Origin: a virus
Reading direction: 5' to 3' (one strand)
Length of the DNA: 17,190 bases
Virus genome (UHGV): UHGV-0169021
Shown here: piece by piece, positions 1 through 17,190 of the stretch
Numbering within the stretch: the first letter of the stretch is position 1
Layout of the letters: each line of letters starts with the position of its first letter
Translations under genes and position numbers: made by a program
The notes under the pieces: model-generated
What the model saw: the letters and a program-made list of their open reading frames with translations, nothing else
The model's database searches: none
Told to the model about the DNA's origin: nothing

Positions 1-136
1 ATTTACGGTTTTTACGTGGTTTTAGGGATAAACACAAGAATGGTGTCCCCTGCAGACATCTACTTGACGCGGCAGGGGATTGATTGGAATGATGTTTTTT
101 AGATGTGAGAAATATTTTACCCGCTATTTTACCCAT
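1..136 (-). CDS. Partial ORF of unknown function running off the left window edge (sits where an integrase would be expected)
   Basis: ATG at 136..134 overlaps the xis 3' end by 8 nt and the frame stays open to position 1 (MGKIAGKIFLTSKKHHSNQ...). No recognisable integrase N-terminal motif, so the call is positional only. Confidence 0.2.
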   Translation of the reverse strand, partial: MGKIAGKIFLTSKKHHSNQSPAASSRCLQGTPFLCLSLKPRKNRK

Positions 137-329
137 TGGCGCGGCTTAAGAGCTTATTTTTGAATTCACAATGGTCACGATATAACCATCTTGCTCGTCC
201 GTGGATAACTTTGGCTTTAGGCAGGTCGCCGGACTTAATCCGGTCATAGATGAAGGTCTTACCGAAGCCAGTATCAGCCATGATGAATTTCAAATCAACC
301 AGTGAATCAGGTTGTAGTTCGTGTTGCAT
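129..329 (-). CDS. xis: Excisionase / AlpA-family small DNA-binding protein
   Basis: 66 aa; ATG at 329..327; the motif DLKFIMADTGFGKTFIYDRIKSGDLPKAKVIHGRARWL resembles the AlpA/Xis winged-helix pattern; last gene of the leftward operon. Confidence 0.6.
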   Translation of the reverse strand: MQHELQPDSLVDLKFIMADTGFGKTFIYDRIKSGDLPKAKVIHGRARWLYRDHCEFKNKLLSRANG

Positions 330-375
330 GAGTGCTATCTCCGAATAGGGAATCGAACCTGCAAATCAGGCAATA

Positions 376-395
376 AAAAACCGCCATCAGGCGGC
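376..395 (-). terminator. Intrinsic terminator on the minus strand
   Basis: Minus-strand RNA reads GCCGCC-UGAU-GGCGG followed by UUUUUUAUU; lies between the zinc-ribbon gene and xis. Confidence 0.5.
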
Positions 396-460
396 TTGGT
401 GTTCTTTCAGTTCTTCAATTCGAATATTGGTTACATTGTTTTCATATATGAATAAATAAA

Positions 461-640
461 TTAGTTTTTTTCGTTGCCTTCGCGTTCTTTATTAATTTTA
501 ACAAACTCGTTTTTACCACGCTCTCCAAATGCGTCTTTAGAGTCGTTGTATCCGCAATCGCAGCACACATAATCACCAGACCATCCACGCATTGTTTTTT
601 CTTTTGCAATATTTCCAGAACCGCATTTTGGACAAGACAT
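461..640 (-). CDS. Small zinc-ribbon protein (CxxC...CxxC)
   Basis: The ORF-track start at 673 is TTG; an internal ATG at 640..638 is preceded by GGAGG with 7-nt spacing. Product MSCPKCGSGN...YVCCDCGYN has two Cys pairs. Confidence 0.5.
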   Translation of the reverse strand: MSCPKCGSGNIAKEKTMRGWSGDYVCCDCGYNDSKDAFGERGKNEFVKINKEREGNEKN

Positions 641-736
641 ATCACTACCTCCAAAGCATGAGTGAGATGACAACGTAACATTGATTGGAGATTAACAATA
701 GATTGCTGATGTAAAAGATATGTATAAGCTTCGCTT

Positions 737-1303
737 TCAAAGTGGAGGCTCTGGTAGCGGCATCCAGTGAGTTACGTCATCCAAGATATATCCTGATAAA
801 TACGTGAAAGCTCTATATTTTTTGTAATCAATTGGATTTACAACCCAGTTCCAATATGCGGCCACGATTTCACCTTGACTAAATGCCAGTAACATTTTGG
901 TGTCTTCCGGCATTCGATCACTACAGCTTATCCAACCATCCGGAGTTACCGGAGAGTTGCCATTTACATCGAAGTTTGGCTCTGCGTCCTGAACCAGGAG
1001 GATGTAACCATTCTTGGCTGTATCAAGTTCTAACGCCTCGGTGACGGTGCCGAAATATCGATTACCTAAATCAGCATCACAAGTGCTTACATCAATGGAA
1101 ACTTCCATGCCTTCGATTAATTCTGGCAAGTTGTAAGTTTGGCTTACAGGTTCTGCACTATCGGCTTCGCGCCGCTTCTGTAGCTCTGCTGCCATCGCTC
1201 TCACGACTTCAACTGGTGCCCTTGCAGCAAACTCTATGTTGGTGATCAGCTCATTAAGATATTGCTCGCTGGGATACTGTTTCTTATCGGTTAAAGGGGT
1301 CAT
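737..1303 (-). CDS. DUF551-like phage protein
   Basis: The track start at 1384 is TTG and would overlap the upstream gene; ATG at 1303..1301 lies 1 nt after the upstream TGA stop. C-terminus ...HWMPLPEPPL resembles the DUF551 signature as I recall it. Confidence 0.55.
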   Translation of the reverse strand: MTPLTDKKQYPSEQYLNELITNIEFAARAPVEVVRAMAAELQKRREADSAEPVSQTYNLPELIEGMEVSIDVSTCDADLGNRYFGTVTEALELDTAKNGYILLVQDAEPNFDVNGNSPVTPDGWISCSDRMPEDTKMLLAFSQGEIVAAYWNWVVNPIDYKKYRAFTYLSGYILDDVTHWMPLPEPPL

Positions 1304-1304
1304 A

Positions 1305-1895
1305 TCACTCTCCTTTGATGCGAATGCCTGCGGCGCGTGGCACATTAACTTCCACGATGCGCACTGTTGGTTTGTACATCTCAATCGCTGTCAGCCAGTC
1401 AGCTCCTGTCATGCGCTTTTCCGCATCGCCATTAGTCCACTGAACCGGTACACCAATAGCCTTCATAGCGATTTCTATTTCCCCGGCAATGGCGCTTTTT
1501 CCGCAACCAGTAAAACCAGATACAACGACCAGAACTTCACCTTTGGCTGGTTTTATTTCCCGCGCTTCCAGTTCAGCAATGCGCTTACTCCCATCCGAGA
1601 TAACACCTTCGTAATATTCACGCTGTTCGTTGAGTTTTGATTTTGCTTCCTCAAGCTCAACACGCAGCTTCCCTACCGTTAGTGCAATATCCTCGTTCTC
1701 CTGGTCGCGGCGTTTGATGTATTGCTGGTTTCTTTCCAGTTCATCCAACAATGCCAGCGCGATATCTGGCGAAAAGTGCTTCATAAAATCGTTAAGCGCA
1801 TTAATTCGCTGATCGAAAGGCATTACAGGTGCTTCACCAGCAATTTTTGTTTTTTCAGCGATTTCACGAAGCTTTTGATAATCAATCTTGCTCAC
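1305..1895 (-). CDS. ead/Ea22-like protein with a C-terminal Walker-A-like motif
   Basis: GTG start at 1895..1893 preceded by AAGGAGG (7-nt spacing) and overlapping the upstream TGA (GTGA). N-terminus [15 protein letters not shown] is typical of Ea22-like proteins as I recall; central coiled coil; GFTGCGKSA P-loop-like motif near the C-terminus. Confidence 0.6.
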   Translation of the reverse strand: MSKIDYQKLREIAEKTKIAGEAPVMPFDQRINALNDFMKHFSPDIALALLDELERNQQYIKRRDQENEDIALTVGKLRVELEEAKSKLNEQREYYEGVISDGSKRIAELEAREIKPAKGEVLVVVSGFTGCGKSAIAGEIEIAMKAIGVPVQWTNGDAEKRMTGADWLTAIEMYKPTVRIVEVNVPRAAGIRIKGE

Positions 1896-2431
1896 TGGTT
1901 GCCTCCTTTGCGAAGCTGTTCAGCAATACTTACGCATATCTCTGCGCCTCTAATCAGCCCCGGAACGTTCTTGTTTGGCCCAACTTCACCATCAACAAAA
2001 TCAATCATCGCGTTACGAGCCATATCCACCCCCTGCGCACGTACTTCAGCCAGGAGAGCGTCGGTAGCTGGGGTTTCAACACAGATGCTGTCGCGCAAGA
2101 TGAAAAATGCATTGAGCATCCCAGTCTCCGGCACTTCATCCTGATACTTCTCATACGCATCAAGAGCCTTCATCATCTCAGGTCCGAATGGTTGAGGGTG
2201 CGCAGATTTCAGTCTCGCATTCTCCGCCGCCAGCGCCGCGCACTTTGCTTCAAGGTTATCAATCGTGATTCCAGCAGAACGACACTCCCGCAACGCCGTT
2301 TCTAGTTTTGATTCAAGTTCACCGAACTTACGGACAAGATATTCAGCGTTTGTTTCGTTAACCTTTAAATCTCGTGGGATGCATTCACCTTTCAGAAAAC
2401 CATCCATCTCAATTAGTGTCATTTGTTTCAT
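1892..2431 (-). CDS. Coiled-coil early-region protein (Ea22-like region)
   Basis: The track start at 2449 is GTG; ATG at 2431..2429 overlaps the upstream stop (ATGA). Predicted coiled-coil-rich product; start choice is uncertain (a further ATG lies at 2422). Confidence 0.5.
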
Positions 2432-2592
2432 TTCTTCCCACTCCGCCACATCGCATTCAGATATTTGTTTTGATTCACTGATGGAAAAGAATTTCTCTTA
2501 AGCAATTCCTCTCTCGATGGCATTGGCTTTACGCGTTGGCGAATAATCATTTCTGCCGGAAGAATGCCGGGATTGTATGCAAGTCCTCTCAT
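2428..2592 (-). CDS. Small hypothetical protein (54 aa)
   Basis: The track ORF 2428..2742 overlaps the upstream gene; an internal ATG at 2592..2590 is preceded by GAGGA and lies just after the upstream stop at 2603. Confidence 0.3.
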
Positions 2593-2602
2593 GGTAAATT
2601 CC

Positions 2603-2896
2603 TCAGTCATTACTGATAGCGCCATAGCGTGAGCGGTAATTACGCAGGCGCGGGTCAATTTCAGGGAAGTGGGTATATGTGGCTTTGCGGAATGGTCGGA
2701 TTGATGTCTGGTAAATTCGCTCGCGTTCTTCTTTCTCTGCAAGCCATATACAGTGGCGAAATTCCTTTTCCTCTTTCGTTTCCTGCGGTAGCGACATTAT
2801 CCGGTCGTAGTTTTTCCTGAATTTATCCAGCACCTCCGATACGGAATTGCCGGAACAGCGGCGCGCGTCATCCGCACCATACAGAGGCGCTGGCAT
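2603..2896 (-). CDS. Hypothetical early-region protein (97 aa)
   Basis: ATG at 2896..2894 with AAGGA upstream; basic and acidic mixed product, no family recognised. Confidence 0.5.
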
Positions 2897-2919
2897 AATG
2901 GAATCCTTATTTTGCTAAT

Positions 2920-3303
2920 TTAGAAGGGAATTGAATCGTCGTATTCAGGATGATTTTGATGATTGCTACTTTGTTGCTGTTGGCTGTTTCCTGAAGTTGC
3001 AAATCCAATCTTTGCATTCAGTAATTCAAGAGTGATTGATTGGCCATTTTGCCCCTGATAAACATCAACCCTGATGTTTTCTCCGGTAATTTCCACAATG
3101 CCACCTTCAACAAGAACACTACGGTAGTAATCCGCTTGCGCTCCCGGCTTGGCAAATACAACGGCGCTGTAGTTTGTCCATTCTTTCTTTTTTGTCTGGC
3201 GATCGTAATACTGAACGCCAGCACGGATGTTGAATCCGATATTTTCCCCGGCCTGAAACTCTCTTGCGGGTTTGTTTAGTCTTACAGTAATCGAATGTGC
3301 CAT
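2920..3303 (-). CDS. ssb: Phage single-stranded DNA-binding protein (short Ea10-like SSB)
   Basis: 127 aa with an OB-fold-like N-terminal part, a Gln/Ser-rich linker and the acidic SSB tail ...EYDDSIPF; ATG at 3303..3301 overlaps the erf stop (TAATG). Confidence 0.8.
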   Translation of the reverse strand: MAHSITVRLNKPAREFQAGENIGFNIRAGVQYYDRQTKKKEWTNYSAVVFAKPGAQADYYRSVLVEGGIVEITGENIRVDVYQGQNGQSITLELLNAKIGFATSGNSQQQQSSNHQNHPEYDDSIPF

Positions 3304-3908
3304 TAAGCAGCCGCTCCTTCTAATTCGTCTCGTCTGATGTTGTAAACGTCCTGCGCTTTGTGCTGCTCAGGTGTGCCTTCGAGCATCTTCCACGCTTTGG
3401 CGAACGCCTGTTTAAGCTCTTCCACGGTGTTTTTCTGCATTGCTGCGTCAGTGAATGCTTTTAGAACCTGTTCAGGTGTAGGTGATGGTTTTGATTGCTT
3501 TGCTGCTGCGTTCTGCTGATGTTTATGCTCGTCTGTATCTGCATCTTTCGCATCATCAATGCCGAATAAACCATTGAGGCAATACTTGCGTGCATAAGAG
3601 CTTGTAGCTCCCGTAACTTGTGCAGAATCCATCCCTTTCTTGCTTTCTTCCTCTCGTGCAAGAGCGGTTGCCGTATGACTGTTTTCGCCATCGGTAATAG
3701 TTGCCGTGGCTTTCACGTAATACCGATCACCAATCAACACAACTTCATCGCTGATTGATAAAAACAGACCATTCAGTAACGGCTTAACGCCTTCAAGAAT
3801 ATCTTCGCAGCTTCTGTATTTATATTTGCCGAATGAGTTGTACTGATTCTTTGGCGCGTTCAGATTCTCCTGAATAGCTGCCAGTCTTGCGTAAAATTCT
3901 TTGCTCAT
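3303..3908 (-). CDS. erf: Erf-family single-strand annealing recombinase
   Basis: Product MSKEFYARLAAIQENLNAPKNQYNSFGKYKYRSCEDILEG... closely matches my recollection of P22 Erf. The track start at 3938 is TTG; the first ATG is 3908..3906. Confidence 0.85.
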   Translation of the reverse strand: MSKEFYARLAAIQENLNAPKNQYNSFGKYKYRSCEDILEGVKPLLNGLFLSISDEVVLIGDRYYVKATATITDGENSHTATALAREEESKKGMDSAQVTGATSSYARKYCLNGLFGIDDAKDADTDEHKHQQNAAAKQSKPSPTPEQVLKAFTDAAMQKNTVEELKQAFAKAWKMLEGTPEQHKAQDVYNIRRDELEGAAA

Positions 3909-3918
3909 ATGATTGTTC

Positions 3919-4089
3919 TCAGAATGGACACGGCCCAAGGAAATAACGCTGATTTAATACTTCGACTCGGGACAAATTAAGGCATACCCGCATTCCTTCG
4001 CGGTCGCCATTATGGCGATACCAGAGAGCTTTCTGCGTGTACATGCGTCTCTGTAACTTGCTCTCCTTCACTGTGGTTGCAAGTGACAT
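3919..4089 (-). CDS. Small protein in the arf/kil position (56 aa)
   Basis: Not in the ORF track (under 60 aa). ATG at 4089..4087 preceded by AAGGAGA at 6-nt spacing; TGA at 3921..3919. Overlaps an alternative 52-aa frame (see findings). Confidence 0.3.
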   Translation of the reverse strand: MSLATTVKESKLQRRMYTQKALWYRHNGDREGMRVCLNLSRVEVLNQRYFLGPCPF

Positions 4090-4164
4090 GAAAATCTCCT
4101 TCGTTACCGATTAATTCTTTCATCTGACGAATGAATTCTTCGTCTGACCAGTTATCTGTAAAAC

Positions 4165-4317
4165 TCATTTCCTGCGATACCACGGAAGGTTGATAGCTGA
4201 TTTCATCGCTTTATTTGCTTCAAGCCACATTTTGGAATCACCAATAAATCTGGCTATTACTGCTTTGTTCTGTGCAGCACGAAGCATCTGGTGATTGATG
4301 GCTATTTCATTGCGCAT
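4165..4317 (-). CDS. Kil-position small protein (putative host-killing/division-inhibition peptide)
   Basis: 50 aa, MRNEIAINHQMLRAAQNKAVIARFIGDSKMWLEANK...; ATG at 4317..4315 preceded by GGAGG; located immediately downstream of cIII as kil is in lambda and P22. Call is positional plus size; sequence recall is weak. Confidence 0.4.
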   Translation of the reverse strand: MRNEIAINHQMLRAAQNKAVIARFIGDSKMWLEANKAMKSAINLPWYRRK

Positions 4318-4436
4318 AACGCCTCCAGTTGTTTCTTTGCTGCTCTGATTAATTGTTTAACTCGGCGTGATAATTCAGATTCGTGCGGGTAGAAAGCGGA
4401 CATGACGCCGCTACCCGCGAGCTGAAAGTGCATCAT
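4302..4436 (-). CDS. cIII: CIII-family protease (FtsH) inhibitor
   Basis: 44 aa, MMHFQLAGSGVMSAFYPHESELSRRVKQLIRAAKKQLEALCAMK; the central ES-L-R-L-KK-L helix pattern and the N-terminal QxAG resemble lambda CIII (QYAIAG...ESLLERITRKLRDGWKRL). AAGGAG RBS upstream. Confidence 0.65.
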   Translation of the reverse strand: MMHFQLAGSGVMSAFYPHESELSRRVKQLIRAAKKQLEALCAMK

Positions 4437-4519
4437 GGGTAACTCCTTATATTTGATTGCATAACGAAAACGCCTCGAGTGAAGCGTTATTGGTATGCGG
4501 TAAAGCCGCGCTCAGGCGG

Positions 4520-4768
4520 CTACTCTATTTCTTCTTCGAATGATTTTATTAGTCGGTCAATAACATCATCCGTTTCAATATCATTTCCGTCTGATTGCTT
4601 TAATACATCTATTGATTCTGCAGCGGTAAATTCCATCGCTGTGAGAAACTCGACAATTGCACACTCAACGACATATCGTTCTTCATCTGTACGACATGAG
4701 ATAAAAGAGCATTTAATTGCTGTTATTACTTTTTGTTTAAGTTCTGCAGGATAATCAGTTTTTATCAT
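4520..4768 (-). CDS. Acidic hypothetical protein (82 aa)
   Basis: ATG at 4768..4766 with GGAG RBS; about 20 acidic versus 9 basic residues; placed directly after an intrinsic terminator. Confidence 0.5.
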   Translation of the reverse strand: MIKTDYPAELKQKVITAIKCSFISCRTDEERYVVECAIVEFLTAMEFTAAESIDVLKQSDGNDIETDDVIDRLIKSFEEEIE

Positions 4769-4781
4769 CGTTTACTCCGTT

Positions 4782-4809
4782 AAAAAAACTGCCCTCACAT
4801 TGGAGGGCA
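4782..4809 (-). terminator. Intrinsic terminator on the minus strand, just upstream of the 82-aa gene
   Basis: Minus-strand RNA: 7-bp stem UGCCCUC / GAGGGCA with a 6-nt loop, followed by GUUUUUUUA. Confidence 0.5.
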
Positions 4810-4870
4810 AAGAAGATTTCCAATAATCAGAACAAGTCGGCTCCTGTTTAGTTACGAGCGACATTGCTCC

Positions 4871-4898
4871 GTGTATTCACTCGTTGGAATGAATACAC
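4871..4898. repeat. Perfect 9-bp inverted repeat GTGTATTCA-N10-TGAATACAC
   Basis: Read directly from the sequence; lies in the intergenic gap between the 107-aa acidic gene and the terminator. Confidence 0.6.
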
Positions 4899-4942
4899 AG
4901 TGCAATGTTTATTCTGTTGTTTATGCCAAAAATAAAGGCCGA

Positions 4943-5266
4943 CTATTCGTCCTTATCTACATTCCTGAACCAAACGCAGATCGGACCGTCTTCTGTATCG
5001 TGAATCGAACCGACAAACCATCCTTCTCCATCTGGCATGCTTGGCTCCCATCCACTGATGTTTTGATTCCCATCTTCAAAATACGCGTCAATTACCGTTT
5101 GATTGTTGTCGTTTTCCATTTCAACAATTGATGATTCAATGCCATGCTGCTTGCAGAAAGATCTGAACTCATCAGCTGAAATTACCTCTCTATCCCCAAA
5201 CAGGTTGGCGTATTCTGGGTGCGTCCAGTAGCCATCCTCGCTTCGCTCTACTACTAATGCTTCCAT
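4943..5266 (-). CDS. Highly acidic hypothetical protein (107 aa)
   Basis: ATG at 5266..5264 with GAGGTG RBS at 5-nt spacing; about 25 Asp/Glu versus about 5 Lys/Arg; no family recognised. Confidence 0.6.
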   Translation of the reverse strand: MEALVVERSEDGYWTHPEYANLFGDREVISADEFRSFCKQHGIESSIVEMENDNNQTVIDAYFEDGNQNISGWEPSMPDGEGWFVGSIHDTEDGPICVWFRNVDKDE

Positions 5267-5375
5267 ATATCACCTCAAATAAGTGGTTTGCTGCCTAATT
5301 TCATTTTCTGTCGACCAACACAAGTCACACCCATTTCACTGCGTGGCTTGCGGTAGTAAATTCGGTTAGTTCAGA

Positions 5376-5402
5376 CAATAAAAAACCCACCGAAGTGGGC
5401 TA
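5376..5402 (-). terminator. Intrinsic terminator directly after the Nun-like gene
   Basis: Minus-strand RNA: GCCCAC-UUCG-GUGGGU followed by UUUUUUAUU; the stem begins within the TAG stop codon. Confidence 0.6.
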
Positions 5403-5732
5403 TGACCATTTTTTATTTGGATTTCGTTGGTGAGCATGATTAACAACTCTGTGCATTACATCCTCATATTTTTCATCTTCAATTTTTTCGACATCGCGAG
5501 GAAATGGTGTTGCTAATGCTTTGTCAACTTTATCCATTGGGTCTTCATTAATCTTATATTCAGGACCGTCATCTATAGCATTAAATCCAGGTGTTACACC
5601 GTTTTTTAATGCATATGCTATCCTCTTTTCCCATCTCGCTATTCTCCTCCTGTCTCGAGATGTAAGACCTCTATCAGATACTTTTCTGTTTTGTCCGCGG
5701 TCAGGATTAACATAAATAGTCTTTTTCACCAT
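5400..5732 (-). CDS. nun: Nun-like transcription-termination / phage-exclusion factor (HK022 Nun family)
   Basis: Arginine-rich motif RGLTSRDRRRIARWEKRIAYALK at residues 22-44 counted from MVKK..., three histidines (HRVVNHAH) and a penultimate Trp (..KKWS), matching the architecture I recall for HK022 Nun. The track start is TTG; ATGs at 5738 and 5732 lie 2 and 8 nt after the N stop. Confidence 0.7.
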   Translation of the reverse strand: MVKKTIYVNPDRGQNRKVSDRGLTSRDRRRIARWEKRIAYALKNGVTPGFNAIDDGPEYKINEDPMDKVDKALATPFPRDVEKIEDEKYEDVMHRVVNHAHQRNPNKKWS

Positions 5733-5740
5733 AAGCATAC

Positions 5741-6046
5741 TCAATAAGCACCGTACGGTAGTTTACTGTACAATTTTATTTTTTGGACTGCATGTATTTT
5801 GTTTCCTAATGGGTTTGAATCCTTGTAATAAATACTTCTATTTTTTCGAACGACTTCTTCTTTCTTCTTGCAGCAAAGGCTTCCTAGTGAAGCTGCTTTG
5901 TCTGCTCTGACGCAACCAGAGAGCTTTAGCGCAATTTTTCGCGCCAGTGCTTCATTACTGCGTCGCTCGGCAATAAGTTCTGCTCTGCGAGCTTTGTAGC
6001 GGCTTTTTGCCGTACCTTTGGATTCTTTCCAGACAATGGTTACCAT
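5741..6046 (-). CDS. N: Antitermination protein N, phi21-type arginine-rich motif
   Basis: Contains GTAKSRYKARRAELIAERR, matching my recollection of the phage 21 N ARM peptide; ATG at 6046..6044 preceded by AAGGAG; first gene downstream of PL and nutL. Confidence 0.8.
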   Translation of the reverse strand: MVTIVWKESKGTAKSRYKARRAELIAERRSNEALARKIALKLSGCVRADKAASLGSLCCKKKEEVVRKNRSIYYKDSNPLGNKIHAVQKIKLYSKLPYGAY

Positions 6047-6156
6047 GATGGTCTCCTTTAAGTGGCTTTGGCGCATGACGCGTCGAGGTGCTTATCTTCT
6101 CGATCGCTGTCTTGCAGCTGCAATTCGCGCCATCCCCAAAACCACTCAAGTTCTGG

Positions 6157-6196
6157 TCTCAACGGTTAGGTTGAGAGTCCGTCGATGTTAAAGAGC
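6157..6196 (-). promoter_or_regulatory. nutL: nutL (boxA plus boxB)
   Basis: Minus-strand boxA GCTCTTTAACA (6196..6186), then boxB hairpin UCUCAAC-CUAACC-GUUGAGA (6176..6157); same loop as the nutR boxB. Confidence 0.7.
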
Positions 6197-6242
6197 CTGC
6201 CAATCTGTTCCGTTTGGCTTCCAGCGTCCTGCTGATGGCTTA

Positions 6243-6296
6243 AATTTAAGACTTCTTAATTTATTGGTCAAGTGCATTTTTGAAGAAAACTTAATT
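6243..6296 (-). promoter_or_regulatory. PL promoter with OL operator(s)
   Basis: Minus strand TTGACC (6271..6266), 17-nt spacer, TAAATT (6248..6243); the 18-bp operator ATTTAAGACTTCTTAATT (6244..6261) shares half-sites with the OR sites; a second weaker site lies near 6279..6296. Confidence 0.55.
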
Positions 6297-6340
6297 TTAT
6301 GGGCGTGAATTTAGTTTGTCTTTGATTTTTAACGGGAAAT

Positions 6341-6360
6341 AAAAAAGGGGCGAAAGCCCC
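6341..6360 (-). terminator. Intrinsic terminator after the repressor gene
   Basis: Minus-strand RNA: GGGGC-UUUC-GCCCC followed by UUUUUUAUUU, immediately after the c2 TAA stop at 6363..6361. Confidence 0.6.
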
Positions 6361-7011
6361 TTAAGGAAGGTTTGCTAGCTTGGCATCAACGACAACGCCA
6401 ATGATTTTACAGTTCCCATTGATTTCAATCATTGGGTATTGTGGATTGAGTGGTTTCAGGAATTTTCTACCGGCATCAATAACTAACTTTTTGAATGTCG
6501 CCTCGTTTTCTCCTTCAAGTTTGGCGACTACCAGCTTTCCATTACGTGGTTCGACTTCTGGGTCGACGAGAATAATCATCCCCTCAGGAATACTCAGTCC
6601 TGCCGGGGCAGTCATTGAATCGCCTTTAACGTCGAGCCAAAAAGAGTCTTCAGAACAATCTACCGTTGTGTCGTACCAGTTATCTATTGCACGCCTATGA
6701 TATGGCTCTACAGCTTCCATCCAACATCCTGCGCTTACCCAACTAATTAGAGGATACGAACCTCTTGGATCATGCCTGCTGTGATAGGCAATGTTTGAAA
6801 GACTATCCTCTCCTTTCAACAGGTAATCAGGGGAGCACTGCAAAGCCTTGGCTAAGGCCAATAGGTTTTCGCCATTGGGCTCAGTTTCAGATCGCTCCCA
6901 TTGGGAAATAGCAACATTAGACACGCCAACCATCTTGCCAAGGGCAGCCTGCCTAATCTTGAGTTCTTTTCTGCGAGCGCGAATACGCTCACCCATCAGT
7001 TGTGTATTCAT
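6361..7011 (-). CDS. c2: CI-type repressor (P22 c2-like), HTH plus LexA-like S24 autopeptidase domain
   Basis: 216 aa; N-terminal HTH (...QAALGKMVGVSNVAISQWERSE...), C-terminal GDSM active-site serine region; matches my recollection of P22 c2. ATG at 7011..7009 abuts OR3. Confidence 0.9.
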   Translation of the reverse strand: MNTQLMGERIRARRKELKIRQAALGKMVGVSNVAISQWERSETEPNGENLLALAKALQCSPDYLLKGEDSLSNIAYHSRHDPRGSYPLISWVSAGCWMEAVEPYHRRAIDNWYDTTVDCSEDSFWLDVKGDSMTAPAGLSIPEGMIILVDPEVEPRNGKLVVAKLEGENEATFKKLVIDAGRKFLKPLNPQYPMIEINGNCKIIGVVVDAKLANLP

Positions 7012-7077
7012 AGTTAAGACATCTTAAATAAACTTGACTTAAGATTCCTTTGGTGGATAATTTAAGTGTTCTTTAAT
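7012..7077. promoter_or_regulatory. OR operators (three 18-bp sites about 24 bp apart) with PR and divergent PRM
   Basis: AGTTAAGACATCTTAAAT (7012..7029), weaker ACTTAAGATTCCTTTGGT (7036..7053), ATTTAAGTGTTCTTTAAT (7060..7077); PR is TTGACT (7034..7039), 17-nt spacer, ATAATT (7057..7062). Confidence 0.7.
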
Positions 7078-7091
7078 TTCGGAGCGAGTCT

Positions 7092-7277
7092 ATGTACAAA
7101 AAAGATGTTATTGACCACTTCGGAACCCAGCGTGCTGTTGCTAAAGCACTAGGCATTAGCGATGCAGCAGTCTCTCAGTGGAAAGAAGTTATCCCAGAGA
7201 AAGACGCCTATCGATTGGAAATCGTTACAGCTGGCGCCCTGAAGTATCAAGAAAGTGCTTACCGCCAAGCGGCATAA
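7092..7277 (+). CDS. cro: Cro repressor (P22-type)
   Basis: 61 aa, MYKKDVIDHFGTQRAVAKALGISDAAVSQWKE...; GGAG RBS; first gene of the PR operon. Confidence 0.85.
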   Translation: MYKKDVIDHFGTQRAVAKALGISDAAVSQWKEVIPEKDAYRLEIVTAGALKYQESAYRQAA

Positions 7278-7284
7278 GCAAATT

Positions 7285-7324
7285 GCTCTTTAACAGTTCT
7301 GGCCTTTCACCTCTAACCGGGTGA
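7285..7324 (+). promoter_or_regulatory. nutR: nutR (boxA plus boxB)
   Basis: boxA GCTCTTTAACA (7285..7295), then boxB hairpin UCACCU-CUAACC-GGGUGA (7307..7324). Confidence 0.7.
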
Positions 7325-7392
7325 GCAAACATCAGCGGCAAATCCATTGGGTGTGCCGCTATAACTCAATATCAATATAGGAAAATTAACAA

Positions 7393-7689
7393 ATGGCACA
7401 AGCAAGCTACAGCAAGCCAACACAGCGAGAAATTGATCGCGCTGAAACTGATTTACTCATCAACCTGTCAACGCTTACCCAGCGCGGTCTGGCAAAGATG
7501 ATTGGCTGTCATGAATCGAAGATAAGCAGAACGGACTGGAGATTTATTGCTTCGGTTCTGTGTGCTTTCGGAATGGCATCAGACATCAGTCCGATTAGCA
7601 GGGCTTTTAAGTATGCGCTTGATGGACTCACAAAGAAAAAATCCCCGGCTGCCACCGAGGATTCTGAGCAAATTGATATGCAATTCTGA
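7393..7689 (+). CDS. cII: CII-family transcriptional activator (P22 c1 / lambda cII type)
   Basis: 98 aa; C-terminus ...KKKSPAATEDSEQIDMQF parallels the lambda CII C-terminus (KKRPAATERSEQIQMEF) as I recall it. Confidence 0.85.
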   Translation: MAQASYSKPTQREIDRAETDLLINLSTLTQRGLAKMIGCHESKISRTDWRFIASVLCAFGMASDISPISRAFKYALDGLTKKKSPAATEDSEQIDMQF

Positions 7690-7721
7690 GGTAATTACTG
7701 GATCAATCCACAGGAGTAATT

Positions 7722-7868
7722 ATGACAAAACAACTCAGTCCTTACCAGGACAAAATTCACAAACACATACTACGTGATCGCTTCCTGTCCAGCTTCAAGC
7801 AGCCTGGTCGATTCCGGGCTGAGTTGGAAAAAGTGAAGCTGATGCAGAAGGAGAAAGGTCATGAGTAA
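7722..7868 (+). CDS. Small hypothetical protein (48 aa) between cII and the O-like gene
   Basis: Not in the ORF track. ATG at 7722 preceded by AGGAG at 5-nt spacing; its stop overlaps the O-like ATG. Confidence 0.35.
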
Positions 7869-8721
7869 TCTTGCAACCGTAACACATTTAAGGCCTTCAC
7901 AACGGCCTGTGGAGCGTCGTGTGGCAGAAGTTGAAGATGGTTATACCCGTCTTGCAAATGCCCTGTATGAAGAGCTTATCGGCGCAGATTTAACGAAAAA
8001 TCAGAGCAAGGTTGCCCACGCCATATGCCGTAAAACATACGGCTACGGTAAAAAGATGGATCGCATCTCTGATAGTCAGTTAGCTCAAATTACCAGGCTG
8101 CCAAGACAGAAGGTAAACAAGGCCAAGAATGAGCTTATCGCGATGAAGGTTATCCTTCGCGAAGGCCAGCAAATCGGGCCTAACAAGAACATCGAGGAAT
8201 GGCAAATCGAAGGGTGTCACTACTCTGGTGATAATGTCACTGCATTGGTGACAAAAAGTGTCACCAAAACGGTGACAGCGCTGTCACCAAAACAGGGACA
8301 CACAAAAGAAACTATTACAAAAGAAAAAAGAAATAATAAAAAAACTATGTCCGAAAGTGTTCGGACGGAGTGTGAAAAATCACCTGACCGTCACGAAGAA
8401 ACCGACAAGGCATTCGAGGAAATATTCTGGTGTGCAGGCTTGCGGAAAGCCGGGAAGAAAAACGCAGCTTCGGCATTCAGAACACAGTTCAGGGAATGGC
8501 GTAAAACTACCAGGGGGACGGCAAGCGAGTTTGCCACGATGCTGGCAGAAGACATCGTATGCAGGAATGGTAAGCAGTTCGGATTCGACAGGTTGTTACC
8601 ATCGAGCTACCTGAACGGTCAGCGCTGGAACGACGAGAAGCCAGAAACTATTCAACCACAATCCAAACCATCATCCGCAATCACCGTATCGAAAACTGGC
8701 TACGTGTTTTTCGACAGGTGA
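7861..8721 (+). CDS. O: Replication initiator protein, lambda O-like
   Basis: 286 aa; N-terminal region (...[25 protein letters not shown]...) resembles the O iteron-binding domain; origin iterons lie inside the gene. Confidence 0.8.
8215..8348 (+). repeat. Replication origin: four 19-bp dyad-symmetric iterons followed by an AT-rich tract
   Basis: Iterons at 8215, 8235, 8259 and 8282 (e.g. TGTCACCAAAACGGTGACA, TGTCACTGCATTGGTGACA), then an A-rich stretch 8301..8348; lambda-style ori embedded in the initiator gene. Confidence 0.7.
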
Positions 8722-8724
8722 ACC

Positions 8725-8832
8725 ATGAAATCAAAAATCAAATCGCTACTGGTCGCTGGTTATAACCACGGCTGGTTAAGTCTTTCGTTTGTCGATTTCT
8801 GGTTTAAAAATCTCAATCTGAGGGAATCATGA
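8725..8832 (+). CDS. Small hypothetical ORF (35 aa) between O-like and primase-helicase
   Basis: Not in the ORF track. ATG at 8725; its stop overlaps the primase-helicase ATG (ATGA). Weak RBS. Confidence 0.25.
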   Translation: MKSKIKSLLVAGYNHGWLSLSFVDFWFKNLNLRES

Positions 8833-10709
8833 CTCCAAGTGAACTCAGTGACCTGCTTTGGGCGCAGGTTGACAGGGTGGCTCCGCACCTGTTGCCAAAC
8901 GGCAAGAAAGAGGGGCATGAGTGGGTTGCTGGTAACGTCAACGGCGACAAGGGAAACAGCCTTAAGGTCAACCTTAGCGGCAAGAAAAAATGGGCTGATT
9001 TCGCTGAGGGAGACGGCGGTGACATGCTTGATTTGTGGATGGCATGTCGTGGAATTAACCTGCATCAGGCTATGCAGGAAGCGAAAGCCTTTCTCGGTAT
9101 CAAGGATGACGATCACCATTTCGATGCCAAACGTGAGAAGAAATTCTCCAGACCTGATCGCAAGAAAATCGCCCGCTACGTTACCAGAACAGAATCCCAT
9201 CTTGAGTACCTGCAATCGCGTGGCATATCGCCAGAAGTCGTAAAGCGCTACGAGGTTGTCAGCGGAAAGGTGTGGAATGGAGAACGAGAACTGGATGCTC
9301 TGGTGCTTCCGTACAAACGCGATGGTGAGTTGTTGCAGGTCAAGCGAATCAGCACTGAGCGCCCGGACGGGAAGAAAGTCATTATGGCAGAAGGTGATTG
9401 CGAACCTTGTCTGTTCGGATGGCAGGCTCTGGACGCTGGCGTGAGGGCGGTTGTACTTTGCGAAGGCGAAATTGATTGTATGAGCTATGCGCAATACGGC
9501 ATCTCGGCGTTATCCGTGCCGTTTGGTGGCGGGAAAGGCGCTAAGCAACAGTGGATTGAGTTTGAGTATCACAACCTCGACAGGTTTGAGGAAATATTCA
9601 TCTCGATGGACGTTGATGATGTTGGTCGTGAAGCCGCAAGGGAAATCGCAAGCCGACTCGGTGAACATCGTTGCCGTCTTGTTACTCTGCCGTACAAAGA
9701 CATCAACGAATGCCTGATGAAAGGTGTTACCGAGGATGAAATCTGGCAGTACATCGGCACGGCATCCTACTTCGATCCTGAAGAACTCTACAGTGCGCGA
9801 GAGTTTTACCAGGACACTATCAACGCTTTCTACGGCAAGCAGCAGTATCTGTTTAATCCACCGTGGGAATCTCTGGCAGATAAATTCCAGTTCCGTGAGG
9901 CAGAGTTGACGCTGGTCAATGGTGTGAACGGTCACGGAAAAACGGAGGTTGTCGGGCATATGGCACTTGAGGCAATGCGTCAGGGTGTGAAGACGTGCAT
10001 CGCGTCACTTGAGCTGAAGCCTGGTATTCTCCTTAAGCGCCTTACCCGTCAGGCGACGTGCTGCAAGATGCCGCCAGTGCTGGAAATTGACTCTGCATTT
10101 AAATTTTATGACGAAAGACTTTGGGTGTTTGGCCTGACCGGAACGGCGAAAGCCGACAGGCTGATCGAAATATTCGACTACGCTCGCCGCCGATACGGCA
10201 TCCAGTTATTCATCATCGACAGCCTGATGAAATGTGGCATAGGCGACGATGACTATAACGGGCAGAAGGCGTTTGTTGACTCGATTTGCGATTTCAAAAA
10301 CAAAACAAACTCCCACGTCATTCTCGTTACTCACTCGCGAAAAGGTGACAGCGAAGAAAAACCAACCGGGAAAATGGACGTAAAAGGCTCTGGAGCGATA
10401 ACAGACCTGACAGACAACCTTTTCATCATCTGGCGTAACAAGGCTCGCGAGAGAGCGTTACAGAGAGTTCAGAGTGGTGAAAAGATGTCAGAGAAGGACG
10501 AACAGCTACTGGCATCTCCGGCATCTGTTTTGATGCTTGAAAAACAACGTAACGGCGAAGGTTGGGAAGGTGGTGTCCCGTTGTTCCTTGACGAGCAATC
10601 GCACCAGTTCCTGCAACTTGAATCAGGATCGCCATATAGCTACATCGCCAATATGCCGAAATCGGAATATGACGAGGCGTGGCGACAGGAAAACGTGACG
10701 GAGTATTAA
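8829..10709 (+). CDS. Bifunctional DNA primase-helicase (degenerate zinc-finger region, Toprim, DnaB/RepA-like P-loop helicase)
   Basis: 626 aa; N-terminal W-DFA-G-GGD pattern without the cysteines; Toprim-like CEGEIDCMSYAQYG; Walker A LVNGVNGHGKT; Walker-B-like LFIIDSL. Confidence 0.8.
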   Translation: MTPSELSDLLWAQVDRVAPHLLPNGKKEGHEWVAGNVNGDKGNSLKVNLSGKKKWADFAEGDGGDMLDLWMACRGINLHQAMQEAKAFLGIKDDDHHFDAKREKKFSRPDRKKIARYVTRTESHLEYLQSRGISPEVVKRYEVVSGKVWNGERELDALVLPYKRDGELLQVKRISTERPDGKKVIMAEGDCEPCLFGWQALDAGVRAVVLCEGEIDCMSYAQYGISALSVPFGGGKGAKQQWIEFEYHNLDRFEEIFISMDVDDVGREAAREIASRLGEHRCRLVTLPYKDINECLMKGVTEDEIWQYIGTASYFDPEELYSAREFYQDTINAFYGKQQYLFNPPWESLADKFQFREAELTLVNGVNGHGKTEVVGHMALEAMRQGVKTCIASLELKPGILLKRLTRQATCCKMPPVLEIDSAFKFYDERLWVFGLTGTAKADRLIEIFDYARRRYGIQLFIIDSLMKCGIGDDDYNGQKAFVDSICDFKNKTNSHVILVTHSRKGDSEEKPTGKMDVKGSGAITDLTDNLFIIWRNKARERALQRVQSGEKMSEKDEQLLASPASVLMLEKQRNGEGWEGGVPLFLDEQSHQFLQLESGSPYSYIANMPKSEYDEAWRQENVTEY

Positions 10710-10738
10710 ATGACCATCTACATCACTGAGCTTGTAAC

Positions 10739-10770
10739 AGGCCTGCTGGTAATCGCAGGCCTTTTTATTT
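10739..10770 (+). terminator. Intrinsic terminator after the replication genes (tR2 position)
   Basis: 8-bp stem AGGCCTGC / GCAGGCCT with an 8-nt loop, followed by TTTTTATTT. Confidence 0.7.
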
Positions 10771-10785
10771 GGGGGAGAGGGAAGT

Positions 10786-11112
10786 GTGGCTGACTGGCAA
10801 ATTCCAATCATCATTCTTGCCGGAACTTCGCTGGTTGCTGGCTTTATCCTGCTGAAGAAGCATAAAGACCGTGATCAAAAAGTCGAAGTTCTCTATGGGT
10901 ATCCAGCGAACAGCACAACATGGCTGACCATTTACCACTACCGAAAATCAGGCCGCTGGGTATTCGAATGGGATGATCTGTTCGCTGAAAAGCGACCAAA
11001 GTCATGGGGAGACATCAGCGAATGCATGATGTTTGAAGAAAGAAAATCCGGCGCAACTCGAGAAGAGTTTAACGAAGCGTGGAGGCGATTAAGTGAGAGA
11101 GGGTATCAATGA
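10786..11112 (+). CDS. Membrane-anchored hypothetical protein (108 aa)
   Basis: GTG start preceded by GGAGAGGG; N-terminal hydrophobic segment IPIIILAGTSLVAGFILL; no family recognised. Confidence 0.5.
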   Translation: MADWQIPIIILAGTSLVAGFILLKKHKDRDQKVEVLYGYPANSTTWLTIYHYRKSGRWVFEWDDLFAEKRPKSWGDISECMMFEERKSGATREEFNEAWRRLSERGYQ

Positions 11113-11345
11113 GCAGAATTAAATCTGGTTATCCAGGAAATGGGGAATACCCGAAGCCATATTTACCTGTAACAGTGACCACTAAATCTAGGCATCCACA
11201 TCATTTCAAGCAAAGTGGTACAGCTTATTGGAGTGGCAACCGGTGGATAGGTATTGATGGGTTCAAAATTGGGTATGCAAAGGTAATTAAATGGGAATTT
11301 AACATCACACACTGGAGTTCATCCCATGAGGAAACTAACGTTTGA
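11109..11345 (+). CDS. Hypothetical protein (78 aa)
   Basis: ATG overlaps the upstream stop (ATGA); Gly/Trp/His-rich product; no family recognised. Confidence 0.45.
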   Translation: MSRIKSGYPGNGEYPKPYLPVTVTTKSRHPHHFKQSGTAYWSGNRWIGIDGFKIGYAKVIKWEFNITHWSSSHEETNV

Positions 11346-11766
11346 ACTAAGAAGCCCCATCCATCAGCAGAACGCCATTCAAGCCATCCAGAAAATCCTT
11401 CCGGACCCAACCAAACCAATCGTAGTAACCATTCAGGAGCGCAACCGCAGCTTAGACCAAAATCGGAAGCTTTGGGCTTGCCTTGGCGACGTTTCGCGTC
11501 AGGTTGAATGGCATGGTCGCTGGCTGGATGCAGAAAGCTGGAAGTGCGTTTTTACCGCAGCCTTAAAGCAGCAGGACGTTGTTCCTAACCTTACCGGGAA
11601 TGGCTTTGTGGTAATAGGCCAGTCAACCAGCAGGATGCGTGTAAGCGAATTTGCGGAGCTATTAGAGCTTATACAGGCATTCGGTACAGAGCGTGGCGTT
11701 AAGTGGTCAGACGAAGCGCGACTGGCTCTGGAGTGGAAAGCGCGATGGGGAGACAGGGCAGCATGA
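11326..11766 (+). CDS. ninB: NinB (Orf-family recombination mediator)
   Basis: 146 aa, [68 protein letters not shown]...; near-identical to lambda NinB as I recall it. Confidence 0.85.
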
Positions 11767-11939
11767 GACGACAGCGACGAAGTTTCACCGACATCATCTG
11801 CGAAAACTGCAAATACCTTCCAACGAAACGCTCCAGAAATAAACGCAAGCCAATCCCGAAAGAATCTGACGTAAAAACCTTCAATTACACGGCTCACCTG
11901 TGGGATATCCGGTGGCTAAGACATCGTGCGAGGAAATGA
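11763..11939 (+). CDS. ninD: NinD-like small protein
   Basis: 58 aa, [51 protein letters not shown]...; ATG overlaps the ninB stop (ATGA). Confidence 0.7.
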
Positions 11940-12319
11940 CAATGGATTATTCACAGTTAAGTGATTTTGAAATTAACGTGGCAGTATTCGAAGCCATTCA
12001 TAACGGATCACCGGATTACAAAGAAGGTGAGAATGGCGCGATGGTGTTTATCTCATTTGAGGGAGACATTGTAAACGGAGACGCAGTTGAAGTAGAAGTT
12101 GAGCGCGGATCCTTTAACCCATGCGCAAACCCAGCAGACGCATGGCCGATTATCACTGAAAACAACATCAGCATAATTTTAGACAATCCCTCAATGCCGT
12201 GCGCTACAGACAACGCAAGGGACTTGTTTGATGATGCCGGACCGAATGTTGGTGTCGCATATGACAATCCACTCCGTGCCGCCATGATTGTCTTTCTCAT
12301 GATGCGGAGAATCCAATAA
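11936..12319 (+). CDS. nin-region hypothetical protein (possibly DUF2591-like)
   Basis: ATG at 11936 overlaps the ninD stop; product [34 protein letters not shown]...; the track start at 11900 lies inside ninD. Confidence 0.55.
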
Positions 12320-12495
12320 TGCTTAGCCCATCCCAATCCCTTCAATACCAGAAAGAAAGCGTCGAGCGAGCTTTAACGTGCGCTAACTGCGGTCAGAAGC
12401 TGCATGTGCTGGAAGTTCACGTGTGCTCCGATTGCTGCGCAGAACTGATGAGCGATCCGAATAGCTCAATGTACGAGGAAGAAGACGATGAATGA
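12319..12495 (+). CDS. ninF: NinF-like small Cys-rich protein
   Basis: Not in the ORF track. 58 aa, [58 protein letters not shown]; matches my recollection of lambda NinF. Confidence 0.75.
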   Translation: MLSPSQSLQYQKESVERALTCANCGQKLHVLEVHVCSDCCAELMSDPNSSMYEEEDDE

Positions 12496-12955
12496 GTTAA
12501 TAAATGGCAATGCCATCAAAATGACAAGCATTGAAATCGCTGAGTTGGTTGGTAAGCGTCATGACAATGTGAAACGTACCATAATAAAAAACGGGATAAA
12601 GCACGATATTAAATATGAATATTATGAAAATAATCTAGGATTCAAAGTTAAGCGAGAGGTTTTTGTTGTTGATGCTGATGTTGCTAACGTGTTTAAGCAT
12701 CAGAGAATAGCATTAAATAGATGTGCTGAAACAATAGCATTAACCACCATCGAACAATTACAAGGAGTTAAATTAATAAGGCAATATCCGGTTTTAGATA
12801 AATACCGCATAGATGGCTATGATCCTGTAAACAATATCGCCTATGAAATAGACGAGGAACAACATTTTGCGCCTCAGCATATGGACGCGGATCGCATTCG
12901 CGAGGAAGAGATAAAATCGGCGTTAGGTTGTAAGTTTGTGCGCATTCGCGTTTAA
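12488..12955 (+). CDS. Fusion protein: Rha-type N-terminal domain plus DUF559 (Vsr-like PD-(D/E)xK) endonuclease-fold domain
   Basis: N-terminus IKMTSIEIAELVGKRHDNVKRTI (Rha-like); C-terminus RQYPVLDKYRIDGYDPVNNIAYEIDEEQHF...DADRIREEEIKSALGCKFVRIRV fits the DUF559 pattern as I recall it. The gene is visibly AT-rich relative to its neighbours. Confidence 0.65.
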   Translation: MNELINGNAIKMTSIEIAELVGKRHDNVKRTIIKNGIKHDIKYEYYENNLGFKVKREVFVVDADVANVFKHQRIALNRCAETIALTTIEQLQGVKLIRQYPVLDKYRIDGYDPVNNIAYEIDEEQHFAPQHMDADRIREEEIKSALGCKFVRIRV

Positions 12956-12986
12956 GCGAATACAATTTGCAAACCGGAGAATAGCA

Positions 12987-13712
12987 ATGAGTAATTTAAT
13001 TTGTTTTGATTCCGTTAAGATGTCCAGTATCGAAATTGCCGAACTGGTAGAAAGCCGCCATAGCAATGTAAAAGTATCCATAGATAGATTGGTGAAACGT
13101 GGAGTTATCAAGCCTCCTGCATTGCAGCACACTAACATAATCAATGATTTAGGTGTTATTACCGGGAGGCGTGATTTCTACGTCTTCGAAGGCGAACAAG
13201 GTAAGCGCGACAGCATTATTGTCGTTGCCCAGTTGTCGCCGGAATTCACCGCTCGTCTTGTTGACCGTTGGCGAGAGCTTGAAGAAGCTGCGGTTAATAT
13301 CCCCAAAACGCTACCGGAAGCGTTGCGCCTTGCTGCTGACCTTGCTGAGCAGAAAATGCAACTGGAAAACCAGCTCGCAATTGCCGCACCTAAAGTTGAG
13401 TTTGCCGATCGCGTTGGCGAGGCCAGCGGAATTTTGATTGGAAACTTTGCAAAGGTTGTTGGAATTGGTCCAAACAAACTGTTTGCGTGGATGCGCGATC
13501 ACAAAATCCTTATTGCTTCAGGTTCCCGGCGCAATGTGCCAATGCAGGAATATATGGATCGCGGCTATTTCACAGTGAAAGAAACAGCGGTCAACACAAA
13601 TCACGGAATACAGATATCGTTCACCACAAAAATCACCGGTCGTGGTCAACAGTGGCTGACCAGAAAGCTGCTCGATAACGGAATGCTGAAAGTAACAGGG
13701 GAGGCTGCTTAA
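12987..13712 (+). CDS. Rha-family phage regulatory protein / antirepressor-like (Rha-N plus KilA-C domain)
   Basis: The track start at 12936 is non-ATG; ATG at 12987 follows GGAGAA. N-terminus MSNLICFDSVKMSSIEIAELVESRHSNV; C-terminal ...RNVPMQEYMDRGYFTVKE... looks KilA-C-like. Confidence 0.7.
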   Translation: MSNLICFDSVKMSSIEIAELVESRHSNVKVSIDRLVKRGVIKPPALQHTNIINDLGVITGRRDFYVFEGEQGKRDSIIVVAQLSPEFTARLVDRWRELEEAAVNIPKTLPEALRLAADLAEQKMQLENQLAIAAPKVEFADRVGEASGILIGNFAKVVGIGPNKLFAWMRDHKILIASGSRRNVPMQEYMDRGYFTVKETAVNTNHGIQISFTTKITGRGQQWLTRKLLDNGMLKVTGEAA

Positions 13713-14002
13713 TGGCTAACCTACGCAAAGAAGCGCGCGGCAGAGAATGTCAGGTACGTATTTACGGCGTATGCAATGGCAACCCTGAAACTACAGTTCT
13801 GGCACATTACCGGATGGCTGGAATTTGCGGAACGGGAATGAAGCCTGACGACCTGATCGGCGCATGGGCTTGTAGCGCGTGTCACGATGAAATCGACCGA
13901 CGCACCCATAATCTCGACAACAAAGACGCCAGACTTTATCACCTCGAAGGCGTGATCAGGACGCAGGCGATACTGCTGAAGGAGGGGAAGATTAAGCCAT
14001 GA
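13712..14002 (+). CDS. Cys/His-rich nin-region protein (DUF1364-like)
   Basis: 96 aa, MANLRKEARGRECQVRIYGVCNGNPETTVLAHYR...CSACHDEIDRR; ATG overlaps the upstream stop (TAATG). Confidence 0.6.
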   Translation: MANLRKEARGRECQVRIYGVCNGNPETTVLAHYRMAGICGTGMKPDDLIGAWACSACHDEIDRRTHNLDNKDARLYHLEGVIRTQAILLKEGKIKP

Positions 14003-14361
14003 ACGAATATCAGTTTGTGCTTCCATATCCGCCGTCGGTGAATACCTACTGGCGAAGACGGGGAAGCCAATACTACATCAGCGATAAAGGCCAGAAATAC
14101 CGAAAAGACGTTCAGCAAATCATCCACCAACTCAAGTTAGACATTTTCACCAAATCACGACTCCGCATCAAAGTCATCGCAGACGTTCCAGACTCCCGCC
14201 GCCGCGACCTCGATAACATCCTGAAAGGTTTACTCGACTCCCTTATCCACGCCGGATTTGCGGAAGACGACGAGCAATTCGATGACATTCGCGTAATTCG
14301 TGGTGTGAAAGTACCAGGCGGACGGCTTGGAATAAAAATCACCGAACTGGAGAACGTATGA
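13999..14361 (+). CDS. rusA: Holliday-junction resolvase RusA
   Basis: 120 aa; ...PDSRRRDLDNILKGLLDSLIHAGF...DDEQFDDIRVIRGVKVPGGRLGIKITELENV parallels E. coli RusA as I recall it. Confidence 0.85.
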   Translation: MNEYQFVLPYPPSVNTYWRRRGSQYYISDKGQKYRKDVQQIIHQLKLDIFTKSRLRIKVIADVPDSRRRDLDNILKGLLDSLIHAGFAEDDEQFDDIRVIRGVKVPGGRLGIKITELENV

Positions 14362-14546
14362 AAGCCACAATTCAAACGATACCAGAGCTTCTTATCCAGA
14401 CACGAGGCAATCAGACCGAAGTGGCGAGGATGCTTTCCTGTGCAAGAGGAACAGTGCTCAAGTACAACCGAGACAGCAAAGGTGAGCGTCACGTAATAGT
14501 TAACGGCGTCCTGATGGTCAAACAGGGCAAAAGGGGAAGGCCATGA
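14358..14546 (+). CDS. ninH: NinH-like small HTH protein
   Basis: 62 aa, ...GNQTEVARMLSCARGTVLKYNRDSKGERHVIVNGVLMV...; ATGA overlaps at both ends. Confidence 0.75.
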   Translation: MKATIQTIPELLIQTRGNQTEVARMLSCARGTVLKYNRDSKGERHVIVNGVLMVKQGKRGRP

Positions 14547-15166
14547 GACTCGAAAGCGTAGCTAAATTTCATTCGCCAAAAAGCCCGATGATGAGCGACT
14601 CACCACGGGCCACGGCTTCTGACTCTCTTTCCGGTACTGATGTGATGGCTGCTATGGGGATGGCGCAATCACAAGCCGGATTCGGAATGGCTGCATTCTG
14701 TGGTAAGCACGAACTCAGCCAGAACGACAAACAAAAGGCTATCAACTATCTGATGCAATTTGCACACAAGGTATCGGGGAAATACCGTGGTGTGGCAAAG
14801 CTCGAAGGAAATACTAAGGCAAAGGTACTGCAAGTGCTCGCAACATTCGCTTATGCGGATTATTGCCGTAGTGCCGCGACGCCGGGCGCAAGATGCAGAG
14901 ATTGCCACGGTACAGGCCGTGCGGTTGATATAGCAAAAACAGAGCAGTGGGGGAGAGTTGTCGAGAAAGAGTGCGGAAGATGCAAAGGCGTCGGCTATTC
15001 AAGGATGCCAGCAAGCGCCGCATATCGCGCTGTAACGATGCTAATCCCAAACCTTACTCAACCCACCTGGTCACGCACTGTTAAGCCGCTGTATGACGCT
15101 CTGGTGGTGCAATGCCACAAAGAAGAGTCAATCGCAGACAACATTTTGAATGCGGTCACACGTTAG
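14543..15166 (+). CDS. Q: Late-gene antiterminator Q (lambda-type)
   Basis: 207 aa; Cys-rich region ...CRDCHGTGRAVDIAKTEQWGRVVEKECGRCKGVGYS...; immediately upstream of the PR' promoter. Confidence 0.85.
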   Translation: MRLESVAKFHSPKSPMMSDSPRATASDSLSGTDVMAAMGMAQSQAGFGMAAFCGKHELSQNDKQKAINYLMQFAHKVSGKYRGVAKLEGNTKAKVLQVLATFAYADYCRSAATPGARCRDCHGTGRAVDIAKTEQWGRVVEKECGRCKGVGYSRMPASAAYRAVTMLIPNLTQPTWSRTVKPLYDALVVQCHKEESIADNILNAVTR

Positions 15167-15208
15167 CAGCATGATTGCCACGGATGGCAACATATTAACG
15201 GCATAATA

Positions 15209-15251
15209 TTGACTTTTTGAATAAAGTTGGGTAAATTTGACCCAAGAATGG
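15209..15251 (+). promoter_or_regulatory. Late promoter PR' with the proximal part of qut
   Basis: TTGACT (15209..15214), 17-nt spacer, TAAATT (15232..15237); downstream -10-like element AGAATG at about +1..+6; the sequence tracks lambda PR' as I recall it up to about +7. Confidence 0.65.
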
Positions 15252-15927
15252 CAGATTTATATCCGTTCACATTCTTTCAGCTTTTACCCACCTCATCTTT
15301 AAGTTCTAAGCGCACTGACATGCGCATCATAAACTCGAGAGCACATAGGAATAGAGCCTGAGAAATATCGCTTTTGGCGACTTCTCTCGTGGTGATATTT
15401 CTATGTCAGCAGGCTCTAATATCTATGTGGTTCGCCTATGTTAAAACGTGAAGATGCATTGAGACTTTTTAATTACAATCCAGATACTGGAATTCTTACA
15501 TGGAAGAATCCACCTCGGTCCTCTAGATTTATCTATGGCGCTGTTGTTGGCTATAAAACAAATGGATATCTGCAGGTAAAACTTTATGGAATGCGGCTAT
15601 ATGTCCATAGAATTGCATGGCTGATGGTTTACAATGATTGGCCAACCGATGTTATTGACCATATTAATGGTGATAGGTCTGATAACCGGATAGCCAATCT
15701 TCGTGTTGTTACTAACACTCAAAACTCATGGAACAGCAAGATGAGGAAAAACAATTCATCTGGTGTGAAGGGGGTGACTTTTAATTCTGCTGCAAACAAG
15801 TGGGTTGGAAGAATTAGAGTTAATGGTAAAAGGATTCATGTAGGGTGTTTTGACGATATCGAGGAGGCTAGAAAGGCAATGGAAAATGCCAGGATAAAAT
15901 ATCATGGTGAATTCTCCAGTATGGGAT
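15252..15927 (+). mobile_element. AT-rich inserted cassette carrying an HNH endonuclease gene within the PR'-tR' leader
   Basis: Lambda-like PR' sequence stops after AGAATGG (15245..15251) and resumes at AGATGGGTTAATTCGC (15928 onward); the intervening roughly 680 bp is AT-rich and flanked by the imperfect direct repeat AGAATGG / AGATGGG. Boundaries approximate. Confidence 0.5.
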
Positions 15928-15929
15928 AG
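15438..15929 (+). CDS. HNH homing-type endonuclease with AP2-like DNA-binding domain
   Basis: 163 aa; HNH motif VIDHINGDRSDNRIANLRVVTNTQNSWN; AP2-like SGVKGVTFNSAANKWVGRIRVNGKRIHVGCFDDIEEARKA. Confidence 0.8.
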   Translation: MLKREDALRLFNYNPDTGILTWKNPPRSSRFIYGAVVGYKTNGYLQVKLYGMRLYVHRIAWLMVYNDWPTDVIDHINGDRSDNRIANLRVVTNTQNSWNSKMRKNNSSGVKGVTFNSAANKWVGRIRVNGKRIHVGCFDDIEEARKAMENARIKYHGEFSSMG

Positions 15930-16060
15930 ATGGGTTAATTCGCTCGTTGTGGTAGTGAGATGAAAAGAGGCGGTGCTTACTACCGATTCCGCCTAGTTGG
16001 TCACTTCGACGTATCGTCTGGAACTCCAACCATCGCAGGCTGAGAGGTCTGCAAAATGCA

Positions 16061-16120
16061 ATCCCGAAACAGTTCGCAGGTAATAGTTAGAGCCTGCATA
16101 ACGGTTTCGGGATTTTTTAT
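16061..16120 (+). terminator. Late leader terminator tR' (end of the 6S-RNA-like leader)
   Basis: 10-bp stem ATCCCGAAAC / GTTTCGGGAT enclosing a smaller hairpin, followed by TTTTTTAT; the 15929..16120 segment resembles the lambda 6S RNA region as I recall it. Confidence 0.75.
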
Positions 16121-16516
16121 ATCTGTGTAACAGGTAAGAGCATTCTCCCTTATGGGTCTTGGCTTAAATGCATTGAGTGCTCTTTCCGTTGTGCTGAATT
16201 AAGCGAATACCGGAAGCAGAACCGGATCACCAAATGCGTACAGGCGTCATCGCCGCCCAGCAACAGCACAACCCAAACTGAGCCGTAGCCACTGGCTATC
16301 CTAGATTCATCAGTGATAGTTATGCTGCGGCCTTCTACACATGACCTTCGTGAAAGCGGGTAGCAAGAGGCTGCGCTAACAACCTCCTGCCGTTTTGCCC
16401 GTGCATATCGGTCACGAACAAATCTGATTACTAAACACAGTAGCCTGGATTTGTTCTATCAGTAATCGACCTTATTCCTAATTAAATAGAGCAAATCCCC
16501 TTATTGGGGGTAAGAC

Positions 16517-16840
16517 ATGAAGATGCCAGAAAAACATGACCTGTTAGCCGCCATTCTCGCGGCAAAGGAACAAGGCATCGGGGCAATCCTTGCGTTTGCA
16601 ATGGCGTACCTTCGCGGCAGATATAATGGCGGTGCGTTTACAAAAACAGTAATCGACGCAACGATGTGCGCCATTATCGCCTGGTTCATTCGTGACCTTC
16701 TCGACTTCGCCGGACTAAGTAGCAACCTCGCTTATATAACGAGCGTGTTCATCGGCTACATCGGTACTGACTCGATTGGTTCGCTTATCAAACGCTTCGC
16801 TGCTAAAAAAGCCGGAGTAGAAGATGGTGGAAATCAATAA
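16517..16840 (+). CDS. S: Holin S (lambda class I holin, dual-start motif)
   Basis: 107 aa, [39 protein letters not shown]...; Met1-Lys2-Met3 dual start as in lambda S107/S105. Confidence 0.9.
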
Positions 16841-17190
16841 TCAACGTAAGGCGTTCCTCGATATGCTGGCGTGGTCAGAGGGAACAGATAACGGACGACA
16901 GAAAACCAGAAATCATGGTTATGACGTCATTGTTGGTGGAGAGCTATTCACTGATTACTCCGATCACCCTCGCAAACTTGTCACGCTAAACCCAAAACTC
17001 AAATCAACAGCAGCCGGACGTTACCAGCTTCTTTCCCGTTGGTGGGATGCCTACCGTAAGCAGCTTGGCCTGAAAGACTTCTCTCCGAAAAGCCAGGACG
17101 CTGTGGCATTGCAGCAGATTAAAGAGCGTGGCGCCTTACCGATGATTGATCGCGGTGATATCCGTCAGGCAATCGACCGTTGCAGCAATA
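16824..17190 (+). CDS. R: Endolysin R (lytic transglycosylase), truncated at the window end
   Basis: Not in the ORF track (open at the 3' end). ATG at 16824 inside the end of S; product [51 protein letters not shown]... matches lambda R as I recall it. Confidence 0.85.

Follow-up and report, generated by a model that had tools for sequence, protein, structure and literature searches.

Between nun and cIII, in the leftward early operon of the lambdoid phage genome UHGV-0169021, two genes (hereafter orf107 and orf82) encode small and strongly acidic proteins in the region that in lambda holds ral. This raises the question of whether charge and location mark the two products as DNA mimics of the Ocr, ArdA, or Gam kind, as was suggested by an earlier sequence-only reading that regarded both as candidate anti-restriction or anti-defense factors, or whether they belong to a different class of phage protein. 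Here, we address this question for the window, that is, the whole 17,190-nucleotide stretch of DNA that was analyzed, using the anatomy of the operon (Table 1), the conservation and distribution of the two protein families, and a published screen of phage accessory genes.

The products of both genes are as acidic as the sequence-only reading had described. The 107-residue protein contains 25 Asp/Glu and 6 Lys/Arg (pI 4.07; net charge of about -19, or -0.18 per residue), and the 82-residue protein contains 20 and 9, respectively (pI 4.27; net charge of about -11.5, or -0.13 per residue). The same property is found throughout the families, with net charges of -7 to -19 in every orf107-family member examined, -7 to -17 in every orf82-family member examined, and per-residue values of -0.12 to -0.15 for both families. 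Since the homologs form length-conserved clusters, with invariant motifs in the case of orf107, both open reading frames are genuine protein-coding genes and not chance frames. The profile matched by orf82 was also matched by 13 of 13 diverse members of its family. Each gene has a good RBS and is preceded by an intrinsic terminator, as had been proposed, the terminators being confirmed by a scan for hairpins followed by T-runs.

Table 1. Features of the leftward early operon in the window, listed in the direction of transcription.
Feature	Position	Strand	Characteristics
pL-like promoter	6243..6271	minus	TTGACC-17-TAAATT, 9/12 consensus; between the c2-type repressor gene and the N-like gene
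nutL-like site	6157..6197	minus	Read from sequence; upstream of the N-like gene
boxA-like element	6197-6188	minus	GGCTCTTTAA; part of the nutL-like site
boxB-like hairpin	6176-6157	minus	7-bp hairpin TCTCAAC-CTAACC-GTTGAGA; part of the nutL-like site
N-like antiterminator gene, P22 gene 24 type	5741..6076	minus	phrog_271 "anti-termination protein N-like," 1e-31
nun, HK022-type transcription termination factor	5400..5744	minus	phrog_5632, 4.8e-71, residues 3-114
Intrinsic terminator 3' of nun	5384..5401	minus	7-bp stem, T-run; 117 nt before orf107
3'-end remnant of an N/gene-24-type gene	5275..5358	minus	Translation ends in YYRKPRSEMGVTCVGRQKMKLGSKPLI and a stop; matches the N 3' ends of HK97 and mEp213
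RBS of orf107	5276-5270		GAGGTGA
orf107	4943-5266	minus	Acidic 107-aa accessory protein; phrog_1372, 1.7e-43, full-length profile match; lambda orf28+ral slot
Conserved 9-bp hairpin	4871..4898	minus	Part of a longer stem; directly 5' of the PreS homolog
PreS/LPR1 sRNA homolog	4782..4870	minus	About 88 nt, near-identical to lambda; 3' end formed by the tL2a hairpin and U-run
Terminator hairpin tL2a	4810-4789	minus	21 nt before orf82
RBS of orf82	4778-4775		GGAG
orf82	4520-4768	minus	Acidic 82-aa four-helix accessory protein; phrog_14587, 2.2e-48, full-length profile match; lambda ea10 slot
Intrinsic terminator between orf82 and cIII	4469..4488	minus	Inside the linker common to lambda
cIII	4302..4436	minus	PF08134, 2e-30

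The genes and control elements of the operon follow the order pL - nutL - N - nun - t - orf107 - PreS/tL2a - orf82 - t - cIII - kil. The pL-like promoter should drive the entire leftward operon, and the position of the nutL-like site upstream of the N-like gene, which gave a weak match to the Pfam N_peptide family, suggests that it serves as nut. The nun region is 96.4% identical to that of HK022 at the nucleotide level, and the true start of nun is probably the Met codon at position 5738, giving a protein of 112 aa. Downstream of the nun terminator, the remnant of an N/gene-24-type gene is a recombination scar and forms the left junction of the orf107 cassette. Terminator-like hairpins with T-runs are frequent in this part of the genome (9 sites in positions 3800-6400 versus 2.4 ± 1.6 in shuffles), and no sigma-70-like promoter was found on the coding strand in positions 4400-5400 by a crude consensus scan, with which weak lysogenic expression remains compatible. 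Because no promoter is seen before either gene and both are preceded by intrinsic terminators, expression would be delayed-early and N-dependent: orf107 and orf82 are probably made only under N antitermination of pL, which would confine them to the early period after infection or induction and keep them silent in the lysogen.

The two genes are separated by a segment that resembles the PreS/LPR1 gene of lambda. The location of this Hfq-dependent sRNA and the identity of its 3' terminator as tL2a have been described previously, and Hfq binding and the regulation of dnaN and alaS have been reported for lambda only (bioRxiv 10.1101/2024.10.31.621285). In the window, the segment lies, as in lambda, between the ral-slot gene on its upstream side and the ea10-slot gene on its downstream side, and its differences from the lambda copy are one base in the terminator loop and changes to the terminator stem at its 3' base. 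The RNA fold of the segment gave a z value of -5.8. Judged by its near-identity, it is a PreS/LPR1 homolog, and a role with Hfq is predicted for it in this phage; the conserved hairpin directly upstream may be a processing site. Since a scan of positions 4200-6500 for curated Rfam families (Rfam 15) found none, PreS is evidently missing from Rfam 15.

Alignment with lambda places orf107 exactly in the slot of orf28 and ral and orf82 exactly in the slot of ea10, in agreement with the location in the ral region that had been proposed. The edges of both cassettes lie at stop codons, with conserved linker DNA on both sides: window positions 4460-4520 match lambda 33483-33544 (the linker with the orf82-cIII terminator), positions 4783-4946 (164 bp) are 96.3% identical to lambda 33925-34087, and positions 5260-5291 match lambda 34351-34381. 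One linker is the PreS sRNA gene and the other carries the terminator and RBS stretch that precedes cIII, and these conserved linkers are likely the crossover points for cassette swapping. The two genes are also found apart from each other, orf82 without orf107 in Kapi1, ECP1, HK446, and L004/L005, and orf107 without orf82 in mEp213 and L006. In other phages, the slots contain Ral, Nmad5, HK97 gp45, DUF2528, or a 322-aa coiled-coil protein, and in HK022, they contain nothing; the two genes are carried by 41 and 58 of 5,426 E. coli genomes. With independent exchange, stop-codon boundaries, and conserved linkers, the earlier description of two separate cassettes between nun and cIII is upheld, and orf107 and orf82 are allelic accessory cassettes that a mosaic lambdoid phage carries in its leftward early operon.

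Both genes are already present in an accessory-gene library that was chosen from the ral-containing region (Silas et al. 2023, bioRxiv 10.1101/2023.04.06.535777), with sequence matches in the supplements of that preprint. The supplements of Silas et al. 2025 (Nat Commun) contain neither sequence, and a full-text literature search for the peptide motifs found nothing. The finding for this window is thus already known, in that both proteins or near-identical copies of them have been catalogued and screened. The orf107 product is 95% identical over 107 aa to that of orf184 (mEp213_045, AFM76385.1), with five substitutions (V28A, S35Y, Q67P, and the last two residues), and both genes occupy the same slot upstream of the PreS/tL2a segment, the upstream neighbor being a 74-aa gene in mEp213 and nun in the window. 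Widely distributed among coliphages in the ral accessory region, orf184 triggers, when expressed, the gop-beta-cII cell death of a P4 satellite in ECOR59, an effect that was reconstituted in a laboratory strain (Silas et al. 2023). Given the near-identity and the shared accessory region, the orf107 of the window would belong to the same class of gop-beta-cII triggers, and a killing phenotype is predicted for it. The orf82 product is identical at the protein level to AFH20664.1 of HK446 (UDP0194), which occupies the corresponding slot, flanked by the PreS/tL2a segment and cIII; by the library numbering, which was checked with Ocr, Ral, Abc1, and ArdA, AFH20664.1 is the orf194 of Silas et al. 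For the subset of ECOR hosts and phages covered by the screen, orf194 is not listed with any phenotype, and both orf184 and orf194 are absent from the list of host-sensitizing (counter-defense) genes, in contrast to the Ocr, Ral, and ArdA controls, which scored as host-sensitizing (Silas et al. 2023). The proposed anti-defense candidacy therefore holds in part: the choice for the screen and the triggering of an abortive system associate these genes with counter-defense, and no support was found for anti-restriction.

A similar case in the same screen is P22 Abc1 (orf116), which is likewise small, encoded in the counter-defense region of a pL operon, and a trigger of cell death encoded by a P4 satellite. 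The two differ in that Abc1, a basic protein of the HTH type, is thought to work through P4 transcription, whereas orf107 is acidic and lacks a DNA-binding fold.

The orf107 family is large and unnamed and has no Pfam entry. Its 773 protein clusters have a conserved length and the invariant motifs R-x3-G-x-W-x-H-P and G-W-F-x-G-S-I-H-D-T-E-D-G-P, and members occur in temperate phages whose hosts span many Proteobacteria, in phage-plasmids, and in about 2,400 plasmids, most of them conjugative; among sequenced plasmids, about 3% carry a member, including carbapenemase plasmids of the pKpQIL type. In F-type plasmids, the homologs lie within the tra operon (traW-traU) or at its distal end (traX/finO-repA). 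Another homolog lies 3' of recT in a Salmonella Rac-like prophage, at what is presumably about the same place as lar/ralR in E. coli Rac. The conserved columns are mainly Trp, Phe, Gly, His, and Pro together with one beta-turn, alongside about eleven largely acidic columns, and the structure is predicted (pLDDT 85) to have a beta core of aromatic residues and a single acidic turn that is invariant. The published AlphaFold model of ORF184 (Supplementary File 7 of the Silas et al. 2023 preprint) starts with MEALVVERSEDGYW and has a pLDDT of 90-98 over its first 15 residues. Longer family members (173-250 aa) have fused regions, for which a Pfam search gave no matches. Several candidate explanations for this family were rejected: (i) a His/Cys metal site (H16, H89, and C97), as H89 and C97 are absent from phi1026b gp46 and Parlo gp49; (ii) a role as the immunity protein or antitoxin of an adjacent DUF2726 nuclease-like gene, with which the homolog overlaps by 4 bp in pKpQIL, as this pairing is not general, being lost in Salmonella p24399 and absent from Enterobacter and Kosakonia plasmids and from phages; and (iii) a PDB match of GYWTHPEY to Strep-tag II (WSHPQFEK) on tagged constructs, which is a trivial coincidence.

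The orf82 family is small and phage-borne, with 17 representative clusters, and the four-helix model of orf82 is of moderate confidence (pLDDT 74, pTM 0.51). In the Salmonella phage 64795_sal3, the homolog is the first gene behind a 10/12 sigma-70 promoter, and in the Klebsiella phage VLCpiS13f, it is the first gene past a divergent intergenic region, beside ParB-like and DNA methyltransferase genes. Such a promoter-proximal position in Saltrevirus-type siphophages fits an immediate-early role for orf82. A weak alignment of the C-terminal half of orf82 to the N-terminal helices of the colicin E7 immunity protein Im7 (E = 0.23-0.9) was rejected as compositional, being lost in the profile search. 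PHROG 14587 carries an "anti-restriction" label for which no experimental basis was found, and this label seems to derive solely from a mislabeling as "ral" by position: the ECP1 record names its orf82 homolog "ral," yet the gene shows no similarity to Ral and co-occurs with a true Ral gene, as in E. coli CUVM3.

The reading that we prefer, with a probability of about 0.6 for the whole, is that of accessory cassettes with delayed-early expression whose products belong to a class of binders. Both proteins would act as non-catalytic, stoichiometric binders of proteins of the host or of competing elements; taken by itself, the assignment to this binder class, and hence to counter-defense or host-takeover factors, stands slightly below even odds. 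In orf107, the two conserved motifs would form the interface. The gop-beta-cII system, which is toxin-antitoxin-like and abortive, would respond to a perturbation caused by orf107, as was found in experiments with the 95%-identical orf184, and orf107 may be sensed either directly or via its effect on a guarded host target.

It is also possible, though we consider it rather doubtful, that the two proteins serve host takeover or phage physiology, for instance as modulators of replication, recombination, SOS, or cell division, with no link to immunity, and that the gop-beta-cII response is a generic read-out of stress. The operon neighbors cIII, kil, and PreS (the latter acting on dnaN) all modulate host physiology; orf107 homologs are located among recombination and exo-xis/ea22-type genes and in tra operons expressed in donors; and a family this widespread in Proteobacteria suggests that the target is a conserved core component of the host. 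Furthermore, gop-beta-cII also protects against lambda, and since lambda is blocked, yet is not among the orf107 tblastn matches listed, orf184 is not the sole trigger of this system. However, no phenotype ties either gene to such pathways, and both are rare, patchy alleles in a hypervariable slot, a pattern that is typical of arms-race genes and not of core physiology.

The DNA-mimic explanation, in which one or both proteins would block type I restriction enzymes or RecBCD through carboxylate arrays that imitate the DNA backbone, is unlikely on the present evidence. Like Ocr, ArdA, Gam, and T7 gp5.9, both proteins are small, strongly negatively charged, and encoded for early expression on a mobile element, and their acidity is kept family-wide; known DNA mimics have a comparable charge density. 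The location in the ral slot, the VLCpiS13f homolog as the first early gene beside ParB-like and DNA methyltransferase genes, and the orf107 homolog 3' of recT also point in this direction. However, remote homology searches, which the sequence-only reading had put forward as a check, found no sequence, profile, or fold similarity of either protein to Ocr, ArdA, Gam, or T7 gp5.9, and both share with these mimics and Arn the small, highly acidic character but not a relationship in sequence or fold. In orf107, Trp, Phe, Gly, His, and Pro positions and one beta-turn account for most of the conservation, beside about eleven largely acidic columns, the plasmid homologs lie outside leading regions, which is where ardA-type anti-restriction genes are normally located, and the PHROG label gives no experimental weight to anti-restriction. 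Together with the failure of orf184 and orf194 to sensitize hosts in a screen in which known anti-restriction proteins did so, the missing fold kinship leaves the mimic idea without support. More broadly, nothing significant came from scanning both proteins and their family members against Pfam, NCBIfam, and PADLOC, neither protein resembles any solved structure in sequence, profile, or fold searches (PDB copy 2026), and a BFVD fold search returned uncharacterized relatives only.

The proteins that occupy the two slots in lambda are not relatives either. Ral (PF11058), a small accessory protein made early from the pL operon, holds the same slot as orf107, but the orf107 family aligns to it with an hhalign probability of 0.1%, orf82 gives E = 16 in BLASTP against true Ral, and neither open reading frame has a Pfam match; true Ral (the 66-aa family, PF11058) scored 1.6e-48 with the same tool. 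Rac Lar, which is grouped with lambda Ral, is also dissimilar to both in sequence and profile. According to the literature, Ral is not a DNA mimic; it relieves restriction through stimulation of modification by EcoKI. Similarly, Ea10 (DUF2528, PF10800) holds the same slot as orf82, but it has 122 aa versus 82 aa, and orf82 showed an hhalign probability of 0.1% and no Pfam match to it, compared with 1.8e-47 for a genuine DUF2528 protein found in the same slot elsewhere.

A role as morons expressed in the lysogen for the benefit of the host, in defense or superinfection exclusion like sieB or rexAB, is very improbable. In other phages, sieB-type exclusion genes and Nmad5 are found in these slots, and terminators bracket each gene, as is often the case in morons; of the promoter and terminator of its own that characterize a moron, however, only the terminators are present, with no promoter-like site before either gene on the coding strand. 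Moreover, both are small, soluble, acidic proteins with no enzymatic, membrane, or sensor domains and no PADLOC match, the orf82 homologs are first and promoter-proximal in phages whose examined regions have no gene annotated for lysogeny, and orf184 triggers a defense system rather than acting as one. Finally, although slot contents are dispensable (HK022 and HK97 lack one or both), it is scarcely credible that either frame is non-functional or a decaying pseudogene between conserved regulatory elements, given length-conserved families with 30-45% identity across genera and invariant motifs, good RBSs for both genes, a confident model for orf107, and, effectively refuting this for orf107, the specific biological effect of the expressed orf184 protein.

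Within the preferred reading of delayed-early accessory binders, a more far-reaching and tentative proposal is that the orf107 family constitutes an unrecognized, Proteobacteria-wide module of counter-defense or host manipulation that is guarded by gop-beta-cII, with orf82 acting independently, as an immediate-early inhibitor, on another target. The orf107 family would then neutralize a conserved factor of the host whose action is directed at mobile DNA during its entry or replication. For lambdoid phages, the ral/ea10 region of lambda can be described as two hypervariable slots split by the conserved sRNA gene PreS/tL2a, and this two-slot layout gives a simple rule to harvest accessory genes from thousands of lambdoid prophages. 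The target of orf107, if found, would explain how gop-beta-cII senses infection and might reveal a widely used mechanism of counter-defense or host takeover.

The window comes from a mosaic lambdoid phage and corresponds to its early region; the best phage matches, mEp043, Sf101 and Kapi1, each cover only 45-49% of the window. The repressor is presumably P22-c2-like, a name based on the P22 c2 sequence and the RefSeq label on a homologous gene. As the sequence-only reading had claimed, two strongly acidic small ORFs, here orf107 and orf82, lie between nun and cIII, each following an intrinsic terminator and carrying a good ribosome-binding site (GAGGTGA and GGAG, respectively). A hairpin scan returned 9 terminator-like sites in the region, where shuffled sequence gave 2.4 +/- 1.6. 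Because no sigma-70-like site was found by promoter scan upstream of either ORF on the coding strand, both would be delayed-early genes, expressed from pL through N-mediated read-through.

Features of the early region and their lambda counterparts
Feature	Window	Strand	Lambda	Remarks
Presumed P22-c2-like (LexA-family) repressor gene	6361-7011	-		
pL-like promoter	6271-6243	-		
boxA/boxB-like nut site	6197-6157	-		
N-like gene	5741-6076	-		
nun gene, HK022-type	5400-5744	-		
Terminator-like hairpins	5401-5384, 4810-4789, 4488-4469	-		
Stranded 3' end of N/P22-gene-24-type ORF	5275-5358	-		ends ...SEMGVTCVGRQKMKLGSKPLI-stop; ...YYRKPRSEMGVTCVGRQKMKLGSKPLI-stop
Anchor	5260-5291		34351-34381	just upstream of orf28/ral
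orf107	4943-5266	-		107 aa; 25 D/E, 6 K/R, pI 4.07
Anchor	4783-4946		33925-34087	just upstream of ea10 start to ral stop; 96.3% identity
PreS/LPR1 homologue with tL2a	4782-4946	-		
Long conserved hairpin, core	4898-4871	-		
orf82	4520-4768	-		82 aa; 20 D/E, 9 K/R, pI 4.27
Anchor	4460-4520		33483-33544	upstream of cIII to ea10 stop
cIII	4302-4436	-		
kil	4165-4317	-		
Third acidic ORF	4010-4183	-		57 aa, pI 4.4, net -0.175 per residue; matches phrog_2123 (labelled 'recombinase')
Basic ORF	3919-4089			56 aa; phrog_1723

The N-like antiterminator and the HK022-type Nun terminator factor stand in tandem (5400-6076, minus strand), a pair also present in Kapi1 and several E. coli prophages; HK022 itself has Nun but is not known to have N. 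The third very acidic small ORF, between kil and erf, overlaps the basic ORF, whose product is by eye closely similar to UDP0168, a 56-aa protein of the library of Silas et al.

BLAST against lambda gave three short, highly similar anchors around the two ORFs, and therefore orf107 replaces orf28 and ral, and orf82 replaces ea10, with breakpoints at stop codons. The proposal of separate cassettes thus holds, each ORF occurring without the other (orf82 alone in Kapi1, ECP1, HK446 and two E. coli prophages; orf107 alone in mEp213 and E. coli AF14) and lambda anchors flanking both, and is sharpened to a ral slot and an ea10 slot on either side of PreS/tL2a. In other elements the ral slot is filled by Ral, an Nmad5 protein, HK97 gp45 or other small ORFs, or is empty (HK022), and the ea10 slot holds DUF2528 (Ea10) or a 322-aa coiled-coil protein, or is empty (HK97, HK022). 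Of 5,426 complete E. coli genomes, 41 carry this allele of orf107 and 58 carry orf82, and no locus covers at least 80% of the combined region; the pairing in the window is a rare recombinant. The stranded 3' end between the nun terminator and orf107, which also forms the left boundary of that cassette, differs from the C-terminus of the intact N-like gene and looks like a recombination scar from nun insertion or replacement.

The lambda ral-ea10 interval encodes LPR1/PreS, an Hfq-dependent sRNA of ~88 nt, processed to ~68 nt, which is made in the lytic cycle, up-regulates dnaN and has terminator tL2a as its 3' end (bioRxiv 10.1101/2024.10.31.621285). Judged by its sequence, the DNA between orf107 and orf82 is a near-identical homologue: window 4870-4782 differs from lambda PreS in one terminator-loop base and in changes at the 3' base of the terminator stem. 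The apparent private terminator of the orf82 cassette would accordingly belong to a gene with a function of its own, because it ends this homologue. The segment folds well above shuffles (z = -5.8) and is not represented in Rfam 15, and the long conserved hairpin abutting the inferred 5' end of PreS is a possible processing site. The 164-bp anchor is found in 331 phage records, and the PreS segment is likely a homologous crossover point. In mEp213, a second PreS-like copy (3903-3993), 90% identical and matching window 4779-4869, sits between the two N genes annotated there, as if an N-to-PreS module had been duplicated.

Both ORFs are real genes whose acidity is a family trait, all members examined being net negative, and there is next to no chance that they are non-genes. 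For orf107, 32 close relatives were found and a profile search reached 773 protein clusters of ~100-112 aa; R8, G12, W14, H16, P17, W73, G82-W83-F84, S87, D90, T91, D93-G94, C97, W99 and R101 are (near-)invariant, plasmid homologues included. In distant members H89 and C97 are gone while W-x-H-P and D-T-E-D-G-P are kept, which favours a binding module over a metallo-enzyme. For orf82, a word-indexed search gave near-identical relatives only, and exhaustive HMMER gave 17 representative clusters (72-100 aa, 31-50% identity) sharing an IVEF(L/F)xA helix and a G-M-D-x-E-T-D-D-x-I-D-E motif.

The orf107 family occurs in lambdoid, Rac-like and Gifsy-like prophages, often amid recombination and exo-xis-type genes, in phage-plasmid D6 and linear-plasmid prophage PY54, and in phages of Burkholderia, Pseudomonas, Vibrio, Ralstonia, Xanthomonas and others. 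It is also present in 2,442 of 72,556 plasmid records (2,130 predicted conjugative; 1,896 from Klebsiella). In F-type plasmids the homologue lies between traW and traU or between traX/finO and repA, outside the leading region. It is inside the tra operon, at traW-traU, in Enterobacter and Kosakonia F-type plasmids (L024 4983-5306; L027 4947-5321), beside three or four other unnamed ORFs. Klebsiella and Salmonella IncFII plasmids (L022, pKpQIL-9b8, 1513-3123; L023; L026) have it at the tra-distal end. The pKpQIL order is DUF2726, orf107 homologue, phospholipase-D nuclease, with a 4-bp overlap with the nuclease-like DUF2726 gene and a PIN-domain gene nearby, and may represent an uncharacterised nuclease-rich accessory module. 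This adjacency is not kept in other plasmids, and no conserved neighbour of the family was found. The orf82 family is confined to phages, save prophage and phage-like plasmid copies. In Salmonella Saltrevirus and related Klebsiella siphophages, a strong promoter (TTGACG-17-TATAGT) has the orf82 homologue as its first gene, with a ParB-like gene downstream, joined in the Klebsiella phage by a DNA methyltransferase gene; Edwardsiella phage Edno5 carries the homologue between its immunity region and cIII.

Remote homology to a mimic or another known function, a check proposed in the sequence-only reading, did not materialise, and no characterised protein resembles either product. Pfam, NCBIfam and PADLOC gave no matches, PDB sequence and profile searches nothing at E<0.1, and by hhalign orf82 is unrelated to Ea10, orf107 to Ral, and the two to each other. 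Structure prediction for orf82 (pLDDT 74) gives a four-helix protein, whose only matches are generic helical ones. Matches of orf107 to tagged PDB constructs were spurious, its conserved G-Y-W-T-H-P-E-Y (residues 12-19, window about 5210-5233) resembling Strep-tag II (WSHPQFEK). The description of PHROG 14587, 'anti-restriction protein', agrees with the ECP1 GenBank label 'antirestriction protein ral' (2621-2869); because orf82 is unlike Ral and in E. coli CUVM3 sits beside a true Ral gene, the label appears to be a positional error, since spread by PHROG-based annotation to Salmonella and Klebsiella phages (L020/L021), e.g., VLCpiS13f.

The finding is already known, because (near-)identical proteins had been singled out, synthesised and screened, one with a published phenotype. 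Silas et al. used computation to define accessory regions and had 200 accessory genes synthesised (bioRxiv 10.1101/2023.04.06.535777). UDP0184 (AFM76385.1, mEp213_045) is 95% identical to orf107, and UDP0194 (AFH20664.1, HK446) is identical to orf82; UDP numbers equal orf numbers, as checked with Ocr (1), Ral (87), Abc1 (116) and ArdA (169). The opening part of the deposited ORF184 model reads MEALVVERSEDGYW. Expression of orf184, on which the annotators commented '???' (nothing meaningful found), activates the toxin-antitoxin-like gop-beta-cII of a P4-like satellite in ECOR59, confirmed by lab-strain reconstitution (bioRxiv 10.1101/2023.04.06.535777); cells with this system are protected from lambda and P1 (Rousset et al. 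2022, PMC9122126). The host-sensitising (counter-defence) genes include Ocr, Ral and ArdA, not orf184, and orf194 is absent from the list of genes with any phenotype (bioRxiv 10.1101/2023.04.06.535777). These negatives are weak, because the screen covered just part of the ECOR hosts and phages.

We favour, at a probability of about 0.45, counter-defence or host-takeover binders as a class. Both genes would be N-dependent and delayed-early, their products would bind, without catalysis, a host or rival-element protein, and gop-beta-cII would detect the orf107 effect directly or via a guarded target. A host-physiology role unrelated to immunity is a less probable, secondary candidate. The earlier suggestion of DNA-mimic, anti-restriction factors was reasonable as a class-level hypothesis, but its specific form is unsupported, and DNA mimicry is improbable. 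In favour of anti-restriction are the conserved acidity, the ral slot and the position of orf82 homologues as first early genes; against it are the negative screen, the location of the plasmid homologues within tra operons and the mostly aromatic conservation of orf107. A prophage defence role is more doubtful still. The remaining interest lies in the biology of the orf107 family, in its breadth across phages and conjugative plasmids and in how it trips gop-beta-cII.

Follow-up and report, generated by a model that had tools for sequence, protein, structure and literature searches.

Nun, the transcription arrest factor of phage HK022, has been studied almost solely in that phage, which has no N gene and antiterminates through put RNA. 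The arrest mechanism and its key residues have been described, with roles assigned to H93, H98, H100, K106, K107 and W108 (PMC5386594), and Nun excludes both lambda and lambda imm434 because these phages share NUT sites (PMC4124055). Phage 21 has no nun, and ral stands directly after its N gene. The locus considered here lies in a stretch of 17,190 nucleotides from a virus genome (UHGV-0169021; hereafter the window) and carries a full N gene before nun together with the nutL and nutR of phage 21. We consider it highly probable that this is HK022 nun lodged in an imm21-type lambdoid prophage, which would run its early transcription on a phage-21-type N/nut system, and that Nun would act there as set out below. 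A preliminary description of this DNA had listed N, nun, a terminator and boxB hairpins, and every one of these elements was found where that description had placed it.

The nun coding sequence occupies positions 5400..5732 of the minus strand (ATG at 5732, stop TAG at 5400-5402, 110 codons), and its predicted product is an HK022-type transcription arrest and exclusion factor. The product had been proposed to be of the HK022 Nun type, and this is borne out: 108 of 109 residues are identical to chain N of PDB 6ALG, S11R being the sole change and residues 12-109 showing no differences. The identity to HK022 Nun takes in both the boxB-binding ARM and the His/Lys/Trp arrest tail. The ARM for lambda boxB (residues 20-44), correctly recognized beforehand as lambda-N/Nun-type, matches the Nun peptide of PDB 1HJI, which was solved in complex with lambda boxB, at 26 of 26 positions; the tail, in which three C-terminal histidines and a penultimate tryptophan had been noticed (H93, H98, H100; W108), is wholly intact, K106 and K107 included. 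A divergent ‘Nun-like’ homologue was considered and is ruled out by the 99% identity to Nun. Judged by its sequence, the window protein is Nun itself and more than ‘Nun-like’. PHROG 5632, named ‘Nun-like transcription termination factor’, is its only curated match (E = 2e-69), there being no Nun model in Pfam or NCBIfam. For the window itself, the outcome is mainly a clarification, in that the gene is textbook Nun.

The likeness to phage 21 covers N residues 1-57, nutL, nutR, pL/OL, cI, cro and cII, which are 97-98% identical, and by blastn positions 5824-7729 match phage 21 at 98.0% identity. The immunity region (6361..7277) comprises a cI repressor gene (6361-7011, minus strand; Pfam Peptidase_S24/HTH_3) and cro (7092-7277, plus strand; Pfam P22_Cro), and since cI, cro and cII are 98% identical to those of phage 21, we regard the prophage as imm21-type. 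A candidate pL promoter returned by a promoter scan (6243..6271, minus strand; TTGACC, 17 nt, TAAATT) sits in a stretch 98% identical to phage 21 pL/OL. On the same strand, nutL consists of a boxA, GCUCUUUAACA, at 6186..6196, which matches the boxA-L annotation of phage 21, and a boxB at 6157..6176 (UCUCAAC-CUAACC-GUUGAGA) that folds into a 7-bp stem with a 6-nt loop. On the plus strand, nutR (7285..7324) has its boxA GCUCUUUAACA at 7285-7295 and its boxB (UCACCU-CUAACC-GGGUGA), which also folds, at 7307-7324. The CUAACC loop had been taken as a sign of phi21-type boxB, rightly so, given that both stem-loops are exactly those annotated for nutL and nutR in phage 21 (OL657228) and that the boxB sequences are the same. 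The ribosome-binding site of N is separated from nutL by a long leader hairpin (6058..6149, minus strand; -43.2 kcal/mol, z = -5.0, with none of 200 shuffles as stable), whose position would correspond to that of the RNase III hairpin in the lambda N leader.

The N gene itself (5741..6046, minus strand; ATG at 6046 to TGA at 5741, 101 aa; PHROG 271, E = 5e-31) agrees with the earlier assignment to the phage 21 type, its ARM GTAKSRYKARRAELIAERR matching the peptide of PDB 1NYB at 22 of 22 positions. Residues 1-57 are identical to those of phage 21 N, but the final ~40 belong to another C-terminal allele, one shared with a relic in HK022 and 66-75% identical to the N proteins of the Salmonella phages ES18, BTP1 and L. 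Comparison by blastn with HK022 and phage 21, together with a four-way alignment, places a nun cassette of ~480 bp (5383..5858, minus strand; 96.4% identical to HK022) within the phage-21-type N gene, which it breaks at about codon 63-74. The cassette comprises an alternative N 3' end, the promoter P_Nun, nun and a terminator, and it has clear mosaic junctions, with duplicated N 3' ends on either side. The displaced end is found 3' of the nun terminator (5275..5370, minus strand); it is 96% identical to the phage 21 N 3' end, translates to TNRIYYRKPRSEMGVTCVGRQKMKLGSKPLI followed by a stop and has no start codon, and the true phage 21 N C-terminus persists only as this predicted untranslated relic. 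What is new here, as we read the alignments, is this placement of nun on a cassette inside a phage-21-type N, with the phage 21 N 3' end left beyond the terminator.

Such a chimera might be thought to cripple N, in which case the prophage would be defective or would antiterminate by other means, and the compatibility of N with Nun would be moot. The C-terminal residues of lambda N touch RNA polymerase, it is in the corresponding region that ~40 residues differ from phage 21 N, and the Pfam N_peptide match to the window N falls below threshold. We nevertheless reject a defective N as scarcely credible, because the same allele (C-terminus 98-100% identical to that of the window N) is found in mEp235, mEpX1 and Kapi1, all three deposited as complete genomes of phages that have E. 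coli as host. Homologues of the allele also occur in the N proteins of ES18, BTP1 and phage L, as well as in a lambda-type N at one further locus (L009), and N shows a dN/dS of 0.38. Nor does another route of antitermination present itself, as neither putL nor putR RNA was found in the window, HK022 homology within 5200-6400 is confined to 5383-5858 and leaves out putL, and when the window, L009, L006 and HK022 were scanned with Rfam at gathering thresholds, the sole match was a tRNA in a Hafnia phage.

The comparison with HK022 bears on how the two genes came together. In both, nun belongs to a pL operon adjoining the immunity region, and the 126 nt 5' of nun, promoter hexamers included, as well as the terminator stem, are 96% identical. 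In HK022, however, the sequence before nun is a 38-codon relic of N whose stop has mutated from TGA to TGG, whereas in the window the same sequence forms the 3' end of a live N gene; downstream of nun, HK022 has IS903 where the window has the phage 21 N relic. The preliminary statement that HK022 has no N therefore holds for the gene, but not for its 3' end, which is kept directly 5' of nun. That the nun leader of HK022 is an N relic suggests that the N-nun arrangement is the older one. A full-text literature search for an N remnant in HK022 returned nothing relevant.

P_Nun is reportedly the promoter of nun in HK022. In the window, its -35 hexamer (ATGCAG, 5788..5793) and -10 hexamer (TACAGT, 5765..5770) both lie on the minus strand within the N coding sequence, and they are identical to the hexamers annotated as ‘nun gene promoter -35’ and ‘nun gene promoter -10’ in the O276/HK022 record MH547045; the placement is based on this O276 GenBank annotation. 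The spacer is that of HK022/O276, and the 81 nt around the hexamers differ from O276 by one base. The -35 hexamer is a poor one, and promoter activity at the window locus is presumed by analogy with HK022. The embedding of HK022 P_Nun hexamers in the coding 3' end of N is, on the alignment, likewise a new feature. The spacing of nun at 2-8 nt after the N stop was confirmed, with 8 nt to the ATG at 5732 and 2 nt to an in-frame ATG at 5738, the start used in the mEp235 record. The strong UUCG-loop terminator said to follow nun was also returned by a terminator scan (5378..5401, minus strand; AGCCCAC-UUCG-GUGGGUU and U6, with a 7-bp stem), overlapping the nun stop codon; its fold has an energy of -10.3 kcal/mol (z = -4.2), and none of 200 shuffles folds as well.

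The mosaic junctions and the duplicated N 3' ends flanking the cassette would also fit a nun that is a passive passenger, an HK022-like recombination scar neither expressed nor functional here. RefSeq gives the gene the label ‘hypothetical protein’ only, and in the PA28/Stx1a lineage, unlike in the window, a 1-nt deletion has frameshifted the end of N with loss of its stop, and the terminator is degenerate or weakened. We reject a pseudogene or passenger, and think it highly improbable, because of the dN/dS of nun, which ranges from 0.03 to 0.12 in comparisons with HK022 (0.03), mEp235 and PA28 (0.12); against PA28, 20 nucleotide differences result in only 7 amino-acid changes. Furthermore, the functionally mapped Nun residues are all intact, both the promoter hexamers and the terminator have been conserved, and nun is present in 220 complete E. 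coli genomes, with full-length matches nearly throughout. These comparisons clearly point to purifying selection keeping nun in N-bearing phages.

Nun would be a working exclusion factor compatible with its host phage. Phage 21 nut sites are reportedly ignored by HK022 Nun, and mEp235, mEpX1 and Kapi1 are presumably plaque-forming isolates, in which nun would hence be no block to the phage's own growth. No lambda-type boxB (GCCCTGAARAAGGGC, with up to 3 mismatches allowed) was found in the window, nor an exact GCCCTGAARAAGGGC in the 14 loci searched. The preliminary description had proposed a partition of specificity, in which Nun would recognize lambda-type boxB and N the phage 21 type. The idea is well supported by the sequence evidence, namely both protein identities, the phage 21 nut sites, the lack of a lambda-type boxB in the window and the maintenance of nun; the part that did not stand is its implied novelty. 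Given that exclusion of lambda and lambda imm434 depends on shared NUT sites (PMC4124055), the natural reading is that the prophage would escape its own Nun through its different boxB.

We propose the following course of events. In the lysogen, pL is repressed, and by sequence identity with HK022 a constitutive P_Nun, located in the final third of the N gene, would drive nun, with transcription ending at the UUCG terminator just past the gene. When a phage with lambda nut sites superinfects, the Nun ARM would grip lambda-type boxB on its nascent transcripts and the tail (His93, His98, His100, Lys106, Lys107, Trp108) would wedge into RNA polymerase and block translocation, as is established for HK022 Nun and expected here from the 108/109 identity, so that the early operons of the invader would not be expressed. 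The prophage bears the CUAACC-loop boxB of phage 21 in its nutL and nutR; its own N would read these hairpins, and its development would therefore not be arrested. Upon induction, N-modified polymerase from pL would pass the nun terminator into the remaining left operon. The cassette would itself supply an N 3' end, keeping the N frame intact and leaving the displaced phage 21 end as a silent relic.

It is also conceivable, though we think it unlikely, that Nun acts on its own phage as well, either weakly at phage 21-type nut RNA or non-specifically, and so damps leaky pL and pR transcription. Lysogeny upkeep or the timing of the N-dependent switch would then be aided, and the exclusion of lambda would be a side effect. 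The gene comes second in the pL operon, and its translation may be coupled to that of N, because the gap is only 8 nt and there is no obvious Shine-Dalgarno sequence before nun, and the tight N-Nun tandem is kept in distant phages. Nun also competes with N (PMC5386594), and in vitro it arrests non-specific complexes at ~300 nM, while its over-production is toxic (PMC5386594; PMC4496710), so that pL-driven lytic expression of nun could somewhat affect the phage itself. Yet HK022 nun mutants are normal in lytic growth and lysogenization, the sole known function of Nun being lambda exclusion (PMC4496710); both loops and stems of the window boxB hairpins are wholly unlike those of lambda; and the rule of heterotypic ARMs across loci, to which we turn below, indicates that self-action is avoided and not exploited.

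The preliminary description implied that the adjacency of N and nun was novel, and here it did not hold up. Of the 220 complete E. coli genomes positive for nun, at least 212 have the N+nun block, as do 22 phage records, with carriers including mEp235, mEpX1, Kapi1, PDP110P1, PA28 and Stx1a-converting phages (91-99% identity), all of which share the N-nun-terminator-relic architecture, so that the window is one more copy. As to whether the pairing had been described, the answer is half affirmative: in GenBank, N and Nun are both annotated for mEp235 and mEpX1, but a full-text literature search for N-nun coexistence or pairing, for Nun homologues and for mEp235, mEpX1 or Kapi1 with Nun found nothing relevant. 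The pairing is real, probably self-compatible, common and already annotated, and it is HK022, without N, that stands apart. Far from being a rarity, a phage 21-type N beside nun is the usual natural context of Nun, which has been studied almost solely without N and in nature is nearly always paired with it, its predicted lysogenic promoter lying within the N coding sequence. Together, this pairing and the HK022 relic change the view of the origin and regulation of nun.

The pairing extends to a wider set of Enterobacterales proteins, falling into ~100 clusters at 90% and 29 at 50% identity, which share a near-invariant tail (D-A/V-M-x-R/K-V-V-N-H-A-H-Q-R-x-P-x-K-K-W) with Nun. They are found in Hafnia phage Pocitis76 (ORF43) and in Pantoea, Klebsiella, Providencia, Yersinia and other prophages, where the genes follow N in the pL operon, most of those sampled lying 1-20 nt 3' of a heterotypic N. 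The tail is the same, but the ARMs vary and are unlike that of the window Nun, some closely copying the ARM of lambda N (Pfam N36 match) or that of phage 21 N. At eight loci an N-type gene is immediately followed by a Nun-tail gene, and in every one of these pairs the first 50 aa of the two proteins are unrelated (local scores 17-34), whereas the Nun N-termini of these loci score 77-126 against the N of other loci. Over 46 residues, one protein with a phage 21-type ARM (P0080) shares 52% identity with the N of the window itself. A literature search found no experimental study of these other Nun-tail proteins, and a 2015 review called the exclusion specificity of Nun ‘unique’ (PMC4496710).

We put at about even the chance that Nun is the founder of a small family of modular ‘anti-antiterminators’ in Enterobacterales prophages, combining a constant arrest tail with swappable ARMs and sparing the prophage's own nut sites. 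Several ARMs would then be copies from the N of rival phages (lambda-type, phage 21-type, P22-like), carried by genes that normally stand right behind a resident N of another ARM type, at times in arrays of two, and because the ARM is heterotypic to the resident N the prophage could disarm the nut sites of competitors while its own are spared. The tandem of N and Nun, with N 3' ends around nun, would offer a recombination substrate for new specificities; HK022 would be a derived form that has lost N; and the window prophage would be a predicted target of phage 21-ARM variants such as P0080. Such a Nun-tail family, with ARMs that mimic N, suggests an exclusion strategy that is general and programmable, and it predicts which variant excludes which nut type.

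Two related loci speak against a simple partition. At L016, Nun has an ARM similar to a second N gene that lies further downstream there, and at L009 an HK022-type Nun is found together with an intact lambda-type N. The L009 phage would use put sites, a put-like sequence having been seen, and lambda boxB is absent from the 5.3 kb read. Several of the lambda-ARM Nun-tail proteins carry the name ‘antitermination protein N’ in public records; should their conserved tail arrest RNA polymerase in the manner of HK022 Nun, this name would say the reverse of what they do.

Judged by its sequence, the 110-codon open reading frame running on the minus strand from its ATG at 5732 to 5400 encodes Nun itself, and not something Nun-like. 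Its product matches HK022 Nun (PDB 6ALG chain N) at 108 of 109 residues and the Nun arginine-rich motif (ARM) peptide of PDB 1HJI at 26 of 26; the relationship proposed in the preliminary description therefore stands on alignment, and only the notion of a mere likeness has to be given up. The sole change from HK022 Nun, S11R, lies outside both functional regions, and the three His, two Lys and penultimate Trp that arrest by Nun requires (PMC5386594) are all retained. The gene starts 8 nt past the TGA stop of N, and its terminator, a 7-bp hairpin with a UUCG loop followed by U6, overlaps its stop codon; sequence comparison and the terminator fold agree with the initial account of this N-nun-terminator arrangement in every detail. 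Purifying selection on nun is strong when lineages that carry N are compared, with a dN/dS of 0.12 against PA28, 0.08 against mEp235 and 0.03 against HK022. The extreme C-terminus of phrog_12139, a PHROG family of unassigned function with 289 positions, matches Nun residues 82-110 (E = 2e-4), and this family may represent a larger protein with a Nun-like tail.

A lambdoid prophage of mosaic make-up occupies the window, and its left operon, on the minus strand, begins at a pL-like promoter (6243-6271). The gene upstream of nun (5741-6046, minus strand; opening MVTIVWKESKGTAKSRYKARRAELIAERR, TGA stop) had been taken for a phage 21-type N, and rightly: its ARM is identical to the phage 21 N peptide (PDB 1NYB) at 22 of 22 residues, and it matches PHROG 271, ‘anti-termination protein N-like’. 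Identity to phage 21 is 98% across 5824-7729, a stretch that takes in the 5' three quarters of N with its leader, nutL, pL/OL, cI, cro, nutR and cII. The boxB hairpins of nutL (6157-6176, minus strand) and nutR (7307-7324, plus strand) are letter-for-letter those annotated in phage 21 record OL657228, as are the boxA elements ahead of both, and on folding each gives a 6-7-bp stem with a CUAACC loop, the phi21-type boxB that had been claimed for them. No lambda-type boxB was found in the 17-kb window with three mismatches allowed, nor was the put element, the N-independent RNA antitermination element of HK022, to which homology is confined to 5383-5858. Given the 98% match, the identical nut sites and the absence of both lambda boxB and put, this is an imm21-type phage that depends on N and nut elements of the phage 21 type. 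The stretch from nutL to the ribosome-binding site of N contains a very stable long hairpin (6058-6149, minus strand; -43 kcal/mol, z = -5), which probably corresponds to the RNase III hairpin of the lambda N leader; similar CTTTGGGG…CCAAAG stems stand ahead of N in Hafnia phage Pocitis76, where the arms flank its tRNA, and in three other sampled loci (L009, L016 and L017).

Three phages of E. coli whose records are complete genomes, mEp235, mEpX1 and Kapi1, carry the identical block. They are plaque-forming isolates, and hence Nun evidently does not stop their own N-dependent development. Hybrids carrying imm21 reportedly escape Nun exclusion. We suggest that a partition of specificity, in which Nun would be aimed at lambda boxB and the phage's own boxB is of phage 21 type, is the best-supported mechanism; it is well supported by the purifying selection on nun, by the block's presence in complete phages and by the reported imm21 escape, and because the parts are identical to experimentally characterised ones.

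The implied novelty of N-nun adjacency largely failed to survive comparison. A 1051-bp N-nun block occurs in 22 phage records (91-99% identity, at least 80% coverage), nun is present in 220 of 5,426 complete E. coli genomes, and in 212 of these 5,426 the block is matched over at least 80% of its length; phages with nun but no N, namely HK022, HK75 and the hybrid O276, are the minority. The GenBank entries of mEp235 and mEpX1 already place ‘transcription termination factor Nun’ beside ‘antitermination protein N’. As the arrangement is both common and annotated, its claimed novelty is largely removed, and the window adds one more copy of a known system, in a setting that is usual for it though too little appreciated. 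Our full-text search found no published description of the N-nun pairing, of Nun homologs or of an HK022 N relic, although an earlier one may exist in the older subscription literature. Nor did it find a description of how the cassette is built, of a nun promoter lying within N or of the ARM-swapped Nun-tail family.

Aligned to phage 21 and HK022, the region resolves into three segments: 5824-6400 matches phage 21 (97%), 5383-5858 matches HK022 (96.4%; nun with the 126 nt ahead of it, and the stem of its terminator) and 5260-5367 matches phage 21 again (96%; the final ~31 codons of its N, plus the next gene's ribosome-binding site). Since the HK022-like segment is flanked by phage 21-like ones, nun is carried on a cassette of ~480 bp that breaks an N of the phage 21 type, at about codon 63-74. 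This insert brings another N 3' end (…EEVVRKNRSIYYKDSNPLGNKIHAVQKIKLYSKLPYGAY, then stop) and thus keeps the N frame, and the displaced phage 21 end persists, untranslated, past the terminator (TNRIYYRKPRSEMGVTCVGRQKMKLGSKPLI, then stop). Matches above 90% identity to this alternative C-terminal allele occur only adjoining nun. Outside that setting it is most closely related to N of the Salmonella phages ES18, BTP1 and L (66-75%) and to the lambda-type N of L009, and it is therefore a genuine N C-terminus. The first gene past the cassette (4943-5266, minus strand) encodes a 107-aa protein of PHROG 1372, function unassigned, and its ribosome-binding site is the one that belongs to ral in phage 21; an anti-restriction protein homolog (4520-4768, minus strand; PHROG 14587) comes next.

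The hexamers of P_Nun, the nun promoter known from HK022, are annotated in the record of the HK022/lambda hybrid O276 (MH547045), and both map without change to the window, ATGCAG at 5788-5793 and TACAGT at 5765-5770, within the N coding sequence; the surrounding 81-nt stretch differs from O276 at one base. P_Nun is said to drive constitutive nun expression in HK022 lysogens, with transcripts that reportedly should stop just past nun. By extension from HK022, the lysogen would make a short P_Nun-nun-terminator transcript; after induction, nun and N would be co-transcribed from pL, and N-modified polymerase would pass the nun terminator. In HK022 the 126 nt upstream of nun, read in the N frame, give …EVVRKNRSIYCKDSNPLGNKIHAVQKIKLYSKLPYGAYW with a mutated stop codon, an N relic unannotated in HK022 records. 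The most economical reading of these sequences derives HK022 from an N-nun phage; in that line of descent putL would have replaced nutL and the 5' two-thirds of N, leaving P_Nun within the relic.

A profile search yielded 98 clusters of Nun-tail proteins; when 1.84 billion representatives were scanned exhaustively, just 29 clusters at 50% identity emerged. Counting entries whose source names an organism, all are from Enterobacterales (E. coli, Citrobacter, Hafnia, Pantoea, Providencia, Yersinia, Klebsiella, Enterobacter and Photorhabdus). These proteins share a nearly invariant tail, D-A/V-M-x-R/K-V-V-N-H-A-H-Q-R-x-P-x-K-K-W, and differ sharply at their N-termini, where the ARM is HK022-type (DRRRIARWEK), lambda-N-type (MDAQARRREKRKEKQEEWK; Pfam N36 match, 56% identical to lambda-type N over 52 residues, some bearing the source name ‘antitermination protein N’), phage 21-N-type (P0080, 52% identical to the window N over 46 residues), or P22-like and others. 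The E. coli Nun variant P0003 has a 7-residue internal duplication within its ARM (RIARWEKRIARWEKRIAYAL). In eight sampled loci (the window, Pocitis76, L011, L015, L016, L017, L018 and L020) the Nun-tail gene lies 1-20 nt past an N-type gene or overlaps it, and in 8/8 the first 50 residues of its product show no relationship to those of the N that precedes it (local scores 17-34). Several Nun-tail N-termini strongly match the N of other loci (scores 77-126), and Pocitis76 and L009 each carry two Nun-tail genes with different ARMs. Together these comparisons support the partition principle as a family-wide rule and suggest that Nun-tail ARMs were borrowed from rival N genes.

Four loci (L016, L009, L019 and L008) complicate the simple N/Nun pattern. 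In L016 (Klebsiella sp. P1CD1, CP033631; 2632-3798), N1 (ARM GRRRERRAALQN) is followed by Nun (ARM NRRYKQRGELMAKRK) and N2 (ARM TRRYLKRGELMAKRR), and the Nun ARM resembles that of the second, downstream N; this hints at ARM capture through local recombination and, by its ARMs, makes the locus an exception to a strict rule that the own N is never the target. L009 (Logan ERR3406188_276; 2300-3940) is a put phage with HK022-like putL and putR sequences, in which a tandem of Nun-tail genes, one with an HK022-type ARM and the next with a phage 21-like ARM, a terminator and a structured leader of ~450 nt precede an N that is intact and lambda-type (107 aa) despite the put sequences. At the N position of L019 (JGI 3300022758 Ga0255597_108343; 3001-3372), after a boxA-like TGCTTTTTAACAA, a gene encodes 123 aa with an N-like ARM and central region and the Nun tail at its end; no separate N was seen upstream of it. 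In L008 (Citrobacter braakii MTJW01000031; 594-1060) a 47-codon ORF immediately follows nun and ends in 33 residues of an N C-terminus (ERKNHRTWYKDANPFGNKIHAVQKSRGKSTPLI), another N 3' fragment flanking nun. Pocitis76 (L006, OL512804) carries a tRNA (2138-2217; Rfam RF00005, 47 bits; annotated tRNA-Gly) between the nutL boxA and N, and its N is followed, within 2240-3180, by Nun-tail genes with a lambda-N-type ARM (2501-2767) and a GRRRLRRLEAA-type ARM (2875-3180). In phage PA28 (L005, KP682381; about 2590-3250) and Stx1a-converting phages, a 1-nt deletion just ahead of its stop codon lets the N ORF run on past the start of nun, and the hairpin of the terminator behind nun is degenerate (CCCACTTCGATAG); the nun gene is intact, at 93.6% amino-acid identity.

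Follow-up and report, generated by a model that had tools for sequence, protein, structure and literature searches.

The question raised by this locus is to which specificity class its antitermination system belongs, in a genome that encodes both an N antiterminator and a Nun protein of the HK022 type. The window, that is, the whole stretch of 17,190 nt of virus genome UHGV-0169021 that was analysed, is a mosaic lambdoid genome, and at most 68% of it is covered by any one phage or E. coli record. The 2.5-kb block from 5300 to 7800, which holds nun, N, nutL, cI, cro, nutR and cII, was 99.1% identical to phage mEp235 over its full length. The immunity part of the same block was 97.8% identical to phage 21, lambda imm21, lambda DE3 and HK629.

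Layout of the early region and the two nut sites

The gene order was canonical, with nutL located between pL and N and nutR between cro and tR1/cII, and the layout was the same as in the record of Escherichia phage 21 (OL657228). The features of the region were as follows, with window coordinates and strand.

5384-5401, minus strand: putative strong intrinsic terminator, a hairpin with a T-run directly after nun (consensus scan)
5400-5729, minus strand: nun, 109 aa from the GTG at 5729, predicted HK022-type transcription arrest factor with a lambda-boxB-specific arginine-rich motif (PDB 6ALG and 1HJI; PHROG 5632, E 1.8e-68)
5741-6046, minus strand: N antiterminator gene, 101 aa (arginine-rich motif compared with PDB 1NYB; PHROG 271, N-like, E 4.6e-31)
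6157-6176, minus strand: boxB of nutL, a 7-bp stem UCUCAAC/GUUGAGA with the hexaloop CUAACC (sequence and fold; stem_loop nutL in the phage 21 record, 100% identical)
6186-6196, minus strand: boxA of nutL, GCUCUUUAACA (exact match; boxA-L in the phage 21 record, 100% identical)
6243-6271, minus strand: pL early-left promoter, -35 TTGACC, 17-nt spacer and -10 TAAATT, inside the imm21 OL operator region (consensus scan; identical to phage 21 over the aligned pL-nutL region)
6361-7011, minus strand: cI repressor of immunity 21, with HTH_3 and Peptidase_S24 domains (Pfam; matches the repressor of phage 21, DE3 and mEp235)
7034-7061, plus strand: pR early-right promoter, TTGACT, 16-nt spacer and GATAAT (consensus scan, 10/12 positions; in the OR region of the phage 21 record)
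7092-7277, plus strand: cro (Pfam P22_Cro, E 5.7e-28)
7285-7295, plus strand: boxA of nutR, GCUCUUUAACA (exact match; boxA-R in the phage 21 record, 100% identical)
7306-7325, plus strand (7307-7324 without the wobble pair): boxB of nutR, stem (U)UCACCU/GGGUGA(G) with the hexaloop CUAACC at 7313-7318 (sequence and fold; stem_loop nutR in the phage 21 record, equivalent to 7307-7324, 100% identical)
7393-7689, plus strand: cII, the first gene downstream of nutR and tR1 (Pfam Phage_CII, E 8.6e-35)

The phage 21 record also marks OL1-OL3 and the start of pL, which mapped to position 6236 of the window, and its tR1 is the equivalent of 7372-7375. The listed open reading frame of nun reaches further upstream, to a TTG at 5744.

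The boxA 11-mer GCTCTTTAACA had two exact matches in the window, one at 6196-6186 on the minus strand and one at 7285-7295 on the plus strand. In nutL (6196-6157, minus strand), boxA was followed by a 9-nt spacer, TCTCAAC (6176-6170), CTAACC (6169-6164) and GTTGAGA (6163-6157). In nutR (7285-7325, plus strand), boxA was followed by an 11-nt spacer, TCACCT (7307-7312), CTAACC and GGGTGA (7319-7324), giving a stem of 6 bp, or of 7 bp when the U7306-G7325 wobble was counted. An earlier note on this DNA had described a boxA and an identical CUAACC loop on different stems at both sites, and this reading was correct to the base. Both stems also stood as it had drawn them, with one small correction at nutR, where the closing pair is a U-G wobble and the count of pairs can be given as 6 or 7.

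When one mismatch was tolerated in the boxA 11-mer, at least two matches were obtained in 18 of 200 shuffled sequences, and boxA alone is therefore weak evidence for a nut site. The composite pattern boxA-N(5-20)-CTAACC was found twice in the window and in none of the same number of shuffles (0 in 200/200). An identity between the boxA of E. coli and that of imm21 agrees with the rrn consensus UGCUCUUUAACAA. According to PMC3177189, lambda imm21 and E. coli have the same BoxA; a search of the text of that paper and of PMC2800207 for printed boxA sequences of E. coli and lambda found none.

As isolated RNAs, both hairpins were the predicted minimum-energy structures, with energies of -8.0 kcal/mol for nutL (z -7.4) and -7.6 kcal/mol for nutR (z -2.6), so that the folding proposed for them earlier was borne out at both sites. 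The two hairpins were also kept in the minimum-energy folds of their 56-nt contexts. The z-scores of these whole contexts were not significant (-0.24 and -0.40), as expected for hairpins of this small size. A search of the whole window against Rfam, which appears to hold no boxB or nut family, gave no match at the gathering threshold, and a search of 6000-7500 at E<=1 gave only a spurious match to the archaeal snoRNA sR44 (E 0.11).

The unremarkable context z-scores, the general abundance of short hairpins and the frequency of the one-mismatch boxA in shuffled DNA would all be compatible with a reading in which the hairpins are unrelated to N, being inverted repeats that arose by chance or else plain terminators or attenuators. 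However, the composite of boxA, spacer and CUAACC was absent from the shuffles. A terminator function was rejected for both nut hairpins because neither is followed by a T-run and neither was reported by the terminator scan.

Identity with phage 21 and survey of related loci

Alignment of about 75 nt around each nut site showed 100% identity among the window, phage 21 (OL657228) and mEp235, and over about 280 nt, running from the cI terminator past pL as far as nutL, the window differed from phage 21 by a single substitution. In the phage 21 record, boxA-L and the stem_loop nutL are annotated, as are boxA-R and the stem_loop nutR. After coordinate conversion (window position = phage 21 locus coordinate + 4271), these annotations corresponded to 6189-6196, 6157-6176, 7285-7292 and 7307-7324 of the window, respectively. 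Going by the title of Franklin 1985, the definition of the phage 21 nut sites dates from the 1980s. PMC12550061 names the "CUAACC hexaloop of phage φ21 boxB" and describes its fold as UMAC, GNRA-like and closed by a C-C pair.

The arginine-rich motif of N, ESKGTAKSRYKARRAELIAERR, was identical to PDB 1NYB chain A ("Probable regulatory protein N") at 22 of 22 residues. The 1NYB structure, from Cilley and Williamson 2003 as cited in PMC6061696, shows the N peptide of phage 21 in complex with its boxB RNA. Residues 1-57 of N were identical to phage 21 N, residue 58 was Cys in place of Arg, and the two proteins diverged from about residue 62, with an overall identity of about 80%. The part of N that contacts RNA polymerase is a variant, because the C-terminal third differs from that of phage 21 N. 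Other relatives of N were also observed in which the phage 21 motif is joined to other C-terminal tails.

The C-terminal third that is not phage 21 sequence, together with a genome backbone that is not that of phage 21, would leave room for a system of another N class (lambda, P22 or H-19B/933W type) in which the likeness of the sites to phage 21 is superficial. This is improbable to the point of being negligible, given that the boxB sequences and the N motif are identical to the boxB sequences and the N peptide of phage 21, respectively, and that no GNRA-like pentaloop boxB lies behind any boxA in the window. The lambda-type boxB GCCCTGAARAAGGGC had no match in the window with up to 3 mismatches, and of the 10 GNRNA-pentaloop hairpins in the window none was preceded by a boxA; a lambda-class or P22-class boxB was rejected on these results. 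Likewise, the window contained no 5-bp GC-rich stem with a GAAAA or GAAGA pentaloop after a boxA.

The assignment to phage 21 could be followed across related loci. A scan of IMG/VR with the N protein yielded 80 loci, in order of similarity to this N. Among them, 75 N proteins had the phage 21 motif (one with a single T-to-A substitution). The phage 21 nutL boxB was located upstream of N in 75/75 of the loci with this motif and the phage 21 nutR boxB was present in 73/75, while in the other two no nutR was detected on the locus. Two further loci (L075 and L076) encoded an N with homologous central and C-terminal parts and a different motif, NARNRRRARRQAQREQ. In both nutL and nutR of these two loci, boxA was unchanged and boxB was replaced by UCCCGC-CGAAAU-GCGGGA. 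Judged from sequence, this joint exchange of the N motif and both boxB elements is as expected if the motif and the boxB loop form a specificity pair.

Among the related loci and viral contigs, the sites of the phage 21 class were nearly invariant. The variants of boxB comprised the loop CUAACA (8 nutR copies), the loop CUAAUC (one copy), a closing pair changed from U-G to U-A (one copy) and a closing pair changed from C-G to C-A (one nutL copy). A nutR family with the sequence GCUCACCU-CUAACC-GGGUAAGC was also found, in which one internal pair has become C·A and two new outer pairs, C-G and G-C, are present. A scan of viral contigs for boxA-N(14-24)-CTAACC, aimed at new stem variants, returned the same two stem families and minor variants. 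The remaining boxA+CTAACC matches in the viral contigs were rejected as boxB, with flanking complementarity of just 0-3 bp, and were regarded as chance or rrn-leader-like matches; the presence of stems therefore sets these nut sites apart.

This lack of flanking stems outside the phage group, the identity with the annotated phage 21 nut sites and the strict co-occurrence with the phage 21 N motif also bear on the reading of the hairpins as chance repeats or terminators unrelated to N, and with them that reading becomes very improbable.

When the stems of nutL and nutR were aligned from the loop outward, 5 of 7 pairs differed on both sides and the other 2 on one side. Over 9 distinct natural variants, the 7-bp helix was paired in 95% of cells, compared with 16-54% when the partner columns were slid. 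The earlier note had taken the difference between the stems as covariation consistent with a conserved RNA structure. Pairing was indeed kept with most of the pairs changed on both sides, with the caveat that the signal is essentially one divergence between nutL and nutR and not many independent substitutions. Proof of the structure comes from the published NMR complex and not from the statistics given here, because the orthologous copies in other phages are almost invariant.

Each of the two sites thus has an rrn-like boxA 5' of a hairpin, a CUAACC boxB, a location in an early transcript, a cognate N motif and identity with the reference, as in a nut site of the phage 21 class. We conclude that they are almost certainly the nutL and nutR of an immunity-21 lambdoid phage, and that a phage 21-type N and nut system is carried in an mEp235-like mosaic genome. 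The phi21 specificity class proposed earlier is supported by the complete identity of the sites, the nut annotations of phage 21 and the match of the N motif to 1NYB; in the comparison with published phi21 nut sites that had been suggested as a check, the sites were identical base for base and the published loop CUAACC agreed. The mosaicism of the genome leaves the nut module untouched.

Proposed action of N and specificity of Nun

Given the location, sequence and folding of the sites, their match to phage 21 and the identities of the N and Nun motifs, we infer the binding events and the antitermination, on the basis of lambdoid N antitermination as summarised in PMC5386594 and PMC3177189. The transcripts from pL and pR would carry the linear boxA and, about 10 nt further on, the boxB hairpin, whose CUAACC hexaloop would be the specificity element. 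By analogy with other lambdoid phages, boxB would be bound by the arginine-rich helix at the N terminus of the N that this phage encodes, and boxA by the host NusB-NusE (S10). The complex of RNA, N and Nus proteins, with NusA and NusG, would then stay tethered to the elongating RNA polymerase, which would become resistant to downstream terminators, on the left arm beyond nun and on the right arm at tR1 and later. Since lambda boxB carries a GNRA-like pentaloop and not this hexaloop, the system is predicted to be orthogonal to lambda N.

Orthogonality is likewise expected towards the HK022-type Nun encoded in the same genome, as its motif is specific for lambda boxB. Nun was identical to HK022 Nun (PDB 6ALG chain N) at 108 of 109 residues, including the C-terminus ...NPNKKWS, and its arginine-rich motif, DRGLTSRDRRRIARWEKRIAYALKNG, was identical to the peptide of PDB 1HJI chain B. 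With both the arginine-rich motif and the C-terminal RNA polymerase-arrest segment present, the protein is predicted to be an HK022 Nun arrest factor. Lambda hybrids with the nut regions of phage 21 or P22 are said to escape Nun, reportedly as found by Robert et al. in 1987. According to its citation in PMC5386594, 1HJI is the complex of HK022 Nun with lambda boxB RNA (Faber et al. 2001), and Nun is localised to lambda transcripts, its specificity coming from binding of the lambda boxB hairpin (PMC5386594).

We weighed whether the sites could nevertheless also be targets of the co-resident Nun, through self-regulation or cross-reaction, in which case Nun would not be orthogonal to these nut sites. 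The nun gene lies on the same pL transcript, directly after N, and Nus factors stimulate Nun via boxA (PMC5386594), which is of strong consensus here (PMC3177189). For a non-specific elongation complex, PMC5386594 gives a Kd of about 300 nM, which makes some boxB-independent activity possible. Against these points, the motif of this Nun is the peptide that was solved on lambda boxB, no lambda-type boxB is present in the window, and the CUAACC hexaloop is unlike the GAAAA/GAAGA pentaloop of lambda not only in sequence but also in size. Moreover, the N-nun arrangement, which was found in 62 of the 80 related loci (a set ranked by similarity to this N and hence biased), would be difficult to maintain in a phage whose own transcription was arrested by Nun. 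Targeting of these sites by Nun is consequently regarded as very unlikely. The orthogonal reading agrees with the claim of the earlier note that the N/nut class is distinct from the lambda-type target expected for the Nun-like protein, a claim that is supported by the identity of the Nun motif with the 1HJI peptide and by the absence of lambda-type boxB from the window. A phage 21-type class would explain how a lambda-directed Nun exclusion factor can be encoded beside N without conflict.

It was observed that HK022, which is without N, still has ~115 nt from the 3' end of precisely this variant of N ahead of its nun (~97% identical; window 5858-5741). A promoter of HK022, P_Nun, is located just upstream of nun, reportedly according to King et al. 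in 2000. No paper that discusses the pairing of N with nun came up in full-text searches of the literature for mEp235 and Nun. We tentatively suggest, as a possibility rather than as the likelier outcome, that hexaloop nut sites may let a phage carry Nun in cis without self-arrest and, at the same time, that HK022 may derive from a phage with a 21-type N followed by nun. If both were true, the N-nun arrangement would be the ancestral and common state and HK022 would be the exception.

Comparison with known systems

The nut sites of the window are already known; the system is a textbook one in every testable respect, and its exact sequences are already annotated publicly. GenBank carries the same nut sequence with annotation, both under phage 21 and, in the form of imm21, under lambda DE3 of BL21(DE3). 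The value of the present result is one of annotation, in that it fixes the antitermination specificity class of a mosaic prophage, and it has little importance as a discovery.

In common with lambda nutL and nutR, lambda N and HK022 Nun, the system has boxA, spacer and boxB in the transcripts from pL and pR, with boxB as the binding site of an arginine-rich motif and boxA as that of Nus factors (PMC5386594). Unlike the lambda boxB, which has a 5-bp stem and a GNRA-like pentaloop, boxB here has a stem of 6-7 bp and the hexaloop CUAACC. The boxA here is of the E. coli rrn type, whereas the boxA of lambda is weaker (PMC3177189).

Phage mEp235 (JQ182731 / NC_019708) shares the 2.5-kb block, and its record annotates N, Nun and "putative Nut boxA" sites. 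The record marks boxA only and leaves the boxB hairpins unmarked, and the O and primase-helicase genes of the window are of another type than those of mEp235, being closest to mEp043/Sf101. Phage Kapi1 showed 98.8% identity to the 2.5-kb nun-cII block, with 95% of the block covered.

Phage 21, and also lambda imm21, lambda DE3 and HK629, have the same boxA, spacer, boxB stem and CUAACC hexaloop, the same placement relative to pL/N and cro/cII, and the same N motif. In contrast to phage 21, the C-terminal third of N is divergent here, and nun follows N here while phage 21 has none. The replication and nin regions also differ from those of phage 21 and come from other lambdoid phages.

Motif of N and its predicted boxB target

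Two of the viral loci, L075 and L076, encoded N proteins with another arginine-rich motif:

L075 (IMGVR_UViG_2913182230_000001), about 2740-3210: N with the other motif
L076 (IMGVR_UViG_2917855067_000001), about 2740-3210: N with the other motif

In both proteins, the centre and C-terminus were homologous, while the arginine-rich motif was different (MTVVITYLADDNARNRRRARRQAQREQ...). The boxB of these loci was changed to UCCCGC-CGAAAU-GCGGGA at nutL and nutR alike, and boxA was kept. L075 and L076 show a natural co-swap, in which motif and boxB were exchanged together. The arginine-rich motif of these two loci was also found in phages HK140, CUS-3, N7, IME10 and JEP4.

In the N ORFs of loci L066-L074, L077-L082 and L072/L078, the phage 21 motif and centre were joined to a different C-terminal tail (...CLPNVA[IL]YAAGYRKSKQLTAR). 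This tail resembles the C-terminus of N from H-19B/933W-type Stx phages. Such joining marks N as itself an apparent mosaic, with its predicted RNA-binding and RNA polymerase-binding parts swapped independently.

A nutR variant, GCUCACCU-CUAACC-GGGUAAGC, was observed in L085, L090, L099, L109, L135 and others. The fourth pair from the stem base was lost to a mismatch, C·A or, in two loci, A·A, and the two outermost positions were changed from U/UU to GC, which added two G-C pairs. Compensation here appears to come from extension of the stem and not from restoration of the pair. One further element was located downstream of the nutR boxB of the window:

7335-7361, + strand: inverted repeat GCGGCA...TGCCGC enclosing GGGTGTGC

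The repeat sits just ahead of the tR1 position marked in the phage 21 record. The element resembles the lambda boxC motif (GGUGUGUG).

The 3' end of N and expression of nun

Among lambdoid phages, HK022 is the classic one that lacks N. Upstream of its nun, it has the final ~115 nt of the exact N variant of the window, with about 97% identity:

Window 5741-5858, - strand, and HK022 (L203, AF069308) about 3060-3180, - strand: 3' end of N shared by sequence homology
Window 5384-5401, - strand: strong intrinsic-terminator-like hairpin and T-run directly after nun
Window 6345-6362, - strand: strong intrinsic-terminator-like hairpin and T-run directly after cI

The homology between HK022 and the window ended abruptly within N. 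The shared 3' end and this break suggest that the 3' end of N, nun and the terminator form a mobile module and that an N-nun phage was the ancestor of HK022.

The hairpin after cI was identical in phage 21, whose record annotates a terminator there. This hairpin would halt pRM transcripts ahead of pL, and nun in a lysogen would therefore require its own promoter. HK022 has a constitutive promoter, P_Nun, reported to lie within the N 3'-end stretch shared with the window (King et al. 2000); thus, in lysogens of the window phage, nun may be expressed from inside the N gene.

Replication module and related phages

At most 68% of the window was covered by any one phage or E. coli record. The replication module was as follows:

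7861-10709, + strand: O-like initiator (Phage_rep_O), then a 626-aa Toprim/DnaB-like primase-helicase fusion

This module differs from those of mEp235 and phage 21, which carry O plus a DnaB-helicase and O/P, respectively, and is closest to that of mEp043/Sf101.

Follow-up and report, generated by a model that had tools for sequence, protein, structure and literature searches.

A probable primase-helicase with a predicted, ligand-less DnaG-type zinc-binding fold in an ES18-type lambdoid replication module

The open reading frame at 8829..10709 (+ strand; ATG start, 626 aa) of the window analyzed here, a 17,190-nt stretch of the virus genome UHGV-0169021, is probably the gene for the replicative primase-helicase in a lambdoid replication module of the ES18 type. 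Its product combines, in one polypeptide, a Toprim primase core with an SF4 helicase of the T7 gp4/Twinkle type and, at the N-terminus, a DnaG-type zinc-binding domain (ZBD) fold. The gene sits in a lambdoid early-right operon with the order cI, cro, cII, O, a 35-aa ORF, primase-helicase, nin genes and Q.

Architecture of the primase-helicase

A fusion of DnaG-like, Toprim and helicase regions had been proposed in a preliminary description of this gene, and both profile matches and structural comparison bear it out. The full-length profile of PHROG 239 ('DNA primase/helicase') matches aa 2-622 with an E-value of 2e-171, Pfam Toprim_2 is recovered at aa 209-296 (E 3e-12), and phmmer aligns the T7 gp4 chains 5ikn, 6n7i and 1q57 to aa about 191-539 at an E-value of about 1e-22. 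T7 gp4 is also the best structural match: Foldseek with the full-length AF2 model (pLDDT 89.3) retrieved 5ikn_J at E 2e-27, with TM 0.58/0.73 over 503 columns, whereas DnaB structures scored far more weakly (E ~1e-14, against ~1e-27 for gp4). Over aa 355-594, Pfam AAA_25 reaches 28.0 bits (cut-off 27), while DnaB_C, at 23.8 bits, stays under its cut-off of 27; domain searches found no DnaB N-terminal domain in the protein. The helicase half is therefore best described as T7 gp4/Twinkle-type SF4 rather than DnaB-type. Of the earlier label 'DnaB/RepA-like', the assignment as a helicase stands, but the DnaB type does not, since the gp4/Twinkle type fits best.

The primase RNA-polymerase domain (9126..9722, + strand) comprises an N-terminal subdomain at aa ~100-200 and the Toprim domain at aa 207-298, whose acidic residues E212, E214, D216, D261, D263 and D291 pair with T7 E157, E159, D161, D207, D209 and D237. 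All six are invariant in a 101-sequence alignment; in an alignment of 60 representatives, ~30-60% identical to the window protein, D216 and D263 fall short of full invariance and the other four hold. The hexameric SF4 helicase domain (9891..10610, + strand; aa 355-594), delineated from the alignment to T7 gp4 and the AF2 model, carries Walker A at G365-T372 (K371), E395, Walker B D464, H502 and K519, aligned with T7 gp4 K318, E343, D424, H465 and R522, respectively. K371, E395, D464 and H502 are invariant or nearly so across the family, and the position of the T7 arginine finger R522 is Lys in at least 90% of its members.

The remaining C-terminal tail (10611..10709, + strand) is poorly conserved. 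A helix is predicted at aa 611-622, and the end (...SEYDEAWRQENVTEY) is acidic/aromatic; with the tail of T7 gp4 as a model, one might speculate that this tail binds a polymerase or SSB. With regard to an internal start for a ZBD-less form such as T7 gp4B, Met does not occur between residues 83 and 185.

The N-terminal fold and its ligand positions

The AF2 model, Foldseek and hhalign together point to a DnaG-type ZBD fold without ligands at aa 1-95 (8829..9113, + strand). In the model of this domain (pLDDT 85), the zinc ribbon with flanking helices of a DnaG-type PF01807 domain appears to be present; the T7-type N-terminal Cys4 zinc ribbon (primase motif I) is not, the predicted fold being of the DnaG type. 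With the domain as Foldseek query, the top PDB match was 1d0q_A (E 7.6e-4, prob 1.00, TM 0.58/0.62), followed by 2au3 (E 9e-3, prob 1.00), and the next match fell to E 1.9. Pfam Zn_ribbon_DnaG (PF01807) scores 13.5 bits against a gathering threshold of 24.9, with sub-threshold matches in 14 of 50 family members (best E 7e-4), and hhalign of the N-terminal domain against E. coli DnaG gave E 0.005 at a probability of 7%. A profile of the N-terminal 100 residues searched against PDB sequences retrieved only noise (RluF, xylose isomerase; E > 0.7); the relationship surfaced only via the sub-threshold Pfam matches, hhalign and structure prediction. Kinship to the DnaG ZBDs is weak by sequence alone and is suggested mainly by the predicted structure.

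The earlier reading of this N-terminus as a zinc-binding-like region devoid of cysteines agrees with the alignment to DnaG, in which C40, H43, C61 and C64 correspond to G35, N38, D57 and E60; the protein has a Toprim/primase fold and lacks intact Cys/His zinc ligands. Across 106 aligned sequences, the four ligand columns hold G/A, a variable residue, D/E and T/S/G/E, with Cys absent from all four and His absent from positions 35, 57 and 60. At the first ligand position, 102 of these sequences have Gly, and D57, at the position of DnaG C61, is Asp in 101 and Glu in the other 5. The W-DFA-G-GGD pattern of the preliminary description is likewise real: it corresponds to aa 55-65 (WADFAEGDGGD) and to a family-wide motif, W-x-D-F-A-x-G-x-x-G-D. 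The ZBD-like domain is strongly constrained: S44 never varies, and D57, F58, D65 and W70 are invariant or nearly so. Distant relatives retain canonical CHC2 or Cys4 ligands, indicating that the ligand loss is derived. An alternative Cys/His site involving C33, H48, H20, H30, C73 or H79 was ruled out, as none of these positions is conserved.

Initiator, origin and helicase loading

Upstream lies the O-like replication initiator (7861..8721, + strand; 286 aa), identified by Phage_rep_O, TIGR01610, PHROG 277 and PHROG 33384. That an O-like gene with embedded iterons precedes the primase-helicase had been recognized earlier, and it is upheld by the Pfam Phage_rep_O match at aa 20-114 (E 3e-38) and by the repeats themselves. 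A repeat search and reading of the sequence place the iterons at 8215..8300 inside the O gene, with three clear 19-nt palindromic copies (TGTCAC-N7-GTGACA) at 8235-8253, 8259-8277 and 8282-8300, spaced by 24 and 23, and a degenerate fourth at 8215-8233. Beside them is an A/T-rich tract (8304..8345; AAAAGAAACTATTACAAAAGAAAAAAGAAATAATAAAAAAA), presumed by analogy with the lambda ori layout to be the unwinding element; in the ES18 record, the corresponding site bears the label rep_origin, 'similar to lambda ori'.

PHROG 277 matches the N-terminal part of the initiator and PHROG 33384 matches aa 158-286, in keeping with an N-terminal origin-binding domain of the lambda O type and a C-terminal domain that is not of the lambda P-binding type. 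This C-terminal domain (8371..8718, + strand; aa 171-286) recurs in initiator-like proteins that have nothing else in common with the O-like protein and whose genes immediately precede those of remote members of this primase-helicase family, and it is kept where the initiator N-terminal domain is swapped or undetectable (loci L003, L005, L012 and L039). Iterated HMM searches with the domain, at a deliberately large Z of 1e6, returned close relatives only; the link to the 'FxxFWxxYPKK...TWLNxxRWxD' domain of 13 upstream proteins comes from profile-profile comparison only, with hhalign giving a probability of 94.5% and E 8e-8 over 71 columns for the window-type profile.

The final 13 residues of the initiator (8680..8718, + strand) carry the motif V-S-[KQN]-x-G-Y-V-[FY], and this tail is a candidate docking peptide. 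The same tail occurs at every locus where the primase-helicase shares 70% identity or more; L039 has a variant form, SNGLVFY. Among these loci are L006 and L009, whose HTH_36-type initiators are otherwise unrelated. Its codons differ between loci (Ser as TCG versus AGC/AGT), and the conservation is therefore at the protein level; the tail as a mere DNA-level mosaic junction was ruled out on the same ground.

Between the two genes stands a conserved 35-aa ORF (8725..8832, + strand; MKSKIKSLLVAGYNHGWLSLSFVDFWFKNLNLRES) that was missed in the preliminary description: the order of O followed by the primase-helicase was given correctly, but the two are not directly adjacent. The ORF matches PHROG 21848 (E 2.6e-25), is equivalent to ES18 gp60, which holds the same position, and overlaps the primase-helicase start codon with its stop (ATGA). 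All 14 loci with a primase-helicase match at or above about 58% identity have it immediately upstream, and it is not present at the more distant loci below that level. A scan of 38 ORFs of the window found no lambda P, DnaC-like or DnaB-like gene, consistent with the earlier statement that neither P nor a P22 gene-12-type helicase serves as partner; Rfam at gathering thresholds and ARAGORN gave no matches in the window.

We propose that the initiator would bind the iterons via its lambda O-like N-terminal domain and open the A/T-rich tract, and that its C-terminal domain and VSKxGYVF tail would recruit the primase-helicase, perhaps together with the 35-aa protein. Once single-stranded DNA is exposed, the enzyme would load itself there in ring form, in the manner of T7 gp4 and Twinkle, dispensing with lambda P, DnaC and host DnaB; by this analogy, helicase-loader independence of the module is a reasonable inference. 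DnaG docks on the DnaB N-terminal domain. Since the window protein has no such domain, lagging-strand primers would come from the fused primase rather than from host DnaG, and the presumably metal-free ZBD-like domain may still serve in template or primer handling. Priming is open to doubt, because the ZBD is probably zinc-less, and this counts against the proposal, as do the faint sequence resemblance between the N-terminal domain and DnaG ZBDs and the Lys (K519) in place of the T7 arginine finger R522.

The absence of all four zinc ligands also invites comparison with metazoan Twinkle, in which three of the four ZBD cysteines and the primase activity were lost together (PMC7231222). The window protein might similarly be a helicase only, its degenerate ZBD marking a dead primase and its primers being supplied by host DnaG or by RNA polymerase transcripts at the origin. 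We consider this unlikely: the six acidic Toprim positions aligned with the active site of the T7 primase show little or no variation, the ZBD-like domain is strongly constrained at the five residues named above, and the protein offers host DnaG no DnaB-type docking place. Even less credible is metal binding through non-canonical ligands, whether D57 with S/D/N36 and T/S/E60 or, in some members, C33 with H/C48. The near-uniform Asp exactly at the DnaG C61 position would suit such a site, as would position 33, which is Cys in 28 of the 106 sequences, and position 48, which is Cys or His in 54. However, Gly predominates at the first ligand position, Asp, Ser and Gly make no structural zinc site, and positions 33 and 48 are unconserved, are not ligand positions in the alignment and are V33 and N48 in the window protein.

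Loading itself might be non-autonomous, with the 35-aa protein or a host factor acting as loader or adaptor between initiator and helicase. The 35-aa ORF is translationally coupled to the primase-helicase and persists at all 14 loci of the enterobacterial clade, including those with a different type of initiator. Yet it is missing from all relatives beyond about 58% identity, in which the initiator gene ends at or overlaps the primase-helicase start, and its product resembles no known loader. Furthermore, T7 gp4 is known to self-load. The same is reported for Twinkle (bioRxiv 10.1101/2022.08.11.503323). A loader or adaptor of either kind strikes us as improbable, and self-loading remains our preferred reading.

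A wider reading extends this route to a whole family. The N-terminal query is matched by 2740 clusters at 50% identity, in a family that spans phage, prophage and possibly integrative-element primase-helicases. Tentatively, and with more doubt than confidence, this very large family may carry out template-directed priming with a metal-free DnaG-type ZBD and at the same time reach its origins loader-free through a portable initiator C-terminal domain and VSKxGYVF tail, the initiators that share these parts having unrelated DNA-binding domains.

Relation to known systems

Neither the gene nor the module is new: the O-like gene followed by a primase-helicase is the already known ES18-type module of lambda-like prophages, an ES18/mEp043-type cassette frequently carried by prophages of E. 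coli and Salmonella, Stx phages among them. ES18 gp59-gp60-gp61 show the same order of cII, an O-like gene with internal origin, the 35-aa ORF, the 626-aa primase-helicase and nin genes. There is no difference of substance from that module, of which the window holds a further copy in an E. coli prophage. Nucleotide identity of the module is about 89% to ES18 (positions 36812-40844) and 98.7% over the aligned stretch to mEp043/Sf101, and the primase-helicases of the window and of phage mEp043 are 99.8% identical; the module also occurs in SEN22, epsilon34 and the Stx phages 24B and Min27. At an identity of at least 95%, the gene is found in 296 of 5426 complete E. coli genomes. ES18 gp61 was annotated as "primase/helicase; similar to T7 gene 4" (record with a 2005 genome paper), the arrangement was described as a lambdoid module type (PMC2629481), and it is one of three replication-module types among the P22-like phages compared in 2023 (PMC10307801). 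In the consulted passages of two papers on the Eru classification of Stx phages (PMC8044961, PMC8951638), the module does not figure, and the one Toprim protein described in them, Eru1B, is a different, 323-aa protein. We found no literature description of the predicted metal-free zinc-finger fold, the shared initiator C-terminal domain or the VSKxGYVF initiator tail motif.

If the primase is active, the family amounts to a natural experiment on the role of zinc in primase ZBDs, and the wider reading, if true, would contradict the common view that DnaG-type primase function needs zinc coordination. It would also provide a defined, mutable contact for studying the hand-off of an origin from an initiator to a ring helicase that loads itself; in this apparently loader-free system, the C-terminal domain of the initiator and its tail motif are a simple entry point to that step. 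Independence from host DnaB, DnaC and DnaG, if true, would bear on the induced replication of such prophages, some of which carry Shiga toxin genes.

Like T7 gp4, the window protein is a single polypeptide of ZBD, RPD/Toprim, linker and SF4 helicase with aligned catalytic residues. The two share only about 21% identity, however, and differ in that T7 gp4 has a short Cys4 ribbon where the window protein has a ~95-residue DnaG-type fold with flanking helices and no ligands, in the arginine finger (R522 versus K519), and in their origins, which are transcription-primed in T7 but initiator-bound in this temperate phage. Metazoan mitochondrial Twinkle, recovered by sequence through 8e2l (E 5e-14), is likewise gp4-like and has lost ZBD ligands, three of four compared with all four here; unlike Twinkle, whose primase is lost, this family keeps its Toprim acidic residues and has a highly conserved ZBD-like domain of the DnaG type. 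With the bacterial DnaG ZBD (PF01807; PDB 1D0Q, 2AU3), the domain shares the predicted fold and a collinear sequence, including the G-x-x-G-D/N-x-[IL]-D-[FL] helix start, but G, N, D and E take the place of the CHC2 ligands. Finally, the module resembles lambda O/P and P22 gp18/gp12 in operon position, in the O-type N-terminal origin-binding domain and in the iterons inside the gene, whereas it has no P-type loader or DnaB-type helicase and draws its initiator C-terminal domain from another family (PHROG 33384).

A T7 gp4-like primase-helicase

The ORF at 8829-10709 (+) encodes a 626-aa protein, as located in the preliminary description, and its reading there as a Toprim-containing fusion of primase and helicase is confirmed by domain, family and structural matches. 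Pfam placed Toprim_2 at aa 209-296 (E 3e-12), while aa 355-594 matched AAA_25 at 28.0 bits (cut-off 27) and DnaB_C at 23.8 bits, under its cut-off of 27; PHROG 239 'DNA primase/helicase' matched from end to end (E 2e-171). T7 gp4 was the best match among PDB sequences (5ikn, 6n7i, 1q57; E about 1e-22, aa 191-539), with Twinkle 8e2l recovered at E 5e-14. A full-length AlphaFold2 model built on a 101-sequence alignment (mean pLDDT 89.3) matched gp4 chain 5ikn_J over 503 columns (E 2e-27, TM 0.58/0.73), followed by further gp4 and Twinkle chains, with DnaB structures about thirteen orders of magnitude worse than gp4.

Residue-level alignment paired T7 gp4 E157, E159 and D161 with E212, E214 and D216 of the window protein, D207 and D209 with D261 and D263, D237 with D291, K318 with K371, E343 with E395, D424 with D464, H465 with H502, and R522 with K519. 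The roles of these gp4 residues are textbook knowledge, and PDB entry 6n7i is described as the E343Q mutant. Both in an alignment of 101 sequences and in one of 60 representatives sharing about 30-60% identity with the window protein, every paired window residue is invariant or almost so.

A ZBD-like domain without zinc ligands

The family comprises 2740 clusters at 50% identity (E <= 1e-3), or 710 at E <= 1e-10. The W-DFA-G-GGD pattern, earlier likened to a primase zinc-binding domain (ZBD) that has lost its cysteines, proved to be a genuine signature across 105 full-length representatives of 50%-identity clusters, whose N-terminal consensus reads LLPxGKRxGxEW-x-x-GS-x-x-GE-x-G-x-SLKV-x-L-x-G-x-KAGVW-x-DFA-x-G-x-x-GDLLDLW. 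The K-A-G-V-W hairpin is near-invariant in the family, except that the window protein and its close relatives read KKK--WADF at aa 53-57 (8985-8999), with G-V missing.

Four lines of sequence and modelling evidence link this N-terminal domain to the DnaG ZBD. Pfam Zn_ribbon_DnaG gave sub-threshold matches in 14 of 50 members (best E 7e-4), including the window protein at E 0.066, with aa 26-92 against profile positions 26-92. Aligning the family profile to E. coli DnaG 1-150 with hhalign covered 68 columns at a pairwise E of 0.005, with a probability of only 7% against this single-sequence template. It set DnaG C40, H43, C61 and C64 opposite window G35, N38, D57 and E60, in keeping with the proposed loss of the zinc ligands. 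An identical mapping came from a MAFFT alignment that included three viral primase-helicases (L067, L070, L072) with intact CCPFHNEK...YKCFGCG. Finally, the AlphaFold2 model of aa 1-110 (101 diverse fragments, pLDDT 85) had as its top PDB match the Bacillus stearothermophilus DnaG ZBD (1d0q_A; E 7.6e-4, prob 1.00, TM 0.58/0.62, 94 columns) and as its second the Aquifex DnaG ZBD with its RNA-polymerase domain (2au3), with no further PDB match below E 1.9.

Among 106 aligned sequences, the first ligand column holds G in 102 and A in 4, the second is variable (His in 12, Cys in none), the third holds D in 101 and E in 5, and the fourth is T/S/G/A/E; Cys and His are thus missing from every member in three of these four columns. 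Cys33 and Cys/His48 were considered as ligands and rejected, being partly filled columns outside the ligand positions, where the window has V and N. Since relatives at 23-27% identity keep T7-type CxxC...CxxC or DnaG-type CHC2 N-termini, ligand loss is the derived state. An intermediate group of primase-helicases on viral contigs (L050-L053, L066; 24-31% identity) diverges further at the N-terminus and is likewise devoid of the ligands (YFPDAKKRGNNYEMGDLDGNKGSSCGVF...), so that the zinc-less form may predate the present family or extend beyond it.

Gene context, origin and initiator

PHROG assignments show the window to be a lambdoid prophage's immunity and early region. The (-) strand carries an excisionase-like gene, an ES18-type recombination module (Abc2, SSB, Erf) with the SSB gene at 2920-3303, an anti-restriction gene, Nun-like and N-like genes (5400-6076) and a cI-type repressor (6361-7011). 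The N-like antiterminator gene lies directly upstream of that for the Nun-like transcription termination factor (PHROG 5632, E 5e-71), so that one prophage has both. On the (+) strand, cro (7092-7277), cII (7393-7689), the O-like gene (7861-8721), a 35-aa ORF (8725-8832) and the primase-helicase ORF precede nin-region genes (NinB, Ant-like, HNH, RusA), Q (14543-15166), a second HNH gene and a holin. One HNH endonuclease gene (13712-14002, +) abuts RusA and the other (15438-15929, +) lies between Q and holin, where Stx phages carry their Shiga toxin genes. A pair of neighbouring Ant-like ORFs that overlap (12488-13712, +; 155 and 258 aa), both matching PHROG 63, falls in a part of the nin region with lower GC (about 0.42) and may represent an anti-repressor moron that was duplicated or disrupted. 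The window contains no tRNA genes or Rfam matches, and its 38 scanned ORFs include no P, DnaC-like or DnaB-like gene.

The O-like protein carries an origin-binding domain of the lambda O kind (Pfam Phage_rep_O, E 3e-38), and its gene encloses three clear TGTCAC-N7-GTGACA iterons and one degenerate copy, with an A/T-rich tract after them. Its C-terminal half is a separate PHROG, 33384. Among 80 viral loci collected by means of the primase-helicase profile, L003, L005, L012 and L039 keep this C-terminal domain beside an N-terminal domain that is swapped or cannot be detected. The domain (8371-8640, +) is also homologous (hhalign probability 94.5%, E 8e-8) to an 'FxxFWxxYPKK...TWLNxxRWxD' domain that forms the C-terminal end of 13 proteins otherwise unlike one another, whose genes immediately precede those of distant family members (L016 3654-3930 and L033 3636-3900, for example); Pfam gave a weak HTH-type match for the L016 protein and none for most.

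At the extreme C-terminus of the initiator, a V-S-[KQN]-x-G-Y-V-[FY] tail (window 8680-8718, +; L006 3857-3886; L009 3851-3883) is found throughout the loci with a primase-helicase of 70% identity or higher, L039 having the variant SNGLVFY; among its bearers are two HTH_36-type initiators sharing nothing else with the window's O protein. Its codons differ, and conservation is therefore at the protein level. We regard this tail as a candidate initiator-helicase docking peptide; the comparison fits a modular initiator whose DNA-binding head can be exchanged and whose tail end suits the primase-helicase, which it may contact.

The 35-aa ORF (PHROG 21848), equivalent to ES18 gp60, is translationally coupled to the primase-helicase through an ATGA overlap. 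Irrespective of the kind of initiator, it stands directly upstream of that gene in all 14 enterobacterial-clade loci, those with a primase-helicase match of about 58% identity or higher, and is absent from the more distant of the 80 loci.

Replication model and known relatives

The reading of the fusion as a replacement for P or DnaB is supported, and independence from a helicase loader is a reasonable proposal by analogy with T7 gp4 and Twinkle. Building on the established architecture, conserved catalytic residues, ligand-free ZBD fold, origin structure and absence of loader or DnaB genes among the scanned ORFs, we suggest that the initiator would open the origin and recruit the primase-helicase via its C-terminal domain and tail. 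The ring would then self-load as T7 gp4 and Twinkle do, and primers would be laid by the fused primase, because the protein is without the DnaB N-terminal domain for DnaG binding. The phage SSB might, speculatively, serve as partner, like gp2.5 in T7. The main doubt concerns the capacity of a zinc-less ZBD to support priming: metazoan Twinkle lost three of four ZBD cysteines and its primase activity too (PMC7231222). An active primase is favoured by the strong sequence constraint seen on the ZBD-like domain as well as on the Toprim site.

Of 5426 complete E. coli genomes, 296 carry the gene, and ninety phage records match at least 80% of the primase-helicase. The limited literature searched yielded no account of a ZBD free of ligands, of the C-terminal domain common to the initiators or of their tail motif. 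Two modest points of interest are left: what looks like a family-wide metal-free DnaG-type ZBD in an apparently active primase, and the candidate docking motif between initiator and helicase. The replication module itself is already known. The mEp043 protein is 99.8% identical to that of the window, and at the DNA level the region shares 98.7% identity with mEp043 and Sf101 and about 89% with ES18. In the ES18 GenBank record (genome paper 2005), gp59 is likened to lambda gpO and has a rep_origin marked inside it, gp60 is listed as a 35-aa product of unknown function and gp61 bears the label 'putative primase/helicase; similar to phage T7 gene 4'; the epsilon34 paper mentions the ES18-type replication region (PMC2629481).

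What the first reader, a model, noticed from the sequence alone, without database searches (positions are those of the whole stretch)
12488..13712. AT-rich Rha-N/DUF559 endonuclease-fold fusion next to a Rha/KilA-C paralogue
Two adjacent genes begin with related Rha-type N-terminal domains (IKMTSIEIAELVGKRHDNV versus VKMSSIEIAELVESRHSNV) but carry different C-terminal modules. The first has a DUF559/Vsr-like nuclease-fold signature and is conspicuously AT-rich relative to the flanking nin genes; the second has a KilA-C antirepressor-type domain. An Rha-N plus nuclease-fold architecture is not one I recognise as characterised, and the nin region is a known hotspot for defence and counter-defence cargo.
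Basis: partly seen in the sequence, partly recalled or inferred. Interest (0 to 1): 0.55.

Follow-up and report, generated by a model that had tools for sequence, protein, structure and literature searches.

The report
Homing-type nuclease gene splitting phage roi
A small, AT-rich phage gene joins a Rha-type DNA-binding domain to a Vsr/DUF559-type nuclease; it looks like a selfish homing-endonuclease cassette that entered the start of the lambdoid gene roi and brought a replacement start for it, and RefSeq annotates it as a pseudogene stub.

Summary
ORF1 (12488-12955, 155 aa) has a Rha-type winged-helix N domain and a C-terminal Vsr/DUF559-fold nuclease with every conserved acidic and histidine residue intact. 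It is the lowest-GC stretch of the window (GC 0.37). The next gene is Roi (true start 12987, Rha-N + KilAC).

- **Mosaic structure.** The first 96 nt of ORF1 are the 5' end of an HK620-type roi. A block of about 470-500 bp (12551/12584-13049) is missing from HK97 and HK620. It carries the rest of ORF1, a new ribosome-binding site and a nucleotide-diverged substitute for roi codons 1-21.
- **Rarity.** Only 5 of 5426 complete E. coli genomes have the block, and PGAP calls only a 96-nt pseudogene there.
- **Same logic elsewhere.** Phage mEp044 has a Bro-N/KilAC gene split in the same way. One T4-like Krischvirus carries a homologue in the interval after gene 32; a relative has that interval empty and another has an HNH-type endonuclease there.

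Best reading: a free-standing homing endonuclease of the Vsr-like (EDxHD/DUF559) kind with an antirepressor-type DNA-binding domain. This is a new variant of a known kind. No cleavage or homing was tested.

The parts
12319..12495 (+). ninF; its stop codon overlaps the ORF1 start by 8 nt, which implies translational coupling
   Evidence: Pfam NinF E 8e-14. The overlap ATGAATGA is read directly from the sequence. HK97 has the same 8-nt overlap between ninF and roi.
12488..12955 (+). ORF1, 155 aa: Rha-type winged-helix DNA-binding domain plus a C-terminal Vsr/DUF559-fold nuclease; the putative free-standing homing endonuclease
12488..12583 (+). Captured 5' end of an HK620-type roi (codons 1-32, including the helix-turn-helix). 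This is the stretch PGAP annotates as a Rha-family pseudogene fragment in the matching E. coli genomes.
   Evidence: 2 differences in 96 nt against HK620 roi, then 21 differences in the next 33 nt. The closest native relatives (P0002-P0009, 145 aa) start at the Met that equals M12 of ORF1. PGAP annotation seen.
12551..13049 (+). Block absent from HK97-type phages (measured against HK620-type phages it starts at 12584): the rest of ORF1, the spacer and the substitute roi 5' end; the mobile cassette
   Evidence: HK97 matches 12353-12583 and 13009-13900 only. The block is present in only 5 of 5426 E. coli genomes, always complete. In phage genomes only mEp044 has a related block (82% identity over 12733-13045).
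12518..12673 (+). Winged helix-turn-helix (residues 11-62: strand, helix 14-21, helix 25-34, strands 40-47 and 53-62)
   Evidence: AlphaFold secondary structure; Phage_pRha and PHROG anti-repressor/Rha matches; winged-helix hits in Foldseek.
12680..12763 (+). Long helix (residues 65-92). Its C-terminal part holds the conserved motif E81-x3-L85-x-T-I-E89-Q90, the first helix of the nuclease domain.
   Evidence: E81, L85 and E89 are at least 90% conserved in 150 relatives.
12776..12952 (+). Nuclease core (residues 97-155, strand-strand-strand-helix-strand) with D109, E120, D122, H126, D135 and R138
12956..12986 (+). 31-nt spacer carried by the cassette, with a new ribosome-binding site (GGAG 12976-12979) for roi
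   Evidence: Sequence. The same spacer follows the nuclease gene in native relatives L022 and L007.
12987..13049 (+). Substitute roi 5' end (codons 1-21). It encodes a similar peptide (MSNLICFDSVKMSSIEIAELV) with a strongly diverged nucleotide sequence.
   Evidence: 22 of 63 nt differ from HK97 roi (7 synonymous and 1 non-synonymous codon changes in KMxSIEIAELV), against 15 of 663 nt afterwards. It is found only together with the nuclease gene.
12987..13712 (+). roi (241 aa, Rha-N + KilAC antirepressor-type DNA-binding protein), intact
   Evidence: Pfam ANT E 1e-32; PHROG 63 E 3e-91; about 96-98% nt identity to HK97 roi from nt 64 onward and high identity to HK022 roi.

Best explanation
ORF1 is a free-standing homing-endonuclease-type gene. 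Its catalytic domain belongs to the Vsr/DUF559/I-Bth0305I ('EDxHD') branch of the PD-(D/E)XK nucleases. Its DNA-binding module is a Rha-type winged helix instead of the NUMOD repeats of the characterised member.

Shown:
- The gene is a promoter-less cassette, in the same orientation as its neighbours, inside the delayed-early nin operon.
- It sits within what is one roi gene in HK620-type and HK97-type phages.
- It uses roi's original ninF-coupled start and first 32 codons as its own N terminus.
- It carries a spacer, a new ribosome-binding site and a substitute, nucleotide-diverged copy of roi codons 1-21, so roi stays intact.

Inferred:
- During lytic growth or co-infection the protein binds through its winged helix and cuts a related phage or prophage genome that lacks the cassette, in or near the 5' part of roi.
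- Recombinational repair then copies the cassette from the carrier genome, with crossovers in the roi 5' end or ninF on the left and in the roi body on the right.
- The carrier is protected because the target is interrupted or recoded.

The native form of the unit, [Rha-N-nuclease]-spacer-[roi-like gene], lives in mEp044-like phages. The nin-region copy arose by recombination through Rha-N and roi homology.

For: 2. Fusion partners. The same nuclease domain is always C-terminal. Among the 150 best relatives it is fused to NUMOD3 (10), homing-endonuclease-associated repeats (5) and an I-HmuI NUMOD-like domain (1), as well as to Rha (42), Bro-N (12), AntA (4) and KilA-N (3).

3. Sporadic presence at exact sites. 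The block is in 5 of 5426 E. coli genomes and the domain in 27 of 50,697 phage genomes. Of 64 matching phage records (mostly Krischvirus), only vB_ESM-pEJ01 has the homologue in the interval after gene 32. PHB13 has that site empty, and Phi1 has a 460-aa HNH-type endonuclease there.

4. Cassette logic seen three times.
- In the window, roi is split and healed.
- In mEp044 versus mEp554, one Bro-N/KilAC gene is split. The Bro-N 5' part (90% identity) is fused to the nuclease, and the KilAC part (92% identity) is given a new Rha-N domain.
- In pEJ01 the insert uses the resident promoter and ribosome-binding site and supplies a new -10 box and ribosome-binding site for the downstream gene.
Promoter-less cassettes, embedded signals for the downstream gene and gene splitting are described hallmarks of free-standing homing endonuclease genes in T4-type phages (PMC2988022).

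5. No promoter-like or terminator-like site flanks ORF1.

6. AT-rich composition.

7. BFVD structural matches include phage proteins named homing endonuclease, group I intron protein and NUMOD3.
Against: - No cleavage, target site or biased inheritance has been shown for any Rha-, Bro- or AntA-fused member.
- Lambdoid phages are mosaics anyway, so sharp presence/absence boundaries inside genes do not on their own prove homing.
- ORF1's own Pfam scores are below the curated cut-offs.
- The roi 5' sequence 12488-12550 is retained in the carrier genome, so a target lying wholly inside it would not be protected.
- HK97-type roi could equally be a deletion product of a window-type arrangement, so the direction of the event is not settled.
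- In some relatives (L006, L008, L025) the gene is not followed by a roi-like gene.
- The nuclease could be a domesticated competitor-directed weapon rather than a self-propagating element.
Confidence: 0.6

Rival explanations
1. A competitor-directed chimeric nuclease like ICP1 Odn, domesticated rather than selfish. ORF1 carries the helix-turn-helix of an HK620-type Roi fused to a homing-endonuclease-type nuclease. It would bind the DNA site that such Roi proteins recognise and destroy rival lambdoid phages or prophages. The carrier would be safe because its own roi is of the HK97/HK022 type.
For: ORF1 residues 1-32, including the predicted recognition helix 25-34, are those of HK620 Roi. The co-resident Roi differs there (GKRHDNVKRTI versus ESRHSNVKVSI). 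Odn is a documented precedent in which a DNA-binding domain copied from a rival is fused to a homing-endonuclease-type nuclease (PMC8263062). The fusion partners of this nuclease (Rha, Bro-N, AntA, KilA-N, ORF6N) are the N-domains typical of phage antirepressor-type proteins. From memory of Clerget and Boccard 1996, which the library does not hold: Roi binds a site inside its own gene.
Against: The motif KRHDNVKR.I is close to the general Rha-family consensus and is already present in native relatives such as P0002 and P0005, so the identity may only mark a recombination joint. The T4-like homologue has no Rha-type neighbour. Nothing here shows which DNA is bound. The Roi binding site could not be checked.
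Confidence: 0.17
2. Anti-phage defence or superinfection-exclusion cargo of the prophage: a nuclease that protects the lysogen from incoming phages.
For: The nin region often carries accessory genes (general knowledge). PADLOC matches the nuclease core to mREase_II at E 1e-8. PvuRts1I and AbaSI share the EIDE.HH motif.
Against: The PADLOC match covers only residues 106-155, that is 50 of 294 profile positions, and the modified-base-reading domain is absent. ORF1 has no promoter-like site and is translationally coupled to ninF in the delayed-early operon, so by standard lambdoid regulation it should be silent in a lysogen. Homologues sit in a virulent T4-like phage.
Confidence: 0.1
3. A recombination scar with no function: a roi 5' fragment that happens to read through into foreign AT-rich DNA. 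This is the view implied by PGAP's 96-nt pseudogene call.
For: PGAP annotates only nt 1-96 as an incomplete Rha-family gene and leaves the rest unannotated in IR53017 and VTB97022v.
Against: The 155-codon frame is intact in the window and in both E. coli copies inspected, IR53017 and VTB97022v, and its 90%-identity cluster holds 56 sequences. Full-length homologues reach down to about 40% identity, with invariant catalytic residues. The model is confident in both domains.
Confidence: 0.04
4. A Rha-family transcription regulator whose C-terminal domain is a non-catalytic dimerisation or DNA-binding module.
For: Source annotations call many members 'Rha family transcriptional regulator'. PHROG matches fall in the transcription-regulation category.
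Against: Those names and matches rest on the N domain only. The acidic and histidine residues of the nuclease site are invariant or nearly so across 150 divergent relatives, which is not expected for a dead domain.
Confidence: 0.04

Closest known systems
I-Bth0305I and the 'EDxHD' (Vsr-like) homing endonuclease family, including phage U5 Hef
   Different: ORF1's DNA-binding module is a Rha-type winged helix (Bro-N, AntA or KilA-N in relatives), not NUMOD. It is not in an intron or intein. It lies in a temperate lambdoid phage, fused in frame to the start of the gene it interrupts. No direct sequence comparison with I-Bth0305I or Hef was possible here.
Free-standing homing endonucleases of T4-type phages (Seg and Mob proteins)
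   Same: Small AT-rich genes, sporadic among relatives. They are promoter-less cassettes in the orientation of their neighbours, with expression signals for the downstream gene embedded in or carried by the cassette. Some split a host gene (PMC2988022). A homologue of ORF1 occupies such a variable site after gene 32 in one Krischvirus.
   Different: Seg and Mob enzymes use GIY-YIG or HNH catalytic domains. In the known gene-splitting cases the two halves must reassemble. Here the split gene is repaired with a substitute N-terminal segment, and the displaced segment becomes part of the nuclease.
ICP1 Odn (Gp88), origin-directed chimeric nuclease
   Same: It is a chimera of a DNA-binding domain that matches a DNA-binding protein of another genetic element and a homing-endonuclease-type nuclease domain (PMC8263062).
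   Different: Odn uses a T5orf172/GIY-YIG domain and a RepA_N domain, and it is shown to cleave the satellite's origin. For ORF1 the target is unknown, and the shared N-terminal stretch may only be a recombination joint.
DUF559 (PF04480) / Vsr / PvuRts1I-AbaSI nuclease domains
   Same: Same fold and same core motif (Y-E-I-D-E-x-x-H ... D-x-x-R).
   Different: Vsr is a mismatch-repair nickase with a zinc site. PvuRts1I and AbaSI add an SRA-like reader of modified cytosine. Most DUF559 proteins are bacterial and uncharacterised. None has a Rha-type N domain in the characterised examples.
HK022/HK97 Roi (Rha-N + KilAC DNA-binding protein)
   Same: The second gene is roi: 15 differences in 663 nt against HK97 roi from nt 64 onward. 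ORF1 shares roi's first 32 codons (HK620-type allele) and a homologous winged helix.
   Different: ORF1 lacks KilAC and has a nuclease instead. The window's roi has a replaced 5' end.

Membership tests
Pfam Phage_pRha (PF09669), for ORF1 | Score at or above the gathering cut-off (29.9 bits) over the Rha domain | tested here: inconclusive
   ORF1 scores 24.5 bits, matching only profile positions 1-24 of 91. Homologue P0072 scores 34.6 bits, and 42 of 150 relatives match. The model shows a winged helix-turn-helix at residues 11-62. BLASTP to the Roi N domain gives E 2e-9.
Pfam DUF559 (PF04480) / Vsr-like PD-(D/E)XK | Score at or above the gathering cut-off (20.6 bits) | tested here: inconclusive
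   ORF1 scores 19.1 bits, E 1.2e-3. P0072 scores 23.5 bits. 77 of 150 relatives match DUF559 at E 1e-3 or better.
Pfam DUF559 (PF04480) / Vsr-like PD-(D/E)XK | Vsr-type alpha/beta nuclease fold | tested here: met
Pfam DUF559 (PF04480) / Vsr-like PD-(D/E)XK | Conserved catalytic acidic and histidine residues | tested here: met
   E120 and H126 are invariant, and D109, D122, E81 and E89 at least 90% conserved, in 150 relatives. All are present in ORF1.
EDxHD homing endonucleases (I-Bth0305I type) | C-terminal Vsr-homologous catalytic domain with the composite E-D-x-H-D residues | tested here: inconclusive
   Structural match to 3r3p. Candidate equivalents are E81 or E89, D109, E120 or D122, H126 and D135, with H-to-D spacing of 9 as in H213 to D222. 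The equivalence is inferred from spacing, not from a residue-level superposition or a sequence alignment, because the I-Bth0305I sequence could not be retrieved.
EDxHD homing endonucleases (I-Bth0305I type) | N-terminal NUMOD-type DNA-binding repeats | tested here: not met
   ORF1 has a Rha-type winged helix instead. NUMOD3 is present in 10 of 150 relatives that share the nuclease domain.
Homing endonuclease (functional class) | Sporadic presence or absence at a defined site among close relatives | tested here: met
   Window block in 5 of 5426 E. coli genomes. pEJ01 carries the homologue while PHB13 has the site empty and Phi1 has another endonuclease there. mEp044 carries the block and mEp554 does not.
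Homing endonuclease (functional class) | Site-specific double-strand cleavage of the cassette-less allele and super-Mendelian inheritance | not testable with these tools
   This needs enzyme assays and phage crosses.
Roi / KilAC antirepressor-type proteins (second gene) | KilAC (PF03374) domain above cut-off and orthology to HK022/HK97 roi | tested here: met
   ANT scores 113.2 bits against a 25.3 cut-off. 15 differences in 663 nt against HK97 roi after nt 63. The position between ninF and ybcO is as in HK97.
PvuRts1I/AbaSI-type modification-dependent restriction enzymes (PADLOC mREase_II) | Vsr-like nuclease plus an SRA-like modified-cytosine-binding domain (about 290-320 aa) | tested here: not met
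   The match covers only ORF1 residues 106-155, profile positions 53-102 of 294. ORF1 is 155 aa with a winged-helix N domain and has no second C-terminal domain.

The most novel reading that the evidence does not exclude
This nuclease family may be a specialised parasite, or weapon, of phage antirepressor-type genes. It repeatedly acquires the same kinds of N-terminal DNA-binding domain as those genes (Rha-N, Bro-N, AntA, KilA-N, ORF6N). It enters them by recombination within that domain and turns the displaced gene start into its own DNA-recognition module. It also delivers a recoded replacement start for the host gene. Its target specificity would then be borrowed from the regulator it invades, for example the Roi binding site in roi. 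That would be an Odn-like 'specificity by capture' mechanism operating between competing temperate phages.
Probability: 0.2. Interest if true: 0.75.

Novelty: new variant of a known kind. Interest (0 to 1): 0.52.

Why it matters
Homing endonucleases are well studied in T4-type phages, introns and inteins, but little in temperate lambdoid phages.

- If ORF1 is active, it defines a Vsr-like homing-endonuclease subfamily whose DNA-recognition modules are the Rha, Bro-N, AntA and KilA-N domains of antirepressor-type proteins.
- It would help explain why roi and ant loci are such mosaic hotspots. HK97/HK022-type roi may itself be a footprint of this cassette.
- It shows a way for a selfish gene to split a host gene without harming it, by supplying a substitute start.
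- It would give a set of compact two-domain nucleases with swappable recognition domains.
- It exposes an annotation error: RefSeq calls the gene a 96-nt pseudogene in the inspected E. coli genomes that carry it.

Tried and rejected
- **Curated libraries.** NCBIfam has no model above cut-off. PHROGs match only the N domain, and no PHROG covers the nuclease. PADLOC gives only a domain-level match. I therefore rejected filing ORF1 as a known defence system.
- **Selection test.** dN/dS among ORF1 orthologues was abandoned because there are only 1-2 nt differences.
- **Promoter and terminator scan.** Nothing above the shuffled expectation and nothing flanking ORF1. I used this only as weak evidence for a promoter-less cassette.
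- **Papers not held.** Clerget and Boccard 1996 on Roi could not be read, and other papers citing it do not describe the binding site. The statement that Roi binds inside its own gene is from memory. Iyer et al. 2002 on Bro-N/KilA-N domain shuffling could not be read either.
- **I-Bth0305I sequence.** I tried to fetch it from phage 0305phi8-36, but it was not in the 100-150 kb stretch examined, and the paper's supplements are not held. No direct profile comparison was made.
- **segG site.** I considered that the Krischvirus site was the T4 segG site and rejected this. segG lies between genes 32 and 59, whereas the homologue lies on the other side of gene 32.
- **Strict linkage to roi.** I considered strict linkage of the nuclease to a downstream roi-like gene and rejected it. 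L006, L008 and L025 have an unrelated 63-aa ORF there.
Full report
**What is there**

The window is the early region of a lambdoid prophage. Around the finding the genes run NinB (11326-11766), NinX (11900-12319), NinF (12319-12495), ORF1 (12488-12955), Roi (12987-13712), YbcO/DUF1364 (13712-14002), RusA, NinH and Q. ORF1 is a 155-codon frame whose ATG overlaps the ninF stop by 8 nt. The second gene was given as 12936-13712 from a TTG. Its real start is the ATG at 12987, preceded by GGAG at 12976-12979. It is roi. The Pfam KilAC domain scores E 1e-32. PHROG 63 scores E 3e-91. From nt 64 onward it differs from HK97 roi at only 15 of 663 nt.

**Checking the observation**

- The two N termini are related (41% identity over 66 residues, E 2e-9).
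- ORF1 is the most AT-rich stretch of the window. GC is 0.368 and GC3 0.34, against 0.46-0.53 and 0.46-0.57 for the flanking nin genes. The lowest-GC 372-bp window of the 17 kb starts at 12479.
- ORF1's own Pfam hits are below the curated cut-offs: Phage_pRha 24.5 bits against 29.9, covering profile positions 1-24 only, and DUF559 19.1 bits against 20.6.
- The homologue P0072 passes both cut-offs. Of the 150 best relatives, 77 match DUF559 and 42 match Phage_pRha.
- An AlphaFold model built on 33 homologues has pLDDT 87.8. It shows a winged helix-turn-helix (residues 11-62), a long helix (65-92) and an alpha/beta nuclease core (97-154).
- Steczkiewicz et al. place Vsr, DUF559, 1cw0, 3hrl and 3r3p in one PD-(D/E)XK group (PMC3424549).

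**The mosaic**

Comparison with other phages shows that the two genes are not simple paralogues.

- In HK97 and about 1800 E. coli genomes, ninF is followed directly by roi.
- HK97 matches the window at 12353-12583 and again from 13009 onward.
- In the three-way alignment, HK97 roi nt 1-63 equals ORF1 nt 1-63 (1 difference), and from nt 64 it equals the window's roi.
- HK620-type roi (HK620, HK75, N7, H-19B and several Stx phages) equals ORF1 over nt 1-96 (2 differences). After that, 21 of the next 33 nt differ.
- The window's own roi differs from HK97 roi at 22 of its first 63 nt. Within the conserved peptide KMxSIEIAELV there are 7 synonymous codon changes and 1 non-synonymous change. It differs at only 15 of the following 663 nt.

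The window therefore carries a block, 12551-13049 measured against HK97 or 12584-13049 against HK620. The block holds the rest of ORF1, a 31-nt spacer with a ribosome-binding site, and a recoded substitute for roi codons 1-21. ORF1's first 32 codons are roi's original start. The closest native relatives of ORF1 (P0002-P0009, 145 aa, 69-76% identity) begin at the Met that corresponds to M12 of ORF1.

The block, including the substitute roi start, occurs in only 5 of 5426 complete E. coli genomes, always complete. In the two copies inspected, PGAP annotates the first 96 nt as an incomplete 'Rha family transcriptional regulator' pseudogene and leaves the rest unannotated. The 155-codon frame is nevertheless intact there, with 0 and 1 amino-acid changes.

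**Where the cassette comes from**

In mEp044-like phages, the slot between the O-like replication gene and a 372-aa gene holds the native arrangement: a 145-aa Rha-N-nuclease gene, the same spacer, and a roi-like gene whose 5' end resembles the window's substitute start. Identity is 70-90% over the nuclease, spacer and roi 5' end.

Phage mEp044 has a Bro-N version of the nuclease gene. Its DNA matches the window at 82% over exactly 12733-13045, which is the nuclease domain, the spacer and the roi start.

Its relative mEp554 has a single Bro-N/KilAC gene at that place. In mEp044 that gene is split:

- The first 218 nt (90% identity) continue into a diverged remainder of Bro-N plus the nuclease domain.
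- A new Rha-N domain is supplied to the KilAC part, which is 92% identical from L004 position 4062 onward.

This is the same logic as in the window. The resident antirepressor-type gene is cut in two, the upstream piece becomes the head of the nuclease, and the downstream piece receives a replacement head.

**Evidence that the nuclease is of the homing type**

- *Search with the nuclease domain alone.* Residues 77-155 were run against 1.84 billion cluster representatives. The search found 1184 proteins at E 1e-3 or better and 150 at E 1e-10 or better, nearly always with the domain at the extreme C terminus.
- *N-terminal partners.* In the top 150 these are Rha (42), Bro-N (12), NUMOD3 (10), homing-endonuclease-associated repeats (5), AntA (4), KilA-N (3), ORF6N (1) and an I-HmuI NUMOD-like domain (1). 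P0239, P0242 and P0247 are examples with tandem NUMOD3 repeats.
- *Comparison with the characterised family.* NUMOD or helix-turn-helix repeats followed by a C-terminal Vsr-like domain is the architecture of I-Bth0305I and the 'EDxHD' family, which also includes phage Hef (PMC3239194).
- *Conserved residues.* E120, H126, R138 and C148 are invariant across the 150. E81, E89, D109, D122 and E123 are at least 90% conserved. D135 is at least 90% conserved in the 33-sequence set. The H126-to-D135 spacing equals H213-to-D222 in I-Bth0305I.
- *Rarity in phages.* Only 27 of 50,697 phage genomes carry the domain.
- *A T4-like carrier.* One of the 27 is the Krischvirus vB_ESM-pEJ01, where a 145-aa Rha-N-nuclease (44% identical to ORF1) lies just after gene 32. 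Among 64 matching phage records it is the only carrier. PHB13 has a 126-nt empty intergenic site, and Phi1 has a 460-aa HNH-type endonuclease there.
- *Expression signals in pEJ01.* The insert uses the resident promoter and ribosome-binding site. It carries a second -10 box and ribosome-binding site for the downstream gene, overlapping its own stop codon.
- *Described hallmarks.* The review of T4 mobile elements describes free-standing homing endonuclease genes as promoter-less cassettes in the orientation of their neighbours. They have downstream-gene signals embedded in them and sometimes split host genes (PMC2988022).
- *ORF1 itself.* It has no promoter-like or terminator-like site next to it.
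- *Viral structure library.* BFVD matches include proteins named homing endonuclease, group I intron protein and NUMOD3, plus Bro-N proteins of giant viruses and entomopoxviruses.

**Mechanism proposed**

Shown: the anatomy of the cassette, its junctions, its sporadic distribution, the fold and the conserved active-site residues.

Inferred:

1. ORF1 is made with the nin genes during lytic growth.
2. It binds DNA through its winged helix.
3. It cuts a cassette-less relative in or near the 5' part of roi.
4. It is copied in by recombinational repair, with crossovers in the Rha-N/roi 5' homology on the left and the roi body on the right.
5. The recoded roi start and the interruption protect the carrier.

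The direction of the HK97 relationship is open. HK97-type roi may be the ancestral empty site. It may instead be a footprint left when the nuclease gene was deleted between the two in-register 'IEIAELV' repeats.

**Rivals**

- An Odn-like, competitor-directed nuclease that borrows Roi's recognition helix is attractive. ORF1 has the HK620-type helix while the resident Roi has the HK97 type, and there is a precedent (PMC8263062). However, the shared motif is near the Rha consensus and is already present in native relatives. The Roi binding site could not be checked because the paper is not held.
- A lysogen-protecting defence gene is unlikely. There is no promoter, the gene sits in the delayed-early operon, the PADLOC match covers only the nuclease core, and a virulent phage carries a homologue.
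- The pseudogene reading and the non-catalytic regulator reading are contradicted by conservation.

**Comparison and novelty**

The nuclease domain belongs with DUF559, Vsr and I-Bth0305I. The gene behaves like the free-standing homing endonucleases of T4-type phages. Three things differ from anything I could find described:

- the antirepressor-type DNA-binding heads (Rha, Bro-N, AntA, KilA-N);
- the setting in temperate lambdoid phages;
- the 'split and heal' insertion, in which the displaced gene start becomes part of the nuclease and a substitute start is delivered.

I rate it a new variant of a known kind, of moderate interest. No enzymatic or genetic test exists yet.

Noticed in passing
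window 15438-15929 (+): A 163-aa ORF downstream of Q with HNH_3 (E 6e-17) and AP2 (E 5e-8) domains and low GC (0.39). It looks like a second free-standing HNH-type homing endonuclease in the same prophage.
   Followed up: partly
L001 6188-6283 and L003 2136-2231 (E. coli IR53017 and VTB97022v): RefSeq/PGAP annotates only the first 96 nt of the ORF1 orthologue, as an incomplete 'Rha family transcriptional regulator' pseudogene, and leaves about 370 nt of intact coding sequence unannotated. This is a systematic annotation miss caused by the roi-derived start.
   Followed up: yes
L003 2635-3656 (E. coli VTB97022v): In this carrier roi has been split a second time. The Rha-N part ends in a stop after 83 codons, and a different N-terminal domain (starting MNAVIIANAEIVPIEFNGERVV) is fused to the KilAC part. 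This gives three consecutive ORFs that each start with a DNA-binding-type head.
   Followed up: partly
L002 1636-2361 (HK97 roi); the same in HK022, mEpX1 and mEpX2: HK97/HK022-type roi is itself a chimera. Nt 1-63 are HK620-type and the rest matches the roi that travels with the nuclease cassette. It may be a footprint of past cassette loss.
   Followed up: partly
L025 1102-2919, L007 6329-6823, L015/L016 about 2252-2849: Other endonuclease genes (HNH_3, 164-605 aa) sit next to or near the Rha-N-nuclease genes in mEp044-like phages and between genes 59 and 32 in some Krischvirus contigs. These slots collect several nuclease genes.
   Followed up: no
L009-L012 3087-4483: In another E. coli prophage type, the 160-aa Rha-N-nuclease (P0055) lies directly downstream of a 275-289-aa Rha-domain protein whose N-terminal domain varies between contigs while its C-terminal part is constant, close to the terminase gene.
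   Followed up: no
window 11109-11345 (+): A 78-aa ORF between the primase/helicase-like gene and ninB also has low GC (0.405, GC3 0.35). It was not examined.
   Followed up: no
BFVD matches to model m2ad60bbcbc9d: Bro-N plus DUF559-like proteins of giant viruses (Terrestrivirus, moumouvirus, Orpheovirus) and entomopoxvirus 'ALI motif' proteins (MSV026, AMV257) match the model. The head-plus-Vsr-like-nuclease design may therefore extend to eukaryotic DNA viruses.
   Followed up: no

Follow-up and report, generated by a model that had tools for sequence, protein, structure and literature searches.

The 17,190-nucleotide virus genome UHGV-0169021 (in the following: the window) raises the question why a gene for an HNH-AP2 endonuclease is located between the late promoter PR' and the terminator tR', where neither phage lambda nor an aligned E. 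coli prophage with an empty site has an ORF, and how such a gene would be expressed. According to the reading we prefer, with a probability of roughly 0.6, a homing-type nuclease cassette was grafted into the late leader, where it would be transcribed from PR' and gated at translational level.

The late control region and its insert

The gene encoding the lambda-type late antiterminator Q (207 aa, 14543-15166, plus strand; Pfam Antiterm PF03589, E 1.3e-57) shows 98-99% nucleotide identity to lambda Q. Directly 3' of this PF03589 gene, 43 nt after its stop codon, follows PR' (15209-15237, plus strand), which the sequence-only reading of this DNA had already recognised. A promoter scan detected TTGACT at 15209 and, separated by 17 nt, TAAATT at 15237, with 93-100% identity to lambda PR' and with the Q-binding region between the two hexamers. 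The downstream -10-like element pointed out in that reading is the sigma70 pause-inducing hexamer, identified by alignment as AAGAAT at +1 to +6 of the transcript (15244-15249, plus strand; AACGAT in lambda). It retains A+2 and T+6 and is nearer to the consensus than the lambda hexamer. The GA variant was found only in alleles with the cassette or with the remnant left by its deletion (L003, L005, L006, L007 and L030). Behind the insert, the lambda 6S leader continues from lambda +4 until tR' ends (15929-16120, plus strand), with 98-100% identity to both lambda and empty-site prophages. The strong terminator noticed at its end is an intact tR' (16061-16118, plus strand), identical to that of lambda, with a fold predicted at -28.3 kcal/mol (z -4.6) and a U6 run behind it. 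The first late gene downstream encodes the holin S (16517-16840, plus strand; Pfam Phage_holin_3_1, E 2.4e-30).

Alignment to lambda (L001) and to an empty-site E. coli prophage (L002) bore out the assumption that the flanks match the lambda PR'-6S-tR' leader on both sides. An imported cassette of 683 nt (15246-15928, plus strand), close to the 680 bp estimated before, stands in place of lambda base +3 (net gain 682 nt). The empty lambda allele around +3 reads CAACGATGGGTTAATTC; CAA/C/GATGGG at the empty site corresponds to CAA/GAATGG...GGGATA/GATGGG at the filled site, the right junction being overlapped by the stop codon TAG of the nuclease gene (15927-15929). L002 is 100% identical to the window over the PR' segment, the 6S leader, the region after tR' and the S gene, and the junctions are the same in all 30+ filled loci. 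The insert is AT-rich as described (GC about 0.40), with values of 0.39-0.40 over 15200-15900 compared to 0.50-0.54 in Q and the flanks. The imperfect repeat AGAATGG (15245-15251) and AGATGGG (15928-15934) flanking it is present, too, but is a junction microhomology (ATGG) and not evidence of a transposition-type duplication. Filled and empty alleles have SNP states of the flanks in common to within 4 nt of the left and 33 nt of the right junction, and the diversity of the insert (98.4-100%) is not below that of the flanks. Shared flank haplotypes of this kind would fit homing and ordinary phage recombination equally well.

Two other types of element were rejected. A moron should bring its own promoter and terminator; by a simple consensus scan we detected neither a sigma70-like site at 15238-15437 nor a plus-strand terminator-like site in the cassette, the sole promoter-like site falling within the ORF (15459-15488). 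An intron of group I or group II was dismissed because a search of 15150-16200 against Rfam gave no intron model at E <= 10 and because the ORF stop at the right junction leaves no room for an intron 3' core.

At its 5' side the cassette carries a variable spacer of 57 nt (15252-15308, plus strand; about 80% identical to the L030 spacer), from which positions +9 to +65 of the PR' transcript, and with them the expected pause site, now derive. It resembles other Q-type leaders weakly (shuffle p 0.0035 and 0.018 among 12 comparisons). No terminator was predicted in the spacer, and its hairpin, weak (z -0.9) and rich in AU, is not credible as one. In lambda lysogens PR' is active constitutively, and as no intrinsic terminator was predicted between PR' and the ORF, PR'-driven transcription of the insert in lysogens is plausible. 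The predicted PR'-tR' RNA comprises 875 nt (+1 at 15244 to the end of the U-run at 16118), in good agreement with the 870 nt proposed earlier, compared to 194 nt for the lambda leader. Thereby tR' is shifted to +818 to +875 with a 163-codon ORF before it, and the lambda-type arrangement, in which tR' is close by with no ORF in between, is not found.

A pausing role of the hexamer is expected from established lambda biology (PMC5001585), in which the sigma70 pause requires an elemental pause sequence besides the -10-like hexamer (PMC5001585). Positions +16 and +17, rightly assigned to the insert before, are A and U in the window (15259-15260) instead of C and G in lambda and do not agree with the elemental pause sequence. 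The natural leaders of P22 and HK022 differ from lambda at +9 in the leader alignment, too, so that the loss of the lambda sequence from +9 onwards is not alone evidence of a broken qut. Since C+16 and G+17 are replaced and an elemental pause sequence is required, Q loading may be altered in an unpredictable manner.

The nuclease gene and its RNA leader

Pfam confirmed the HNH-AP2 endonuclease gene (15438-15929, plus strand, 163 aa), with an HNH_3 domain (nt 15600-15728, E 5.7e-17) followed by an AP2 domain (nt 15759-15908, E 5e-8; 33.6 bits at a cutoff of 33.3). The HNH (His-Me finger) motif is intact, and H57, D74, H75, N77, N83, N87 and N99 are invariant in 41 homologues. In an AlphaFold2 model (pLDDT 94.5) the C-terminal domain shows the AP2/ERF fold with an rmsd of 1.3 Å to 1gcc. 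Foldseek matched it to the AP2 domains of AtERF1 and TEM1 (1.3 Å over 51 residues), and a PDB sequence search gave a plant AP2 protein as the only match. Fourteen of the 17 distinct alleles are intact; one of the three broken ones contains a frameshift (L023/L024), the other two a deletion of about 320 nt (L028, L029). The segregating changes comprise 18 synonymous and 8 non-synonymous ones, and dN/dS against the homologues with 86% and 74% identity is 0.09 and 0.08, respectively. Judging from these values the gene is intact and under purifying selection. Its start codon rests on RefSeq annotation and homologue alignment, as the SD-like sequence GUGG is weak.

The sequence-only reading had taken the insert for an endonuclease cassette. 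This holds, but the cassette does not consist of a bare gene: positions 15309-15431 (plus strand) constitute a conserved structured RNA leader of 123 nt (covariance model match 126.7 bits; MFE -49.5 kcal/mol, z -5.0). Its predicted elements, all on the plus strand, are hairpin a (15310-14/15321-25), pseudoknot b (15315-20/15404-09), pseudoknot c (15336-41/15384-89), the basal helix d-ext (15342-52/15419-29), helix d (15353-60/15410-17), helix e (15361-71/15392-402) and an invariant UGGCGA (15375-80). The 5' strand of helix d is the first of two copies of AGAGCCTG (15353-15360), and d-ext covers the SD-like GUGG at 15427-30. In alignment A3, 98.5% of the cells are paired compared to 32-48% for slid controls and 7 pairs covary; in alignment A5 this applies to 18 of 35 pairs. 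Helices a, d and e were recovered by RNAalifold. Among 73 distinct copies, compensatory changes back the long helix and both pseudoknots, with 4 sequence variants for b and at least 6 for c.

The SD-like sequences GUGG of the window and AGGA of Xenorhabdus are both located inside the basal helix. As indicated by this conservation, the 190 nt ahead of the ORF are not filler but include a conserved double-pseudoknotted RNA which pairs with the Shine-Dalgarno region. The earlier proposal of a constitutive transcription of the endonuclease gene from PR' in lysogens thus stays plausible, but because the SD region is paired, it does not have to entail constitutive synthesis of the nuclease. For repression alone, one simple hairpin masking the SD would suffice; that two pseudoknots are conserved suggests a further role of the RNA. 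By eye, none of LexA box, boxA, IHF site and sigma70 promoters is conserved in the element across subtypes, nor is an alternative pairing in which the invariant GGCGAC would bind the 5' strand of e.

The RNA family was detected in 178 phage records and in 916 of 5426 complete E. coli genomes (about 17%). In many lambdoid phages its members are situated downstream of the lysis genes and 5' of genes for Rha, KilA-N, Ant, T5orf172, HNH and Acb2/Tad1; they include e.g. the leaders of phi80 rha, of the HK106 T5orf172-like gene and of genes of Sf101, CUS-3, epsilon34 and Stx2a phages. Which subtype of the element is present does not depend on the type of cargo. This leader constitutes a portable 5' module, shared with many accessory genes after the lambdoid lysis cassette. 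In Rfam 15 the window copy gave only junk matches at E 3-4, and copies of the Rha and Xenorhabdus types gave no match. The RefSeq annotation under the copies in the 916 E. coli genomes is 'none'. Literature searches for HNH genes of lambdoid phages and for a structured RNA close to rha or antirepressor genes gave no description of the cassette or of the RNA, and a general one on HNH-AP2 endonucleases gave no mention of them.

Occurrence and linkage to Q genes

The insert was found at the identical site in 16 of 5426 complete E. coli genomes. The flanks were matched by 1383 genomes, about 1370 of them without the cassette, which corresponds to a presence/absence polymorphism at one precise site and to a cassette in about 1% of lambda-type late regions. 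It was also detected in 17 IMG/VR contigs and 4 metagenome contigs, and the same insert at the same site in so many genomes and contigs is not due to chance. None of 50,697 phage records contained the cassette. A scan of species-representative genomes for the HNH protein gave no match, either, the lineage being too sporadic for sampling of one genome per species. The four metagenome copies, all of E. coli type, were all that the metagenome pattern scan added; its 14 other matches were chance hits in GC-rich DNA.

Homologues of the nuclease with 86, 74, 66, 62 and 56% identity are all encoded immediately 3' of the RNA element, at a distance of 250-270 nt from a preceding PF03589 Q gene. At four of these five loci, the Q proteins are only 42-51% identical to lambda Q. 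Next to a homologue with 48% identity, there is neither Q nor the RNA element. The unit of RNA and HNH gene is located behind at least four further Q lineages, in two of them after tR' rather than before it. As judged from these contexts, it is associated with late leaders generally and not with the lambda 6S sequence.

A second copy of AGAGCCTG is situated at 16089-16096 (plus strand). Deletion between the two copies exactly reproduces the HNH-less remnant leaders of E. coli RMDEC465 and FDAARGOS_943. These have lost the 3' half of the RNA and end at AGAGCCTG, which indicates that the cassette-bearing state is ancestral to the remnants. The 115-nt 'A-type' leader of these two strains was also considered as an independent ancestor; this was rejected, as the covariance model identifies it as a truncated 5' half of the RNA element.

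Several known systems resemble the locus in part. From lambda, the window retains promoter, Q-binding region, hexamer, 6S from +4 and tR' at 93-100% identity, but differs by 683 nt at +3, a leader of about 875 nt with an ORF and other bases from +9. In the moron slot between the lysis and terminase genes (phi80, P22 rha) the same RNA leader family occurs; in the window the unit of leader and cargo has left the slot after the lysis genes for the PR' leader and is not preceded by the intrinsic terminator found before the RNA element elsewhere. For the seg and mob genes of T4 and for intron-encoded endonuclease genes, the ribosome binding site is sequestered in hairpins of read-through transcripts. 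The window gene would likewise be a nuclease gene with its SD buried in the RNA of a longer transcript begun elsewhere. It differs in that its 123-nt double pseudoknot also occurs ahead of non-nuclease genes, and an internal promoter to free the SD was not found in the cassette by consensus scan. StxS of Stx phages and lambda 6S are short non-coding PR' transcripts from a constitutively active PR'-tR' interval. This interval would be an expression niche in lysogens in the window, too, but its RNA would be an mRNA.

The HNH-AP2 architecture is that of a recognised family of homing endonuclease genes ('IPA-HNH'; Magnani et al. 2004), as far as this family is outlined in PMC10448857. The window gene resembles its members in the order of HNH_3 and AP2, the size of 163 aa, the intergenic phage site, the sporadic but precise presence, the AT-richness and the occasional pseudogenisation. 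Compared to that outline, it is located inside a Q-dependent late leader RNA and not between two protein genes, and its lineage is always accompanied by the conserved pseudoknotted RNA leader; a homing role is a prediction.

Possible roles of the cassette

According to the reading favoured here, the late control region would be a recombinant, in which a 683-nt AT-rich module from another phage lineage was placed ahead of a complete lambda 6S leader and tR'. This module consists of the 57-nt spacer, which covers the early transcribed and pause region, the 123-nt RNA leader and the intact HNH-AP2 nuclease gene. RNA polymerase starting at PR' would pause at the retained -10-like hexamer. Without Q, an RNA of about 875 nt ending at tR' would be formed instead of the 194-nt 6S RNA, and the nuclease would be translated from it only as far as the folded leader allows, i.e. 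at a low or conditional level. With Q, transcription would run on into the lysis genes as usual. The nuclease would most likely target related phage DNA without the cassette, which would result in its own spread or in the exclusion of competitors. Long-term linkage to Q and strong purifying selection could reflect a phage-beneficial rather than a selfish function.

A simpler course of events would be that a stand-alone HNH gene, after cutting the 6S leader of lambda, was copied in at ATGG, the upstream 190 nt being its own untranslated region and the repeat its target. We regard this as unlikely. The presence/absence polymorphism, confined to one precise site between near-identical flanks, the 100% identity of L002 on both sides of the insert and the ATGG microhomology at both junctions would agree with it, but the upstream 123 nt belong to a large RNA family also found ahead of unrelated genes, and the left junction turned CG to GA within the pause hexamer, which a clean ATGG insertion would not do. 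Furthermore, the RNA+HNH unit is found behind Q genes which are not alignable with lambda DNA, sometimes after tR', so that these loci do not have the lambda 6S sequence as their common target. It is similarly doubtful that the gene is domesticated, serving phage or lysogen by cutting superinfecting relatives or as an AP2 DNA-binding regulator, and is kept in the PR' leader because no other part of the late region is transcribed in lysogens. Besides the established activity of PR' in lambda lysogens, the dN/dS of 0.08-0.09, the synteny with Q held across lineages only 42-51% identical to lambda Q, and the regulators (Rha, KilA-N, Ant) and the Acb2/Tad1-like anti-defence gene occupying the leader slot elsewhere speak for such a role. 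However, for the cassettes after tR' in two lineages no expression in lysogens is expected, and the low frequency (about 1% of lambda-type late regions), the pseudogenes among the alleles (3 of 17) and the deletion derivatives are what one expects of a selfish nuclease gene that invades and decays.

As to the 123-nt block, it might act as DNA, i.e. as a shared linker at which phage modules recombine or as a binding site for a protein, with the helices being inverted repeats. The block joins many different upstream and downstream genes, its subtypes and cargo assort independently as at a recombination boundary, and nuclease genes are known at exchange boundaries (PMC10448857). Nevertheless we consider this very improbable: five helices, two of them crossing others, stay paired by compensatory changes (4 to at least 6 variants each), the frequent G.U pairs are consistent with the plus strand only and would be A.C mismatches on the other strand, and a position directly 5' of start codons with the SD in a helix is typical of an mRNA leader. 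Alternatively, the RNA could be a sensor or catalyst, either riboswitch-like (for a metabolite, a protein or temperature) or self-cleaving or RNase-processed, thereby releasing a translatable mRNA. The compact double pseudoknot with the invariant unpaired or loop sequences UGGCGAC and GAGAA, conserved between E. coli and Xenorhabdus, goes beyond what is necessary for occlusion and would suit this idea, but no riboswitch or ribozyme model of Rfam matched and no conserved alternative pairing (e 5' strand vs GGCGAC) was seen by eye, and we rate its chances as low. Equally tentative is the extension that the double-pseudoknot leader represents a new class of regulatory RNA, a ligand- or factor-dependent switch or a processing ribozyme, which would gate the lambdoid accessory slot and turn the PR' leader into a conditionally translated nuclease mRNA. 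If this were true, the state of the lysogen would be tied to the attack on related phages or to their invasion by the nuclease cassette, and the genes gated in this way would comprise antirepressor-like regulators, anti-defence sponges of the Acb2/Tad1 type and the homing nucleases of the HNH and T5orf172 types.

The lambda late leader is a textbook example of a control element, and the locus is a natural test of what qut needs and of which of the first transcribed bases lambda Q depends on: everything from +9 was swapped and 683 nt were added, yet this arrangement is kept in dozens of prophages with intact late genes. The position of a nuclease gene in the one interval of the late region that is transcribed in lysogens suggests a route by which incoming relatives may be attacked or invaded. 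The RNA family, present in well-studied phages without an Rfam entry or genome annotation, reaches beyond this cassette, and its function would bear on the control of accessory genes and on their exchange.

The insert in the PR' leader and the Q-dependent pause

The window represents the right arm of a lambdoid prophage. Its lambda-type Q gene (14543-15166, Pfam Antiterm, E 1.3e-57) precedes the PR' promoter TTGACT-17-TAAATT (15209-15237); +1 is A15244 if the start point is assumed as in lambda. An alignment of window positions 15150-16260 included lambda (L001) and two prophages, one from E. coli with an empty site (L002, OZ039045) and a filled one of strain LH85-a (L003). Collinearity of all four sequences is unbroken through CAA (+2). 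In the empty alleles (lambda and L002) CAA is followed by C-GATGGGTTAATTCGC, whereas in the filled alleles 683 nt (15246-15928) substitute for the single C, and GATGGGTTAATTCGC resumes at 15929. The alignment defines both junctions, and the insert is composite, consisting of a 57-nt spacer, a 123-nt RNA element and an ORF of 163 aa (15438-15929), in which both an HNH_3 and an AP2 domain were detected and whose stop codon overlaps the right junction. Its GC content is about 40% compared to 50-54% for Q. The remaining lambda 6S leader and tR' lie 3' of the insert with 98-100% identity; tR' folds with -28.3 kcal/mol (z -4.6) and has a U6 run (16113-16118) at its end. The sequence-only reading had proposed such an HNH-AP2 insert within the PR'-to-tR' leader, flanked by lambda leader and by the imperfect repeat AGAATGG/AGATGGG, with a leader of roughly 870 nt. 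The alignment confirms the insert and its lambda flanks on both sides, the repeat is present and the predicted PR'-tR' RNA has 875 nt.

The pause hexamer AAGAAT is kept and is nearer to the consensus (A+2, T+6), with GG at +7/+8. Lambda C+16/G+17 are replaced by A/U, in line with the earlier claim that these pause bases are now insert-derived. Since, as reported by Bird et al. (PMC5001585), a substantial pause requires both sigma70 binding and an elemental pause sequence, the pause on this template may have another position or strength. Departure from lambda at +9 is likewise seen in P22- and HK022-type leaders, indicating that natural variation past +8 is tolerated. The similarity of the 57-nt spacer to the early transcribed regions of other Q-type leaders is marginal. 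The persistence of the arrangement together with intact late genes suggests that Q may function normally on this template.

A structured RNA ahead of the nuclease gene

Homologues of the HNH protein with 86% (L030), 74% (L031), 66% (L032/33) and 62% (L034, Xenorhabdus bovienii) identity are all encoded 250-270 nt 3' of a PF03589 Q gene. Their spacers have a strongly conserved block of about 125 nt in common with window 15309-15431; the 190 nt upstream of the ORF are not filler. A pattern derived from this block matched 18 loci in species-representative genomes, all of them Xenorhabdus with at most three copies per genome, as well as additional IMG/VR loci. At most of these loci the block precedes quite different genes.

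Six helices were written from the sequence and tested in A3, which aligns 27 distinct copies. Hairpin a (15310-14/15321-25) carries a loop which forms pseudoknot b with an internal loop (15315-20/15404-09), and pseudoknot c (15336-41/15384-89) involves pairing with the apical loop. The long helix comprises a basal part, d-ext (15342-52/15419-29), holding the Shine-Dalgarno region, a middle part, d (15353-60/15410-17), and an upper part, e (15361-71/15392-402). In A3, 98.5% of the cells were paired, compared to 32-48% with partners slid by 1-3 columns. Double changes occurred at seven pairs, three of them in helix c, and none of 500 shuffles reached the observed covariation. RNAalifold independently predicted a, d-ext, d and e, and these helices were also obtained when the window copy was folded as a single sequence (-49.5 kcal/mol, z -5.0).

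Searches with R1, a covariance model built from the nested helices, detected diverged copies that score 50-80 bits in E. coli and Salmonella-type phages. In an alignment of 73 distinct sequences fitted to the model, 18 of the 35 nested pairs covary. According to a separate script, in every copy the loop of a can pair with the internal loop through at least five complementary bases (helix b), with four main variants (CUGACR/YGUCAG, UCGCA/UGCGA, UCUCAC/GUGAGA and UCACAC/GUGUGA); combinations across types matched in only 2% of cases. Helix c occurs in at least six sequence variants. Frequent G.U pairs are compatible with the + strand alone, and UGGCGAC and GAGAA are among the invariant unpaired or loop bases. 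The conserved block is a structured RNA, and its family is broad, with members in 178 phage records and in 916 of the 5426 E. coli genomes. None of its subtypes matches a family in Rfam 15, RefSeq annotation was found at 0 of 12 sampled E. coli matches of the Rha type, and literature searches yielded no description of the family.

Selection, decay and placement behind Q genes

Flank matches were found in 1383 of 5426 complete E. coli genomes; 16 of them contain the insert, at the same site every time. Furthermore, 17 IMG/VR contigs exhibit the identical architecture and four metagenome contigs contain the cassette, which is absent from all 50,697 phage records searched. The nuclease gene is intact and under selection. 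Its ORF is intact in 14 of 17 distinct alleles, segregating changes are synonymous in 18 and non-synonymous in 8 cases, and dN/dS is 0.09 and 0.08 against the 86% and 74% homologues, respectively. Two IMG/VR alleles contain a 1-nt frameshift and two more an internal deletion of about 320 nt; thus, the gene is selected, yet lost now and then. The AlphaFold2 model of the protein is confident (pLDDT 94.5). Over 51 residues its C-terminal domain fits the AP2/ERF domains of plants with an rmsd of 1.3 A, its N-terminal part weakly resembles I-PpoI, and the HNH residues are invariant across 41 homologues.

In three E. coli genomes PR' is directly followed by no more than the initial 115 nt of the insert, without the HNH gene. 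We considered this leader as an alternative ancestral form and dropped this reading: in RMDEC465 and FDAARGOS_943 the match is limited to the 5' half of the model (33 bits) and the leaders end exactly at AGAGCCTG, followed by CATAACGGTTTCGGGATTTTTT. Two copies of AGAGCCTG exist in the window (15353-60 and 16089-96). A deletion between them would leave such leaders, so that the remnants at L006 and L007 (FDAARGOS_943) look like deletion derivatives, i.e. decay products rather than ancestors. Downstream of both remnants (L006 3001-3145, L007 3001-3184) come the 3' half of tR', tRNA-Asn, tRNA-Thr and a class II holin. In their case tR' may have been replaced by a new 7-bp hairpin (CUCGAGA/UUUCGGG) with a U-run. 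The FDAARGOS_943 remnant also has a GC-rich hairpin insertion of 46 nt, CCCGCCCTGTCGGGCGAGGG...TTTTT (L007 ~3065-3110), which may be an added terminator.

Placement behind Q genes is repeated. At L216, encoding a 56% homologue, Q, PR', element (101.6 bits) and HNH again occur in this order; Q and the element are both missing from the locus of a 48% homologue. Element and HNH gene lie 5' of tR' in the window, L030 and L031, but 3' of tR' and ahead of another terminator in L034 and L216. At the homologue loci Q is 42-51% identical to lambda Q, and HNH is 62-74% identical to the window protein. Both layouts and the divergent Q proteins indicate that the unit is tied to late leaders generally and not to the lambda 6S sequence. 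At L030 (1356-1400) the lambda-like leader 3' of the HNH stop lacks GGTTAATTCGCTCGT, the original pause region, which is consistent with decay once it was no longer promoter-proximal.

Some further features were observed at these loci. The motif TTTTT(C)ATATCTGC occurs at terminator ends, namely at both ends of the unit in the after-tR' layout (L216 600-650 and 1270-1310, L034 1200-1250) and at lambda tR' (window 16113-16125); possibly it serves as a favoured joint in recombination. In L034 a tRNA gene (1940-2012, Rfam tRNA 57.6 bits) directly follows the HNH stop codon. An extra segment of about 420 nt between tR' and S (L004 1913-2331, also L005, L013 and L014) occurs in some lambda-type prophages, cassette-positive or -negative, and its + strand contains no convincing ORF.

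Home and cargo of the RNA family

In 178 phage records, among them phi80, HK106, Sf101, CUS-3, epsilon34, SPN3UB and 74 Stx2a phages, Rz is followed by an intrinsic terminator, the element and the cargo gene. Copies between the lysis genes with their terminator and the cargo were located at L006 4665-4788, L007 4703-4826, L003 5703-5830, L096 (phi80) 1525-1645 and L097 (HK106) 1525-1645; Rha, KilA-N or T5orf172-like genes lie 3' of these diverged copies. The cargo families are Phage_pRha, KilA-N, ANT/KilAC, P22_AR_N, MUG113/T5orf172, HNH_3 and one Acb2/Tad1-hairpin protein, and cargo type and element subtype assort independently.

The GIY-YIG-like MUG113/T5orf172 genes occupy the cargo slot in HK106 (gp64, L097 1654-2142) and at many IMG/VR loci, e.g. 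L015 and L121, and represent a putative second homing-nuclease family behind the element. T5orf172 and HNH-AP2 proteins have likewise been treated as homing endonucleases, with nuclease genes located at boundaries of genetic exchange between phages (PMC10448857). The slot also holds HNH_3 genes without a Pfam AP2 match (L171, L213). The Acb2/Tad1-hairpin cargo (E 4e-14) is a protein of 80 aa from Xenorhabdus beddingii (L043 1276-1518) and a candidate anti-CBASS/anti-Thoeris sponge. Upstream of Q, between NinF and DUF1364/RusA/NinH, the window contains an ORF (12936-13712) whose counterpart in the near-identical L003 prophage is annotated as a KilAC-domain antirepressor; the covariance model detected no RNA leader copy ahead of it.

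Where phages carry the HNH cassette in PR', another copy, of the Rha type, is located past the lysis genes, about 2.4 kb further downstream; in the window prophage type it lies just outside the window end. The score of the window copy is far nearer to those of Xenorhabdus copies (113-149 bits) than to those of the Rha-type copies resident in E. coli (about 58 bits). This closeness and the low GC content point to import of the cassette from another lineage.

We rate the cassette as a probable free-standing homing endonuclease gene (HEG) in an unusual regulatory niche. Transcription from PR' would run into the HNH gene, the leader would gate translation of the nuclease, and the nuclease would act on cassette-less relatives; flank haplotype analysis spoke neither for nor against homing. 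More interesting than the cassette is its RNA leader, a by-product of this study.
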